A stretch of DNA of 63,304 nucleotides, counting the filler. It is 6 parts of 6 records of this genome, joined end to end, with 100 filler letters (N's around TTAATTAATTAA, not from the genome) between each part and the next. Parts side by side here need not be neighbours in the genome. Positions count along the whole stretch, not along the records: positions 58,123 to 63,304 come from SRR2962707_1000; 5 more parts are not named here. One strand, given 5' to 3'. The notes below the pieces were generated by a model. That model ran no database searches. It saw only the letters and a list, made by a program, of their open reading frames with translations, and was not told where the DNA came from. Made by a program: the position numbers and the translations under genes. The stretch's first letter is position 1. The number at the start of each line of letters is the position of its first letter. Positions 1 to 63,304 of the stretch are shown in pieces.

Positions 1-1
1 G

Positions 2-523
2 ATCAATTTCGGCATCATCTACGGCATCTCGGCCTTTGGCCTCGCCAACCAGCTCAGCATCGAACGCTCGGAAGCCGGAGACTATATCCGCAAATATTTC
101 GAGCGCTTTCCGGGCATCAAGGACTACATGGAAGCCACCAAGGCGGAAGCCAAGGAGCATGGCTATGTGACCACCATTTTCGGCCGCCGTGCGCATTATC
201 CGGAAATCCGGTCTTCCAATCCGCAGGTTCGCGCCTTCAACGAGCGCGCCGCGATCAACGCGCCGATCCAGGGGTCGGCTGCCGACGTTATCCGCCGCGC
301 CATGGTGCGGATGGAACCGGCACTGGAGAAAGCCGGTGCCAACGCCCGGATGCTTCTGCAGGTGCACGATGAACTGATTTTCGAAGCGCCCGAGGGTGAC
401 GCCGAAAAGATCATTCCGCTGATCGTCGACGTAATGGAAAACGCCGCCATGCCGGCTGTCGACATGGCCGTGCCGCTGAAGGTCGACGCCCGCGCCGCGC
501 TGAATTGGGACGAGGCTCACTGA
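2..523 (+). CDS. polA: DNA polymerase I, C-terminal fragment (5'-truncated at window start)
   Basis: Frame from nt 2 reads INFGIIYG (motif B end), ERAAINAPIQGSAAD and LLQVHDELIFE (motif C); ends NWDEAH-stop. Confidence 0.96.
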   Translation: MNFGIIYGISAFGLANQLSIERSEAGDYIRKYFERFPGIKDYMEATKAEAKEHGYVTTIFGRRAHYPEIRSSNPQVRAFNERAAINAPIQGSAADVIRRAMVRMEPALEKAGANARMLLQVHDELIFEAPEGDAEKIIPLIVDVMENAAMPAVDMAVPLKVDARAALNWDEAH

Positions 524-663
524 AGCCACGCACCCTGCAAGTTCGGGACCGGCTGTACACGCACGGGTCACCAAAATGTGACGCTGCGACACATGGCGTT
601 TAATTGACGCCATCATGGCCCTGTGGTGTGTGGACATTACTTTGCCGCCTTAGGAGGAATGCC

Positions 664-1896
664 ATGTTGAAATCCCCGACCGTGCTTGCCTGCGCGCTGA
701 CTGCTGCGCTTGCTTTGACGCATGCGGTTCAAGCTGCGGATCCCAACCCACGCGACTGGGATGCGGTGTTGGAAGAGGCCAAGGGCCAGACCGTCTATTT
801 CAACGCCTGGGGCGGGTCTGAAAACATCAACAGCTATATCGACTGGGCCGGCGAGGCGCTGAAAGAGCGCTTCGGCGTCGAGGTGGTTCAAGTGAAACTC
901 GATGACACCGCCAATGCAGTGGCCAAGGTGCTGGCCGAGAAAGCCGCCGGCAAGGATGAGGGCGGCTCGGTCGATCTCATCTGGATCAATGGCGAGAACT
1001 TTGCCTCGATGAAGCGCCAGCAATTGCTGATGGCGCCGGACTGGACCACGGGACTGCCGAACTGGGCCTATGTCGATCACGAGAACAAGCCGACAATCCT
1101 GACCGATTTCACCATCCCCACAGACGGGCTCGAAAGCCCCTGGGGCGGGGCCAAGATGGTGTTCTTCCACGACACGGCCCGTACACCGGCTGACAGCGTG
1201 CCGCATTCCTCGGCAGAACTGCTCGAATGGACCCAGGCCAATCCCGGCCGCTTTTCCTACCCGCAGCCGCCGGATTTCGTCGGTTCGTCGTTCCTCAAGC
1301 AGGTGTTGATCGAAACCATCGGCGACAGATCCAAGCTGAGCCAACCGGTCACCGAAGCCAGCTTTGCTGAGGATGCGGCGCCGCTGTTTGACTATCTCGA
1401 CAAGCTGCATCCCAACCTGTGGCGCAGCGGCAAGGCCTATCCGCAGAACTATCCCGATATGAAGCAGAAGCTGGCCGATGGCGAACTCGACATCATCTTT
1501 GCCTTCAATCCATCGGAAGCCTCGGCGGGCATTGCAGCGGGCGAATTACCTGACACGGTTCGCTCTTTCACCTATGCAGACGGCACGCTGGGCAATACCC
1601 ATTTCGTCGCCATTCCCTACAATGCGGCTGCAAAGGCAGGCGCGCTGGTGCTGGCCAACTTCCTGATTTCGCCGGAAGCCCAGGCCCGCAAGCAGGATCC
1701 TTCTGTCTGGGGCGATCCGACCGTGCTGTCGATGGACAAGCTGTCTGATGAAGACCGTGCCGCCTTTGATGCGCTCGATCTCGGCATTGCCACGCTGAAG
1801 CCCGATGAACTGGGTCCGGCGCTGGATGAGCCACATCCGGACTGGATGGAGCATATCGAGGGCGAGTGGCTGAGGCGCTACGGCGCGGCCAACTGA
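664..1896 (+). CDS. ynjB: ABC transporter periplasmic substrate-binding protein, YnjB-like
   Basis: AGGAGG RBS before ATG 664; signal peptide ending AVQA; motifs GQTVYFNAWGG, VDLIWINGENF, GNTHFVAIPYNA and WGDPTVL typical of the YnjB family. Confidence 0.85.
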   Translation: MLKSPTVLACALTAALALTHAVQAADPNPRDWDAVLEEAKGQTVYFNAWGGSENINSYIDWAGEALKERFGVEVVQVKLDDTANAVAKVLAEKAAGKDEGGSVDLIWINGENFASMKRQQLLMAPDWTTGLPNWAYVDHENKPTILTDFTIPTDGLESPWGGAKMVFFHDTARTPADSVPHSSAELLEWTQANPGRFSYPQPPDFVGSSFLKQVLIETIGDRSKLSQPVTEASFAEDAAPLFDYLDKLHPNLWRSGKAYPQNYPDMKQKLADGELDIIFAFNPSEASAGIAAGELPDTVRSFTYADGTLGNTHFVAIPYNAAAKAGALVLANFLISPEAQARKQDPSVWGDPTVLSMDKLSDEDRAAFDALDLGIATLKPDELGPALDEPHPDWMEHIEGEWLRRYGAAN

Positions 1897-1929
1897 CCGG
1901 TATGGCCATCCAGAACGGACTCACCTGAC

Positions 1930-3624
1930 ATGACGGGCGGCGTACGCCTGGCGCGACTGGCGCCGCCGCTGACACTGGCGATCCTGCTCGGGCCACTGGC
2001 TTTCGGGCTGGCGGGAACCGCGCTTCCGGCGCTGGGCTATCTGCCGGAACTGGGTGGTGTGAGCTTCACCACCGCACATTTTTCGGCGCTGGCCGAGGTG
2101 CCAGGAATTCTCCGTTCGGCGGTTCTTTCGATCCTGATCGGACTGGTGACAACGCTGGTGTCACTCGGGGCTGTCGCAGCGTTTGTTGCCAGCGATCTGG
2201 GCACCTCCGGGTTTGCCCGGATGCGGCGGATGATTTCGCCGCTGCTGTCGGTGCCGCATGCGGCGGCTGCCTTCGGGCTGGCGTTTCTGATTGCCCCGTC
2301 GGGCATGTTGATGCGGCTGATTTCGCCCTGGCTCACCGGCTACGACCAGCCACCGGATCTGCTGATCGTCAATGACCCATTAGCGCTGTCGATGATGGCC
2401 GGACTTATCGTCAAGGAAATCCCGTTTCTGTTTCTGGTCACACTGGCCGCGCTGCCGCAAACCCGGCATGTCGAGACCATGCGGCTGGGACGGTCGCTGG
2501 GCTATGGCCGGATCGCCAGCTTCACCATCCTGCTCTGGCCGCCGCTTTACCGGCAGGTCCGGCTCGCGGTGTTTGCCGTGGTGGCGTACGCCAGTTCGGT
2601 GGTCGATGTGGCGCTGATTCTCGGGCCACATCTGCCGCCGACGCTTCCGGTGCGGCTGATCGACTGGATGAACGATCCGGATCTTGAGACCCGGTTTCTG
2701 GCGTCGGCCGGTGCGGTGGCCCAGCTCGGCGTGACGCTGATGGCGCTGATCGGCTGGATTGCGCTTGAGCGGATCGGTGCGGCGATGGTGAACCGCGCCC
2801 GCAATTGCGGCCACCGGATGCAGCGTGACAGGCTGGTGCGCGCCGGTGCCCGGCTGGTAATGATCGGCTCGGCGGCCGTGGTTTTCGGCGGGATTGCAGT
2901 GCTGGCGCTGTGGTCGGTTTCCGGCCTGTGGCAATTCCCGGACGCGCTTCCGGCCAATTTCAGCCTGAGAAGCTGGATGCAGGCGCTGCCGCGGATGAGC
3001 GGGCCGCTGGCGACGACGCTGGCTGTTGCCGGGCTGTCGACACTGATCGCGCTGGTGCTGACGATCCTGTGTCTGGAGCGCGAATATGAAACCGGGCGCG
3101 GCCGCAGCAATGGCGCGCTGCTGCTGATCTATCTGCCGCTGATCGTGCCGCAGATCTCGTTCATGTTCGGCCTGCAGGTGCTGTCGATCTGGCTCGGAGT
3201 GGATGCCAGTTTTTCAGCGCTGGTTCTAGCGCATCTGGTGTTCGTATTGCCTTATGTGTTCCTGTCACTGAGCGATCCCTGGCGGGCGCATGACCGCCGC
3301 CATGACCTGATTGCCGCAGGTCTCGGCATGAGCCGGACGCGGACGCTGATCCGGATCCGGATGCCGATGCTGACGCGAGCCATCCTGACGGCGGCGGCTG
3401 TCGGGTTTTCGGTCTCCGTCGGACAGTATCTGCCAACCGTGCTGATCGGCGCCGGACGCCTGACGACGGTGACCACAGAAGCCGTGGCGCTGGCGGCGGG
3501 CGGCAACCGGCGGGTCATCGGCGTCTACGCCTTCATGCAGACGCTGTTGCCGTTTCTGACTTTTGCCATTGCCACGGGATTGCCCGGCTTGGTATTCCGC
3601 AACCGGCGAGGCTTGCGGGTGTGA
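1930..3624 (+). CDS. ynjC: ABC transporter double permease, YnjC-like
   Basis: 564-aa hydrophobic protein with two permease halves (PLLSVPHAAAAFG, KEIPFL, SVGQYLPT) between the binding-protein and ATPase genes. Confidence 0.82.
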   Translation: MTGGVRLARLAPPLTLAILLGPLAFGLAGTALPALGYLPELGGVSFTTAHFSALAEVPGILRSAVLSILIGLVTTLVSLGAVAAFVASDLGTSGFARMRRMISPLLSVPHAAAAFGLAFLIAPSGMLMRLISPWLTGYDQPPDLLIVNDPLALSMMAGLIVKEIPFLFLVTLAALPQTRHVETMRLGRSLGYGRIASFTILLWPPLYRQVRLAVFAVVAYASSVVDVALILGPHLPPTLPVRLIDWMNDPDLETRFLASAGAVAQLGVTLMALIGWIALERIGAAMVNRARNCGHRMQRDRLVRAGARLVMIGSAAVVFGGIAVLALWSVSGLWQFPDALPANFSLRSWMQALPRMSGPLATTLAVAGLSTLIALVLTILCLEREYETGRGRSNGALLLIYLPLIVPQISFMFGLQVLSIWLGVDASFSALVLAHLVFVLPYVFLSLSDPWRAHDRRHDLIAAGLGMSRTRTLIRIRMPMLTRAILTAAAVGFSVSVGQYLPTVLIGAGRLTTVTTEAVALAAGGNRRVIGVYAFMQTLLPFLTFAIATGLPGLVFRNRRGLRV

Positions 3625-4283
3625 GATTGGACAGCATGAGCGACAATCAGGGACTTCGACTGGAGGCCGTGCATATCTGCCTCAGCGATCGCGTGCTTGT
3701 GATGCTCGACGCCACGGTCCGGCGCGGCGAAACACTGACCGTCATGGGGCCATCGGGGTCAGGCAAGTCGACGCTGCTGGCCTATCTTGGCGGGTTCCTC
3801 GACCCGGCTTTCACCGCCAGTGGTCGGGTGATCGTGGACGGGCTGGACCTGACCCGGCTTCCAGCGGAAAAACGCCACGCCGGAATTCTGTTTCAGGATC
3901 CGCTGCTGTTTCCGCATTTGAGCGTCGCCGACAACATCGCCATTGCCATTCCGGAAGATGTGCATGGCCGCAAGCAAAGGCGGGCTTTGGCAGATGAAGC
4001 CCTTGAAGATGCAGGCCTTGCGGAATTCGGTGACCGCGATCCGGATACGCTGTCGGGCGGGCAAAAGGCCCGCGTCGCGCTGCAGCGGGTGCTCATGTCG
4101 CGGCCTCGCCTCTTGCTGCTGGATGAGCCGTTTTCCAAACTCGATGCCGGTTTGCGCGAGCAGACCCGGCAGCTGGTGTTTGACCGGGCGCGCCGCGCCG
4201 GATTGCCGGTGGTGCTTGTCACCCATGACGAGGACGATGCTCACGCCGCTGGCGGACAGGTGCACAAGGTCGATCCGGCGTGA
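3621..4283 (+). CDS. ynjD: ABC transporter ATP-binding protein, YnjD-like
   Basis: Walker A GPSGSGKS, signature LSGGQ, Walker B LLLDEPF, H-loop VTHD; GTGA overlap with the permease stop. Confidence 0.88.
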   Translation: MRLDSMSDNQGLRLEAVHICLSDRVLVMLDATVRRGETLTVMGPSGSGKSTLLAYLGGFLDPAFTASGRVIVDGLDLTRLPAEKRHAGILFQDPLLFPHLSVADNIAIAIPEDVHGRKQRRALADEALEDAGLAEFGDRDPDTLSGGQKARVALQRVLMSRPRLLLLDEPFSKLDAGLREQTRQLVFDRARRAGLPVVLVTHDEDDAHAAGGQVHKVDPA

Positions 4284-6739
4284 GCGACATTGCCGCCCGC
4301 TATCAGGATCTGCCGGTTTCCGATGCGCTTTCCCCCTTGCGTGCTGCGCTCTCCAATGGCCCCAACGCCGTGCTGGCCGCGCCTCCGGGTGCAGGCAAGA
4401 CCACGCTGGTGCCGCTGGTGCTGGCAGAAGAGCCCTGGCTTACGGGCAAGATCATCCTGATCGAACCGCGCCGGCTGGCAGCGCGTGCCGCTGCACGGCG
4501 GATGGCGTCGATGCTGGGCGAAGAGGTCGGCGGAACCGTCGGTTACCGGATGCGGCTTGATACAAAGGTGTCTGCCAGAACCCGCATCGAGGTGGTAACC
4601 GAAGGCGTGTTCACCCGCATGGCGCTGTCATCGCCCGATCTCGAGGGCATAGATTGCGTGATCTTTGATGAATTTCACGAGCGCGCGCTGGAAGCCGATT
4701 TCGGTCTGGCGCTGGCGCTCGATATCCAGTCGGGCCTGCGCGAGGATCTGCGTATTCTGGTGATGTCGGCAACGCTGGATACAGCCCGGGTGGCAACGTT
4801 GCTTGCCGATTGCCCGGTGATCGAGAGCCTGGGGCGGAGCTATCCCGTCGATATCCGTCACATCGACAGGGCCGCAGGCATTCGCATTGAAGCAGCCATG
4901 ACAAGCGCCATCGAGGCGCTTCACCGCAGCGAAACCGGCTCGATCCTGGCGTTTTTGCCGGGTCAGGGCGAGATCCGGCAGGTCGCGTCTCGACTTGAGG
5001 GGAAACTCGGGCCGTTGACTGACATTCAGCCGCTTTTTGGCGGGCTGAGTTCGCAGGAGCAGGACGCGGCGATCAAGCCGTCGCCTGAAGGACGGCGCAA
5101 GGTGGTTCTGGCCACGCCGGTGGCGGAAAGCTCGATCACCATCGACGGGGTGCGCATCGTCATCGACAGCGGACTGGTGCGCCAACCGGTGTATGAGCCA
5201 TCGACCGGCATCACCCGGCTTGAAACCATCAAGGCTTCGCAGGCTTCCTCTGACCAGCGTGCCGGACGTGCCGGACGAACAGCACCAGGCATCGCCGTGC
5301 GGCTGTGGCGGGCCGAGCAGACCAAGGCCTTGCCCGCGTTTTCGACGCCGCAGGTGCTGGCGAGTGATCTCTCGGCCATGGTGCTCGACTGTCTGGCCTG
5401 GGGGGTCAAGGATCCGAGGGAGTTGCGGTTTATCGACCCGCCACCCGAGGCGGCGATAACCGAAGCCCGTGCGTTGCTTGAAAGCCTTGGCGCAATCGAC
5501 GCGGACGGCGGGTTGACCAATCGCGGCAAACGCATGCGGGCGCTGGCGCTGCCGCCGCGACTGGCCTCGATGGTGGTTTCGGGGCAGGAAGACGAGCACG
5601 GCTATGCGGCAGCCGAACTGGCGGTGTTGCTCACCGAGCAGGGTCTTGGCGGGCAGGATGCCGATCTGGAAACGCGATTGTCGCGATTTCGCTCTGACCG
5701 AACGCCCCGGGGCACGGCGGCGCGGGCGCTGGCAGCACGGCTCGCGGGCAGCAAACGGTCGTCAGAAACCGCCACTCCGGCAGCCGCGCTGCTGGTGCAT
5801 GCGTTTCCGGACCGGATTGCGCGGCAACGCGGCGCCCGAGGCAAGTTCGTGCTGGCCAATGGCCGCGGCGCAATGATTGACGAGACCGACCGGCTGGCAG
5901 GCGCGGACTTCCTGGTGATCGCCGACATGAGCGGCAAAGCACAGGCAGCGCGCATTCTCGCCGCGGCAGAATTGTCGGGCGAAACGCTGGACGAGGTTCT
6001 GGAAAGCCGGGCCGTGCAAAGCGAGGAGTGTGTGTTCGATGCGCAATCAGGCGCTGTGCGGGCGCGTCGGATCACTCGTCTGGGTGCCATTACTCTTACT
6101 GAAGCACCCCTTCCCAAGCCCGACGATGCGGCGGCGATGGAAGTCCTGTGTGGAGCAATCCGCAAGATCGGCGTCAAGGCGCTGCCATTTTCTGCTTCGG
6201 GCCTGCAATTGCGCGACCGGATCGGGTTCTTGCACAAGAGCCTCGGTGCGCCGTGGCCGGATGTGTCGGACCAAGCCCTGCTAGAGGAGCTGGAGACCTG
6301 GTTTGCTCCCTACCAACCCGGTGTGACTTCGCTGAAGGCGATTGACCGCGACGGTTTGAACGAAGGCTTGCTGTCGTTGTGCGGACACGGGGCCAGAAGT
6401 GAAATCACGCGACTGACCCCGTCGCATTATGAAGCGCCGACGGGATCGCGGGTGCCGATCCGCTATGACGAGGGCAGTCCGGTGGTGGCGATCCGCGTGC
6501 AGGAACTGTTCGGACAAACCCGCCACCCTGCCATTGCCGGCGGGCGGCTTCCGCTGACGCTGGAACTGCTGTCACCGGCGCACCGGCCGATCCAGACCAC
6601 GCGGGATCTTCCGGGTTTCTGGGCCGGATCATGGGCCGATGTGCGGGCCGAGATGCGCGGGCGATATCCACGCCACCCCTGGCCGGAAAACCCGGCGGAA
6701 GCGTCGCCGACCCACCGGGCCAAGCCGCGTGGTACATAG
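4280..6739 (+). CDS. hrpB: ATP-dependent helicase HrpB
   Basis: APPGAGKTT, DEFHER, MSAT, QRAGRAGR and C-terminal LLSPAHRPIQTTRDLPGFW...RGRYPRHPWP. Confidence 0.95.
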   Translation: MSDIAARYQDLPVSDALSPLRAALSNGPNAVLAAPPGAGKTTLVPLVLAEEPWLTGKIILIEPRRLAARAAARRMASMLGEEVGGTVGYRMRLDTKVSARTRIEVVTEGVFTRMALSSPDLEGIDCVIFDEFHERALEADFGLALALDIQSGLREDLRILVMSATLDTARVATLLADCPVIESLGRSYPVDIRHIDRAAGIRIEAAMTSAIEALHRSETGSILAFLPGQGEIRQVASRLEGKLGPLTDIQPLFGGLSSQEQDAAIKPSPEGRRKVVLATPVAESSITIDGVRIVIDSGLVRQPVYEPSTGITRLETIKASQASSDQRAGRAGRTAPGIAVRLWRAEQTKALPAFSTPQVLASDLSAMVLDCLAWGVKDPRELRFIDPPPEAAITEARALLESLGAIDADGGLTNRGKRMRALALPPRLASMVVSGQEDEHGYAAAELAVLLTEQGLGGQDADLETRLSRFRSDRTPRGTAARALAARLAGSKRSSETATPAAALLVHAFPDRIARQRGARGKFVLANGRGAMIDETDRLAGADFLVIADMSGKAQAARILAAAELSGETLDEVLESRAVQSEECVFDAQSGAVRARRITRLGAITLTEAPLPKPDDAAAMEVLCGAIRKIGVKALPFSASGLQLRDRIGFLHKSLGAPWPDVSDQALLEELETWFAPYQPGVTSLKAIDRDGLNEGLLSLCGHGARSEITRLTPSHYEAPTGSRVPIRYDEGSPVVAIRVQELFGQTRHPAIAGGRLPLTLELLSPAHRPIQTTRDLPGFWAGSWADVRAEMRGRYPRHPWPENPAEASPTHRAKPRGT

Positions 6740-6793
6740 GGCGCCGAGCAAACCAATTGCGGATTGGCTGAGTGATGCGTTAAGTCAGACAGC

Positions 6794-8113
6794 ATGACCG
6801 CTTTTCCTTCCTTCATTGAAGACCACTCGATCCGGCACCGGTTGCGGCTGCAGACGCTGACGCGGCTGAGATGGCTGGCGGTGATCGGCCAAAGCGTGAC
6901 AGTGCTGATCATCGCGCACGGCTACGGATTTGCCGTGCCGGAGCTTTTCTGTTTCGCGCTGATTGCCTGTTCGGCCTGGATGAACATCTTCCTGTCTGTC
7001 CGGTTCCCGGCGGCTCACCGGCTGCCGCCGCTCGGGGCAACGGGGGTTTTGTCCTTTGATGTTCTGCAGCTGTCCGGTCTGCTGTTCATGACCGGCGGGC
7101 TGGCCAATCCATTTTCGGTGCTGCTGTGCGTTCCGGTGATCATATCCTCGGCTTCACAACCGGTTCGCCACACCTTGAGCCTGGGTATCCTTTCGGTGGC
7201 TGCCGGCACACTTCTGGCGTTTTATTCGCTGCCGCTGCCCTGGTACCCCGGCAGCACTTTCGAAGTTCCGTTCCTGCTGATCGCCGGCGCCTGGATCGCC
7301 ATCGTCTCGACCATGGCCTTTGCGGCGTTTTATTCCTTCCAGGTCTCGGCGGAGGCCAATCAGCTGGCCGATGCGCTGGCGGCGACCGAACTGGTGTTGC
7401 AACGCGAACAGCACATTTCGGCTCTGGATGGTCTGGCGGCGGCAGCGGCGCATGAGCTGGGCACGCCGCTGGCGACCATTCAGCTGGTGGCGCGGGAAAT
7501 GGAAAAGGCGCTCATCGACGATCCGCGCTTTACCGATGATCTGATGCTGTTGCGCAGCCAGACGGAACGATGCCGTGACATCCTCAGGCGCCTGACCACG
7601 CTTTCGGCAGAAGACGAGGCGCATATGATGCGGCTGCCGCTGGCGTCGCTGATCGAGGAAGTGATCGCGCCACACCGGGAATTCGGCATCGCAATCGATG
7701 TGGTTCACACTCCGTCCGACATGCGCGACACCGTCGGACGGCGCAATCCGGCCATTCTGTTCGGGCTGGGCAACCTGATTGAAAATGCGGTTGATTTTGC
7801 CGAGAGCAGGGTCACCGTGACCGTCAGCCATGACCGCGACCGGGTGGACATCTCGATTGATGATGATGGCCCCGGCTTTGCCCCCGATGTGCTGACCCAG
7901 ATCGGGGTTCCGTTCATGAACCGGCGCAACCGGCTGGACCGGGAAAAAGGCGGCGGACTGGGACTTGGGCTCTTTATTGCCAAAACCCTGCTTGAACGCT
8001 CCGGGGCGGTTCTGGAGTTTTCCAACAAACCGCTGCCGGCGACCGGTGCGCATGTAAAAGTGAGCTGGCCAAGAGAGAAAATGGACCTGTTTGGCAGCGA
8101 TAAGACGATTTGA
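6794..8113 (+). CDS. regB: Redox-sensing histidine kinase, RegB/PrrB/ActS family
   Basis: N-terminal TM region with quinone-binding GGLANPF, H-box AAHELGTPL, redox Cys in ERCRDIL, NLIENAVDFA, GLGLGLFI. Confidence 0.93.
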   Translation: MTAFPSFIEDHSIRHRLRLQTLTRLRWLAVIGQSVTVLIIAHGYGFAVPELFCFALIACSAWMNIFLSVRFPAAHRLPPLGATGVLSFDVLQLSGLLFMTGGLANPFSVLLCVPVIISSASQPVRHTLSLGILSVAAGTLLAFYSLPLPWYPGSTFEVPFLLIAGAWIAIVSTMAFAAFYSFQVSAEANQLADALAATELVLQREQHISALDGLAAAAAHELGTPLATIQLVAREMEKALIDDPRFTDDLMLLRSQTERCRDILRRLTTLSAEDEAHMMRLPLASLIEEVIAPHREFGIAIDVVHTPSDMRDTVGRRNPAILFGLGNLIENAVDFAESRVTVTVSHDRDRVDISIDDDGPGFAPDVLTQIGVPFMNRRNRLDREKGGGLGLGLFIAKTLLERSGAVLEFSNKPLPATGAHVKVSWPREKMDLFGSDKTI

Positions 8114-8196
8114 AATGCGTTTGGAGCTGGATAATCTGGCAAAAGACATTAAATCGGGTGTGCAAACCCGCATTGCCAGCACCGGTGAGGTGAAAC

Positions 8197-8766
8197 ATGA
8201 CCGGCGATTCCGCCCAAACTACAGAAGCCGAGGCCATCGGGCCGGACGCAACGCTTCTGCTTGTCGATGATGACGCACCCTTTCTGCGCCGGCTCGCCCG
8301 CGCCATGGAAGCGCGTGGCTTTGCGGTGGATATTGCCGAAAGCGTGGCTGAAGGTCTGGCCAAGGCGCGCGCCAGAACACCGAAATATGCTGTTGTGGAC
8401 ATGCGGCTTCAGGACGGCAACGGACTGGATGTGATTGAAGCGATCCGCGAGCGTCGCGACGACACGCGCATCATCGTGCTGACCGGGTACGGCAACATTG
8501 CCACGGCGGTGACAGCGGTGAAGCTTGGGGCAATCGATTATCTGGCCAAGCCGGCTGATGCCGACGAGGTGTTTGCGGCCCTGACCCGCAAGCCTGGTGA
8601 ACGGGCCGAGGTACCCGAGAACCCGATGTCGGCTGACCGGGTGCGCTGGGAACACATTCAGCGGGTCTACGAGATGTGCGAGCGCAATGTCTCCGAGACC
8701 GCGCGACGGCTCAACATGCACCGGCGAACCCTGCAGCGTATCCTGGCAAAACGCGCGCCGCGCTGA
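8197..8766 (+). CDS. regA: Response regulator, RegA/PrrA/ActR family
   Basis: Receiver domain (LLVDDD, VVDMRL) followed by PENPMSADRVRWEHIQRVYE-NVSETARRLNMHRRTLQRIL HTH. Confidence 0.96.
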   Translation: MTGDSAQTTEAEAIGPDATLLLVDDDAPFLRRLARAMEARGFAVDIAESVAEGLAKARARTPKYAVVDMRLQDGNGLDVIEAIRERRDDTRIIVLTGYGNIATAVTAVKLGAIDYLAKPADADEVFAALTRKPGERAEVPENPMSADRVRWEHIQRVYEMCERNVSETARRLNMHRRTLQRILAKRAPR

Positions 8767-8797
8767 CCCCTCTTTGAAGTTTCAAGAGAATTCAACG

Positions 8798-9268
8798 TCA
8801 GCCCGCCGCCAGTTCGGCGAGCAGAAGACGGTCTGCCGCGGCGCGTGCAAACCGCAACAGCATTGCCTTGCGGGTTGCCGCCGCCAAGCGGTGTTCCGGT
8901 GCTTCGCGCAGCAGATGACCTGACCATTCGTCCGCGATGATCAGGCCGCATTCGGCGGGGAAGATATCGGCAGGCACTCCGGCGTGAGTCGCAAAGAACA
9001 GCCGGTCGCAGTGCTGACGGTAATCGGGCCACTTGCTGTCCGAACGGTAGTCTTCGATCGAGGATTTGATCTCGACGATCCAGATCTCGCCGGTCGGGCC
9101 GAGCGCTACCAGATCGGCGCGGCGGCCGGACGCGAGCGACAATTCAGGCACCATCGACAACCGCAGATCCGAGAAATACCGCTGGACGCCGCGGCGTACC
9201 AACAGCGCACGATCAGACTGGCGGCCGTCGACAAGCGGATTGTCGGAATGCGGGGAAATGATCGGCAT
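8798..9268 (-). CDS. mmcB: MmcB-family DNA repair protein (PD-(D/E)xK-like)
   Basis: ELSLASGRRADL...IVEIKSSIEDYRSDSKWPDYRQHCDRLFFA; usual position convergent with regA. Confidence 0.88.
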   Translation of the reverse strand: MPIISPHSDNPLVDGRQSDRALLVRRGVQRYFSDLRLSMVPELSLASGRRADLVALGPTGEIWIVEIKSSIEDYRSDSKWPDYRQHCDRLFFATHAGVPADIFPAECGLIIADEWSGHLLREAPEHRLAAATRKAMLLRFARAAADRLLLAELAAG

Positions 9269-9392
9269 CAGCTATACGTGCCACGGCATTTGTTCTATCG
9301 CAACGTCAGGTGTCGCTCATGTTGCAGAAAAACAATGAGCTCTGACAAAGCTTGAAGAATGTCTCAATTTTTCAGTCGAAACAGTTGCATAG

Positions 9393-9407
9393 TTAAGACT
9401 TAATTAA
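9393..9407. promoter_or_regulatory. Candidate CtrA-binding site (TTAA-N7-TTAA)
   Basis: TTAA-GACTTAA-TTAA in the AT-rich divergent intergenic region, about 70 nt upstream of the L,D-transpeptidase ATG. Confidence 0.55.
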
Positions 9408-9474
9408 AATAAACAGCATCACGTTGACCGCGGTACAATCCTGGCGGTTACGCCTCGCTTTCGGAAGTTTTCAA

Positions 9475-10122
9475 ATGACCCCTCGCTTTTCCCTTACCAT
9501 CGCCGGATTGATTGCGGCGCTTGCTCTTGCCGGTTGTTCTTCAAGCACTGAAGACAAAGGCTCTTCGCAGATCTTCACATCAGAGTACGGCTCGGTGACC
9601 GATGCCGGCTATTCGATCCCGGCTGTGCCAATCAGCAAGATCGACAAGCAGTTCCACCGCCAGATCGTCTCCTACTCCACCAAGGAAAAGGCCGGCACGA
9701 TCATCGTCGACACGCCCAACCGCTATCTCTACCTGGTGCTGCCGGGCAGAAAAGCCGTGCGCTACGGTATCGGTGTCGGCAAGGCCGGTTTTGCCTGGGA
9801 AGGCGAAGCCTATATCGCCTGGAAACAGGAATGGCCGACCTGGACACCGCCCAAGGAAATGATCAGCCGCAAGCCGGAACTGGCCAAATATGGCAAGGAT
9901 GGCATGAAGCCCGGCCTGAGCAACCCGCTCGGCGCCCGCGCGCTCTACCTGTTCAACCAGAAGGGCGAAGACACGCTGTTCCGCCTGCACGGCACACCTG
10001 AATGGAAGTCGATCGGGACCGCCGCTTCCTCTGGCTGCATCCGCCTGATGAACCAGGACATCATTGATCTTTATGATCGTGTGCGCCCCGGCAAATATGC
10101 CCGCGTGATCGTCAAGCAGTAA
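9475..10122 (+). CDS. L,D-transpeptidase (YkuD/ErfK family) lipoprotein
   Basis: Lipobox LALAGC; GTIIVDT, RYGIGVG, NPLGARALYL and catalytic RLHGT...ASSGCIRL. Confidence 0.92.
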   Translation: MTPRFSLTIAGLIAALALAGCSSSTEDKGSSQIFTSEYGSVTDAGYSIPAVPISKIDKQFHRQIVSYSTKEKAGTIIVDTPNRYLYLVLPGRKAVRYGIGVGKAGFAWEGEAYIAWKQEWPTWTPPKEMISRKPELAKYGKDGMKPGLSNPLGARALYLFNQKGEDTLFRLHGTPEWKSIGTAASSGCIRLMNQDIIDLYDRVRPGKYARVIVKQ

Positions 10123-10146
10123 GCCTCTTTCAGTTTCTGAATCAAT

Positions 10147-10180
10147 AAGCCCGCCCGGGTTGTTGCCTGGCGGGCTTTTT
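10147..10180. terminator. Rho-independent terminator between convergent ldt and glcB
   Basis: AAGCCCGCC...GGCGGGCTT inverted repeat followed by a T-tract on the + strand. Confidence 0.8.
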
Positions 10181-10212
10181 GATTGTCGCTCAGAGGCCGT
10201 GCCGGATGTGGC

Positions 10213-11115
10213 TCAACCAGCTGCAGCCTTGAGTTCGAGACGGCGGCGGTGCAGCACCGGCTCGGTGTAGCCGTTGGGCTGCGAACGGCCTTCCAGCACC
10301 AGTTCGACAGCTGCTTGGAACGCGATCGACTTGTCGTAGTCGGGCGCCATTGGGCGATAGGCCTTGTCGCCGGCGTTCTGGCCATCAACGACGACTGCCA
10401 TGCGCTTCATGGTTTCGATGATCTGATCCCTGGTCACAACACCATGATGCAGCCAGTTGGCCATATGCTGTGCCGAAATCCGCAGCGTGGCGCGGTCTTC
10501 CATCAGGCCTATATCGTTGATGTCGGGCACCTTGGAGCAACCGACGCCCTGATCGACCCAGCGCACGACGTAGCCAAGGATGCCTTGCGCGTTGTTGTCG
10601 ATTTCGTGCTGGATTTCCTCGGGCGTCCAGTTGGGCTTACTTGCCACCGGGACCGACAGGATGTCGTCCAGTTTGGCTCGGGCACGGGAGCGCAAGCTTG
10701 CCTGAACGTCGGACACATTGACCTTGTGGTAATGGGTGGCGTGCAGGGTGGCCGCGGTTGGCGAGGGCACCCAGGCGCAATTGGCGCCCGCCTTCGGGTG
10801 ACCGATCTTCTGCTCCAGCATCGCCTGCATCAGATCCGGCATGGCCCACATGCCCTTGCCGATCTGGGCGTGGCCGGCAAGACCGCATTCAAGCCCGATG
10901 TCGACATTCCAGTTCTCGTAAGCAGCGATCCAGGCGGCCTGCTTCATGTCGCCCTTGCGGATCATCGGTCCGGCTTCCATCGAGGTGTGGATCTCGTCGC
11001 CGGTGCGGTCAAGGAAGCCGGTGTTGATGAACACAACGCGCTGGCTGGCAGCCCGGATGCATTCCTTGAGGTTGATGGTGGTGCGGCGCTCCTCGTCCAT
11101 GATGCCCATCTTGAT
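10213..11115 (-). CDS. glcB: Malate synthase G, C-terminal part (5'-truncated at contig end)
   Basis: [58 protein letters not shown]. Confidence 0.96.
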
Positions 11116-11215
11116 NNNNNNNNNNNNNNNNNNNNNNNNNNNNNNNNNNNNNNNNNNNNTTAATTAATTAANNNNNNNNNNNNNNNNNNNNNNNNNNNNN
11201 NNNNNNNNNNNNNNN
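11116..11215. other. Artificial contig spacer
   Basis: 100 nt: N-run + TTAATTAATTAA (stops in all six frames) + N-run. Confidence 0.99.
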
Positions 11216-11344
11216 TTGTTGTTGTTGGTGGTGGTGGTGTGCTTCTGCTGCTACTTTACTGCTCCGTCCCTTGGCTCCTGCTCTCTCGGCGATCCTCCTG
11301 GCTGGTGCTCCTTGTTCGTCCTTTCCATTCGGAAAAGCAGAAAG

Positions 11345-14300
11345 ATGCCGCATTCCACAGGAGGCCACCCGAGCGACAACGAGTGGCGGCACGACTTCAA
11401 AGGCAAGCGCTCCGGAGTCACGAAGGCTCCGCGGCACGTCGACCACGCGCTGCGTGGCCGCGCAGAGTTCACCGCCCACCACGAAGACGCGGCGGTCACC
11501 AGCAGCAACATCGGCGTGGCTGGTGACTACCTGTGGAAGATCCCGAAGAGCAAGGCGTCCATCCCGGAGCTGCGGTTCTTCATGATCACCCGCAAGCTCA
11601 CGCCGGGCAGAGGGCAGGTGGCACGCCTCACGTGGTGGGACTCGGATATCCGCGACGACAAGCCGCGGCATGTGGAGCTCGAGGAAGTGTCGAAGGTCGT
11701 GCTGGGCCACGCGACGAAAGCCTTCCAGCAGCAGCAGCACAAGGGGGAGAAGCTGCCTGCGGAGCACCTGAGCTTCTCGCTCGTGGCGGGCACGCGCACC
11801 GTCGACTTGGGGGCTGAGTCGCTCGAGGATCTGATTGCGTGGCTCAAGGCGCTGCGCGAGCACATCCCCAACTTCGATGCCAACCAGCCTGTGGAGCGAC
11901 TGCTCCGTGAGGCGGACGGCCTCCACAACCACTTGCTCGACGAGACAACGCACGGTCCGGGCACTTCGCCGCCCCCGCTGGGCGTTGCTGAGGCTGCTTG
12001 CATATTCGCCCACGCCCGTGCTAATGCCCCGCACGCCGTGCGCAGTCTCATCGTACGTGGCTGTAACCCTGACTTAACTGAGACGGACACGGGATGCACC
12101 GCGCTGCATTGTGCCGCAGAGTATGGGCACGCCAAGGTCGTCAAAATGCTGGTGGGCATGCACGTGGACTGCACCAAGCGAAACCACCGCGGCTTGACGG
12201 CCGCGCAACTGGCGAGAGCGTCGGGGCATGTGCATCTTGCTGACATCATTGAGACTGGAGACACAACTCTGCCCAGCCATTCACCCACTCGCTCGCCTGT
12301 TCGTTCACCTGTGCGCTCGCCGGTCCGAGGGCAGTACTACTCCGACACAAGTCACGACACACCAACGCACGCAGGCGGCGACACGGACCGCAGTGGCCAT
12401 ATTCCACTTGCTGATGTCATGGGCGGCGTTCGCGGCACCATCGAAGGAGACGACTTTGAGGAGGACGATGGAACACGAAATGCGGCGTCCTTGGCTGATT
12501 GGTCGCTTCAGTACACTGAAGCTGGAGATGCGTACTACTACAACTCAGTCACGGGAGAGTCTCAATGGGACCCACCTTCAGGGTTCGACGTTGCTGCAGC
12601 CGAAGCAGAGTATGTGTGGACGCCAATGCTTGTTTTTGCTGTGTGGTGCAAATTGAGTTTCTAATCATTCTTGGGTCTTGGGGGTGGCTGTCCTTGTCGT
12701 CGTTGCACCTCTTGCGAAGTGGTACCCGCTGTCTCATCAAATACCCGCCGCTGCGAATGTTGCATGCCATCGCAAGGTATGCTGGTTATGGGGATACCAG
12801 TGAGTATGACCAAAGTTCCCAGTATCAATACGGTGGACAAACCGAGGCGGCAGGATACTCAAACGGTGGCCGCGCAGCCGGTGCTTACTCCAACTATGAT
12901 GGGTATGCAAGCAACAATGCGGCCGCCTACGCAGAGGGCGAGGGTTACGACCAACATGGATATCCGACCGCGGGCGCGCAGCATGGTTGGCAAGAACATG
13001 AACAGCCTGCGGAGGAAGGATACGGCGGTCAGGGTTCTGCTGACGCCACTCAGCATGAGCCTTATGACACTCAGGTGGCTTTTGCAGCCCCGGCAACCCC
13101 AGCTTTCGGCACACTGCAGCATCCAATGCACGCTGCGCGTCAAAGAGCCGCTGTTGCTGGCAGGGGAGCGTCGTCCGAGGCGACAGGGCAGGTCAAACCG
13201 CCTCCGCAGCTGCAACCAGCCTCCGAAGAGGATGACGCTGCCGGCGATGATGTCGAATATGAGGATCTTGAGGACGACGCTTACGCGCAGTACGCTCAGG
13301 GTGGAGATACAGGAGAGGTTTTTTACGGCGCAGAGGAACTTGAGGCGGAAAACAATGGAGAGGACGATGATGACGGTGATGAAGACGGCAACGCAACCCC
13401 TTTCTTCGACTTTCACGACGACCAAGCAGAAACCACAGACTACTACAATGCCGAGCCTACTACATTGTCGCCCGTGCGCAATGACATGCGCATCGACGAA
13501 ATGGAAGTGGGAACAACTGGTGATGAACTGGAAGGAGATGATATTCCTGAGCAGCAAGGAGGGGCTGACTGGGAAGACCACGAAACAGCGCGGCGACGCT
13601 CGCTTTTGCACCAGAAGATGGAGGAGGAACGCCAGCTCTTAGCCCAGCTTGAGGCTCAGCGAGCCCAGTTGCGCAAGCAGATGGAGGTTTGTGGAAAATT
13701 GTCATCAATCGTGTGCCAGCCGTTGTCGATGCCGAGTCATAGGCTTGGCATCTGCACGTTTGTTGACGGATTCGGTGTTGCAATGGCGTTTAGGCTGACG
13801 AGGAAGCTCAAGCGCAGCGCCTGCAAGAAATGGAGCAGGCAGCGAAAGCCAAGTTTGCACGCGAGGAAACGGCTCACTTGCGCAAATTGGAAGAGCAGAT
13901 GAATGCAGAAGAGGCTCGATTGCAGGTGCGTTCCAGTGCGCGGCAACTATTTTTCTTCCCGACGCGAGTCGTGGTGTAGGCGAATGTGATTGCCTTTGTC
14001 TCGCAGTTGGCGACTTCAAGTTCGCGATGCTCATGTCACATTGTCACTTGCTGCAATGGACTCTCCTAGGCTGCCCGAGAAGCTGGGGAGGCAGAGCTAG
14101 CCCAAGCCCAAGCAATGGAGCAGGAAGCGCGTCTGGCTGCTGAAGAAGTTGGGCAGCGCGTTGCGGCTGCCCAAGCTGCGGAAAGGGCAGCCCAGGCCCG
14201 CGCAGAGGCCGCTTCAACGCAGCTGGCTCAGCTCAAAGCCGCGGCCGAGAAATCAACGGCGGCTGAAAAGGCCGAGCAGCAGCGCGCCCTGCAGGAAGCA

Positions 14301-16594
14301 GAGGCTGAGCTCACAACCATGCGCCGTAAACTGAGGCATTCGCAGCGTGCTGCTCAGGCTGAGACAGCACGATTGTCAGAGCTTAAATCGACGCAAGAGC
14401 AGGTGCAGGCAAAGTTGGAGTTGCAACAGGAGCAACTGACTGCCGAGCAGCGGCGGGTGATGCAGGAGCGGCAGACCCGCCGTCGTGCTCGCCGGGGCAA
14501 CCGGGGCATGGGTCGAGTCCCCGAGGTCGAAGACGAGGAACAAGATCAAGGCGGAAAGTCACCTCGTGTTTCTGCAGAAGAAGAGGCTGCGCAAAAGAAA
14601 AAGCTGGCGGACCAACAGGCACAGATGCTTAAGATCCAAGAAAGCATTGCAGCGGAACAGGCTCGTCTGGACAAGGTGGCTGCCGAGCGCGCCAGGTTGG
14701 AAGCAGAGACCGCTGGGCTGAAGGCGGGTCGCAGCAAAGCGGAGAATGAGCTGGAGGAGATCAAGCGGCAAGCTGAGGTGGCCAAGCGTCGGGCAGAGTT
14801 CAAGGTGAGTGCATGCAATGACTGGGCAGCTGCATGCAAAGCACATTCGGAAGGGATGTAAGTTGATATGCCTTGTGAATATCTGGTTCATTACGTCGCT
14901 TTTTTTTTAACCTGCAGGTCCGGAAGGCTCAACGTGAAGCAGAGGAGCTTCGGCAAAAAGGGAGCGACGTGCATGCAGAAGAGAAGGCGCGTGTGCAGGC
15001 TGAGTTGGAAGCAGCCAAAAAAGAGGTCGCTGCGGAAGCGGAGAGGCTGCACCGGCTACGAGAGCGCAATACCCGCATGCGTAATCGGCTTCGGGAAGGC
15101 CGCAAACACGTCACGGAGAATTCAGCCGACGAAGACACTGTTGCCAACGAGCCGGCTTCTGTCGCAAGAGTCAGGGTTGCCACTTCAACTGCGCGTGTAA
15201 ACCGGCGGGCTGGGCGACGAGCAAGGCACCACGTGCTGAACTCCGAGGATGCTGATGCAGCTGCCATGACTCCGGTGCGCCAGGGAATGGTGGCGACCCG
15301 GGTGGTGCAACGCAAACGCAGCAACTTTGATTCGGATAAGGTGTGTAGCTTTGAAGGGGCGCGATTTTCCGCTGGTCGTTCCATGTGCCTTTTTGTGTTC
15401 TGTGCTCAGTCGGAAGCTTAAAATGCCTGTTGTTGCTGCTGACAATTTTTTTTAACAGGAGGCTGCCGCTGCTGAGCGTGCCAAGGAACAACGTGCCCTG
15501 AGTAACCTAACGCCTGCGCAAGGGGTGCGGCGCATTCTTGTGTCACTTGGCGATTTTCATTTGTCGCAGGAGGGCGCTGCTGGGATTCCCTCAATTGAGG
15601 ACCTTGTCAACGGAGTGACCCAGTTTGTGAAGCGCATCTTGGAGCTGGATGCAACGGTTGCTCGGTCGAAAGAGGCATGCCGAAATTTCGAGGCTGGCAT
15701 TTTGGCGCGCATTGGCGTCGGTGACGGTGACGTCGATGCTGCACCAGTGTATCGTCCCGCATCAGACGCAGACCATGCCGCAAACCGCCGCCTGGTGTCA
15801 CGACTTCGCCAGCATGCCCCCGCCCTGCAGGCAATATATCCTGCGGCGAAGTTTCTGGCTTCTTTCCGTGACGTGGCAAAACCTCTAGCAACAAAGATTG
15901 AGAAGCTCACACAGCAGTGTGTGTCTTTGGACGGTGACAAACAATTATCGTTGGGGTTTAAGGCTGTGCAGGCCGTGCTGACCGCAAGCCCACGCAAGTC
16001 GCGCCGCCTTCTTCTGAATGCTGCGTCACTTTCGATGTCGTTGCACTCAATGAGTCTTCCTGCTCTCCGCGACAAGATTGCAGCAATTGATGCTCACGTC
16101 GTGACCCTGTGTATTCGGCGTACAAAGACCTTGAGCGAGATTCTAGGCGGACTCTCCGCTGTGGGCAAGCAAGTGCACGGCTTTGGAAAGAACATCACTT
16201 TGACTTCGAAGCTGTTGAAACGGAATACTATTCCACGCCTGGCAGAGCGCCTCGAGCCTACCTTTCAAGTGAATTGCGCCAATTTGCAAAAACAATATGC
16301 TAGCAAGCTTAGGTTCGTATTTGTGTTCCTCCGAACCGCCTCATTGGCTGCGATTGCGACTGTTGTGCTACCTTGGACCTGTTGGTTATGACCACAAATT
16401 TCTCCTGGTGCAGTATGGCTCAGATGCAGATGGCGGCTTTGAAGGAAGCATTTGACAATCTCTGGATTGTCGCAGGCAAGATTGCGGTCACTTTCGGTGC
16501 ACGTGACTCCAAAACGCAAACCTCAGTTCAAACGCTCAAGTGTATGCATGACGCTGGGTCATTGCTGGAGCAAGGGCAAGCAGAAGAAAACTAG
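11345..16594 (+). CDS. Spliced eukaryotic multidomain protein: PH domain, ankyrin repeats, WW domain, acidic region, long coiled coil, C-terminal helical region
   Basis: PLC-type PH (SFSLVAGTRTVDLGA...WLKAL), ANK (TALHCAAEYGHAKVVKML), WW (WSLQYTEAGDAYYYNSVTGESQWDPP). GT-AG introns that restore frame at about 12610-12776, 13687-13793, 13926-14069, 14805-14917, 15341-15458 and 16313-16413. The final exon boundary is least certain. Confidence 0.72.
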
Positions 16595-16994
16595 CTGAGT
16601 GCACCGACCCAGGCAGCATTAGGCGCATCCTGTTTATTGGTGGTGGGATGATGCCCGAACTTCCTTCCGAGGCAACAAAAGCTTTTGTGAAAACATGTCG
16701 TTGGCTGCATCCAGCTCCGATTTTCGACGCTACTGGCGCAGCTACGCAAAGTCACTTCACACTGAACGCCCGGCAGGACGGGATCTTGCCGTGCTCGTAA
16801 AACATGACGCCCGGTTAACGAGCTTGACTCATTTCGTTTCCAAACGAGTCGAAATGAAGCAGGATTGTGACGGGTACAAAGTCACTTACTTGCAGCGGCT
16901 AAACGCTCACTCTCTTGTAGCAAAGTTTACGGTAATGTAATGCTTATTCTAATCCATTGTTCAATTTCAATTTTAAATTACGTTGTTCAACAGC

Positions 16995-19900
16995 TCAAAG
17001 AAACAGCTCAAGGTACGTGCGGCGGAAGCTGTTCGAGCCTTCATCTTCAAGGCGCGGGTAGCAACACGTGAGCGCGTCAGCGGCATACATGTACATGTTG
17101 TTGTAAATTTTCCAATAGACTTCGCGCACACGCCGTGCGGGATGGAACAGCCCTTGCAAAGCGTACAACATGATCGTAGGGCATCCCAGCGATACCCTGA
17201 AGGCTTCCACCGCCTCGAAAACAGCGCGAATCACATGTGGTGACTTCTCGAAGATGTTTGGCCACACAAAGTTCAACAAGTGTACAAGTGCGGGTTCGCA
17301 ATTGAGTCCCGCCACGCCAAGGGCAAGGTGCTTCACCGTCGTACATGCAGTTTGTCGATGCACCAGGTCACGATCCATCAGTGCATCCTCGAGAAGTGGG
17401 GCCACTGCATTCAAGTAATCCTTGGCCATCTCGCCAATGTATTCAAACATGAAACTCAAAGCCTTGAGGACACCGTTCTGAACATTCAGCTCCGGCACGC
17501 GGTATTCATTGATGAGAGCTGGGAGAACAGTGAACGGTGAGCATGTCTCCGCAACAATGGCAATGGCTACTGTTGTGCAAACACGATTCTGCCGCTCCTG
17601 CACCTTGAGGTTGTTCAGCAGTGTGTGAAGCACGTCTTGTGGTCCAATAGCCTTAGCGATGTAACCGAAGGTGTTGACTGTGGCGCGCCGGATAGCCTTC
17701 TTGTGCGCTTTCAATAACTCGAGAAGCTCAAAGCACAAACGCATCCATTCACGGGGGCTCACGTGCTCGGCGCCTCGGTCGGCGATGCGGCCAATGAGGT
17801 CAATGCAATTTTCCTGCACTTTTTCATGCCGATTCTTCAAGATGGGCGTAAGCCGCGGCAACAGTTCTTTGATGGGCGGGTGCATGCTGTTCATGCCCAC
17901 GACATTGACAATGGCTTTCAAGGCACCAAGAATGGAACCCAAAACTTCGGGATACTCTTCATTGAGGTACTCATACAGCACCTGACCGAGATGGTCAACG
18001 TGGTTCCCCTCCCCACACGACATCATGACCACAACCACGCGGGAAATCAAGTCAGCCGCTTGCATTCGAACGTTGGCTTCTTTGTTGTGCAGCCTCCACT
18101 TGATGGTGGCAGTAATCTGGTTGCAATAAGGCTTGCAACGCTTGCCGAGCGCGTTGACCACGGTGCCGAAACCGTTCAGCATCACCGAGGAGTCATCGGC
18201 AGTTTGTTCTTGGAAGGCGGTCAGCAGGCCATCCATAAGCTGCTCCTCCAAACGAGGATCAACATCGCCTGCACCAAGGTTCTGACAAACCTTCTCAATA
18301 GTCTCCATGACCATGCGGCGGTACGGCTCACTCTCGTCCTTAAGGTCGTCCACAATTCGGCCCACGATGGGGACAAACCCCACCTTATTGGCCAGTTCCA
18401 CTGTGGTCTCGACCAGCTGCCTGTAGTTGCGGCGGTCGAGAGCATTGCGCCGAACCCAGAACTGTCGGAAGAACTCTGGCAGGACTTCATCGATCACATA
18501 CTGTGCCTCAACACCATCAGTGCCAACACACTGTTTCACTACTTTGAGCACGATCTTCTTCATCTCCTCGTCAGGGGAGGCGAACTCGCGAATCAGGATC
18601 AGCATCACCTCTTTTGTGTAATGACTTGCATACACAGAATCCATAAGGGGAATGATGAACCCGATTGCCTTCAAGAAGGCCGCCAGACCCTTGCCACGAT
18701 GCTGGCGGATACCCTTCCACAGAGGGCGAAGGACCGAGTCGAATGACTCAATGCCGTATGGATGAGCCGCTTCAGCCATGGCTGCAAGCGCCAATGCAGT
18801 AATCGTCCGCACCTTTTGCTGCTCATCTGTCAGTCCGTGAGCGACGATGTCCACCAAGTGCTTCAAGTGCGGAAGAATCGCACACCCCATGAGAATGGCG
18901 ATCTGCTGCACAATTTTAATGCCTGTGTGGCGAGCCTGCCACGACACGCGCGACTGGGTCACTGCCTTGAGGAATGGGAGCAATTCGGGAATGCCAAGAG
19001 CTGACGCAACCACTGCAAATGCGCGCGCAGTGGTGTTGCGCACATACTCATCCACGTTGTCAATGTCGGGACGCATCGTGGCAATCATTGCAGCCAGACC
19101 AGCTGCCTTGGCAAGATTGGAAATGATCTCGCGACCCTCCACACGTGCGTAGTAATCCTCGTCGATTAGCAGAGGCTCAATGACGACTAAGATCTTGTGC
19201 ACATACGGTCGCACGAGGTCGTCAAGCTTGTACAGCACGCGGTCAATGACTTTCACCAAGAGGTGGCGCTCCTGGTCTTCGATTGTTGGGGCCATGAGCA
19301 GCGGCAGGATCTGGTTGAAGAGTGGTCCTGCCCCGAAAAGGCGAGCCTTGTCGGTGATTTGGCGAAGCGCAGCCTTGCGTTGAGCGGGAGTTCCGTTCTT
19401 GATTTTGAGCAATAGTTTCATGATCTTGCGCTCCTTTGCCTCTTCAGGCGTGATTTCATCTTCATTGACCTCTTCGAGCAAAGCAGAGAAATATTGGTAG
19501 TCCTCTTCCTTGATAAAAGGCAGTGCTCCCCCGTCTGGACCCACGTTGTTCAGCGGCACACCGTAGGAGTCTCGTCCAGGTGTGGCTCCCATTGCGAACC
19601 CGGGCGTACCAGCCATGGGTGTGGGAGTGGCAAGTAGACGACGTGAAGGCGTCATGACCGGTTCATAGCCCGGTGGTGGGTCAAGGATCTTGTAGCCCTC
19701 TTTGGGGAACATGGCATCCAAGTCCTCGTCAGTCAGTGGGCGGTTTCGCGCATCCATTTCCCCCTGCCAACGCATTTGGTTTGCCATCTCTGGCGTCATG
19801 GCAACACCACTTGCAGCCGGCGTCGCGCCCATCATACCCATGGGTGTTCCCTGCGGCGTCGCTCCAACTCCGGCGCCACCGACAGGTGTTGCGCCAATGG

Positions 19901-21041
19901 CCGACGACCCCGAGGCACCAGCGACCGGGGTTTCGTCCCAACGGGAGCGACCCTTTTTGGCACCAGCATCCCCCGTCACACGCTGGGGCGTCTCATCCCA
20001 GCGCGAGCGTGGTGCCGCAGCGCTGCCCTCTCGCTGGGGCGTCTCGTCCCAGCGCGATCGGCCGCCGCTCGCAGCACCAGCGGCTGCTCCAGGGGTCGTG
20101 TCGAAGCGACCCGGGGTCGTGTCAAAGCGACCTGGCGTGGCGTCAAAGCGTCCAGGCGTGGCATCAAAGCGTCCAGGCGTGGCCTCGAAGCGACCTGGGG
20201 TGGTCTCGAAACGTCCCGGGGTGGCCTCGAAGCGTCCCGGGGTGGCCTCGAAGCGTCCCGGAGTGGCCTCGAACCGTCCGGGTGTGGCCTCGAAGCGCCC
20301 AGGAGTTGCCTCGAAGCGTCCCGGCGTTGCCTCGAAGCGTCCTGGGGTGGTCTCGAAGCGCCCTGGAGTGACCTCGAAACGCCCTGGAGTGACCTCGAAG
20401 CGACCGGATGACACGACGTAGCTCCTCCCACTGGCACTGCTGCTGCTGCTGCTGCTGCCGCTGGTAGTAGCATCCTCGGGCTTGGACTTTTTCGTGTCCT
20501 GCGAATCGCCAAAACCAGGGCGTCGCTTGCGAGCCTCGGTGGCTTCTTCCACCTTCTTCTGAATTTGTTGCTCCACGTCCTTTCGTTCTTGCTGCAGGCG
20601 CTGCGCCATCATGATGTCCTTGTAGGAGTTCGCCCCTGCTTTGTTGCCGGAGAAGGCGTCCCCGCGCTCTGGGGAAATCATGCGGTTCATGCGTTGCTGC
20701 TTGTACGAGTCCTCCCGGTCGGACACACGGGTGTTCACGAGCCCAGATCCCTTCATCTCGCGCGTCTGGTCGTCAAAGGGGTCGCCTGACTCTCTCTCCG
20801 CGTCCGGAACCATAGTGGAAGGATGCGACCCTCCCCGGCGGAAGCCGCCACCACTGCTGCTGCTGCCGTTGTCGTCGTCTCCCTGGAGCGCGGCCGCCTC
20901 CTCTTCCTCCGTTGGCAACTCCGTGACTTCAGCCTTGGACTTCCCGTAGATGTGGTCGTCGAACGAGCCAGGGGCTGCACCAAACGCCGCCCGGTCTTTC
21001 TGAAGGCTCTTGATCGTCGTGTCGGCATCGTCCTTCGACAT
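16995..21041 (-). CDS. SF3B1: Splicing factor 3B subunit 1 (SF3b155), intronless
   Basis: RWDETP ULMs, p14-binding [15 protein letters not shown], and HEAT repeats ([49 protein letters not shown]). Confidence 0.98.
20091..20405 (-). repeat. Coding tandem repeat, 15 x 21 bp encoding GRF[E/D][A/T/V]TP inside SF3B1
   Basis: Counted directly from the translation; synonymous codons differ between units. Confidence 0.95.
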
Positions 21042-21199
21042 GGTTCACTCGGACACCGACTACGCGGCACCAACCACCAACCACCAACCACAAGGGGGAG
21101 GGGAGGGAGGGAGGGAGGGAGGGAAAGAAGAGCTGGTCGCAGGGAAGCAGAGCCTACTTCGAGCCCTTGCGGCGTGCGTGTCTACCGGCCGCCCATATG

Positions 21200-21802
21200 C
21201 GGAAGAAAAAAAGAACAAAAGAAAAAAAACAGACAATTCCCGACTTGCAAAGGGGAACGAACAACTTCAAACAGTGCGTTTCTGCACACCGCCCCAAGGC
21301 AACGAACACCGCCCGAAGGCCAAAGAGCAAAGCCCACGGAACGAAAGACAAACAGACCCCAAAACACAAAAGCCAGAACCACACCGCAAAACACCGAGAG
21401 ACGACACCAACACACCACGAAACCCACCACCCGCAAAAACACACACACACACAAAGACACACACAAAGACACAGACACGCCGACACACAGCACACGCAGG
21501 CGCAAACGACGAGAACAAAAAACGCACACGCACAACCCAAGAAAAAAAACCCAGCCGAAAACGGAAACGTGACAAGACACATACAGACACACGGACACAG
21601 ACACACACTCACTCACCCACTAAATAACTTACACCCGCGCGTCACTCACTCTCTCTCTCTCGAGCGCGCGTGCACGCACGCACACGCACTCATACGCGCA
21701 AGCCTCCATACCCGCACGGACAGACTCGTTGCCAACTCACAACTCACAGACTTCACTCACAGTCACTCCCCACACACCAACACACGGGGAGCGAGCGAAC
21801 GA
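21200..21802. repeat. Low-complexity A/C-rich (CA-repeat-like) contig end
   Basis: Runs of CA/ACAC/AAAA with almost no T; ORFs here are compositional artefacts. Confidence 0.75.
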
Positions 21803-21902
21803 NNNNNNNNNNNNNNNNNNNNNNNNNNNNNNNNNNNNNNNNNNNNTTAATTAATTAANNNNNNNNNNNNNNNNNNNNNNNNNNNNNNNNNNNNNNNNNN
21901 NN
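21803..21902. other. Artificial contig spacer
   Basis: N-run + TTAATTAATTAA + N-run. Confidence 0.99.
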
Positions 21903-22087
21903 TCGCCCCCCCCCCCCCCCCCCGTCCCCGTCCGTATCCTCGTCCTCTTGTCGAGAGCGCCATGACTAGCGCAGCTGAAGATAGTTGTGGAAATCGTTGT
22001 GTGCTGGTTTGTTGTGGCAAGAAGACTTTATGCTTGAAAGAGCTCAGAGAAAAGTTTTTTTTGCTTCAAACGTGCCGCTGCCAATAA

Positions 22088-22125
22088 CACTCCGCCAACA
22101 CCCTCACTCCGCCAACACCCTCACT
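22088..22125 (+). repeat. 17-bp direct tandem repeat immediately 5' of the synthase ATG
   Basis: CACTCCGCCAACACCCT x2 plus CACT, directly followed by ATG at 22126. Confidence 0.85.
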
Positions 22126-25100
22126 ATGCCGATCTCTTCATTCATTGCTTCGAGGCCCAACCTCGTGTCGCCAGCACCACGGGTACCACCCCATGACAAC
22201 GCCAGCAACGAAGGCATGTTCATCACCGGCTACTCGCTCCGTGCTCCATCGAGCAACAATCCTCAGGAGTTCTTTGACAATCTGATCAGCAAGACTGACA
22301 TGGTAACTCCCACCCGCCGTTACCCAGGTTTGAACACGAAGTGTGGACCACGGCAGGGCGATACTTTGTGCAATGGTCTCGCATTAATTTTTGTTTGTGC
22401 GTTGCTGCGTGGTTTTTTTTATTGTGTGTAGAGGGGTACCACGGCCTTCCACCTCGTACAGGAACTCTCCCGGATATTTCATCCTTTGATCACGAATTTT
22501 TCAAGCTCAATCGCAAGCAGACGGACAAAATGGAACCACTTTTGCGCCTTCTACTGGAGACTACCCAGGAAGCCCTCATGGATGCGAAGCTACCAATTGC
22601 CGAGCTGCGTGGCTCCAACACCGGAGTGTGAGTAGAACATTGCATCTTTTGCCTGCAGCTTCACCTCTGCGCGCTTGTTGTTCAGGGTGTTCATTGTGAG
22701 TGTCGTGCCAAAATCTTTCGCCTTACAGGTACGTCGGCAACATGTACACAGACTTTTGTCGCAGGGCTGCACGAGACGAGTCGCTTTCCGGCTACGAAGC
22801 AGTGAATGGTGCTCAAAACATGCTCGCCAACCGGCTGTCTTTTCACTACGACTTTCAAGGTCCAAGCATGGTCATGGACACGGCCTGCTCGTCTTCATTT
22901 GTGGCTTTGCACCAAGCTCGACAAGACATTCTCGCTGGCATCGTGGACCGTGCCATCGTTGCCGGAACTTCCATTACGTCGGACCCCAATATCAACATGA
23001 CTCTCAAGGCGTACACAATGCTCTCTCCAACTGGGACGTGTCACTCTTTCGATGACAACGCAGACGGCTATTGTCGCTCCGAGGGTATTTTTGTGATCGT
23101 TCTCGAATCGCAACGGATTTGCCGCGCAGGCTACGCCACTGTGTTGGCGAGTAGCGTGAACTCCGATGGTTTTACCGAGAAGGGTATCACCTTTCCCTCA
23201 GGTGTAGCCCAAACACGCAATATGCGCAATGCCCTTCAAAGGGCGAACATTTCCCCAGACTCTATCAGCTATATTGAGGCCCATGGAACCGGCACCACCG
23301 CCGGCGACAACCAAGAATTGCAAGGCATGTCGGCACTCTTTTACGCGGATGGAGACGAGAACAAGTTCCGGAATATTCCCATCGGCTCTGTGAAATCTTG
23401 CATGGGGCATGCTGAGGGTGCTTCTGGAATGGCATCGCTTGTGAAGTGCCTGTTGATGATGGAACATCGCTGTTTCCTGCCCAACCAACACTTCGTCAGC
23501 ACAAGCCACAAAGCGCTGCTCGACGGTCGTTTTTCTGTGGTGACTGATGCGAAACCTTGGACCCCAGGCAACGTGTGCATCAGCAACTACGGGTTTGGCG
23601 GCACGAATGCTTTTGCAGTCCTCGGGCCAGGCAACGTGCGCTTTCAAACGCCTGAAAGTGAGGTCGAGGGCAAAGGTGACCAAGAGCAAGCAAACGACGG
23701 AGGTGGACTGCTATTTGGTAATGCCCCAGCCTCGACCTCGTCGGATGTGCCCTTGTCCAATACACCGACTGCTGAATGGCTTCACGAGCAAGTGATGCTG
23801 GGCAATGATGCGGCGTACCGCTACCGCAATGGCCGTCGCGTTACTTCGACCAGCAAAATTGCTTTCGTGTATGGTGGACAGGGTAGCCAGTGGATTGGCA
23901 TGGGAAAGCAGCTGTACGAAAGCTCGCGTGCATTTCGCAACACAATTGACCGTCTCGGCGGGTATCTGAAGGAAATGGACCCCACATTTGACCTTGGAGA
24001 TCTTTTCCAGCGCGGTTCCGAGTGGATGCGCAAGGAGCTTACCGTGATTGGAGTCACTGCGTACGTTTAGTACTCTCTTTGTCTGATGCTGATTCAATCT
24101 TGCACTTTTGCACTGCGTCTGATAATGGGAGCACTTGTTAGGTACCAAATTGCTTCCACCAACATCCTCCGACACGAGCTCGGTATTGTGCCAGACTTTG
24201 CCATTGGGCATTCGCTGGGCGAAACCGCCGCCGCATACGCTCATGGTATGCAAACAGAGCGTGAAACTATTTGCGTCGCGTGGGTGCGAGGCCGCCTCAG
24301 TGGCAAGCTGGCCAGCGGCGGTCGATTTCTACTGCGAACGACAGTTTCCCACAACGACCTGAAGCTCGTCGGAACGAGTGACGGGAACAATTATTACGAC
24401 CTGGGTGAGCGCAGTGAGGTCGAAGCATCGGAAATGTGTGACGATACTGCTGACGATCAAGTATTTGACCTTCATGGTTCCATGGCAGCGGTAGGACTCG
24501 AGGCAAGTGTGGTGCAAGAGGCCATTGATCGGCTTGGGCTGCGCCAAACTGTTATTGCGTGCTACAACAGCCCTAAGGGACAGACAGTATCAGGATCTGC
24601 CATTGAGGTTCGTGCCGTGCCTTTACGGTTATGTCTTAGCTTCGCTCACTCTAAACTGGCCATTGCACGGCTCTCACGCACATTTTTGATCTATTCGTGC
24701 ACGTAGGTGGCGCTGCTTAAAACTGATCTGATTGAAAATCACGCGGATCTATTCTGGCGAGATGTCAATACGGATGGTGTCGCATATCACGCACCTCACC
24801 TGCGAGCTCACTATGATTCTCTTGTGACGGAACTTGAGGGCATTTTGGGCAAAGAAGCTCGTCCATTCGATGCACGCCTCCTTTCAACGTCAATGCCAGA
24901 GACCGGGGCTAACGGGATTGGACTGTCAACCTGTATGGACGCAAGCTACCACGCACGCAACATCACTGGGCCAGTCCACTTTACTCGCGCTGTGGAAGCC
25001 TTGCCACCGCAAACGCTTGTCGTTGAAGTTGGGTCAAGCCAAAGTCTTTTGGGCCAAGTGAAGCGAACCCGCCGAGACGTTGGAATCTTGGGCCTGGTTA

Positions 25101-28100
25101 AGGTTCGCAGCCCCGAAACTGAAGCTTTCTACCTTGATCCCATGCAGACTCGACAGGCCCTCTGGGAAGCCGGATTTGTGAACGCGTTCCGCAACATTGC
25201 TGAGGAGCACGGTCGCGTCGAAAAGGGAACCAGGCTGTCACTGGCCCAACGCTACCCAAATCTGTGGAACCACTCGGTCCAGCACCGAATCTTTACGTGG
25301 AAGGACTTTGAAACGCCGGAGCGCAATGGATTGTCTGAGGGGTCTCTGGCAGCTGCAAGTTCAAGCAACGCTGAGTCCGCCATGTCAGTTTCTGGAGTGG
25401 GCTTGCTGGAACGTGGTGCCATTGTCAGCTACGACATTGCCGGCGACGATTCTTTCTTGTTGGATCACCAAATTAGTGGCCGCAAGCTGTTTCCTGCCAC
25501 GGGGCACGTTTGGACCATCTGGAAGGCGCTTGGTTTGAACAGCACGACATTCGCTGAGTCTGGACTGGAGCTTCGGGACTTTGAGATCCTGCAAGCTGTT
25601 GTACTCGATCCAATCGGATGTCCTATTCTGGAATTTCGTGTGCAAGTGTGCGAGAATGTGGCATCAGTCCACTTTGGTGGAATGACCGTTGCCCGAGCTT
25701 GTTTTGAAGTGCTTCCCGCAGCCACCAGTGCAAACGTGGTCGCAGAAGGCGATGCCTTGCCAAATGGACAGCCTGCTCTGGATGCTGCGGAAATGTACAA
25801 CCAGTTTCGGCGCTACGGCTATGAGTATGGATCAAACTTTCAGCTTATGCAGCGGCGAACTCTGACACACAACTCCGACAACGACAAAGCGCCAACAGCG
25901 GCGGCAGTTCTGAATCCAGCATGCCATCTGATCCCTTTCTTGGACAACCTGCTTCAGGTTTCGTTTATTGAAGATGTGAGTGCTTTGGTTTTGCCCACTC
26001 GCATTAAGCAACTGCGTCTATCTGCGCTGGCCGCAACGGAGTGGGAAAACCCCGTCCAGCTTTGTATCGAGCGTGACACACGAACAGTTACGACCGCTGG
26101 TTGTATCCTGCGTGGTCTGGAGCTGAGCATTGCCGCCCCGCGCCCTCGACATGATCTAATTCATGAGGCTGCGACCTTTTTCGAGCTTGGCTGGGGTCCA
26201 CACAATGTCCTGCAGGACAAACATCATTCGGAGGTTCTCGCCGCGGCAGGAAACTTGGTTGCAACGCGAGTCCTTGCTCATTTGGAAGGTAGCCCTCACC
26301 TCATGGATGAGCGACCATGGCTCGCAAAGCTTGCAGCAAAAGCCCACAGTCACTTGCGCGCTGCAGAGACCACTGACACTCCTGCGTTTCCCATGACTGA
26401 AGTGCAGCTGCGAACGTGGATCACATACCGCTTGGTGGACGATGTCACGCAGCCAGGATCAACGCTTGAGGCCTTCCTGGCGAATCCACTCTTTGCGCTA
26501 TCAACACACCCGGAGCACGAAGAATTTTACACGAGCAACCCTCTCGCATGCTGCAATCGCAGCACGCTGGCAAAGATAAGTGGCCTGGTGCGGAACGAGG
26601 TCGGAGGCCACGGCCACGTCCGCATTCTAGAAGTAGGAGCTGGAGCTTGTGGATTTGCGTCGCGAATCAAGCCGCTGCTGCGAGAGGCAATTGGAACCTA
26701 CATCTGCAGCGATTCGCGTGGTGTGCACATGCCGCAAGATCTTGTCGCTGACTCGCGCTTTTCTACCATGCACCATGACCTGGACTGCCCACTGCCAGAC
26801 TTTGTCAAGCCGCTGCCAACAAAGTCATCGGTTTCAACCGGCAACCAGCAGGAAAAGTTGCGCACGCAAGATGTGATTGTGGCGTCACACGCCCTGTTCC
26901 TTGCCCGCGATGTGCGCGCATCATTGCGCCATCTTGCTCGTAAGCTACGTGTCGGAGGATTGATGATCATCGAGGAGTTCACTGGAGACCACGGTGTCTT
27001 GATGTGGGGTGCCGACAAAACGTTTGTCTGGGACCGTGCAGTCGATGGACCTGGAAAGTCTCGCCGTGACGTGCTGTGGATGAGTCCAGAGGAATGGCGT
27101 CAAGCTGTACTGGACGTGACGGAACTGGATCTTATTTTTGCCCAAGAGCGCCCTGGCAATCTCACGATGGTTCTGCGTCGCGCAAGCAGCTCATTTGTCA
27201 AGCTCGGTATGCAGCAACACGTAAAAGTTGGCCCAAAATTTGAAGCCAAGTCGAACCTCCATGGTGCAGGCACTGCAATTGGTGACGCTTCGAGTCCAAT
27301 TCGCACCCCTGTGCGACGGTCGTCTCCGGAAAAAGGCAACAACCAAGTCAGCACGTCAGCCGACATTAGCGCATCAGGCGATGGGATGTTTGCAGCTGAT
27401 ATCATTGATGCGTGGGACCAAGTTGATTTGTCCAAGCCGCAAGTGCTGGTTGGTGATGGCTCGCACGCCTTCCGCCGCTGCCTCGAGCAGGAGGACGATG
27501 TTACCAACCTGCAGACCCTCTGTTACTCGGACAGCAAAACTGGTTCAGTTCACGACACAGTGTTTGCTCAGTGCGAAATCGCGGAACTGTTGACGTCGGA
27601 GGTGGGACAACTCCGCTATCTGACACTGCTCGATGGTCGTGTTGGCACGACAGTGTCTGTGCCCCTCGATTGCACGCTTCCACTGTCTGAGAGCAGCTTG
27701 AGTGACGATGCAACCCACCGCATGCCGAAAAACTTTTCGTTGGCGATTGCTAAAGCTGGCGATCTTAACTCCGTTCACTGGAGCGTCAAGACTGCCAATG
27801 AAAGCGACGCTCACAACGGCAGCCAAGTGAAGGTCGAGTTTGCGGCTTTAAACGCCTTAGATGTGGACGTGGTCTTTGGGCGACGCCGCGTGGCCGAGTA
27901 TGAACTTGGAGTGGAATTTTCTGGCACCACAGCCCCAGGCACAGCACAGTCCAACTCTGTGTTTGGCATCAGTCGTGGCTGCATTTCGGGGGTGCTGGCA
28001 AAGCCACCGTTGTTGCAGTGGGCTGTCCCAACTGGAATGGGAGTAGCCAAAGCAGCAACACTTCCGGTCGCCTATCTGACCGCAGCTTACAGTCTGTTGG

Positions 28101-29839
28101 TGCAGAGCGACTTGAAGGCTGGTGATTCGATTTTGATTCACGATGCTGTGCGAACGAGCGTTGGACGCGCGGCTCTTCACTTGGCTAAACAGCGTGGCTT
28201 GAACATTTTGGCAACGTTTTCCAGCCAGTGGGAACACCAAGACCTCCTCCAACAGTATCGCATGGACGCTACTGCCGTCTTCGATGTTGCGACTGGGGAG
28301 GCCTTTCTAGCGTCTGTGATGCAGAAGACCAGCGGACGCGGTGTTGACTGCGTGTTGTGGGGATGTGACAACCACAGCACTGCAAGCCTTCAAGCTTCGC
28401 TGGAGTGTGTCGCGAATTTTGGTCATTTCTGTGACTTGAATTCCTCGGCGAGCTCTGCGAGTAGCGCCAACACCTCAACAATCACCAAGCACTGGGCCCG
28501 CGGGGTGTCGTACCATACTTTTGACCTTTATCAAGCTGCCACGCACAGTTCGAAGATTCGCTCTGAACTGCAGCAACTGATGCAGACGTTGCTTGACAAT
28601 GGAGAGGTTGCTCCGTTGCCACTGGCGATCAATGCTCCTGAGGACGTTGCAGAGGTGATCAAACGTTTGAATACGAAGGAGCCGGAGACTGTATCGCGAA
28701 AACAACTTTTGTTTATGAAGGAATTTCTTCCCCCTCAGAAAGCCCCTGTTCCTCCGTCTGACGAAAAAGATTCTCTTCAACGTCCTGAGGCAAAAATTGC
28801 TGCCGTTCCTCGATACGTCGCACGTGGTGTTCACATCGTGACTGGTGGGCTTGGAGGATTTGGTCTCGAACTTGTCCATTGGCTTTTGTCATGTGGTGCC
28901 TCGCAAGTGATTATTACCTCACGGTCCGGTATTCGGACAGGCTGGCAGAAGTTTCGGTTCGAGGCGCTTTTGTCTAAGTACGGACCCGACGCAGCAGTGA
29001 TTTCGAACCTGGACGTGACAAACGCGGACCAAGCACAGAAGCTTGTGTGCGGCACATCCAGCAATGCCGGTCGCGTGCGTGGGCTCTGGCATTCTGCTGT
29101 GGTTCTTCGCGACGGTTTATTCCAGAAAGCAAATTCCAGCGACTGGGACATCAGCACCAACTCCAAGATTGGGGCTTTGCGTAATCTTCACTCAGCCGCG
29201 GAGTTGCTGCGCTCCAGTTCGGCTGAGCAATTGGACGATTTTGTCGTGTTTTCCTCTGTCACGTCCATGGGTGGCAACTGTGGACAAACAGTTTACGGTT
29301 GGGGAAACAACGCGTGCGAACGTCTGATGGAGCACCGCCGCAGGTTGGGTCTTCCTGGCGTGGCAATTCAATGGGGCGCCATTGAAAGTGCTGGGCTGGC
29401 GACCAATCTTGATGGCGAGGTCATCCACATGGGACGTGGAGTGGAGGTGGCCAAACAAAACATCGACGATAGCCTCGAGAGCCTGCACAAAATTCTCACG
29501 TCGGCTTCAACCAGCAGCACTGTTTCCAGCTATCGCCTTCGCGTTGAGAAGCCGACACGTGAGCTCTCCACTCCTGATGGCGACAGCGGCAACCCAAGCG
29601 ACGCGGTTGACTCCGTCCAAAAGGTGCTCGAGAAGCTGGCAGATATCCTAGGCGGCTCTGCAACGGACTACGATCCATCATTCCCGCTCCAGGAGTACGG
29701 GCTCGATAGCCTAAGCGTTGTGGAGGTCATGAATTGGATCAACCGTCTTGTATCTGTCAAGGTCACCCCGAGCTTTGTCTCGAGGGACACTACCTGCAAC
29801 TCAATCTTCAAGTACATTGACGACAATCGCCTCTCGTGA
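22126..29839 (+). CDS. Type I iterative fatty-acid/polyketide synthase, animal-FASN-like (KS-AT-DH-MT-ER-KR-ACP, no TE); five exons, about 2442 aa
   Basis: Exons 22126-22327, 22432-22627, 22729-24060, 24142-24607 and 24707-29839 join in frame via GT-AG introns. KS DTACSSS/HGTGT/KSCMGH; AT GQGSQW/GHSLG; DH LLDHQISGRKLFPATG; MT ILEVGAG; ER LPVAYLTAAYSL; KR TGGLGGFG...GQTVYGWGN; ACP GLDSL. Confidence 0.9.
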
Positions 29840-30414
29840 TTTTCAGTGGGCAATGGCCTGGGAAGTGCTGACGGACGATCAGACAGGGGGACGACTGGAT
29901 TGTTGGGCGGTGCAAACTGTGGGAGAAGGGTGAGGGAATTCAACGCACCGTACTACGTCACATTACATAACTTTTAACAAACAATAACCTGAAACGATGA
30001 TGCTCAAAATAAATCACACACCAACTGCAAAAGTAAACCCCAGCGGCACGGCACACATATTGTCATCCCACGTGGTTTGCTCACAAGATTTACGAGTATT
30101 ATCTTCGCAGACTAAAAAGCAGCGCAGCTCCAGCTACCAGCATAGTCACTAGCGGTGTCTCCATCATCTTGCACATATGGCACAGCGAAGACATACAGCG
30201 GAATTCTTAGCGAAACAAGCGCGATGGAAAAACTGCTTGCACACGTGCATGCAGAGAGTTTCTGGCATCGTTAGACAAACCGAATCTCCATTCGATAATG
30301 GGTTGATGCATGAAAACCGATTCGAATTGCTGTTGATCGAGACGTTGGATCCTGTGCACAGCGGGCGAACAAATGGTGAGGAGGGCTTCACAAAAGAATA
30401 GCCGTTGGTGGAAA

Positions 30415-30900
30415 CTATGCAAGGCAGACTTGGTAGACTTCATTGTTGTTGTACAAAGTAGTGGGAAAGAAGGCACAGTGCATGCGGCAGTCCCCTGGGT
30501 GTGGACATGAATTTAAGGCGGAAGGTGTCGAAGCGGAACTTACCATGGATCCAGTTCCATGTCTTGGTGTCGAGACGATATTCCCATGTATCATCCAATG
30601 CGCACATTTGGAAGTAGCCTCCCCCTTTGGCTGCGAAACGTCAATGCAAAGCATATGAATATCGCAGTGGGACTTTTGATAAGAAATCAATCAAACTTAT
30701 TTCGAAAGCAGCAGCACTTGCAGCGACACAGCCGGAAACTGAGCTCAAACCCAGCGGCTGGACAGATTGAAACACAACACGAACAAGCGTAGGCCTTTAG
30801 CAGGGACGCTCCGCCACTTATAATGAGGCTGTTTCGCACAGGATCAAACGACGCTGCGTGTTGCGTCTGTCGCAGTCGACAGCAGCAGAGCACGCGTCGA
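30415..30900 (-). CDS. 3' exons of a probable Kelch-repeat protein (5' part beyond contig end; boundaries approximate)
   Basis: Minus-strand segments read QHAASFDPVRNSLIISGG and ALDDTWEYRLDTKTWNWIH (Kelch-like), separated by GT-AG-bounded stretches; putative stop at 30415-30417. Confidence 0.4.
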
Positions 30901-31023
30901 GGCATCGCGGCACAGGCAAAAATACGCACAAAGCAGCAAGTACGTCAGTCAGGTCAATGGGCAACAGCGGGCGAGATAATCGTGTGGCAAGCATCCGCAA
31001 AAAAAAAAAAAAAAAAAAAAAAA

Positions 31024-31123
31024 NNNNNNNNNNNNNNNNNNNNNNNNNNNNNNNNNNNNNNNNNNNNTTAATTAATTAANNNNNNNNNNNNNNNNNNNNN
31101 NNNNNNNNNNNNNNNNNNNNNNN
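31024..31123. other. Artificial contig spacer
   Basis: N-run + TTAATTAATTAA + N-run. Confidence 0.99.
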
Positions 31124-31127
31124 GTAA

Positions 31128-31153
31128 AGATTTCTCACTTCGTTCGAAATGAC
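31128..31153. repeat. Half of a REP-like intergenic palindromic element at the contig end
   Basis: AGATTTCTCACTTCGTTCGAAATGAC resembles the right arm of the element at 46507-46587 (AGATAGCCGCACTTCGTTCGCTATGAC). Confidence 0.55.
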
Positions 31154-31936
31154 TTAGAAGTCCTTTCTGAGGGACTTCCTTAGCATGATATAGACAGGGA
31201 TAAACACCCAGAGTAAGAGCACCCCGATTGAGATAAACAAACCGGTGTTGGTGCCAAAAAACTTCTGAAAAAGGGCCCCTGTATATCCAAGAAGTGCGGA
31301 GATCTCCAGCTTGAGTAAAATCATAATGCGACTCAAATCAATCGGATTGAAAAGCGATGCTCCAAGGGCAAACTTGTCCAGTGGATAGTCTCCAAATACA
31401 ATCAATGAGATCATGAAAAGTCCATCATAGATCACCGCAAAAAACAGCCACATCAAAATGGCATAGCCGAACCCTTTGATCTTGTTGGAGTTACCCAGAC
31501 CTATATTCAGCGATAGAGCCACGAAGATGAACGTAAGAAAGGTACCGGAAGCCAGCAGCGTGAGAAAATTGCCTACTGCATCTGACTGGGTGATTCCATA
31601 TAGCAGAAACGGAATACCTAATCCAATGATCAAACTCATGGAAAGTGATAGAGACAACCCCAGGTACTGTCCAAGAAAAATAGTAGATCGCTTCACCGGT
31701 TGTGAGAGTAGCAATTCTGTAAACTCTCGTGAGTTGTAGAAGTACATAATACCGAAAATGGTCCCGATCATGGGTGTGAGTACCACGATGATGTTCATCA
31801 AGGTAATGGTCGCTTTGGAAAGGTCTGAATTAAGGAATAGCAATACAAATCCTAATAGCATGTAAAAAGCCAGGTACACGTAGCTCCATCTGCTACGCAT
31901 CAAGTCATAAAAACTGTATTTTAATATTTTTATCAT
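31154..31936 (-). CDS. nosY: NosY, ABC transporter permease for NosZ maturation
   Basis: Multi-TM protein (FTELLLSQPVKR, NPIDLSR) directly after nosD-nosF. Confidence 0.88.
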   Translation of the reverse strand: MIKILKYSFYDLMRSRWSYVYLAFYMLLGFVLLFLNSDLSKATITLMNIIVVLTPMIGTIFGIMYFYNSREFTELLLSQPVKRSTIFLGQYLGLSLSLSMSLIIGLGIPFLLYGITQSDAVGNFLTLLASGTFLTFIFVALSLNIGLGNSNKIKGFGYAILMWLFFAVIYDGLFMISLIVFGDYPLDKFALGASLFNPIDLSRIMILLKLEISALLGYTGALFQKFFGTNTGLFISIGVLLLWVFIPVYIMLRKSLRKDF

Positions 31937-31945
31937 CGTATCGTA

Positions 31946-32653
31946 TTAAGCTTGATTAGGCTCAAGCATTGCTGCTATTGCGTGTTCCAAATCCTTTTCA
32001 TTCGTTTGCCTCTGCATCTCTTCCATGGTCCCCTGGAAATGGATCTTTCCATCCAACAGGAAGATGATCTCTTCGGCCACCTCTTCCACCAGGCTCATGA
32101 TGTGAGTAGTTATGAGTATGGTTTTTCCTTTTTCTCGTTCCTCATCGATCAGTTTCTTTAACTCAATCAGCGCCACCGGATCCAGTCCGGCCGTGGGTTC
32201 ATCCATGATGCAGATGTTGGCATCAAACATGAAAGCCAGAACAATATTTACCTTCTGCCTCGTGCCTCCGGAAAGATCCGAAAGCTTTTTATCCAGAAAT
32301 TTTTCCAGTCCAAAACGTTGAATCAGGTCTCTTTCTCTACCCTTCTGGTTTCGAATATCCAGGATCATTTTAATGAGCTCATTAACCGTCAAATTCTCCG
32401 GAAAACGAGCAATTTGAGGTAGGTAAGCAATGTCTTTTCGATATTCCCAGCTTCGACGGATAACATCTCCATTTACTTGAATCTCCCCACGGTTGGGAAT
32501 GACCATACCTAAAATGGTTTTTAATAGCGTCGTTTTGCCGGATCCATTGTGCCCAAGGACCGCAAAAACACCGGGGCGATCAATTGAAAAGCTCACACCT
32601 TTCAATACCTCCAGTTTACCAAAGCTTTTGTTTAAATCTGTAACTTGAATCAT
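31946..32653 (-). CDS. nosF: NosF, ABC transporter ATPase
   Basis: GHNGSGKT, LSGGTRQK, MDEPTAGLD; ATGA overlap with nosD. Confidence 0.9.
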   Translation of the reverse strand: MIQVTDLNKSFGKLEVLKGVSFSIDRPGVFAVLGHNGSGKTTLLKTILGMVIPNRGEIQVNGDVIRRSWEYRKDIAYLPQIARFPENLTVNELIKMILDIRNQKGRERDLIQRFGLEKFLDKKLSDLSGGTRQKVNIVLAFMFDANICIMDEPTAGLDPVALIELKKLIDEEREKGKTILITTHIMSLVEEVAEEIIFLLDGKIHFQGTMEEMQRQTNEKDLEHAIAAMLEPNQA

Positions 32654-33876
32654 TTGAATGCTTTCATTGCCGGTGTTTGATCCACCAGATTGTCAGGAGT
32701 AAAAACGGGGGAAACCTTTTCGGAAAAGTTCATAATGTCCACAAAAAGGCTTCTGAGTAAGATGATGGTTTCAGGGGTATTGTTCACAATGTATGAAAAC
32801 AACTTCACCGGACGGTACGGGACATCCCCCACTCCATCTCTGTCCAGATCGTATCCGGTATAATCTCCCCAGTAATTTCCATCAAAGGTGTTGTCATTCA
32901 TTTTTGAATTGTAGGACACATCGAAGGAATTACCAGTGAAGTTATTACCAGTGATCCGATTGGCATAGCAACCACCAGACACCTTGATCGCCCACCCATT
33001 TCTATTAAATACATTACCCGTGTAGTTAATGCGACTGGTACCATCTATAAAAACAGCCGTGGTGTTTTCAGTGAATTCATTATCGAGCACTTCAGCATCG
33101 TAAATTTCTTTTAGTAGAAGTCCATAACTTGCTGGTCCCCAGTTGTTAATAAAGACATTGTTCTTCATTATGATAAACTTGGAAAACATAACTGCAACTC
33201 CTGCTCCATTGCGTTCAAATCGATTTCTGATATAGTCATCATTATTGGAAAACATGAAATGTAAGCCATATCGAACATTGTCATGTGCATAGTTTTTCTC
33301 AATAATGCTTTCGTCCACAAACTCCAGGTATATACCATCCCTCATTCTGAATACTTCATTATCATGGATCTGAAGATTAGAGCTATGCCAGGCGTGAATG
33401 CCATTCCCTGCTTCGTCCTCTTTTACATTCTCTCCATATACCAGGTTATTTCTGATGATGCCCTGACTCGATTTCTCAATAAGCAATCCAAAAAAGGGAT
33501 CGATCACTGTGTTATTTTCAATAAGAAAGTAGTTGGCTCGAAAAGTATAGATCGCCGCATAGTCCTTTGTGTAGCTTTTACCGGCATTGATGATTTTCAG
33601 CCCGGAAATGGTGATGCTGTCAGCGAGCAACTTTAACACATAGCTTTGATTCAGACCATCCAAAATGGCACCCTTTTCACCAATCAATGTAATGGGTTTG
33701 GTTATTTCAAGATCAACTACCGGATAAACACCGCTTTTTATGATGAGGGTATCATGTGGTTGAGCCAGATTGACTGCTTGCTGCAAATCCTTGATATCAC
33801 ACCTTGAACAAATAAAGGTTTGTCCAATGGTCTGCAAAAAAATCAACGTAAATAATGAAGCAAGCAGTAATCTCAT
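32650..33876 (-). CDS. nosD: NosD, periplasmic copper-enzyme maturation protein (beta-helix)
   Basis: GNGIHAW, RDGIYLEF, RYGLHFMFS, GNYWGDYTGYDLDRDGVGDVPY; likely start MRLLL at 33876. Confidence 0.93.
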   Translation of the reverse strand: MRLLLASLFTLIFLQTIGQTFICSRCDIKDLQQAVNLAQPHDTLIIKSGVYPVVDLEITKPITLIGEKGAILDGLNQSYVLKLLADSITISGLKIINAGKSYTKDYAAIYTFRANYFLIENNTVIDPFFGLLIEKSSQGIIRNNLVYGENVKEDEAGNGIHAWHSSNLQIHDNEVFRMRDGIYLEFVDESIIEKNYAHDNVRYGLHFMFSNNDDYIRNRFERNGAGVAVMFSKFIIMKNNVFINNWGPASYGLLLKEIYDAEVLDNEFTENTTAVFIDGTSRINYTGNVFNRNGWAIKVSGGCYANRITGNNFTGNSFDVSYNSKMNDNTFDGNYWGDYTGYDLDRDGVGDVPYRPVKLFSYIVNNTPETIILLRSLFVDIMNFSEKVSPVFTPDNLVDQTPAMKAFK

Positions 33877-33877
33877 G

Positions 33878-35268
33878 TTAGATAGCATATCTCAGACCGA
33901 TCGTAAATGAATCCTTCTCATTCATCTGGATTCCATTGACCTTTTGATAAACAGGTAATCCATAGGATAGGCCGGCTTTAAAATCTCTCAACACCGGACT
34001 TTCACCAAAGGAAAAGTTAAGGGCAATATTAGAGTAAACCTTAGTGAAACCAGTATTTTTTGTGTCAGCGGTTGTCACCATCATCGGATTTAGCATTTCA
34101 TCTCGCCCACTCATTTCCACTTGTTTTTTAGCACTTATCTGTCCTGCCACGCTCATCCAATTGGTGAGATTATAGCCTACCCAGGTATTTAACGCATATT
34201 CATTTCCCCACCTATAACCTTCAGAACTTTCACCTGTACGAATAGTAGCGAGTGGCTGTGCGCCCCAACTTATATCTTCTTCTGAGCCTTTGTAGGTGCC
34301 TCCCAAAGTCAGGTCTACTGTTCCGCTTCCTAGTTGCATGGGATACGGTAGACGCATCCCCTCTCCCATTGGTGTATCACCTTGATTCTTTATGCTTCCC
34401 GTTGGGATGCTCACTCCTGCATTTAGGTGTAGTGAATGTGAAGACTCACTAAACAAACCGTATAAAGCGCTGACTTTCAAATCACCAATACCTTGACTCT
34501 CGGTACTGAAGTTCATACCCATCATCGTGCTCAGGTCCATTTGGTTTCGCTGAAAATTTTGCATCAACATCAATGTCAGCCGATCAGAGGGGGCATACAT
34601 GATTCCAACCATCAGCATATCCATACGCATCGCCTGAGGGGCTACCATGTAGTTTTGAGTACGGTCATGTCATTCACCTCTTCTGAGCCGGAGAGATTTC
34701 CGTCCATTTCCATGGTCATGTATCTGGTTGATACCATAAAGCCACCTTTGTGATGCAGGTGATCTCCCATTATTCCTATGGGCGCATACGCATCCGGCCG
34801 ATTGTGGTGGTGCGTGGGGTGATCCAGAAGACCAAAGCGTGAGTCTTCAAATCGCTTCTTTAATTCTTCCCAGTTGTACAGATCTCCTCCTTTGTTCTTC
34901 TGCACTTTTTCTGCTACTTCCCTGGATTCATAAGCTGAGAGGTAAGCACCCATCGGGCTGGCTATATTCTTACTCTTTAGATAGGTAGCGCTTTTAGCAT
35001 CAATAAGCGAACCGTTCTTTTCATAATCCGCTACCATGAGTTTAGTGAAGCTGCTTTCATCTTCCACCTTTAGGTAGTTAACCAGGCACTCAATGGCGTC
35101 AAACTTTTGTGTATCACCATCCTGGCCTACTGCTATCGCAATAAACTGCTGATCCTTGATGAACATGTTGCAATGTGAGCATGCATCAGTTCCGATTTTG
35201 ATCAAATTCTGAGCAAGGGTTGCTCCTGTCATCACCAATACGGTGATGATAAATAATATCTTTTTCAT
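33878..35268 (-). pseudogene. NosL-domain / His-Met-rich outer-membrane beta-barrel fusion, split by a 1-nt frameshift near 34653-34658 (real lesion or sequencing error)
   Basis: ORF 34642-35268 is signal + NosL (CSHCNM, FDAIECL, SPMG), then HHHNRPDAYAPIGIMGDHLHHKG..., the start of the barrel family whose remainder is ORF 33878-34648 (MYAPSDRLTLM, MQLGSGT, terminal LRYAI). Adding one base in CTCAAAACTAC gives a continuous V-L-(Q/K)-N-Y-M-V-A-P frame of about 463 aa. Confidence 0.75.
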
Positions 35269-35279
35269 GATAATTTATT

Positions 35280-35726
35280 TTAGTTTACCTCAAACTCCGC
35301 CTTTAACCCATTCCAATCCAGGGCGGTCCCGGATACGTTCTGCACAGTCTCGTTTCGCTTATCCTCATTTTCAAATGCCGTAAGGAACTCACCCATTGGA
35401 CTGGGTATGTCCTGCGAAATCAGATATGCGGCTGTTGAAGCATCAGTTAATACACCGGGATTGGCATAATCCGCAACCAGATAGTGTCGAATTTCAGGAT
35501 GCTCCCACTCTTTCAAATCGTTGAGCATGCATTCAATGGCATCATATTTAAATGCTTTTCCGGTTTTGATGACCACCTGCGCAGCATGCTGCTTATCGAC
35601 GATGGTCATTCTGCAAAAGTCACATGCGTCTGCACCATAATTGATGGGCTTTGGACCGTTACTGCATGCAGAAATAAACAACATCAAGCCAGCCGAGATA
35701 AGAGTTATGACAGAATAGTTCTTCAT
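35280..35726 (-). CDS. nosL: NosL copper chaperone lipoprotein
   Basis: Lipobox ISAC; CDFCRMTI, YDAIECM, IPSPMG. Confidence 0.92.
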   Translation of the reverse strand: MKNYSVITLISAGLMLFISACSNGPKPINYGADACDFCRMTIVDKQHAAQVVIKTGKAFKYDAIECMLNDLKEWEHPEIRHYLVADYANPGVLTDASTAAYLISQDIPSPMGEFLTAFENEDKRNETVQNVSGTALDWNGLKAEFEVN

Positions 35727-35734
35727 TCCTTAAT

Positions 35735-36349
35735 CTATTTAATTGCCATCTGTGATTTTCGACCCATATAGTAGGCCACTAATGTAAGGAACATGCCAAT
35801 TCCAAGTAAAATACCTCCTGCCCTCGGATACGAATAGGCATCAAAGTTTAAGAGCTTTTTGTGACCCAGTAGTGGCGGATTATACTGCATCGGTGTACCA
35901 TCCGGGTTAACGAGCTTTAGTATCGCATTGGGATCCAGGTCTGTACCATATGACACCAGCCATAGGTTGAAGTCATATATACCTAATGCTCCAAGTATAG
36001 CCATCAAGGCAAACCATATCAGGAAAAAGACAGGTGATATTCTCTTCGTCATCCCAAGGATACCAATAATAATACCCAGCCCAGCCATTATTCCTACTAC
36101 TTTCGGAAATACGGAAAACTCCCACATATCTTCTGGTTTAGGTAGGGTCTTCATGCCTATGTAGTGATTGAGGCCATCTATATTCTGAATATCAAATTCA
36201 TTCTCACCCTTCAGTCCGTTTACATGAATATCTATTCCCAAAGGGTCAGGATATTGAGGTGCGCCAAGCCGAATATTCCACATGGGGAAAACAAAAAGCC
36301 CCAAGAGCAGAATACTTCCTATGATCATAACAATACCAGCACTTTTCAT
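35735..36349 (-). CDS. nosB: Clade II nos membrane protein NosB
   Basis: Four TM helices with APQYP and LNHYIGM motifs, immediately downstream of clade II nosZ. Confidence 0.8.
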   Translation of the reverse strand: MKSAGIVMIIGSILLLGLFVFPMWNIRLGAPQYPDPLGIDIHVNGLKGENEFDIQNIDGLNHYIGMKTLPKPEDMWEFSVFPKVVGIMAGLGIIIGILGMTKRISPVFFLIWFALMAILGALGIYDFNLWLVSYGTDLDPNAILKLVNPDGTPMQYNPPLLGHKKLLNFDAYSYPRAGGILLGIGMFLTLVAYYMGRKSQMAIK

Positions 36350-36382
36350 TTCCTTAGTATTTTTTTGAAAAAAATGGATTAA

Positions 36383-36417
36383 AGCTGTAAGACTGAATTT
36401 TCATCAGCCTTACAGCT
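36383..36417 (-). terminator. Stem-loop right after the nosZ stop (partial terminator or mRNA-stabilising hairpin)
   Basis: Minus strand AGCTGTAAGGCTGA-7 nt loop-TCAGTCTTACAGCT (14-bp stem with one G-U pair), followed by a U-rich tract. Confidence 0.65.
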
Positions 36418-36424
36418 CTTCAGT

Positions 36425-38392
36425 TTAGATGTCGTCACCGTCCAGCGTATAACTCAACTCAATGTTTGAGTTTGCAGGGGATACTCTTATGTATCCTTGC
36501 ATTTCCTGGTGAAGTGCTGAGCAGAAATCAGTACAATAAAATGGCCATACCCCTACACGTTTAGGCTCCCAAAGTGATGTTTTGGTCTGACCAGGCATTA
36601 CCAGAATTTCCGAAGTGCCCTGTCCAATCATAGAGAAGCCATGAGGTACATCAAAGTCCTGCTCGTGGTTAGTGATATGGAAATACACCCTGTCACCCAC
36701 TTTAATACCTTCTATATTATCAGGTGTGAAGTGACTTCTAATTGTAGACATGTAAATGTGCACGTCTTTTCCATCTCTTTCTACCCTGGCCTCAGCAGGA
36801 TTTTTAATGGCATAAGGGTGATTATTTTCATCTATACGATAGATCTTTTTCGAATTATTAACCAAAAGATCAGCGTTACATCCTGCAGCATAGTGTGGCT
36901 CACCATGTGTAGGGAAATCGTAAAGCAGCTCCATCTTCTCTCCTGAGATATCATAAATCTGTGCAGAGTGCTCCATCTCCGGTCCGGTAGGTAAGTAACG
37001 ATCTTTTGTGATCTTGTTCATTGCCACCAAATACTTGCCATGTGGTTTTCTTGAGTTACCACCAGGAATCATCAGGTGACCCACTGAGTAGTAAGTAGGT
37101 TTTCTATCCACTACCTCCCAGGTTCCCAGTTTCCACTTCACTACTTCTGAAGAAATAAAGAAAGTGGTATACGCATTTCCTCTTCCATCAAACTCAGTAT
37201 GCAATGGGCCTAATCCACCACTCTGTACGCTACCTGCTAAAATGTCGTCATAGTTCAATATTGGGATGCCATACGCCTCACCATCAAATTTCTCTGCATC
37301 AATAGCTGCCAACATTTTATCAAATGAATGAACAGTGATGTTTGCTGAAAGCTTACCTGATCCGATAATATACTCACCATTAGGATCTACATCACATCCG
37401 TGAGGTGATTTTGGTGTTGGAAGGAAATAGACAGCTCCCGGTATATCTGTAGGATTTACAGTAAGTACCTCGTTCTTCATTGTTGAAGTGGCCGTATGTG
37501 TGGATTCATCATACACATTATGCGCATACTTCGCAGGCATTTTTGTGCCTCCACCATTATTCACATATTCCTCAATTTTTTTCCAATTGATTGCGGCAAT
37601 GAAGTCCTTGTCATTCTGAGAGGCATTTACTTCAAGAAGTGAATTTGCTTCCTCCGTATTGTAAGTAGAGAAGAAAAACCAACCATGAGATTTACCTCTA
37701 CCAGGGTGCGATAGATCGTAATTGAAACCAGGCATCAGTATCTGGAATTTAATATCCATATGACCATGTTCAGGATCCACAGCAATAAATGTCAAGGCTC
37801 CTTTGAAATTCGCCTTGTATTCACTGATTGGCATGTCCTTTTGCGGTACAGGAACAGAAAAACGTGTTCCAGCTACTACATACTCCGTATTCTCAGTGAT
37901 GAATGAAGAACTGTGATTGCCGGCACTATTCGGCACCTCTATGATTTCCTCTGTTTCAAATGTTGTCAAACTGATTCTTGCAATACGCGGTGTGTTATTA
38001 CCATTGGCAAAAATCCATCTACCATCCAGTTCACCATTCGTTTGTGAAATATCCGGGTGATGCAGATCATCCCAGGGAATGAAACCAAATGAAGTATTCA
38101 ACATCGGCTTGGTTTCTTCTGAGTACCCGTAACCCGAAGTTGGGAATTGAGAAAAAACAGGTATCTCTTTAAACATTCTCCCAGAAGGAAGACCGTAAAC
38201 AGTTAAGTTTCCGCTGTAGCCCCCCGAGAGAAAGCCATATTGCTCATCTCTCTCACCAGGTGCTACGTAAACTTTTTCAGCAATATTGCTTTGAAGAGCG
38301 CCATTACCTCCGTTATTTCCTGCCTGACCACAAGAAATTAAGAAGGCAACAGCACTAATCATTAAAGCATTTAATAATTTTTTCGTTTTCAT
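36425..38392 (-). CDS. nosZ: Nitrous-oxide reductase, clade II (Sec/lipoprotein signal)
   Basis: No Tat RR motif; lipobox LISC; CuZ His motifs DLHH, GNH, PHG, GPLH, EPH; CuA HGF and CTDFCSALHQEM. Confidence 0.97.
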   Translation of the reverse strand: MKTKKLLNALMISAVAFLISCGQAGNNGGNGALQSNIAEKVYVAPGERDEQYGFLSGGYSGNLTVYGLPSGRMFKEIPVFSQFPTSGYGYSEETKPMLNTSFGFIPWDDLHHPDISQTNGELDGRWIFANGNNTPRIARISLTTFETEEIIEVPNSAGNHSSSFITENTEYVVAGTRFSVPVPQKDMPISEYKANFKGALTFIAVDPEHGHMDIKFQILMPGFNYDLSHPGRGKSHGWFFFSTYNTEEANSLLEVNASQNDKDFIAAINWKKIEEYVNNGGGTKMPAKYAHNVYDESTHTATSTMKNEVLTVNPTDIPGAVYFLPTPKSPHGCDVDPNGEYIIGSGKLSANITVHSFDKMLAAIDAEKFDGEAYGIPILNYDDILAGSVQSGGLGPLHTEFDGRGNAYTTFFISSEVVKWKLGTWEVVDRKPTYYSVGHLMIPGGNSRKPHGKYLVAMNKITKDRYLPTGPEMEHSAQIYDISGEKMELLYDFPTHGEPHYAAGCNADLLVNNSKKIYRIDENNHPYAIKNPAEARVERDGKDVHIYMSTIRSHFTPDNIEGIKVGDRVYFHITNHEQDFDVPHGFSMIGQGTSEILVMPGQTKTSLWEPKRVGVWPFYCTDFCSALHQEMQGYIRVSPANSNIELSYTLDGDDI

Positions 38393-38404
38393 TTTATTGG
38401 TTTT

Positions 38405-38977
38405 TTAAGGTAAAATCACTTTATCTACTACATGGATGATTCCATTTGAAGCCGGTACAGTTCCGACTATTTTGGCTCCTCCAATGCTCACATTGTCTCC
38501 ATCTACTGTTACTTCGAGGTAATCCCCGGTAGCCATGTAAATTTTTCTTCCCTTCTCAGCCTCTCGTTTAAGAGCGTTTAAATCGAATGAACCAGGAGCA
38601 GCATGACGAGTGATTATCGTAGCAAGATCTCCCTTGTTCTCGGGCTTCAAAAGGTTGTCGAGGGTTCCTTCAGGAAGCGCATCGAAAGCCTCATTGACAG
38701 GAGCAAACACGGTAAGAGGCCCGGCATTAACAAGCACATGCTCTATTTGAGCAGCCTGAACCGCTGCAACTAACGTGCTGTGTGGCTCTGAAGAGATCGC
38801 CACCTGCAAAATATTCGGATCTGATACTTCATCCACGACGGATGCTTGACCCATAGGGTGCGATTCTGCAATCGAAGTGGACTCCCCAGAAGAATCAGCT
38901 TCATTCTGAGGAGTACATGACCATATAAGTGCAGATAGCACCAATAGGGTCAAAGAGTTTAAAATTTTATCTTTCAT
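38405..38977 (-). CDS. Fasciclin (FAS1) domain lipoprotein
   Basis: Lipobox IWSC; GPLTVFAPVNEAF and ASNGIIHVVDKVILP. Confidence 0.92.
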   Translation of the reverse strand: MKDKILNSLTLLVLSALIWSCTPQNEADSSGESTSIAESHPMGQASVVDEVSDPNILQVAISSEPHSTLVAAVQAAQIEHVLVNAGPLTVFAPVNEAFDALPEGTLDNLLKPENKGDLATIITRHAAPGSFDLNALKREAEKGRKIYMATGDYLEVTVDGDNVSIGGAKIVGTVPASNGIIHVVDKVILP

Positions 38978-38995
38978 AGTATTAATAGGTTTGGT

Positions 38996-39487
38996 TTATA
39001 AGGTTCTGAAGTATTCCAAAATATCACGAGCCTGTTCAACAGTCATATTTTGGTTAGCCATGGCAGCTCCGTTGAACTCAACCAGAAGATCCTTGGCACA
39101 TCGATCCTGCTCAACCATTAATTGAGGATCCAGAATCATATTCATTATCCATTCCGGACTTCTTCGTTCCATGATTCCTTTTGGAGAAGGACCAATAAAG
39201 CGTTTGTCTACCTTATGGCAGGCGCTACAGTTCGTATCGAAAAGTGCTTTACCTCTCGCTACCATTTCCTGATCAATCGTCTCTGGAAGTGGCAAATCCT
39301 TAATTTCTCCTACTCCTTTATTATCGAGCGTGATACGCTCACTTGCAGGGACATTACTCTCTGCTTCTGTAGTTTCCATTTTAGATTGCTCCTTGATCTG
39401 ATCAATTTTGCTTTTTCCGCCTCCCCCACCACAAGCTGTGATGATAAAAAGAGCGGCTATTAATGTGATTGATAATACTCTGTTCAT
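38996..39487 (-). CDS. Monoheme c-type cytochrome lipoprotein (first gene of the nos operon)
   Basis: Lipobox ITAC; CSACH; RRSPEWIMNMILDP; distal Met in AMANQ. Confidence 0.9.
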   Translation of the reverse strand: MNRVLSITLIAALFIITACGGGGGKSKIDQIKEQSKMETTEAESNVPASERITLDNKGVGEIKDLPLPETIDQEMVARGKALFDTNCSACHKVDKRFIGPSPKGIMERRSPEWIMNMILDPQLMVEQDRCAKDLLVEFNGAAMANQNMTVEQARDILEYFRTL

Positions 39488-39508
39488 GACATTTACTATT
39501 TAATGGTT

Positions 39509-39574
39509 CAAAGTTTTAAAGAATTGGATGTCTGAAATATGATGTTCTTCATCCCTGATTATGATTTATGTTAA
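39509..39574 (-). promoter_or_regulatory. nos operon promoter region: -7-like element (AAACTTTG) and two ATGA-N6-TCAT-like Crp/Fnr-type sites
   Basis: -7-like box at 39509-39516; ATGA-TGTTCT-TCAT at 39539-39552; ATGA-TTTATG-TTAA at 39561-39574. Confidence 0.5.
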
Positions 39575-39584
39575 TATATAAGAT

Positions 39585-39606
39585 TAAAAGATCATTTTAT
39601 CCTTTA
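39585..39606. promoter_or_regulatory. Palindromic operator TAAARGAY-N6-ATCYTTTA (candidate Rrf2 site) upstream of the nos operon
   Basis: TAAAAGAT-CATTTT-ATCCTTTA; a near-identical copy lies upstream of the rrf2 gene. Confidence 0.6.
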
Positions 39607-39617
39607 TTAATTTAAAA

Positions 39618-40034
39618 CTAGGTGATATCCATTCCCCTGATGATCAATTCCGGATCTCTTATTTCCGTGGAAAGCAGGGTTACGTTCAATTGATCCCTTA
39701 TTTCTATAAACTTGAAATGCACCGGACAAGGATTCTTTCCTGAGCATGTTTCGAATCCCAACACACAGTCTTCCATGAGTTTGTTACCATCAATGGCTCT
39801 CACAATATCCACTAGTTTTATTTTCTTATCCTTTAATTCAAATCCTCCAGTTGGGCCTTTGTAAGAAATCAGTAAATCACTCTTTACCAATTGTTGCAAA
39901 ATTTTAGCTGAGAAAGCCTCCGGGGACTTAATAGCTTCAGATATCTCCTTCACGCCTGTTCTTCTTCCCTCCTGCTCATTGCCGGCAATGTAAATCATGA
40001 TTTTAATGGCATACTCACAAGCTCTGGAAAACAT
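39618..40034 (-). CDS. Rrf2-family transcriptional regulator (Fe-S type)
   Basis: MFSRACEYAIK, KILQQL, SYKGPTGGF, and C-terminal CVLG-x3-C-x4-PCPVH. Confidence 0.93.
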   Translation of the reverse strand: MFSRACEYAIKIMIYIAGNEQEGRRTGVKEISEAIKSPEAFSAKILQQLVKSDLLISYKGPTGGFELKDKKIKLVDIVRAIDGNKLMEDCVLGFETCSGKNPCPVHFKFIEIRDQLNVTLLSTEIRDPELIIRGMDIT

Positions 40035-40049
40035 CTATTGCTTTTGAAG

Positions 40050-40092
40050 CAAAGGTATAGGATAGAATAATAAAGGACAAGCTTATCTTTTA
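40050..40092 (-). promoter_or_regulatory. rrf2 promoter: Bacteroidota -7 box TACCTTTG plus palindromic operator
   Basis: TAnnTTTG match at 40050-40057 (minus strand); TAAAGGAC-AAGCTT-ATCTTTTA at 40071-40092, over the expected -33 region. Confidence 0.62.
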
Positions 40093-40185
40093 TTTTTAGA
40101 ATTATTTAATTAAGTATTTACACTCAGTAAAAAATCACGATTTATTACCTCTTACTTATAAAGATATGTGACGTTAATTTATACT

Positions 40186-40752
40186 ATGCGGTTAACGATC
40201 CTATCTATTCTTATCCTATTGGCTTCCATAAAACTTTATGGAAATAGAGGCTTTGAGCCATATACGGTTGAGAAAAAAATTCTGATCCTATCCATCCATC
40301 TGGATGCTGAGATGATGAATCTCTCCAGGTATAAAAACCTTAAAGCCTTTTGCAGTGATGTCAGCTACCGGCAAGCCATCCTCGGGCTATTGGATCAAAT
40401 CCACGAATATCATGACATGCTGGAAAAGGAACTGCAGATTACAACCTACAATCATTCTAAAAGAACAATCAGCCGGATCTTACAGCATATGGATCACCTG
40501 GACAAGAAATTCAATCCGGATGATTTCACAAACTTCTTTAAAGAACAGTGCTCCATACAATCAACTATAGAGAAGTACTCAGATCACTATAAAGCAGGGT
40601 TCGCCAGCCACTCCTACGGCAGTAAAGTATATGCGCAAGAGGTGGTCATGTACCGATACCTTAAACGATTAACAAAAAGAGTAAAGCGGATTAAAAAACA
40701 TGTGGAGCACTTCTACATAAGAAGGAAAGTGTGGGAGCATGAGGACTTTTAA
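40186..40752 (+). CDS. Hypothetical exported protein
   Basis: Signal-peptide-like N-terminus (MRLTILSILILLAS); first of four co-oriented genes; no family recognised. Confidence 0.6.
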   Translation: MRLTILSILILLASIKLYGNRGFEPYTVEKKILILSIHLDAEMMNLSRYKNLKAFCSDVSYRQAILGLLDQIHEYHDMLEKELQITTYNHSKRTISRILQHMDHLDKKFNPDDFTNFFKEQCSIQSTIEKYSDHYKAGFASHSYGSKVYAQEVVMYRYLKRLTKRVKRIKKHVEHFYIRRKVWEHEDF

Positions 40753-40768
40753 CTAAACAATAAGAAAA

Positions 40769-40957
40769 ATGAAAAGCACAGCTAAAATCAAAAACACCAT
40801 GACCATGCTGCAATACTGCAAGCTGCTACTTAGCAAGATCAGTTTCAGCGATGAGTTGCTTAAAAAAGAATATCAAAAAGGGCTCAAATATCTAAATCCT
40901 AAAGATCAGGAAGAGCTAAAGCAGTGGCTTCTAATGAAGGGGAAAGTAATTGAATAA
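40769..40957 (+). CDS. Small hypothetical protein
   Basis: 62-aa ORF tightly packed in the operon (MLQYCKLLLSKISFS...ELKQW); start could be an internal ATG. Confidence 0.6.
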   Translation: MKSTAKIKNTMTMLQYCKLLLSKISFSDELLKKEYQKGLKYLNPKDQEELKQWLLMKGKVIE

Positions 40958-40968
40958 ATACCAAAGAT

Positions 40969-41613
40969 ATGAGATGGAAATACATTCTAAACAAGAAAAG
41001 GAACGAGACGATGATCCTGTTCTCTGTTCTGTTAATGATTGTCATGATTGGTTACATGCATAAAAAGAACCTATCGGACATGGAAGAAACCGTAACTTCA
41101 ATTTATGAAGATCGACTTGTAGCTAATGATTACATTTTCGAATTATCACAAAAAATAGCAGGCAAAAAATGGCTCATGAGTAATGATCAGAACAATGAAG
41201 AGCTTACGAAACTAAATCATGAAATAAACATATTGATTGATGCATATGAGCAAACAAAACTTACCGTGGAGGAGAACTCATTATGGGACAAACTGAAAAA
41301 GGATTTAGCTCTTGCCAAAGAATTTGAAAATCAAATTCTTTATAATCCCAACTCAAATCAATGGTCTCAAATCCAACGTCACCTCGATAATCAGTACCAA
41401 TTGATTCACACTGATTTAGAAGGGCTTTCAGTCATTCAAATTCAGGAGGGAAAAAGTCTGTTGGATGACTCACGGAAAATTATGGCTTCAAATAGCATCA
41501 GTAGTCGTCTGGAGGTCGCTCTTATTATAATTGTATTGCTTATCTTTCTGATGTTCAATTCAACCGATAGATTGGTTAGAATTAAGAACAAATGGCATAG
41601 TTCGTATAATTAA
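40969..41613 (+). CDS. MCP-type four-helix-bundle sensor-domain membrane protein
   Basis: TM - SIYEDRLVA...YEQTKLTVEE - TM, with no cytoplasmic signalling domain. Confidence 0.78.
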   Translation: MRWKYILNKKRNETMILFSVLLMIVMIGYMHKKNLSDMEETVTSIYEDRLVANDYIFELSQKIAGKKWLMSNDQNNEELTKLNHEINILIDAYEQTKLTVEENSLWDKLKKDLALAKEFENQILYNPNSNQWSQIQRHLDNQYQLIHTDLEGLSVIQIQEGKSLLDDSRKIMASNSISSRLEVALIIIVLLIFLMFNSTDRLVRIKNKWHSSYN

Positions 41614-41620
41614 TTAATAC

Positions 41621-42244
41621 ATGCGTTGGAAACTCAGTTTTGCACAAAGAATAAGAGCAGGTGCTGCCCTTGCAGTCGTTTTTCTATTGATTATTGCTAC
41701 TAATCTGATCGATAAGAATCACTTTCGAATTGTAAAGGAAAACCTTACCACTGTTTATGAAGACAGGCTTTTAGCTAAAAACTACCTGTATCAAATATCA
41801 AGGCATGTCCAGCAAAAGAAAGAAGTCCTTCAAAGTGCAGACAATGATGAATCAGGAGAGCTTCACCTGGCAATAAATGATTCCATTGGAATGTTTATGG
41901 ACAAGTTCGCTTCTACCAAGCTAACTGAGAGAGAGTCTCTTCGCTTCGAATCACTTCAAAAAAATATACAAGCACTGAAAAAGTTTGAGAACACTAGTGT
42001 TACCAATGAATCCATAACCCCTGAGGCACCTATCCCAACAAACAGCGAGCAATACTTCGAGGCTGTTTTTCAGGATTTGGATGCATTATTCAAAATTCAA
42101 TTAGAAGAAGGAAGTCGAGTGATCAGTAGTTCTAATCAAACAATACAATCAAGCGATCTCATCACCAAATTGGAAATTGGTGCTTTGATCGTCATCGGCT
42201 TTCTTATACAACTTTTAATCTTTCTGAAACCGATAAAGTCGTAA
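41621..42244 (+). CDS. MCP-type four-helix-bundle sensor-domain membrane protein (paralogue of upstream gene)
   Basis: TM - TVYEDRLLA...FASTKLTERE...IQLEEG - TM. Confidence 0.78.
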   Translation: MRWKLSFAQRIRAGAALAVVFLLIIATNLIDKNHFRIVKENLTTVYEDRLLAKNYLYQISRHVQQKKEVLQSADNDESGELHLAINDSIGMFMDKFASTKLTERESLRFESLQKNIQALKKFENTSVTNESITPEAPIPTNSEQYFEAVFQDLDALFKIQLEEGSRVISSSNQTIQSSDLITKLEIGALIVIGFLIQLLIFLKPIKS

Positions 42245-42249
42245 GGCAA

Positions 42250-43593
42250 TCAGACTGCCTTGCTAAACTGAGGTGCCCGATCAGCCTTGCTCATCCTTGC
42301 ATCCAACGCAGTGCAAATCACCCGAATAACCTCTCTTCCAAGAGGTAAGACCTTCATTCCAGTTTCATTGTACGATATGAGACCTTCCTCCTGCAATTGA
42401 TCCAGTAATTTGTAATTAAGCGCCACGCAATGCTCCATGAATTCAGACTCATGCCAGGTTGTTTCAAAGTCACACATCAGATTCAGAATGTGCTTTCTGA
42501 AAAACAGGTCTTGTTTGGTGTGAATGTGGCCTTTGATGATTGGCAATTGTCCCTGTTCTATCTGCTCGTAATATTTTGGAATGCTCTTCTCATTTTGAGC
42601 AAATCCGGACCAGCTATCGCTGATCGAACTCACACCCAAACCAATCAATAGTTTGCTTGTGAATGGCGTGTAGCCCATGAAGTTTCTGTGCAGCTCACCG
42701 TTTTTGCGTGCTTCCAGCAATTCATCGCCCGGCAGCACATAATGATCCATGCCCACCTCTTCATAGCCTGCCTGAGTAAAAGCCTCTTTGCCCAGCTGCA
42801 TAAATTTCCACTTGTTATCCTCATTAGGCAAGTGCTGTTCATACGATTTCTGTGCCGGACGCATGGATGGAACATGCGCATAACTGTAGTAGGCAATTCG
42901 TTCCGGTCTCAGTTGTATGATCTGATCCAATGTATTTTGAACGGACTCAATGGTTTGCCCTGGTAGCCCGTAAACCACATCATAGTTTACCGAGGTGTAT
43001 CCAATCTCTCGAGCCTTCTCAGTGATCACTTTTACTTGCTCGAAAGACTGCATGCGATTGATCAGTTTCTGTACGTTCAGATCAAAATCCTGAATACCAA
43101 AGCTGACTCGATCGAAACCAAGTTCATGCAAAGTTTCCAAATGTTTTGCAGTCGTATTGGCCGGGTGCCCTTCGAACGACATCTGAAATTCTTTCGAAAG
43201 TGTCGCCTTTTCCATAATCCCTGATAGTAATCGGTTCAGGTTCTCCGGTGCAAAGAACGTAGGCGTACCACCACCCAAATGGATCTCGCGAATGAGCGGC
43301 TTTTCTGGTAGCTTTTCCAAATACAACTCCCATTCCTTCAACACATGATCGATGTAAGGACCTTCGACTTGATGGTTTTTGGTGATTCTCGTGTTGCACG
43401 CACAATAGGTGCACAAGCTTTCACAAAAAGGCAGGTGAATGTAGATGCTCACCTCCTTGCTGCTTTCCCAAAACGCTAATTGCAGCGTCTTTTCATACGC
43501 TTTGATGGTAAAGCTTTCCGGCTCCCAGAAAGGAACGGTTGGGTAGCTGGTATATCGTGGAACAGGTTGATTGTACTTTTTCAGGTCTTGCAT
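42250..43593 (-). CDS. hemN: Oxygen-independent coproporphyrinogen III oxidase
   Basis: PRYTSYPT, radical-SAM YIHLPFCESLCTYCAC, GGGTPT, RNFMGYT; likely ATG start at 43593. Confidence 0.95.
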   Translation of the reverse strand: MQDLKKYNQPVPRYTSYPTVPFWEPESFTIKAYEKTLQLAFWESSKEVSIYIHLPFCESLCTYCACNTRITKNHQVEGPYIDHVLKEWELYLEKLPEKPLIREIHLGGGTPTFFAPENLNRLLSGIMEKATLSKEFQMSFEGHPANTTAKHLETLHELGFDRVSFGIQDFDLNVQKLINRMQSFEQVKVITEKAREIGYTSVNYDVVYGLPGQTIESVQNTLDQIIQLRPERIAYYSYAHVPSMRPAQKSYEQHLPNEDNKWKFMQLGKEAFTQAGYEEVGMDHYVLPGDELLEARKNGELHRNFMGYTPFTSKLLIGLGVSSISDSWSGFAQNEKSIPKYYEQIEQGQLPIIKGHIHTKQDLFFRKHILNLMCDFETTWHESEFMEHCVALNYKLLDQLQEEGLISYNETGMKVLPLGREVIRVICTALDARMSKADRAPQFSKAV

Positions 43594-43612
43594 TCGAATC
43601 AAATATTTGACT

Positions 43613-43678
43613 CAAAGCTAGGAATGTGGTTAAGGGCTTGGTTTGAGGAATGCAAGGATGAAATATGATTTATGTCAG
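43613..43678 (-). promoter_or_regulatory. hemN promoter: -7 box TAGCTTTG and Crp/Fnr-like site ATGA-N6-TCAG
   Basis: Perfect TAnnTTTG at 43613-43620; ATGA-TTTATG-TCAG at 43665-43678. Confidence 0.55.
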
Positions 43679-43723
43679 CCGGCGAGTCGCCGGAGACATT
43701 TTATTAGTGTTAAGCCGCTTAAA

Positions 43724-43792
43724 TGTCATCATAATTTCAAACGAAGGACCTCATTCCCTACCCTCAGATACTTCGACAGGCTCAGCATGACA
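43724..43792. repeat. REP-like intergenic palindromic element (degenerate left arm)
   Basis: Bounded by TGTCAT...ATGACA; right arm AGATACTTCGACAGGCTCAGCATGACA. Confidence 0.55.
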
Positions 43793-43804
43793 CCAACCGC
43801 ACAA

Positions 43805-44485
43805 CTATAGCCCACAAACGGTAATCAAACCAGCGGCATTGGCCTGAACGAGTTGATTGAATTGTGGAAATGTGGTTAAGAGCCCACGCATTATCAGAAG
43901 TAAGCCTGACGTGATCGCAATAATGGGAATGGATCGGGGAATCAATGTTTTTACTCGTTGTGAGAAGATATTGCCGGCGAATGACAATGTGATTAATGCG
44001 GGTAGTGTGCCTAAACCAAAGAGGATCATAAAGGCGGCTCCTTCAAGCGGATTTCCTAAAGCCACTGCTCCTGCTGCTGCAACATACGTAAGACCACACG
44101 GGAAAAACCCATTTGCCACGCCACTTAAAAACCATCGTCTCCTTGTAGAAAGGTTTCTCGAAAGAAAAGACTTGAGGAATTGATAGAAACTTGACTCAAA
44201 ATAAAATCGCTCGAGTCTGTGACGGATTGAAGGGATGCCATAAAGCAGAATCAGCCCAAAGCCTAGAAAGAAAGCGAGAAACTTTTGAAGTTGTATCAAT
44301 GCGACTGTAGCGCCAAGCAATCCTAAAATGCCTCCAATTATAACGTAGGCAAGTATCCGTCCAGCATGATAGCTGGCAAAGCCACTTTTTGACTGTTTTG
44401 GCCCCATAAAAGCCATCATCACCGGACCACACATGCCGACACAGTGCAGACTTCCAAACAAGCCGATGATGAATGCTCCTATCAT
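43805..44485 (-). CDS. cbb3-associated DsbD_2 / TauE-SafE-like membrane protein
   Basis: GSLHCVGMCGP, YHAGR, GFFPCGLTY, FGLGTLP. Confidence 0.87.
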   Translation of the reverse strand: MIGAFIIGLFGSLHCVGMCGPVMMAFMGPKQSKSGFASYHAGRILAYVIIGGILGLLGATVALIQLQKFLAFFLGFGLILLYGIPSIRHRLERFYFESSFYQFLKSFLSRNLSTRRRWFLSGVANGFFPCGLTYVAAAGAVALGNPLEGAAFMILFGLGTLPALITLSFAGNIFSQRVKTLIPRSIPIIAITSGLLLIMRGLLTTFPQFNQLVQANAAGLITVCGL

Positions 44486-44904
44486 TTTAGATAGATACTT
44501 GACTGTTGCAAATAATCCGTGTTGTCTGCTTTCCAGGTGATATTCACCCGATAGTTACCAGCTACAAGTTCTGACTTACTGATTTCCTGTTTCATATCAT
44601 CCCCATGAGATATCGAAAATGTCTTATCGAATATCTTTCTGGAAGGATGGTAGAAGTGAATTTCTCCCTGTGCATCTTTAGGGAAGGTAAAAGTGACCGC
44701 ATCCACTGTTTGCTGCACTTGCACCTGCATTTCGTCTTCAGCCGCATTAGACAACTTATTCAATTTCTGCTGGTAAGCTATTTCCTTCGCATAATAGTCC
44801 TCTGCTACCAAATCAAAGTCTTCCTGAAACGCCTTGACTACCATGTAGCCAATGAACGCAGCAAAGAGTATAAATGCGACTACAATTTTATTTCCCCAGT
44901 TCAT
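44482..44904 (-). CDS. ccoH: FixH/CcoH cbb3 assembly protein
   Basis: MNWG-TM-DLVAEDYYAKEIAYQ, downstream of ccoG. Confidence 0.85.
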   Translation of the reverse strand: MNWGNKIVVAFILFAAFIGYMVVKAFQEDFDLVAEDYYAKEIAYQQKLNKLSNAAEDEMQVQVQQTVDAVTFTFPKDAQGEIHFYHPSRKIFDKTFSISHGDDMKQEISKSELVAGNYRVNITWKADNTDYLQQSSIYLK

Positions 44905-45037
44905 GATTCTTCTTATTCAATTTGTGTGAAACATCCCCCTCCCCAAGCGCAACCTAACGCACCCCCCTTCAAAGGGGGAATTGCTTCAATCAAAATCTTC
45001 AATTATTCATTTTCAATTCTTTGTCAATTCTCAATTG

Positions 45038-46465
45038 CTAGTTCGTTGGTCCAAGAAACTTTGTTTTTACTGTTTCCACCAATTCATCACCGGAATAAAC
45101 GCCGACGGTTGTCATCGTGCTCATGCTCTTTATGTCATTCGGATCCATAATAATAAAGAAGGCTCCTTCTCCAATTCCCTGCTCCTTCAACGCAATCTCA
45201 CCTCCTACCATTTGTATTTGTCCTTTTGGTTCAATGAGTTCAAAACGGACGTCCATCGCATTATTCGTTTTATTCACCATTTTCACCTGATAAAGGTTTG
45301 TGATCATTCCATCTTCCCGCTCCTGATAAAGGATACCTGGTGTTCTTAGGATGGTTGTTTCTAAATCAGACCGAATGAGCAATAATGTTATTAAAACACC
45401 TACCAGCGCAATCAACACGCCTGAATATGCCTTCATTCGTCCGGTAAATTTGAAAGGCTTCTTTTCGGCTATGTTTTCTTCTGACGCATACCTGACAAGC
45501 CCTCTGGGCTTACCGATACGATCCATAATCGAATCACAAGCATCAATACAGGCCGTACAGTTCACGCATTCAAGCTGCGTCCCGTTCCGAATATCGATCC
45601 CTGTAGGACACACATACACGCATTGCTTGCAGTCAATGCAATCACCTTTTCCTAATGCATCTCTATCTTCTCCTTTTCGGAACTTTCCTCGTTCCTCCCC
45701 GCGCTGATGATCATAGGCAACAACCACGCTTTGCTTGTCTAAAAGCACACCTTGTAATCGTCCATATGGACATATCGTTGTACAAACCTGCTCACGCATT
45801 TGGCTGAATACCCCATAAAATAGTCCGGTAAACACCACCATGGCAATGAACCCTGCAGTGTTTTCAGCAGGCCCTTGTTCTATGATATTCCACACCTCAT
45901 CCACTCCTACCAGGTAGGCCATAAATGTGTGCATGATCAGTGCACTAACCAGAATGAAAAGCGTATGCTTTATGGTTTTCTTTGTGATCTTTTCTCTATT
46001 CCATGGCAGCTTATCCAGCTTTTTTTGCGCCATGTAATCACCCTCGATCCAATATTCAATCTTTCGGAATACCCCCTCCATAAAGATGGTCTGAGGGCAG
46101 ATCCATCCACAGAAAATACGACCGAACACAACGGTGAAAAGTATGATGAATACCAGGGAAGCCAGCATCCCGATCACAAACAGAAAGAAATCCTGTGGCC
46201 AGAAAACCTGGCCGAAAATCACAAACTTTCGTTCGAAAATATCGAACAAGAGGAATGGCTGACCATCCACTTTTACAAAAGGAGCACCAAACAAAAAGAT
46301 GAGCAGGATGGTACTAACGATTGAACGATAATTCGTGAATCTTCCTTTTGGTTTTTTCGGATAAACCCACACCCGTTTCCCTTCCTTATCTACCGTAGAA
46401 AGGTGATCTCTAAAGGTCTCTTCAGCACTCTCCTGCTCCTGATATATGTCTTTTACGTCTGCCAT
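45038..46465 (-). CDS. ccoG: Cytochrome c oxidase accessory protein CcoG/FixG
   Basis: GRIFCGWICPQT, CTTICPYGRLQ, CIDCKQCVYVCPTGIDIR, CVNCTACIDAC. Confidence 0.95.
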   Translation of the reverse strand: MADVKDIYQEQESAEETFRDHLSTVDKEGKRVWVYPKKPKGRFTNYRSIVSTILLIFLFGAPFVKVDGQPFLLFDIFERKFVIFGQVFWPQDFFLFVIGMLASLVFIILFTVVFGRIFCGWICPQTIFMEGVFRKIEYWIEGDYMAQKKLDKLPWNREKITKKTIKHTLFILVSALIMHTFMAYLVGVDEVWNIIEQGPAENTAGFIAMVVFTGLFYGVFSQMREQVCTTICPYGRLQGVLLDKQSVVVAYDHQRGEERGKFRKGEDRDALGKGDCIDCKQCVYVCPTGIDIRNGTQLECVNCTACIDACDSIMDRIGKPRGLVRYASEENIAEKKPFKFTGRMKAYSGVLIALVGVLITLLLIRSDLETTILRTPGILYQEREDGMITNLYQVKMVNKTNNAMDVRFELIEPKGQIQMVGGEIALKEQGIGEGAFFIIMDPNDIKSMSTMTTVGVYSGDELVETVKTKFLGPTN

Positions 46466-46506
46466 TTAGAATGATTCACATTTAATAAGCCCATCTCAAA
46501 AGATTC

Positions 46507-46587
46507 GCCATTGCGAGTATAGCGAAGCAATCTTCTTCACATGTCGGGCTAACGTACTTGAGATAGCCGCACTTCGTTCGCTATGAC
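46507..46587. repeat. REP-like intergenic palindromic element
   Basis: GCCATTGCGA..GCGAAGCAATCT...AGATAGC..CTTCGTTCGCTATGAC imperfect inverted repeat between ccoP and ccoG. Confidence 0.6.
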
Positions 46588-46622
46588 GTTTCTTAATTTT
46601 TGAGATGGACAATTTTTTCTTG

Positions 46623-47627
46623 TTAACAGCATTCTCCCTCTTCCAGATCAGCTTCATCGTCAACAAAATCAGGATTCACTTCAGGATTCGGATCAGCTTC
46701 CTCCAACTCCACATCAGCATCAGGGCTTACATCAGCCTCGTGAGCTCGCTCAAAAAGATCCCCTTGTGGCTCTTTAGGGTTGGCAGGTGTTTGACCTTCC
46801 ATCATATAGATATAACTAGCCACTTGCTGCATCTTCTTGGGAGACAGCTGAGACTCCCATGATATCATACCTTTCGAAGGCACACCATACTTAATCGTAG
46901 AAAATATGGCCGTCATATCCCCTCCGTGGAGCCAATATTTATCTGTGAAGTTCGGACCTACACCTCCACCTCCATCTGCAGCGTGACACACCGTGCAGTT
47001 CTGCTCGTAAATAGCTCTCCCTGCATCCAGGTCAGCTGTTTCGGTCATTAAAGTGACATTGTTTTCATCAATCAGGTTATCCAGAGAAGCAAGATACGTT
47101 TGCACATCTTCCTTTGCCTGAATCATCTCAGCTTGAAACTCTTCATCTTGTGTAGGTCCAGTCCCCAGCACTTCGTAATTGATCAAATAAACCACTGCAA
47201 AAAGGATGGAAACATAAAATCCCCATAGCCACCACGGTGGAAGACGATTATCCAATTCGCGGATGCCGTCGTATTCGTGATCGGTTGCTACTTCATGTTC
47301 CTTAGCCACTGGCACGGATGCATTAATGCGATTCCAGAATCGTCTCCAGAATCCAACACCTTCTTCTCCTTCTTTTACCGGGATCAATTCTTTTTCTTCC
47401 TCAACAATACCCAGTTCAGCCCGCTTTAGTTTCAAAACAACTCTCAAGGCCACCAACAAGGTGTACATCGCAATAATCGCCACGAAAGCCACTACCACTG
47501 CCAATCCCAACACCAGTTCGATCTGATACTGCTCGATAAAGGATTGCTGCGAAGTTTCATCCTGTGCCATTATAAGTCCGGGTATCGCAAAAATGAGTGT
47601 CATTAATATGTATTTAAGATTGCTCAT
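46623..47627 (-). CDS. ccoP: cbb3 cytochrome c oxidase subunit III
   Basis: DHEYDGIRELDNRLPPWW, single CTVCH, GPNFTDKYWLHGG, GMISW. Confidence 0.93.
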   Translation of the reverse strand: MSNLKYILMTLIFAIPGLIMAQDETSQQSFIEQYQIELVLGLAVVVAFVAIIAMYTLLVALRVVLKLKRAELGIVEEEKELIPVKEGEEGVGFWRRFWNRINASVPVAKEHEVATDHEYDGIRELDNRLPPWWLWGFYVSILFAVVYLINYEVLGTGPTQDEEFQAEMIQAKEDVQTYLASLDNLIDENNVTLMTETADLDAGRAIYEQNCTVCHAADGGGGVGPNFTDKYWLHGGDMTAIFSTIKYGVPSKGMISWESQLSPKKMQQVASYIYMMEGQTPANPKEPQGDLFERAHEADVSPDADVELEEADPNPEVNPDFVDDEADLEEGECC

Positions 47628-47805
47628 GGTCAGTTTCGTTTTCGTTCAACGGAATATTTGAAATGTCATTGAATAGCTTCTTGTCTACTTTCAATACATA
47701 CACAGTAAGTGCAATAAAGAAGACAAAGAAGATGACAAAGGAGATCACGGGATAGATTTCTATCCCCGCGATGGTCTCCATATGATGTTTTATAAATTTT
47801 AGCAT
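47614..47805 (-). CDS. ccoQ: cbb3 oxidase subunit IV
   Basis: 63-aa single-TM protein between ccoNO and ccoP ending SNIPL. Confidence 0.85.
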   Translation of the reverse strand: MLKFIKHHMETIAGIEIYPVISFVIFFVFFIALTVYVLKVDKKLFNDISNIPLNENETDHEQS

Positions 47806-47823
47806 TGCTTCTAATCTTTAAGG

Positions 47824-49695
47824 TTATTCATCAGCCTCAGCTACACCTTCCACATTCTTGATATCGGTTCCCAGTCGCTGCAGGTAAGCGATCAACGCAA
47901 TAATCTCTGCATCACTACTCATTTTTATTCCCTCCATTTCAAGTCCTTTGGAAATCAAAGCTGCCTGTGCTTCTGCATCTGCCACTGCTTCCTGATCAAA
48001 TCCTTCCGGGTAAGGAACACCCAAGGTCTGCATCGCTCTGATCTTGGCCGGAGTTCGCTTCTTATCCCACTCCTGCTCAAAGAGCCAAGGATATGGCGGC
48101 ATAATTGAGCCCGGAGACATACTGGTCGGATCAAGCATGTGGTAGAAGTGCCAGCTATCCGGGTACTTACCTCCTACTCTGTGCAAATCCGGACCTGTTC
48201 GCTTGGATCCCCACTGGAATGGGTGATCATACACAAACTCACCCGCTTTAGAATATTCGAGATCAGCCGGATCGTATCGCATCACCTCAGAACGGAATGG
48301 TCTAATCATCTGTGAGTGACAGGTGTAGCAACCTTCTCTCACATAAATGTCTCTTCCATTCAGCTCTAATGGTGTATATGGTTTCACAGTAGAGATAGTT
48401 GGCACATTGCTCTGAATCAGGAATGTTGGGATAATCTCAATGGCTCCACCAATAGCGACCAAAATCAAACTCCACACGAGCATTCTTACCGGTTTCCATT
48501 CAAAAATTCTTCTGTGCCAGTGTTCGCTCTTCTCTGGCTTGTAGTCTTTCATCAATGGTGCAGCTTGTGCCTCAGTGCTTGGCTGGAATTTGCCAGAACG
48601 TGCGGTTTTAACAAGGTTAAATACCATCACAAACACACCACTTAAGTATAGCAATCCTCCGAATGCTCTTAGCGCATACATAGGAATGATCTGAGTCACC
48701 GTCTCAAGGAAGTTGCTGTAAACAAGCGTTCCATCCGGGTTGAATTGCTTCCACATCAAGCTTTGAGTAAACCCTGCCCAGTACATAGGGATCGCATAGA
48801 ATAAGATACCCATTGTACCAATCCAGAAGTGTACATTGGCCAGCTTCTGAGAGTGTAGCTTGGTGCCATATAGCTTTGGAATGAGGTAATACAGCATAGC
48901 GAACGTTAAGAATCCGTTCCACCCAAGACCTCCAACGTGTACGTGAGCCACGATCCAATCAGTAAAGTGACCGATCGCATTTACATTCTTTAATGAAAGC
49001 ATCGGGCCTTCGAAAGTGGCCATACCATAACAGGTAATGGCAACCACCATAAATTTCAAAATCGCATCTTCTCTCACTTTATCCCATGCGCCTCTCAATG
49101 TCAAAAGGCCGTTCAGCATACCACCCCATGATGGAGCAATCAGCATCACTGAGAAAACCACACCCAATGACTGTGCCCAATCCGGCAAAGCATTATACAA
49201 CAAGTGGTGAGGGCCTGCCCAGATATAGATAAATATCAATGCCCAGAAGTGAATGATCGAAAGTCTATACGAGTAGATCGGACGGCCTGAAGCTTTCGGG
49301 ATGAAATAGTACATCAAACCCAGGTATGGTGTCGTCAGGAAGAATGCCACCGCGTTGTGGCCATACCACCACTGCACCAATGCATCTTGAACACCTGCGT
49401 ACCATGAATAACTCTTCATGAAGTCAATCGGCAGTTCAAAGGAGTTTACGATATGTAGCATAGCTACCGTCACGAACGTGGCGATGTAAAACCAAATGGC
49501 TACATACAGGTGACGTTCTCTTCGCTTGATGATGGTCATAAACATGTTGAGGCCAAACACCACCCAAATCAATGCGATAGCAATATCAATTGGCCATTCC
49601 AGCTCTGCATACTCTTTACCGGAAGTCATTCCGAGAGGTAGTGTGATTGCTGCTGCCAGAATGATGATCTGCCATCCCCAGAAGTGGATCTTGCT
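47824..49695 (-). CDS. ccoN: Fused cbb3 oxidase subunits I+II (CcoN-CcoO), 5'-truncated
   Basis: KEYAELEW, QWWYGHNAV, WAGPHHL and HVH (CcoN) continue in frame into GRDIYVREGCYTCHSQMIRP and WGSKRTGPDL (CcoO). Confidence 0.96.
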   Translation of the reverse strand, partial: SKIHFWGWQIIILAAAITLPLGMTSGKEYAELEWPIDIAIALIWVVFGLNMFMTIIKRRERHLYVAIWFYIATFVTVAMLHIVNSFELPIDFMKSYSWYAGVQDALVQWWYGHNAVAFFLTTPYLGLMYYFIPKASGRPIYSYRLSIIHFWALIFIYIWAGPHHLLYNALPDWAQSLGVVFSVMLIAPSWGGMLNGLLTLRGAWDKVREDAILKFMVVAITCYGMATFEGPMLSLKNVNAIGHFTDWIVAHVHVGGLGWNGFLTFAMLYYLIPKLYGTKLHSQKLANVHFWIGTMGILFYAIPMYWAGFTQSLMWKQFNPDGTLVYSNFLETVTQIIPMYALRAFGGLLYLSGVFVMVFNLVKTARSGKFQPSTEAQAAPLMKDYKPEKSEHWHRRIFEWKPVRMLVWSLILVAIGGAIEIIPTFLIQSNVPTISTVKPYTPLELNGRDIYVREGCYTCHSQMIRPFRSEVMRYDPADLEYSKAGEFVYDHPFQWGSKRTGPDLHRVGGKYPDSWHFYHMLDPTSMSPGSIMPPYPWLFEQEWDKKRTPAKIRAMQTLGVPYPEGFDQEAVADAEAQAALISKGLEMEGIKMSSDAEIIALIAYLQRLGTDIKNVEGVAEADE

Positions 49696-49696
49696 C

Positions 49697-49796
49697 NNNN
49701 NNNNNNNNNNNNNNNNNNNNNNNNNNNNNNNNNNNNNNNNTTAATTAATTAANNNNNNNNNNNNNNNNNNNNNNNNNNNNNNNNNNNNNNNNNNNN
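49697..49796. other. Artificial contig spacer
   Basis: N-run + TTAATTAATTAA + N-run. Confidence 0.99.
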
Positions 49797-50000
49797 GGCC
49801 GCCGCCGCCTTGGTATAGGTCAGGCACAGGATCGTCTCGGGCTGCGCCCCGTCCAGCAGCAGCCGCAAAACCCGGCGCGACAGCACAAAGGTCTTGCCCG
49901 ATCCCGCATTGGCCGAAACCCAGGCATTGGCCCGCGGCTCGGCCACCCGCGCCTGCTTGGCGGTGGTATCGTGGGGGACGCTAAGGACTTCCGCGCTCAT
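49797..50000 (-). CDS. addA: Double-strand break repair helicase AddA, N-terminal fragment
   Basis: WVSANAGSGKTFVL, ILCLTYTKAAA; ATGA overlap with addB. Confidence 0.92.
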
Positions 50001-53000
50001 TCGCCGTCCTCCCCGCTATCGAGCAGCGTCCATTCCTCGGTGCGCGCCAGATGGTCGTAATCGCCCTTGAAGCGCTGGTTGGCCTTGGGCAGAACCCGCG
50101 CCGCCATGGGAAAATCGTCGCGCAACAGCAAGGCGCTCACATGGTTCTGGAACAGCGCAAATGTCGTATCGATCACCTCTGAAAGGCACATGCCCTCGGG
50201 CACAGCGTATTGGGTAATTTCAAGCGCCTTGGGCCCGTGCGAAAGCTTGATGAACGCCATGCCCTCGGTCTGGCCCTCAGCCCCCACAAAGCCGCCCGTC
50301 CGCGCCATATGCGCTTCCAGCGGCAGCTGCGGTGCAAAAAACTGCTTCATTTCCGGGGGCTTTGGCACCTGCCCGGTCTTGAAATCGATGATTTCCAGCC
50401 CGCCCGATGTCGTTCTGTCGATCCGGTCGGCCCGTCCCGAAAGCACGAATGGCGGGTCACACAGCGGCAGCTCGATCTTCCCCGAGATCTCGGCCATCCG
50501 CGCCGCGATTTGCGGCCTGTCGCGCTCGAAATCGAGAAAAGCCCGCGCAATCGCCCCAAACCGCGCCAGCCAGATATCGCGCCGCGCCGGAATGGCATCG
50601 AGCCGCCCATAACGCTCCCGCGCGATTGCCATGATCGTCTCGAACGCGTTGCCGTCCGCCGGGTCGTGGCCCGCCGCAAGAAAATCGCCAAGAATGTCGT
50701 GGATCAGCGTGCCGCGCTCGGCATGGTCGGGGTCGGCGCCCAAAGGATCGATGCGCCGCAGCGCCAGCACATGGCGCGCGTAAAGATCGTAGGGCGAGCG
50801 CAACAGCATCTCCGCCTCGGTGATCGAGAGCCGCCGCGGACGCACCGCCGCCGGTGGCTTCGGCGCAGGCCGCCCCGCCGGTTGCGGCGGCAGCCCGGTG
50901 GCGTCCAGCCGCCGTGCCATCTCCACCCACACCACGCCGCGCGCCTGCATCGTCTTGTTGATGTCCGGGCCCACAAACGCCTCCAGCCGCTGGATCAGCC
51001 GCGATGGGTTGGCCGGTGATGTTCCGGCCCGCTCGGGCAGGGTAAACACCACCTCCGGTCCGCCAGCCGCCATCAGAAAATCATGCGCCGCCAGCCCGTG
51101 CAGCTTTTCCGGCGGTTCCAGCCCGGCGGCCAGCCGCATGCCCCGGCTCATCCACGGCCCCGGATCGGCCACTTCGGGCCAAACTGTTTCGATCATCCCG
51201 GCCAAAATCATTCGATCGGCTTTCATCAGCCGTGCTTCGAGCCGCCCGAAAAGCTGAACGTCCTCGGCGTCGGGCTGGCGCGGCCGCACGCTCTGGCCGG
51301 CCATCAGCCCGTCCAGCGCGAAACCCAAGCCGCCACCAGTAAGTTTCGGCCCGCGCCCGCCCTGCCGGGCCGCCATTTCGATCCAGCGCGCCAGTTCGTC
51401 CTCGCCCTCCAGCGGCACTTGTTTTTCGCCCTGCGGTACGTCCCTCAAACTCTCGATTGTCTCGCCAAGCGTGGCCGCAACGTTGCTCGCTGCAAACCCG
51501 TCCCGTGCCATCAGCCTGGCCAGCGGCGTCAGCGCCGCTTCCAGCGCATCGATCAGCGCCGTAACTGCCTGCGCCTTGTCAGCATCGAGTTTCAGCGCCG
51601 GACGCCGCGTCGCGCCTTCAAGATTGTCGGCCACGGCGCGCCGCAAGCCGTCAAAGCCGGGCAGGGGCCTTTGCCCGCGCAACACGCCAAGATCGAGCCA
51701 TTGCCCCGCCAGCGCCACCTGGCCGCGCCCCAGTCCCAGCGCCACATGCCGGTTGCGCAGCAGCGCCATGATATCGACTGCCGATAGCCCGTTTGCCAGC
51801 ACCGACACCGCCTGGCGCACCAGTCGCCCGGCGCGCGATAGCAGCAAGGGCGTGCCCGCAGCATCGTCCAGCTTCACGCCGAACCGTGCAAGCTCGGCAC
51901 AAATCCGCCGCGCCAGCGTCTGGTCAGGCGCAATGATCGCCACTGACTTGCCCTGTTCCAGCGCGTCATGCACGCAAACGGCTATGGCCCGCGCCTCTTC
52001 CTCTGGGGTGCGCGCCACGAGAAGCGACAGTCCCTCGGTGCCCGCCTCCAGCCCCGCGCCCAACCCCTGCGCAATCGCTTGCCATTGCGCCGTGGCATCA
52101 GGCAACCCCAGCGCTGCGTTGAGAATTTTGGTACGCGGCGCGTCATGTGGCGCCAGTTCGGTCACCGCCTCAGGCACTGTGCCCAGCCGCCGCAGCAATC
52201 GCGCCAGCCCGTATTGCGGGTGCCCGTGCGGGTTGTGTCCCGGATCGTTCAGCGTGTCGCTATCGATCTGCCTGTCGAGCCCTGCCAAGACCACCGCACC
52301 ATTGGCGAGCTTTGCCACAGCCCCGATCAGATCGGCAGTCGCCGGGATCGAGCCGGTCGAGCCGGCCACCACCACCGGCCGGTCCCCATGCACCACCTCA
52401 AGCGATGCCGCCTTGCGCTCGAGCAGGATATTGGTGCGCTCCGCCGCCTCCATCTCGCCCTCAGCGGCCAGAATGTGCGGCCAGGCGTCCAGAACGAAGG
52501 TCACGAAATCGAGGTGCTCTTGCCACTGGGCCGGCAACTGGTCGCTCTCGATCCCTTTGAGCGAGCGCGGGTCGAGCCGCGCGATTGTGAAATCGTCGAT
52601 CAGCGTGCCCAGCGAATCCGCCAGCGCAAAGATTTCAGCGCCATTGGGCGCGCCGGAAAACCCGCCCGGCCCAGGCGCCGAAAACGCGCCTTCGCCTTGC
52701 ACCGCCAACCAGCGTTCGATGATCTCGGCCAGAAGCAACCGCCGCTTGAACCTGTTGATGGCGCCCGGCAGTTCCACCGGCTCATAGGGCGGAATGAACG
52801 GTTCCTGGCTCGGGTCGTCCCCGCCTAGCGGCCTGATGTCGGGCAGCAGCATCGGCGTATCGCCCAGCCGGTCGGCAAGGATGCGCGACAATTTGTTGGC
52901 GGCGCGTCGCGTCGGTAGGTAGATCGTGAAGTCCGACAGCCAGAACGGCCCCTCACGCCGCCAGCCGGGCGCAACGCGTCCGTCGATGATCGCCTCAGCC

Positions 53001-53059
53001 AGCGTATCGAGAAACGGCACGTGCGGGCCGATCGAGAAAATCGTGTCCGGTTGCGCCAT
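49997..53059 (-). CDS. addB: Double-strand break repair protein AddB
   Basis: IYLPTRRA, AGSTGSIPATA, PGPWMSRGMR; nuclease GRADRID...IIDFKTG...QLPLEA; likely start MAQPD at 53059. Confidence 0.93.
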   Translation of the reverse strand: MAQPDTIFSIGPHVPFLDTLAEAIIDGRVAPGWRREGPFWLSDFTIYLPTRRAANKLSRILADRLGDTPMLLPDIRPLGGDDPSQEPFIPPYEPVELPGAINRFKRRLLLAEIIERWLAVQGEGAFSAPGPGGFSGAPNGAEIFALADSLGTLIDDFTIARLDPRSLKGIESDQLPAQWQEHLDFVTFVLDAWPHILAAEGEMEAAERTNILLERKAASLEVVHGDRPVVVAGSTGSIPATADLIGAVAKLANGAVVLAGLDRQIDSDTLNDPGHNPHGHPQYGLARLLRRLGTVPEAVTELAPHDAPRTKILNAALGLPDATAQWQAIAQGLGAGLEAGTEGLSLLVARTPEEEARAIAVCVHDALEQGKSVAIIAPDQTLARRICAELARFGVKLDDAAGTPLLLSRAGRLVRQAVSVLANGLSAVDIMALLRNRHVALGLGRGQVALAGQWLDLGVLRGQRPLPGFDGLRRAVADNLEGATRRPALKLDADKAQAVTALIDALEAALTPLARLMARDGFAASNVAATLGETIESLRDVPQGEKQVPLEGEDELARWIEMAARQGGRGPKLTGGGLGFALDGLMAGQSVRPRQPDAEDVQLFGRLEARLMKADRMILAGMIETVWPEVADPGPWMSRGMRLAAGLEPPEKLHGLAAHDFLMAAGGPEVVFTLPERAGTSPANPSRLIQRLEAFVGPDINKTMQARGVVWVEMARRLDATGLPPQPAGRPAPKPPAAVRPRRLSITEAEMLLRSPYDLYARHVLALRRIDPLGADPDHAERGTLIHDILGDFLAAGHDPADGNAFETIMAIARERYGRLDAIPARRDIWLARFGAIARAFLDFERDRPQIAARMAEISGKIELPLCDPPFVLSGRADRIDRTTSGGLEIIDFKTGQVPKPPEMKQFFAPQLPLEAHMARTGGFVGAEGQTEGMAFIKLSHGPKALEITQYAVPEGMCLSEVIDTTFALFQNHVSALLLRDDFPMAARVLPKANQRFKGDYDHLARTEEWTLLDSGEDGE

Positions 53060-53802
53060 CACACGAGCGCGCCGATATCCTGCTCGGTGCGCTCCAGCGC
53101 CTGGCGGTCGCCAACGTGAAACCACGGCGCGGCGATTTCAACGCCCCAAAGCCGCCCGGCTTCCCGCGCCGTCTCAAAGTGCCGGTAAAGCGAAAACGGC
53201 ACGTCGGGTCCGGTTGCAGCCAGTTCGCGCGAAATCAGCGCTGCGCCGGCATAAACCATGGGCCGCCCGTGTGCGCTGGAAAGCCGCCCGTCCGCGTCCA
53301 TGAGATAATCGGCACCCTTGCGAAACCCCGAAGCCTTGTCGGGCGCCACGCACAACAGCACGATATCGGCCTCATTCGCCCCAAAGCACGCCTGCATCCG
53401 CGCAATAGGGGTGTCGCTGCCCGGAAGCCAGAACGTGTCGGTGTTGAGCGCCAGCACCGGATCCGATGACATCAGCGGCAACGCCTTGCGCAATCCGCCC
53501 CCCGTATCGAGCAGCCGGTCCTTTTCGTGGCTCACGGCGAAGTCCAGATCGGGCAGGGCGCCGTCCAGCCGCGCGAAATGGGCGGCGATCATTTCGGCCT
53601 TGTGATGGGCGTTGACCACAAACCGCGTGCAGCCCTCGGCCAGTGCCGCGTCGATTGCGTGGTCGATCAGCGGCTTTCCCGCCACTTCGATCAACGCCTT
53701 GGGCCTCTCGAAGGTTATTGGCCGCATCCGCGTGCCCAGTCCCGCCGCAAGCAGCATCACATCGGGCATGGCAATCGGGGAAACGGGAAAGGAATCGCTC
53801 AT
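53059..53802 (-). CDS. murU: Nucleotidyltransferase, MurU-like
   Basis: MLLAAGLGTRMRPIT...PKAL, LLDTGGG, WFHVG; standard position between tsaE and addB. Confidence 0.8.
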   Translation of the reverse strand: MSDSFPVSPIAMPDVMLLAAGLGTRMRPITFERPKALIEVAGKPLIDHAIDAALAEGCTRFVVNAHHKAEMIAAHFARLDGALPDLDFAVSHEKDRLLDTGGGLRKALPLMSSDPVLALNTDTFWLPGSDTPIARMQACFGANEADIVLLCVAPDKASGFRKGADYLMDADGRLSSAHGRPMVYAGAALISRELAATGPDVPFSLYRHFETAREAGRLWGVEIAAPWFHVGDRQALERTEQDIGALV

Positions 53803-53805
53803 GGC

Positions 53806-54276
53806 CTATTGTGTCCCTTCGGCCCGCCAGGGTGCAAGCGCCCTGGCAAGCTGATCCATCTCGCGACCTCTGGCCCTAACGCTCAAAACGCGACCGACCC
53901 CTCCAGCGCCCATGCGTATTGCAATCCCCAGCCCCGGCCGCCGCAAAAGCGAAGGTGCGCGCTCGGGCCATTCGACAAGCACGATGTCGCTCTCGTCCTC
54001 GATCAGCCCCAACTCGTCGATCTCGGATTCATCGGCCAGCCGGTAAAGATCGGCATGGATGATCCCCTTGTACGGCTGGACGATGGCAAAGGTCGGGGAG
54101 GGGACTTCAAGGTCGGGCTCGGCGAGCCGCGTCCTGATGATGGCCCGCGCCAGCGCCGTCTTGCCTGCGCCCAGGTCGCCCTCCAGCGTTACGATATCGC
54201 CCGCCTTAAGGTGTACGGCAACTGCGGCCCCGATGGCATCGGTGGCCGCCGCGTCTGGCGCGAACAGCGCGATCAT
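53806..54276 (-). CDS. tsaE: tRNA threonylcarbamoyladenosine biosynthesis ATPase
   Basis: GDLGAGKT, VPSPTF, HADLYRL, LVEWPE. Confidence 0.95.
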   Translation of the reverse strand: MIALFAPDAAATDAIGAAVAVHLKAGDIVTLEGDLGAGKTALARAIIRTRLAEPDLEVPSPTFAIVQPYKGIIHADLYRLADESEIDELGLIEDESDIVLVEWPERAPSLLRRPGLGIAIRMGAGGVGRVLSVRARGREMDQLARALAPWRAEGTQ

Positions 54277-54280
54277 GGCC

Positions 54281-56773
54281 CTATTCGCCCGCGTTCTGGG
54301 CCAGCGCGGTGTTGGCGGGAATGATCACCGTCACCCGCGTGCCGCGCGGCTGGCGGCCTTCGATCAAAACCGAACCGCCGTGGAGATTGACGAAGGTCTT
54401 TACGATGGCCAGCCCCAGCCCTGCGCCCCGCTGGCGGCCCTCGACCGATTGCCCCTCGAAGCGCTGGAACATCGCATTGCGCACGTCCTCGGGAATGCCC
54501 ACCCCGTCATCCTCGACGGCAAAGGCGATCCTGTCATTGCCGCGCGAAGAAACCTTGAGCCGCACCAGCGAACCGGGATCGGAAAACCGCGCGGCGTTGG
54601 ACAGAAGGTTATAGAGCACCTGAACGATCCGCGTGCCATCGGCCACAAAGGTCGGCAGATCGTCTTCGATCTCGACAGCCAGATCGACCTTTTCCTCGCC
54701 GCCCGTAAACGTAGCATCCAGCCCGGCCCGGGCCTTTTCGATCAGTGTCGAGATATCGAGCACTTCGGGGTTGAGCTGGGCAATCCCCGCATCCACTGTC
54801 GCCAGATCCAGAATGTTGTCGATCAGAAGGCCCAGATTGGCGCTCGAAGCGCGGATATAATCGGTATAGGCGCGCTGCTTGTCGGAAAGCGGCCCCATGT
54901 CGTCCGAAGCCAGAAGGTCGGCAAAACCGATGATATTGGTCAGGGGAGAGCGCAATTCGTACGAAACGTTCTGCACGAACGTATCCTTGAGCCGATCCGC
55001 AGCGATCAGCGCTTCGTTGCGTTCTTTCAGCACCCGCTCGTAATTGGCGCTTTCCGAAACGTCCACGAACGTCATCATGGTCTGCCCGTCCGGCAGCCGC
55101 ACCACTGCATAATCGAGCAGCCGCCCATCGGCGCGGGTGATCCGCCCCTTGGTGTCCGACCGCGTGGGGTTGAGATCGATGATGCGCTGTTTCAGATCCC
55201 CCCAGATGCGTCGCCCGTCCTCGGGAAACGCCTCGGCGCAGGCCCGGGCGATCTCGTCGATATGGGGGTGGCTGCCCAGCGTGTTCATGGGCAGTTTCCA
55301 TAGCATCGACAGCCGCGGATTGTGCAGTTTCAGCCGCCCGTTTGTGCCGAACACCGCAACGCCTTCGGTCAGCGCGTTCAAGGTTTCGCGCTGTACATGC
55401 ATCAGGGCGTTGTGACGGGTTTCCAGCGCCAGTCGCTCGGTCATGTCCTCAAAGACATAGATCACCCCGCCCGTGCCGGTCGCCGGTGCGGCAATCACAT
55501 TGGCGCAGCGCCCGTCGGGCAGATACCACGGCACCTCGCGCGGCGCGGTCAGCGCATAGCTCATCAGATGCTTGCCGCGCCAGTCGCGATAATCGGTCTC
55601 GGCCGGCAGCGCCCCCTGCGTGCGCAACTTGTCGAGGATCGCCTTTTCATTGGGCTCGGTGTTGAGCCAGCTGGTCTCCAGCCCCCAGAAATTGGCATAG
55701 GCGGTGTTGTAGTGGGTCAGCTGCTGGCGTTTGTCGAACACGGCAATGGGCGTCGCCAGCGCATCGATCACAGTGGTCAAATGCCCCAGATCGGGCTCGG
55801 CATTTTCGGTTTCAACCGGCTTGGCGCGTGCCACGGGCAGATAGCAATAGCCGGCGCTTCCGCCCGAAAGCGGAAACAGCACAAGCTCGAGCCCGCCGGC
55901 AATGGCGTGCTCTTCGGTAAAGGCGATCGTATCGGCCGCATCCTCGATGGCCTTGAGATGCCGCTCGCGGGTCGCAACGTCAAAAATGTCAGGCGCCGTG
56001 CCGCGCTCGCCCTTCAGCCCCAGCGTGCGGGTGAAATGGAGATAGGCCGCATTTGTGTAGATCAACAGGCCATCCTTGTCGCGCAACCAGGCGGGGATGG
56101 TGAGATTGGCCAGAATGGCCTGCGCTTCGGCCGGTGAGGGCAGGCGGGTCAGATCAGCGCCCCTGAGCGGCGGTTCGACTGTCGCGCCCGAAGGCCGCAA
56201 CCGCACCACTGCCGCACCGCCCACCAGCCGCCCCGTGGCCCGGATGATCCGTCCGTCGCGTGCCGTAACCGATGTTTCGAACACCCGGCCCTCGATCCGC
56301 AAATCGGTCAGCCGCGCCGCCAGCGCCCGCGCCGCCTCGTCTTCAAGCCAGGAGCGGAATTCGAGCACGGCGTGCGTGCGGTTTTCACCCGGCAGAAGTG
56401 CGGTGATTGGCCCGATGACCGAAGGTTCGATCCCCGCATCGCGCCAGATGATGGTGACTTCGGGCATGCCGGCCAGAAGGCCCTCGAACTCGTCGAGCGC
56501 GGCGCGCATCGCTCCCAGCTTTTCGCTCGCATCAAGCTGCGCGGCTTCGGCTTCCCGTCGCCATTTCAGCGCTAAAAGAGTTGCGACCAGCCCGAACCCG
56601 GCGGCGCCCAGCGCCATCGTATAGGGTGCGGCGCCCGATATGGCGGTGGCTGCAAAGGGAGCGGCAAGGGCAGGGGAGGCGGCAAGAAGGGCTGCGCCCG
56701 CGACGCCAACGGATACGAATCCCGTAAATTTCCGGAATCCCGCCGGCTGCATTCCTGATGCCCCCTTGTCCAA
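54281..56773 (-). CDS. divL: PAS-domain atypical histidine kinase DivL
   Basis: Multiple PAS-like segments; H-box has Tyr in place of His (NVSYELRSPL), the DivL hallmark; located between ahcY and tsaE. Confidence 0.88.
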   Translation of the reverse strand: MDKGASGMQPAGFRKFTGFVSVGVAGAALLAASPALAAPFAATAISGAAPYTMALGAAGFGLVATLLALKWRREAEAAQLDASEKLGAMRAALDEFEGLLAGMPEVTIIWRDAGIEPSVIGPITALLPGENRTHAVLEFRSWLEDEAARALAARLTDLRIEGRVFETSVTARDGRIIRATGRLVGGAAVVRLRPSGATVEPPLRGADLTRLPSPAEAQAILANLTIPAWLRDKDGLLIYTNAAYLHFTRTLGLKGERGTAPDIFDVATRERHLKAIEDAADTIAFTEEHAIAGGLELVLFPLSGGSAGYCYLPVARAKPVETENAEPDLGHLTTVIDALATPIAVFDKRQQLTHYNTAYANFWGLETSWLNTEPNEKAILDKLRTQGALPAETDYRDWRGKHLMSYALTAPREVPWYLPDGRCANVIAAPATGTGGVIYVFEDMTERLALETRHNALMHVQRETLNALTEGVAVFGTNGRLKLHNPRLSMLWKLPMNTLGSHPHIDEIARACAEAFPEDGRRIWGDLKQRIIDLNPTRSDTKGRITRADGRLLDYAVVRLPDGQTMMTFVDVSESANYERVLKERNEALIAADRLKDTFVQNVSYELRSPLTNIIGFADLLASDDMGPLSDKQRAYTDYIRASSANLGLLIDNILDLATVDAGIAQLNPEVLDISTLIEKARAGLDATFTGGEEKVDLAVEIEDDLPTFVADGTRIVQVLYNLLSNAARFSDPGSLVRLKVSSRGNDRIAFAVEDDGVGIPEDVRNAMFQRFEGQSVEGRQRGAGLGLAIVKTFVNLHGGSVLIEGRQPRGTRVTVIIPANTALAQNAGE

Positions 56774-56817
56774 TGATTTACCTTGACTGGCCCCTGGGAT
56801 CGCCAGAAAGGCCCCCC

Positions 56818-56882
56818 GAATCAGTTAACCATAGCCGTGCGGCGAATCGCGAAAAAGAGTCAAACTGACGACCCGTGGATAA
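56818..56882. promoter_or_regulatory. Cell-cycle-type motif cluster upstream of divL
   Basis: GANTC at 56818, 56844 and 56857; TTAACCAT at 56825-56832; DnaA-box-like CGTGGATAA at 56874-56882. Confidence 0.45.
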
Positions 56883-56941
56883 CTTAGGGCTTGCACAGTC
56901 TCGCGCAGCCTATCTGATCCTGATTTGTTCCTCAAAAGGTT

Positions 56942-56966
56942 AAAAAAAGGGGCGCCGAAGCGCCCC
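56942..56966 (-). terminator. Rho-independent terminator after ahcY
   Basis: Minus strand GGGGCGC-TTCG-GCGCCCC-TTTTTTT. Confidence 0.88.
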
Positions 56967-56998
56967 AAATCCGTTCACAAAGGTTAACGCGCAGCCCC

Positions 56999-58021
56999 TC
57001 AATACCGGTAGTGGTCTGCCTTGAACGGGCCCTGCTGTGCAACGCCGATATAGTCGGCCTGCATCTTGGATAGCGTCGTCAGTTTGGCGCCAAGTTTGGC
57101 CAGGTGCAGGCTCGCGACCTTTTCGTCCAGGTGCTTGGGCAGCACATAGACCTTGTTTTCGTAGTCGTCGCCCTTGGTCCACAATTCGATCTGGGCCAGC
57201 GTCTGGTTGGAAAACGACGCGCTCATCACAAACGAAGGGTGCCCGGTCGCGTTGCCGAGGTTCACAAGCCGCCCTTCGGACAAGAGGATCATCTTCTTGT
57301 CGTCGGGGAATTCGACGATATCGACCTGCGGCTTGACGTTGGTCCATTTGAGGTTGCGCAGCGCGGCCACCTGGATCTCGTTGTCGAAGTGCCCGATATT
57401 GCACACGATCGCCATGTTCTTGACCCGGCGCATGTGGTCGATGGTCAGAACGTCCTTGTTGCCGGTCGCGGTCACCACGATATCGGCGCGCTCGATGGCG
57501 TCTTCGAGCGTCACCACCTCATAACCGTCCATCGCCGCCTGCAGCGCGCAGATCGGATCGACTTCGGTCACCAAGACGCGCGCTCCGGCGCCACGCAGGG
57601 ATTCGGCCGAACCCTTGCCAACGTCGCCATACCCGCAAACGATAGCCACTTTGCCGGCCATCATCACGTCGGTGCCCCGGCGGATGGCGTCCACAAGGCT
57701 CTCGCGGCAGCCATACTTGTTGTCGAACTTCGATTTCGTCACGCTGTCGTTGACGTTGATGGCCGGGAAGGGCAGATCGCCCTTTTCCTGCAGCTGGTAG
57801 AGCCGCATCACGCCTGTCGTCGTTTCTTCCGAAACGCCCTGGATCGACGCCCGGCATTTGGAGTAAAAGCCCGGCTCACGATCGAGCCGGCGCTTGATGA
57901 CCTTGAACAGCTCTTCTTCTTCCTCGTTGGAAGGATTGGCCAGAACCGAAGCATCGGTTTCGGCCCGCGAGCCGATCAGCACCAGCATGGTCGCGTCGCC
58001 GCCGTCGTCGAGGATCATGTT
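56999..58021 (-). CDS. ahcY: Adenosylhomocysteinase, 5'-truncated
   Basis: [54 protein letters not shown]-stop. Confidence 0.97.
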
Positions 58022-58022
58022 G

Positions 58023-58122
58023 NNNNNNNNNNNNNNNNNNNNNNNNNNNNNNNNNNNNNNNNNNNNTTAATTAATTAANNNNNNNNNNNNNNNNNNNNNN
58101 NNNNNNNNNNNNNNNNNNNNNN
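58023..58122. other. Artificial contig spacer
   Basis: N-run + TTAATTAATTAA + N-run. Confidence 0.99.
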
Positions 58123-61100
58123 CAAACAAACAAACAAACAAACAAACAAGAAAAAAAAATCGCAGCCATGACCAACGAACTTGACCAGGGTGAACCACAG
58201 TGTATCGGGCGTGCGGGTCATCATTACGAAGCCATTCTGAGCTGAATTGTAAAAACTCTTCCTGGTTGGAGTTGAATTGTGTCACGCACATTGGCCTGAA
58301 GCCATTGCAGTCAGCGCCAACAACTACGTCTCCAGAAAAAGTAAACACCCCGGCCAACGGCCCGATGTAATTCACATCAGCTAATACTGAACCCAGATAT
58401 CTGAGTCAGCAGGTCATGCAATTGTGGAGAGCATTAGCCGCCAATCAAAGCAACCAAAGCGCAAAGGACGGCATCAAAATCCCATGCCTGAGCCCCTTAC
58501 CGCTCGGGATCCAAGCGCTTGTTCACAACATTGGGGATCAGCGTAGCAATCGTTTCAGGCAACGTGCGGGGTTTCACTGGGTGCGCCAACAAAAACCGAA
58601 GGAACACGCTCAGAAGATACCTTCCAAAGAGCAACATTTAACTCTGTAAAAGGAAGAGCTAGCAAAGTTGTACTTAGTCAGTCAACAGGACAATGTCAGC
58701 AAACGAGGCACAACACGCACGAATCACTGAGCGGCACACGCCCTGTTACAGTCTCATCCCACAAGTTGACTGGCGCAGTGGTGCCTTCCGTGCTACGGCT
58801 ATCCAGCCCAAGAAATTTGCGGAACTCTGCGTCATTTGCCATCAGTTGGTACAGTTGCGACAAGTTGTTCATTTCGCCGTTGTTGGAAATGCACATGAGT
58901 GGTTGGATTTTATCCAAGCCTTTTGGAGCGTTTGTGCAAAATCTGTCGTGTACAAGGCCCTGCGATGCACGGAACAGCGGATTTTGAAGGTCTGGAAACG
59001 CCAAAGCCAGGTCGCTTGGCGCCATTAAAGCTTTGTAGATGACATTGCCACCAGGTTCAGCTGAAATTATGCTTGGCTTTTTCTCGCCATCAGGCTTTGA
59101 CAGTGTTTCAAAGTCGGCGCGCGTCTGGAATCGGAGCAGTGCTCGCCCGAAATCAGCGTTGTTCATGGTCTCCGGACGAAGCACAAGAAGTTGTTGGATC
59201 GGCAACTGCTGCGTCATTGCTACGACGCCAAACGCACCGCGATTCATTGGGACACTGCGTTCTGCGGCGACTGTCAACCCTTCGTCAGCTAAACGACGTT
59301 CGAGCCGCTCGCGGTAGATGGTGCTGTACTCTGCAGTCTCCGGTACGAAAGTAGCCACCACGGCAAAGTCATTACCATCGACCGCTGGTGCAGCTTGCTG
59401 CTTTTTTGATTTGTTTGAACCAACTGAGCGTCCAAACGCCTCACGGCCAAAAGCTTGCTCCCAAAATTCTGGATCTACGGTCAGATTGATGCCTGCCCCA
59501 TCAGAGGATTTCGGATCTGAAAATCCGGCACGGTGATTCATCATATTCAGCGAGTCCACAAGGCGCTCCACAACTTGGCGTGAATACCTGATGAAGCACC
59601 AATGGAACATGTCAGCTTAATGTGAGGCATTGTTTTGACACAAAGTGACCCTGGCCGGACGTAACAAAGACGCACCCTGACTTAACAGCAACAAAGTTGA
59701 TCCCACATGCCGCTCGCTCAGCATCTTCGGCCGAAACTGATGAAATCCCTGCGAGCTCACGGATCAGATCAAAGCTTCCAGCCGAAGGTGCGACAAGATC
59801 GTCGCTTCCCTTGCTCTTGGGCCCGACCCCCAGGTCCGTCATGGTGCGTGTAAGGCGGTCCTCGCCGGCGGCCCAGTCCTTCGACAGAAGCTGAATGTGC
59901 GGGTGAGTATCTCCGTGCCACCAATCCACATTCATGTGATCGGTCGGAGGCGCCATTTTCGGCGCTGTTGCTGGATCTATTGCCACGAACGCTTCCCGCA
60001 CAGCGGCTTCGCCTTCCGCGTTTTTGCGGGCGACTCGGAGCAGCGCAGCAGGCAGATGGTTATCTCGCACATTTGCCGCCGCTCGCTCCAGAAGCTCAAA
60101 CAGTCGCGCTGCTTCTGAGTCAGAGACTGGCCGAGCTTCAACACCCGTCAGGTTTTTTGCGTATCGAAACTCGGTCAAATTTTCTTCGTGAAGGGACCTG
60201 CAACCCCGACAAAGAATTAACACACCGCCGACACGAAGTTTTTGGTCAAGCAACAAAGCAAGATTCACGGACCTTGGTAGTACAATGACTCCGCCGCCCA
60301 TACCTCCACCAATGCCAGGGCCCATTGCAGCTGATTCTGGCATTCCCGTAATGTTGAGCTGCCGGTACCCACTCGTATCAAGCCGCTCTCCGAGCGTATT
60401 GTCGTAGTGGGACGGATAACTGCGGTGCAAAACAGCAACCAGTCACAACCAGTCACAGGCAGTGCGTGCAGGTAATCATGACATCATGACAGAACAGCAA
60501 TCAGTTTGAGCGGCAACAACGTACCCGAGCACAAAAAAGTGTCCACCGGTGCGGTAGCAGGAGCTCATGTCGCCTGTTGTTTCAACAAGACAATCCAACT
60601 CGTAGCTACGAATCGCTGCTCGATCGCCCATAGACCTGGCGATGAGAGTACCTGTGCCGGCACCATATCCAGCCTGCATGGACCAAGAACAGTGTATGCC
60701 CAAGGCAAAATCAAAATCGCTTTCTTTCCACAATTGTCGCGACGAAGGCCATCACTCACGAAACACACAATCGTACCTGATCTCCCATCACCTGGGCAAT
60801 GACTGTCCCGCCCGAAAGGGCCTTGCCAGCGCCATGGTTGACGGGACCATCAACCACAATCTCCATTCCTTTGTGAAGACCCATCCCAAACGACAAGCCG
60901 CCAACTCCTGCAACATCAATGCGCAGACCACGTTCTACGACCGCACTCGCAAGCGCGGGGTCTCTTTGCACAGTTCCAGCTAAGAGAGCACCAAAAGTCC
61001 GATGCTTGTTGGATGCATTTGCTTTCAATGACACAGGACCCTCTGCCGGTGTTTTCAGCTGAATCATCATTTCGGCCAAAAGTTTTTGCTCTGCGGTGGT

Positions 61101-63247
61101 GTCGTAGAGATCGTACCTGCATGATGGCAACGGGGTTTAATTCTCAGCCTGGTACCGAATTAATTCAACAATACCCCTGTCGCAATGCAAGGAGATGACT
61201 CACGGAAGTCGGGATTGGGCGTTTTGGGTTAACGATGACGCCCAAATCGGGGGCTTGGGAGCAGCAAGCAACTCCTCGAGACCAGTTTTTAGCGACCGCT
61301 CGGTTTGCACTTCGAGAAGGTCAGTTCGCCCCCGTGCCGAGTGGAAATCTAGCCCGTAGCTACGAAGTGCATCAAGAGTCCAACAAAGGCAATTCAATTT
61401 TGTGACTGAAGACATCGAGCTTGCTAGTGTGGAAACCAATCCACGGGACAAGACAAACAGGGACTGCACGTACAGGTCAAAAATGCGTTGGGTGCGCTTG
61501 GCCAGAAAAGCCAAAAATCGAACAACATTCTCTGGCCGGCCAGGAAAGAGCTCTCGCAAATCCATTCGTTGGGTGGCAATGCCCACTGGACAATCGTCAT
61601 TTTGGCAACTGTCCGCCTGAGCAAAACACGCAAGCCACTCTGAAAAAATGGAGGAGACTAAAGGCAAAGTAACATGCAAGTTGTCGTGGCGAACGGTTCA
61701 GCAATGACGTATTCGCGCACCTTGACACATCCGTTGGCTAACATCAGTGAGGTGCCCATGTTGATGCGATTAGCACCCATAAACACCATCCTTGCAATGT
61801 CTTCAGGAGTTTGAATTCTTCCTGATGCAGCCAGGTCTATCGGCCACAGGCCTTCAGAGATCAACGTATTGCGGACCTGTTCCGTGCAACCGAGCGTCAT
61901 TGGCGCGTGTACAGTCGTTCGCAAACATGAAAACAAGTGCGGCCTTTTGACTTGGACGCACCTCCAAAATGCCGGGTGTTTTGTCTCGCACATAAAAGTG
62001 CTTCGATTCGGCCTTCGCTGCTCCTGTACCGCCAAATCCGGTAACTTCTACGCCAGCTCCAGCTTTGGCAACCACAAGTGAAATGGGCCCAATTCCATTC
62101 CGTGACGCCAGCTTCACCCAGATCTTATTGGCTTGTGGATTGATTTGCCGAAGATCGTGGATGAGTTGAGCAAGGTCCTGCAAGCACAATGCCACAAACT
62201 CGCCTTGAGCCACGCGTGCGGGACGCTTGGTGTCGTCGGTTGCAACACAAGAATTGTAGCTTTAAGGGGCTCCGAGCATACCTCCACCGAGTAGATGTCG
62301 TGGTGGGGTGGGGGGGAGTACAAATCCAGACCAGGCCGAGAACCTCTCACTTTGGCAATGAGATCAGTCACCTTGTTGGCAGGCAAGTGACCCCCATCTC
62401 CAGGCTTTACACCTTGAGCGACTTTGATGTCGATCTCTTCTGCTTCCGTCAGGTACCTTCAATATTCACCCACAAAGTCAACCCACGCCATCTCGAACCG
62501 AGGACATTGTTGGACTCACAACACGCGTGGGCGTGGTCGACATGTGTCCGCAATGCAGCACAAAGAATTCGCATCCGCGTACTTCAAAGGAGATTCTCCC
62601 ATCCAACGGCCGCTGGCCACCTGGACGATCGCAGCTGCGGCCAGGCCTCCTTTGGCGTAGTCATCATCCACAAGTTGGCCGCCCTCGCCAGAATTTGACC
62701 GCGGACCTGGTGCATCTTTTAACGACGTCCCCAGCCGTTCTGCCACGCAGCGCCGCGCAATGTTGAAGCCCAAGTGTTCCACTTGCCAGGCTTCCTTCGA
62801 CATTGACCCAAAGCTCTTGGCTGCACCACCAAGATTCGCGAAAACCTGACAACACGAGCCCCCAAGACCGCCCACCGAGAGGTGAACCACTGGAAGAAGG
62901 CTACCCTGGAACTGCAAAAGACTTCCTCACGTCGGTTAAACACGAGGACGTAGCAAAAACACGAAACACACCTGCAGCTCAGAGTGCGACAGTCCGGCAA
63001 CAATGTCCTTGATCTTGTTGTATCCTTCGCCACCAGGCTCGTAGGCGTGTGGATGCTGATTGATGTACTCCAGCCACTTGAGTTTGAGCGTCGACATGAA
63101 TCTCACGCGGGTTGCGCGAGCGTACGGAAGCTCAGCCGCCCCCACCCCGCCTGTGAGCGAAGGTGGGGCATGCAAACGTTGCCTGGGATGAGCCACCAAC
63201 GCGGAAACGCCGCGCTGTGTGGCCCTTGGGTTCAACAACCGAAGCAT
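58123..63247 (-). CDS. Multi-exon eukaryotic glutamate synthase large-subunit homologue with permuted domain order (synthase/FMN - GXGXG - GATase), 3'-truncated
   Basis: In transcription order: [66 protein letters not shown]-x5-C-x4-C ([19 protein letters not shown]); then [28 protein letters not shown]; then [46 protein letters not shown]. Many GT-AG introns. Confidence 0.88.
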
Positions 63248-63304
63248 GTTCCACGGCTGCTCGTTCACCAAGCCCGCGGAAAAAAAAAAAAAAAAAAAAA
63301 AAAA

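Follow-up and report, generated by a model that had tools for sequence, protein, structure and literature searches.

The described glutamate synthases (GOGATs) closest to the gene reported here are bacterial GltB, the ferredoxin-dependent enzyme (Fd-GOGAT), the eukaryotic NADH-dependent enzyme and the archaeal-type split set. In ordinary GltB and Fd-GOGAT the nucleophilic cysteine of the amidotransferase is found at the N-terminus or a few tens of residues from it and is freed by removal of a short propeptide. Fd-GOGAT, a one-chain enzyme that contains FMN and a 3Fe-4S cluster, receives its electrons from free 2Fe-2S ferredoxin. FprA or adrenodoxin reductase and the adrenodoxin-type 2Fe-2S ferredoxins are separate proteins which serve P450s or Fe-S assembly. 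The Azospirillum GltB is divided into glutaminase (residues 1-422), central (423-780), synthase (781-1202) and beta-helix (1203-1472) domains, the eukaryotic NADH-glutamate synthase is described in the same source as an alpha-beta fusion of approximately 2100-2200 aa with a pyridine-nucleotide reductase fused C-terminally, and the domains of the archaeal-type split glutamate synthase are described there as separate ORFs which can be re-ordered (PMC8097209).

The stretch of DNA analyzed (the window, 63,304 nucleotides) consists of six contigs joined by N spacers, and the gene of interest is on the last of these, a separate contig of 5182 bases (58123-63304) set off by N runs at 58023-58066 and 58079-58122. 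Direct reading of the sequence and its N spacers showed that this contig is bounded by a poly-T run at the 5' end of the gene and by TTTG repeats at its 3' end, and that it carries one partial, intron-bearing gene on the minus strand. Our gene model has 15 exons and 14 GT-AG introns of 44-126 bases and contains 1248 codons without a stop. All 14 introns were GT...AG by construction, with the third-last base left free, and 12 of them end in CAG although that base was unconstrained. The spliced model gave a single colinear match to a profile of the permuted family described below (776.6 bits, positions 66-1109), a score which is biased towards that family because splice sites were picked partly by fit to the profile; following revision of intron 1 the match reaches position 48. 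A match of this strength is not a chance resemblance. When the window ORF pieces were compared separately they matched the profile in ascending order.

A Pfam scan of 10 stop-to-stop ORF pieces from the minus strand matched Glu_synthase in five pieces between 62839 and 61482 (83.5, 40.9, 37.2 and 25.8 bits, and one of 18.0 bits under the cut-off of 20.4), GXGXG at 61016-60792 (38.3 bits, cut-off 32.5) and at 60673-60518 (27.2 bits, under the cut-off), and GATase_2 in one piece at 59586-58840 (100.1 bits, E 1.6e-28), while two of the 10 pieces, the N-terminal one and the ORF across the junction, had no Pfam match. The positions of these matches on the minus strand therefore give the order synthase, GXGXG, amidotransferase, as the initial annotation had proposed, and the ordinary GltB and Fd-GOGAT order (amidotransferase, central, FMN/synthase, GXGXG) was ruled out for this gene. 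Along the chain a presequence-like N-terminus is followed by the FMN/3Fe-4S synthase domain, the GXGXG beta-helix, a linker and a class-II amidotransferase.

Exon 1 (62972-63247, minus strand as are all exons) begins with an ATG at 63247 and encodes 74 aa ahead of the family-conserved region, with the profile match starting at aa 75. The N-terminus looks like a presequence that may target the protein, judged by composition, because the first 50 aa contain eight Arg and one Glu. Intron 1 was placed at 62971-62846, the top-scoring of the candidates compared. The synthase domain starts in exon 2 (62583-62845, with a 20-aa motif; the 18.0-bit piece) and continues through exon 3 (62282-62456, a 19-aa motif, 83.5 bits), exon 4 (61962-62177, GGTGAA, 40.9 bits), exon 5 (61721-61876, 37.2 bits), which ends in the first cluster Cys (aa 360), and exon 6 (61474-61616, 25.8 bits), which holds the second and third (aa 366 and 371) and the motif CPVGIATQ. 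The 3Fe-4S cysteines are thus kept as C-x5-C-x4-C in a 12-aa stretch (aa 360-371) of the spliced model, a reading that hinges on the splice at intron 5. Exon 7 (61204-61359) forms the connector from synthase barrel to beta-helix and has an ambiguous donor, with options at 61239, 61233 and 61203 all in frame; we took GTGAGT at 61203, and the profile score slightly favours 61239.

The first part of the beta-helix is encoded by exon 8 (60777-61116; the 38.3-bit GXGXG match), followed by exon 9 (60525-60673; 27.2 bits, family profile positions 534-586) and exon 10 (60273-60419), placed by splice-model fit, which contains the final turns with a 17-aa motif. With intron 10 (60272-60198) spliced out the model scored 776.6 bits against the profile, compared with 753.7 bits when it was retained; the related protein P0272 continues without interruption through this site. 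Exon 12 (58721-59587) encodes the main part of the amidotransferase and accounts for the GATase_2 match. It is followed by a 23-base mini-exon 13 (58621-58643), picked by frame and GT-AG and the part of the model in which we have least confidence, by exon 14 (58501-58576, an 11-aa motif) and by exon 15 (58164-58400), which carries the end of the amidotransferase (GPLAG, NGFRP; family profile positions 1068-1109) and whose frame is still open where the contig enters the repeats. The contig stops at the end of this domain, with the central, reductase and ferredoxin parts beyond it; a central domain past the contig end had been predicted, and by homology this agrees with its position after the amidotransferase in all eight full-length relatives scanned.

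The two halves of the gene meet in exon 11 (59676-60197), which encodes the old C-terminal helices (AFVAIDP, aa 743), a linker of approximately 90 aa and the start of the amidotransferase (a 15-aa motif), with family profile positions 608-767 all falling within one ORF. The stop-free ORF across the junction extends over 59612-60442 (276 aa, with motifs of 18 and 11 aa), slightly longer than the 59612-60430 initially given, and the claim that old C-terminus and old N-terminus share one stop-free exon was borne out. The archaeal-type split form was ruled out for the window gene by the same observation, as the end of the beta-helix and the start of the amidotransferase lie in one exon. We also considered that the contig might join the 3' part of one GOGAT gene to the 5' part of the next, as neighbours or in a tandem array, or be an assembly chimera. 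There are repeats at both contig ends, further upstream exons are possible because the frame ahead of the ATG is open as far as the contig start, and full-length read support comes only from run X1 itself, whose Logan assembly yields a 5179-base contig spanning 58163-63269 with one homopolymer base fewer at 62310. Nevertheless, the halves are not separated by a stop, roughly 90 codons of a single exon lie between their conserved blocks, the N-terminal end aligns with the beginning of the permuted proteins and not with a central domain, and the same junction occurs in P0271, in P0272 and in approximately 30 full-length proteins, some of them on bacterial chromosomes. We therefore regard two genes or a chimera as scarcely credible, in line with the initial annotation, and the stop-free fusion exon and the colinear profile match are read as parts of a single gene.

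A search for the same architecture, one of the checks first suggested for this locus, identified approximately 30 database proteins of approximately 2100 aa with the domain order of the window gene. The amidotransferase exon served as the query of an exhaustive search; among its best 150 matches, 16 had their GATase domain from residue 728-946 onward. The rotated GltB domains that the initial annotation had described were found as Glu_synthase, GXGXG, GATase_2 and Glu_syn_central, in that order, in 8/8 full-length relatives scanned; FMN preceded GATase in 30 of 31 collected family members, the remaining one having no FMN match, and the reverse order was seen in each of the 37 ordinary GltB proteins having both domains. 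Window residues typical of the family include NNGEMNN and GGTGAA (family NNGExNN and GGTGAA; ordinary GltB HNGEINT and GGTGASP). P0271 is an exon on another contig, 91% identical, open and with the same fusion, and P0272 has the same layout at 32% identity. The closest relative, P0004 (419 aa, 74% identity), has its own Met-rich, basic N-terminus approximately 150 aa before the Cys, so that some relatives may be split and not fused; P0004, P0047 and P0085 all start shortly before the Cys, a possible likeness to the archaeal-type split set. The domains of the window gene differ from that set in being fused in one frame, and the relatives keep a central domain, which is not known from the split set. 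Of the two origins first offered for the gene, a circular permutation is favoured over the joining of archaeal-type split modules, since the permuted family has retained the central domain.

Family members in public collections carry generic names such as 'glutamate synthase domain-containing protein', NCBIfam contains no model for the permuted family, and a full-text literature search found no description of a glutamate synthase with the permuted order. This agrees with the earlier statement that no described GOGAT with this order was known, but the order itself is shared by the approximately 30 predicted proteins. It is not peculiar to this contig and belongs to a rare, uncurated family that is also present in a few small-genome bacteria. 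Three members are in Gammaproteobacteria genomes, two of which are titled MAGs. The gene for P0169 is flanked by ppsA and purB on the 1.87-Mb chromosome of a Gammaproteobacteria MAG. No other strong Glu_synthase match occurs in this genome, which also encodes glutamine synthetase.

Domain trees, as had also been suggested, were built for the GATase and FMN domains separately by quick searches under LG+G4. The family and the window protein formed a clade in both the GATase tree (SH-aLRT 100, 34 of 71 rows) and the FMN tree (SH-aLRT 99, 31 of 68 rows), which places the window protein inside the permuted family. It was sister to P0009 in each (SH-aLRT 97 and 98, respectively) on a long branch of 1.24 and 1.4 changes per column, and the tree tool warned that this pairing may be long-branch attraction. 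The contig is a divergent eukaryotic member of the permuted family, and its product is a known enzyme in a new form.

The nucleophile Cys is encoded at 59705-59707 on the minus strand, where it had first been reported (at 59705) and where sequence and model agree, and is residue 838 of the model. It lies 837 residues inside the chain, not near the N-terminus as in ordinary GltB and Fd-GOGAT, and we infer that the chain would have to be cut directly before it. The Cys is invariant in 14/14 and in 30/30 aligned family members, and its context in the window, ERAA|CG, resembles the E-x-D-A|CG of ordinary GltB. The amidotransferase motifs MNHRAG, SDGAGI, NNGEMNN and PLSDS are all present. Some conserved family positions are altered in the window, with SGGIQTG changed to SGRIQTP (glycines replaced) and H334 to Q. 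Altered conserved positions in the FMN domain, together with the long branch, would fit a protein that is made but never cut, with an amidotransferase that is only structural or regulatory and an enzyme that uses free ammonia or serves another reaction. We consider this unlikely, given that the window keeps the Cys, the arginine of HR(G/A)G, the NG of NNGE and the SDS motif, that the Cys is invariant and preceded by residues like those at the ordinary GltB cleavage site, and that a permuted gene is the sole GOGAT homologue in a 1.9-Mb bacterial genome having glutamine synthetase. A cut, active enzyme remains our preferred reading.

The window gene likely encodes a working glutamate synthase, as first suggested, to judge from its conserved residues: 82 of the 93 family-invariant columns are kept by the model, and differences to run X2 (a related strain from another study) are mostly synonymous. 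There are 18 such differences, of which seven are in intron 11, nine are synonymous and two are nonsynonymous; three are in the linker, all synonymous, and four in exon 14, three of them synonymous. The gene is under purifying selection. A decaying or otherwise non-functional copy, either a pseudogene or a recent bacterial insertion staying open by chance, would be in keeping with the low identity to any full-length relative (at most 31% for GATase and 46% for FMN) and with the base missing from the Logan X1 contig in the C-run at 62310, a difference which, if correct, would break the frame of the SPPPHHD exon. We judge this very improbable when set against 1248 codons in 15 exons with no stop, the 82/93 invariant columns, the 9/11 exonic differences that are synonymous and the open P0271 exon at 91% identity; moreover, the common consensus of its 14 introns speaks for a gene that has long been part of a eukaryotic genome.

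Compared with described enzymes, the permuted family has all four domain types of bacterial GltB (1ea0, 2vdc, 6s6s, 7mfm), along with its C-x5-C-x4-C 3Fe-4S motif, its FMN-site motifs and its Cys-Gly amidotransferase start. The best PDB sequence matches of P0169 are GltB structures (E 1.4e-170 to 1.1e-140, two stretches each), and for the model of P0137 the top 7/7 fold matches are glutamate synthases, with GltB structures among the best. The AlphaFold model of P0137 gives pLDDT <50 for linker residues 847-882, immediately ahead of Cys883, and is confident for the domains on either side. Unlike GltB, the permuted proteins run synthase, beta-helix, glutaminase and then central domain (the last seen in relatives), and three full-length relatives scored 642.7, 706.6 and 641.6 bits, in two stretches each, against the GltB equivalog NF008730 (cut-off 1047). 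Fd-GOGAT from Synechocystis (1llw, 1ofd) includes the best PDB match of the window amidotransferase exon (1llw, E 7.4e-14), but Fd-GOGAT has the ordinary order, whereas permuted relatives carry a fused reductase and C-terminal ferredoxin-like domain. The eukaryotic NADH-GOGAT is close in length to the full-length permuted relatives and, like the window gene, eukaryotic; its alpha part, however, has the ordinary order, and towards the C-terminus it resembles GltD and has two 4Fe-4S clusters.

In the relatives the amidotransferase is followed by the central domain, an adrenodoxin-reductase/FprA-like reductase and a 2Fe-2S ferredoxin. Residues ~1556-1802 of P0169 match FprA (1lqt, E 3.9e-23) and adrenodoxin reductase (1cjc, E 4.8e-20), Fer2 is over its cut-off in two of four relatives and Pyr_redox_2 in one of four, and GltD models match the C-terminal part weakly (27-36 bits, cut-offs 447 and above). 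The electron partner in the relatives differs from GltD, a subunit that has two 4Fe-4S clusters, and in contrast to eukaryotic NADH-GOGAT their C-terminal part matches FprA/adrenodoxin reductase and ends in Fer2; unlike in the FprA and adrenodoxin systems, both are domains of one GOGAT chain.

Most likely, the contig contains the 5' portion (~1250 codons) of a nuclear gene that is interrupted by introns and encodes a circularly permuted GOGAT. By comparison with full-length relatives, that 3' part would comprise the central domain, the adrenodoxin-reductase/FprA-like FAD-NAD(P)H reductase and the 2Fe-2S ferredoxin. The chain would be cut in front of the internal Cys. As in GOGAT chemistry, ammonia from the hydrolysis of glutamine would pass through a tunnel to reach 2-oxoglutarate at the FMN site, followed by reduction of the imine. 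The eukaryotic copy would be imported into mitochondria, and the gene may have moved between bacteria and eukaryotes in either direction. We put forward only tentatively, and with some doubt, that these proteins might form a fourth, undescribed class of GOGAT, a permuted, self-cutting two-chain enzyme with its own reductase and ferredoxin, exchanged between Gammaproteobacteria and protists and mitochondrial in location. If so, the permuted enzyme would be a self-sufficient 'ferredoxin-type' GOGAT with its own NAD(P)H-FAD reductase, and the partners in its exchange would be deep-branching, small-genome Gammaproteobacteria and protists.

Ten stop-to-stop ORF pieces from the minus strand of the last contig were scanned against Pfam, and the scan bore out the order of synthase, beta-helix and then amidotransferase claimed in the initial annotation. 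Glu_synthase was matched by five pieces at 62839-61482 (minus strand), four of them above the 20.4-bit cut-off (best 83.5 bits) and one at 18.0 bits. GXGXG was matched by two pieces at 61016-60518 (minus strand), at 38.3 bits (above the 32.5-bit cut-off) and 27.2 bits, and GATase_2 by one piece at 59586-58840 (minus strand) with 100.1 bits. The other two of the ten pieces, the junction ORF and the N-terminal piece, gave no Pfam match. The stop-free junction that had also been claimed was recovered as ORF 59612-60442, which runs for 276 aa without a stop and includes the last turn of the beta-helix, the AFVAIDP motif and the start of the amidotransferase; in the sequence the catalytic Cys codon lies at 59707-59705 (minus strand). 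We were able to establish the domains of the window's gene, their order and the conservation of its catalytic and cluster residues.

For the gene model a profile (A1) was made from 14 relatives, and the ORF pieces, switching frames along the way, matched it with positions that rise steadily from 66 to 1109. All in-frame GT...AG pairs between adjacent pieces were listed and the joined peptides scored against the profile, which gave a model of 15 exons and 14 introns of 44-126 bases that is open over 1248 codons with no stop. In its first version the model gave a single-domain match of 776.6 bits to the profile (753.7 bits with intron 10 unspliced), a score which leans towards the family because the splice sites were picked with the family profile; the frames and ORFs are independent of it. 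The GT and AG ends were fixed in advance, but the base preceding AG was left free and is C in 12 of the 14 introns; the donors are mostly GTRCGY. GC donors from the first splice scan were discarded, GT donors being preferred, and a 60-base intron 1 was replaced by a 126-base version with a better family fit. The donor of intron 7 is ambiguous, with three in-frame choices, the 23-base exon 13 is uncertain, and the true start (ATG 63247) is uncertain, the frame being open from the contig end up to this ATG. With its 14 spliceosomal-type introns the window's copy is therefore eukaryotic.

The window is split into six contigs by five N44-TTAATTAATTAA-N44 spacers, and GC across it ranges from 0.36 to 0.67. 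Contigs 1-5 carry long, dense ORFs of prokaryotic type, and the sixth (58123-63304; 5182 bases, GC approximately 0.5) starts, on the gene strand, with a run of 25 T and finishes in TTTG repeats. Since the first five contigs look prokaryotic and the last eukaryotic, the "genome" is either a bin of mixed origin or a collection of contigs unrelated to each other. Two very long ORFs of 1710 and 1348 aa, at 24707-29839 (plus strand) and 16995-21041 (minus strand), were seen on the second and third contigs, and a high-GC, adenosylhomocysteinase-like ORF of 339 aa at 56999-58022 (minus strand), truncated at the end of the fifth contig, was recognised by eye from its translation.

The Logan assembly of run X1 contained the same contig (5179 bases, covering 58163-63269), which is not independent support because X1 is probably the source sample. 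At 62310, within a run of C in the SPPPHHD exon, the X1 contig is one base shorter, and the window's version keeps the universal motif in frame there; the difference reflects either misassembly of the homopolymer or a true frameshift variant. Run X2, from another study, held seven small contigs of a close relative. Between the window and X2, 18 differences were listed, 7 in intron 11, 9 synonymous and 2 residue-changing, and all three of those in the linker between AFVAIDP and the Cys were synonymous. The window's gene is under purifying selection. Two database proteins provided independent copies of the fused exon. P0271 (194 aa, from a 2962-base Logan contig) shares 91% identity with exon 11, and the similarity starts and stops at the modelled splice sites and takes in the helices, the linker and the amidotransferase start. 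P0272 (32% identity) has the same helix-to-linker layout and runs uninterrupted across the exon 10/11 site, which confirms the join of these two exons.

An exhaustive search with the amidotransferase exon returned 808 proteins (E up to 0.001), the best two matches being short fragments (P0004, 74% identity; P0005, 61%). Proteins of approximately 2100 aa came next, matching from residues 728-946 onward, and 16 of these were among the 150 best of the 808. In Pfam scans all eight full-length relatives examined had the order Glu_synthase, GXGXG, GATase_2, Glu_syn_central. When the junction of relative P0012 was used for a region search of a 5.8-billion-protein collection, 23 clusters covered 94%-100% of the junction region and ordinary GltB covered 24%-53%. 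By domain profiles FMN precedes GATase in 30 of 31 collected members, the remaining one having no FMN match, and the reverse order was found in every ordinary GltB having both domains (37/37).

Trees of both domains, unrooted within the family, placed the window's gene with these proteins. In the GATase tree the family, the window, P0047 and P0085 formed one clade (SH-aLRT 100), and in the FMN tree the family and window did so (SH-aLRT 99); the window was sister to P0009 in both (97 and 98), with a warning of long branches from the tree tool. P0047 and P0085, both of which are without the FMN part, had at first been labelled ordinary. The window has the family-typical residues NNGEMNN and GGTGAA and retains 82 of the 93 A1-invariant columns; four of the 11 missed columns are misalignments by eye, as PLSDS, GPLAG and NGFRP are present. 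The window's contig is a divergent, intron-bearing eukaryotic member of the permuted family.

Approximately 600 residues follow the central domain in the full-length relatives. This part matches FprA (1lqt, E 3.9e-23) and adrenodoxin reductase (1cjc, E 4.8e-20), with Pyr_redox_2 above cut-off in one of four relatives scanned, and GltD models match weakly. The C-terminal end is a Fer2 domain, above cut-off in two of the four. We found no NCBIfam model for the permuted family; three members scored 642-707 bits with the NCBIfam GltB equivalog, for which the cut-off is 1047 bits, and an ESM Atlas look-up of P0009 led to glutamate-synthase clusters that gave no usable taxa.

The order glutaminase, central, synthase, beta-helix is common to all the described forms that were found in passages of PMC8097209, the forms compared there being NADPH-GOGAT alpha-beta, Fd-GOGAT, the eukaryotic NADH-GOGAT fusion and archaeal single-domain ORFs. 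A search of full-text literature, with subscription journals and supplementary files outside its scope, found no description of the rotated order. In the initial annotation no described GOGAT was known to have this order; it stands as undescribed in the literature searched, but the same order is present in other proteins of public collections, deposited under generic names. As far as we have seen, the permuted architecture has been deposited yet not described. The synthase and beta-helix of relative P0137 have the fold of solved glutamate synthases (7 of 7 top Foldseek hits, approximately 790 aligned columns, in a search that follows chain order).

Class-II amidotransferases employ the free amino group of an N-terminal Cys, and in ordinary GOGAT the unmasking of this Cys is still poorly understood. 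In the window's model the catalytic Cys is residue 838. The residues before it (ERAA|CG in the window, mostly E-K-D-A|CG in the family) are similar to those of ordinary GltB, and ahead of the Cys runs a variable, low-complexity linker. An AlphaFold model of P0137 (mean pLDDT 77.3, pTM 0.67) puts residues 847-882, directly before Cys883, below pLDDT 50, with a confident domain on either side. Because the pre-Cys residues are GltB-like, the linker is variable and the P0137 linker has low pLDDT, we propose that the chain may be cut before the Cys, which would leave the synthase and beta-helix on one chain and the amidotransferase, central domain and reductase on the other; this cleavage is the weakest step of the proposed working. 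P0047, P0085 and perhaps P0004 start 72-153 residues ahead of the catalytic Cys. Such short starts would fit a two-chain enzyme, and the three proteins may be split forms in which a protein of its own carries the amidotransferase, central domain, reductase and ferredoxin, or they could be truncated gene calls. Each of the three was also seen to have an N-terminal Met and a basic, presequence-like stretch.

In GOGAT the glutamine site and the reducing site are coupled by a 30-angstrom ammonia tunnel, as stated in passages of PMC8097209. By analogy with this source, glutamine would be hydrolysed at the Cys and ammonia would reach 2-oxoglutarate at the FMN site through the tunnel, followed by reduction of the imine. 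Going by the domains of the relatives only, electrons would travel from NAD(P)H through FAD, 2Fe-2S and 3Fe-4S to FMN. The first 50 residues of the model contain 8 Arg and 1 Glu, and by this composition the window's protein may be imported into mitochondria.

Most other members of the family came from metagenome or Logan contigs. P0169 is encoded on a 1.87-Mb chromosome that bears the title "MAG: Gammaproteobacteria bacterium", with asd, truA, ppsA, purB, rpsB, tsf and rseP-like genes among its neighbours; this genome has no other strong Glu_synthase match, and glutamine synthetase is present in it. P0159 was located in another Gammaproteobacteria MAG. A full-length match was found in 2 of 400 sampled Gammaproteobacteria genomes, with one further genome unscored, and the orders of the two matching genomes hold only 2 and 1 species. 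Single-protein scans with P0011 and P0009 gave no match in genome_contigs or metagenome_contigs, and a scan with A1, based on universal GOGAT motifs, gave ordinary gltB loci only. A full-length permuted homologue with a 2116-codon frame and one in-frame TGA was noted in a 2.6-Mb gammaproteobacterial genome (L085, G209:C1:236407-242538); the TGA could reflect an error of sequencing, a pseudogene or codon recoding. A basic, hydroxyl-rich stretch of 50-110 residues opens many members, P0159 of the bacterial MAG among them, and eukaryotic origin is therefore not proven by such an N-terminus alone. The 90-residue N-terminal extension of P0159 resembles a mitochondrial presequence, a likeness that would be consistent with an intracellular bacterium having received the gene from a eukaryote.

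Glutamate synthase is a textbook multi-domain enzyme, and a natural family with rotated domains means that its fold tolerates new chain ends. With the N-terminal nucleophile 740-880 residues inside the chain, the question of self-cutting becomes directly testable. The adrenodoxin-reductase-like and 2Fe-2S domains of the family suggest a different electron supply, and its genes, with scores under the NCBIfam GltB cut-off, may go undetected or be given wrong names in reconstructions of nitrogen metabolism. A eukaryotic copy with 14 introns, together with copies in small-genome Gammaproteobacteria, makes the family a candidate for inter-domain transfer.
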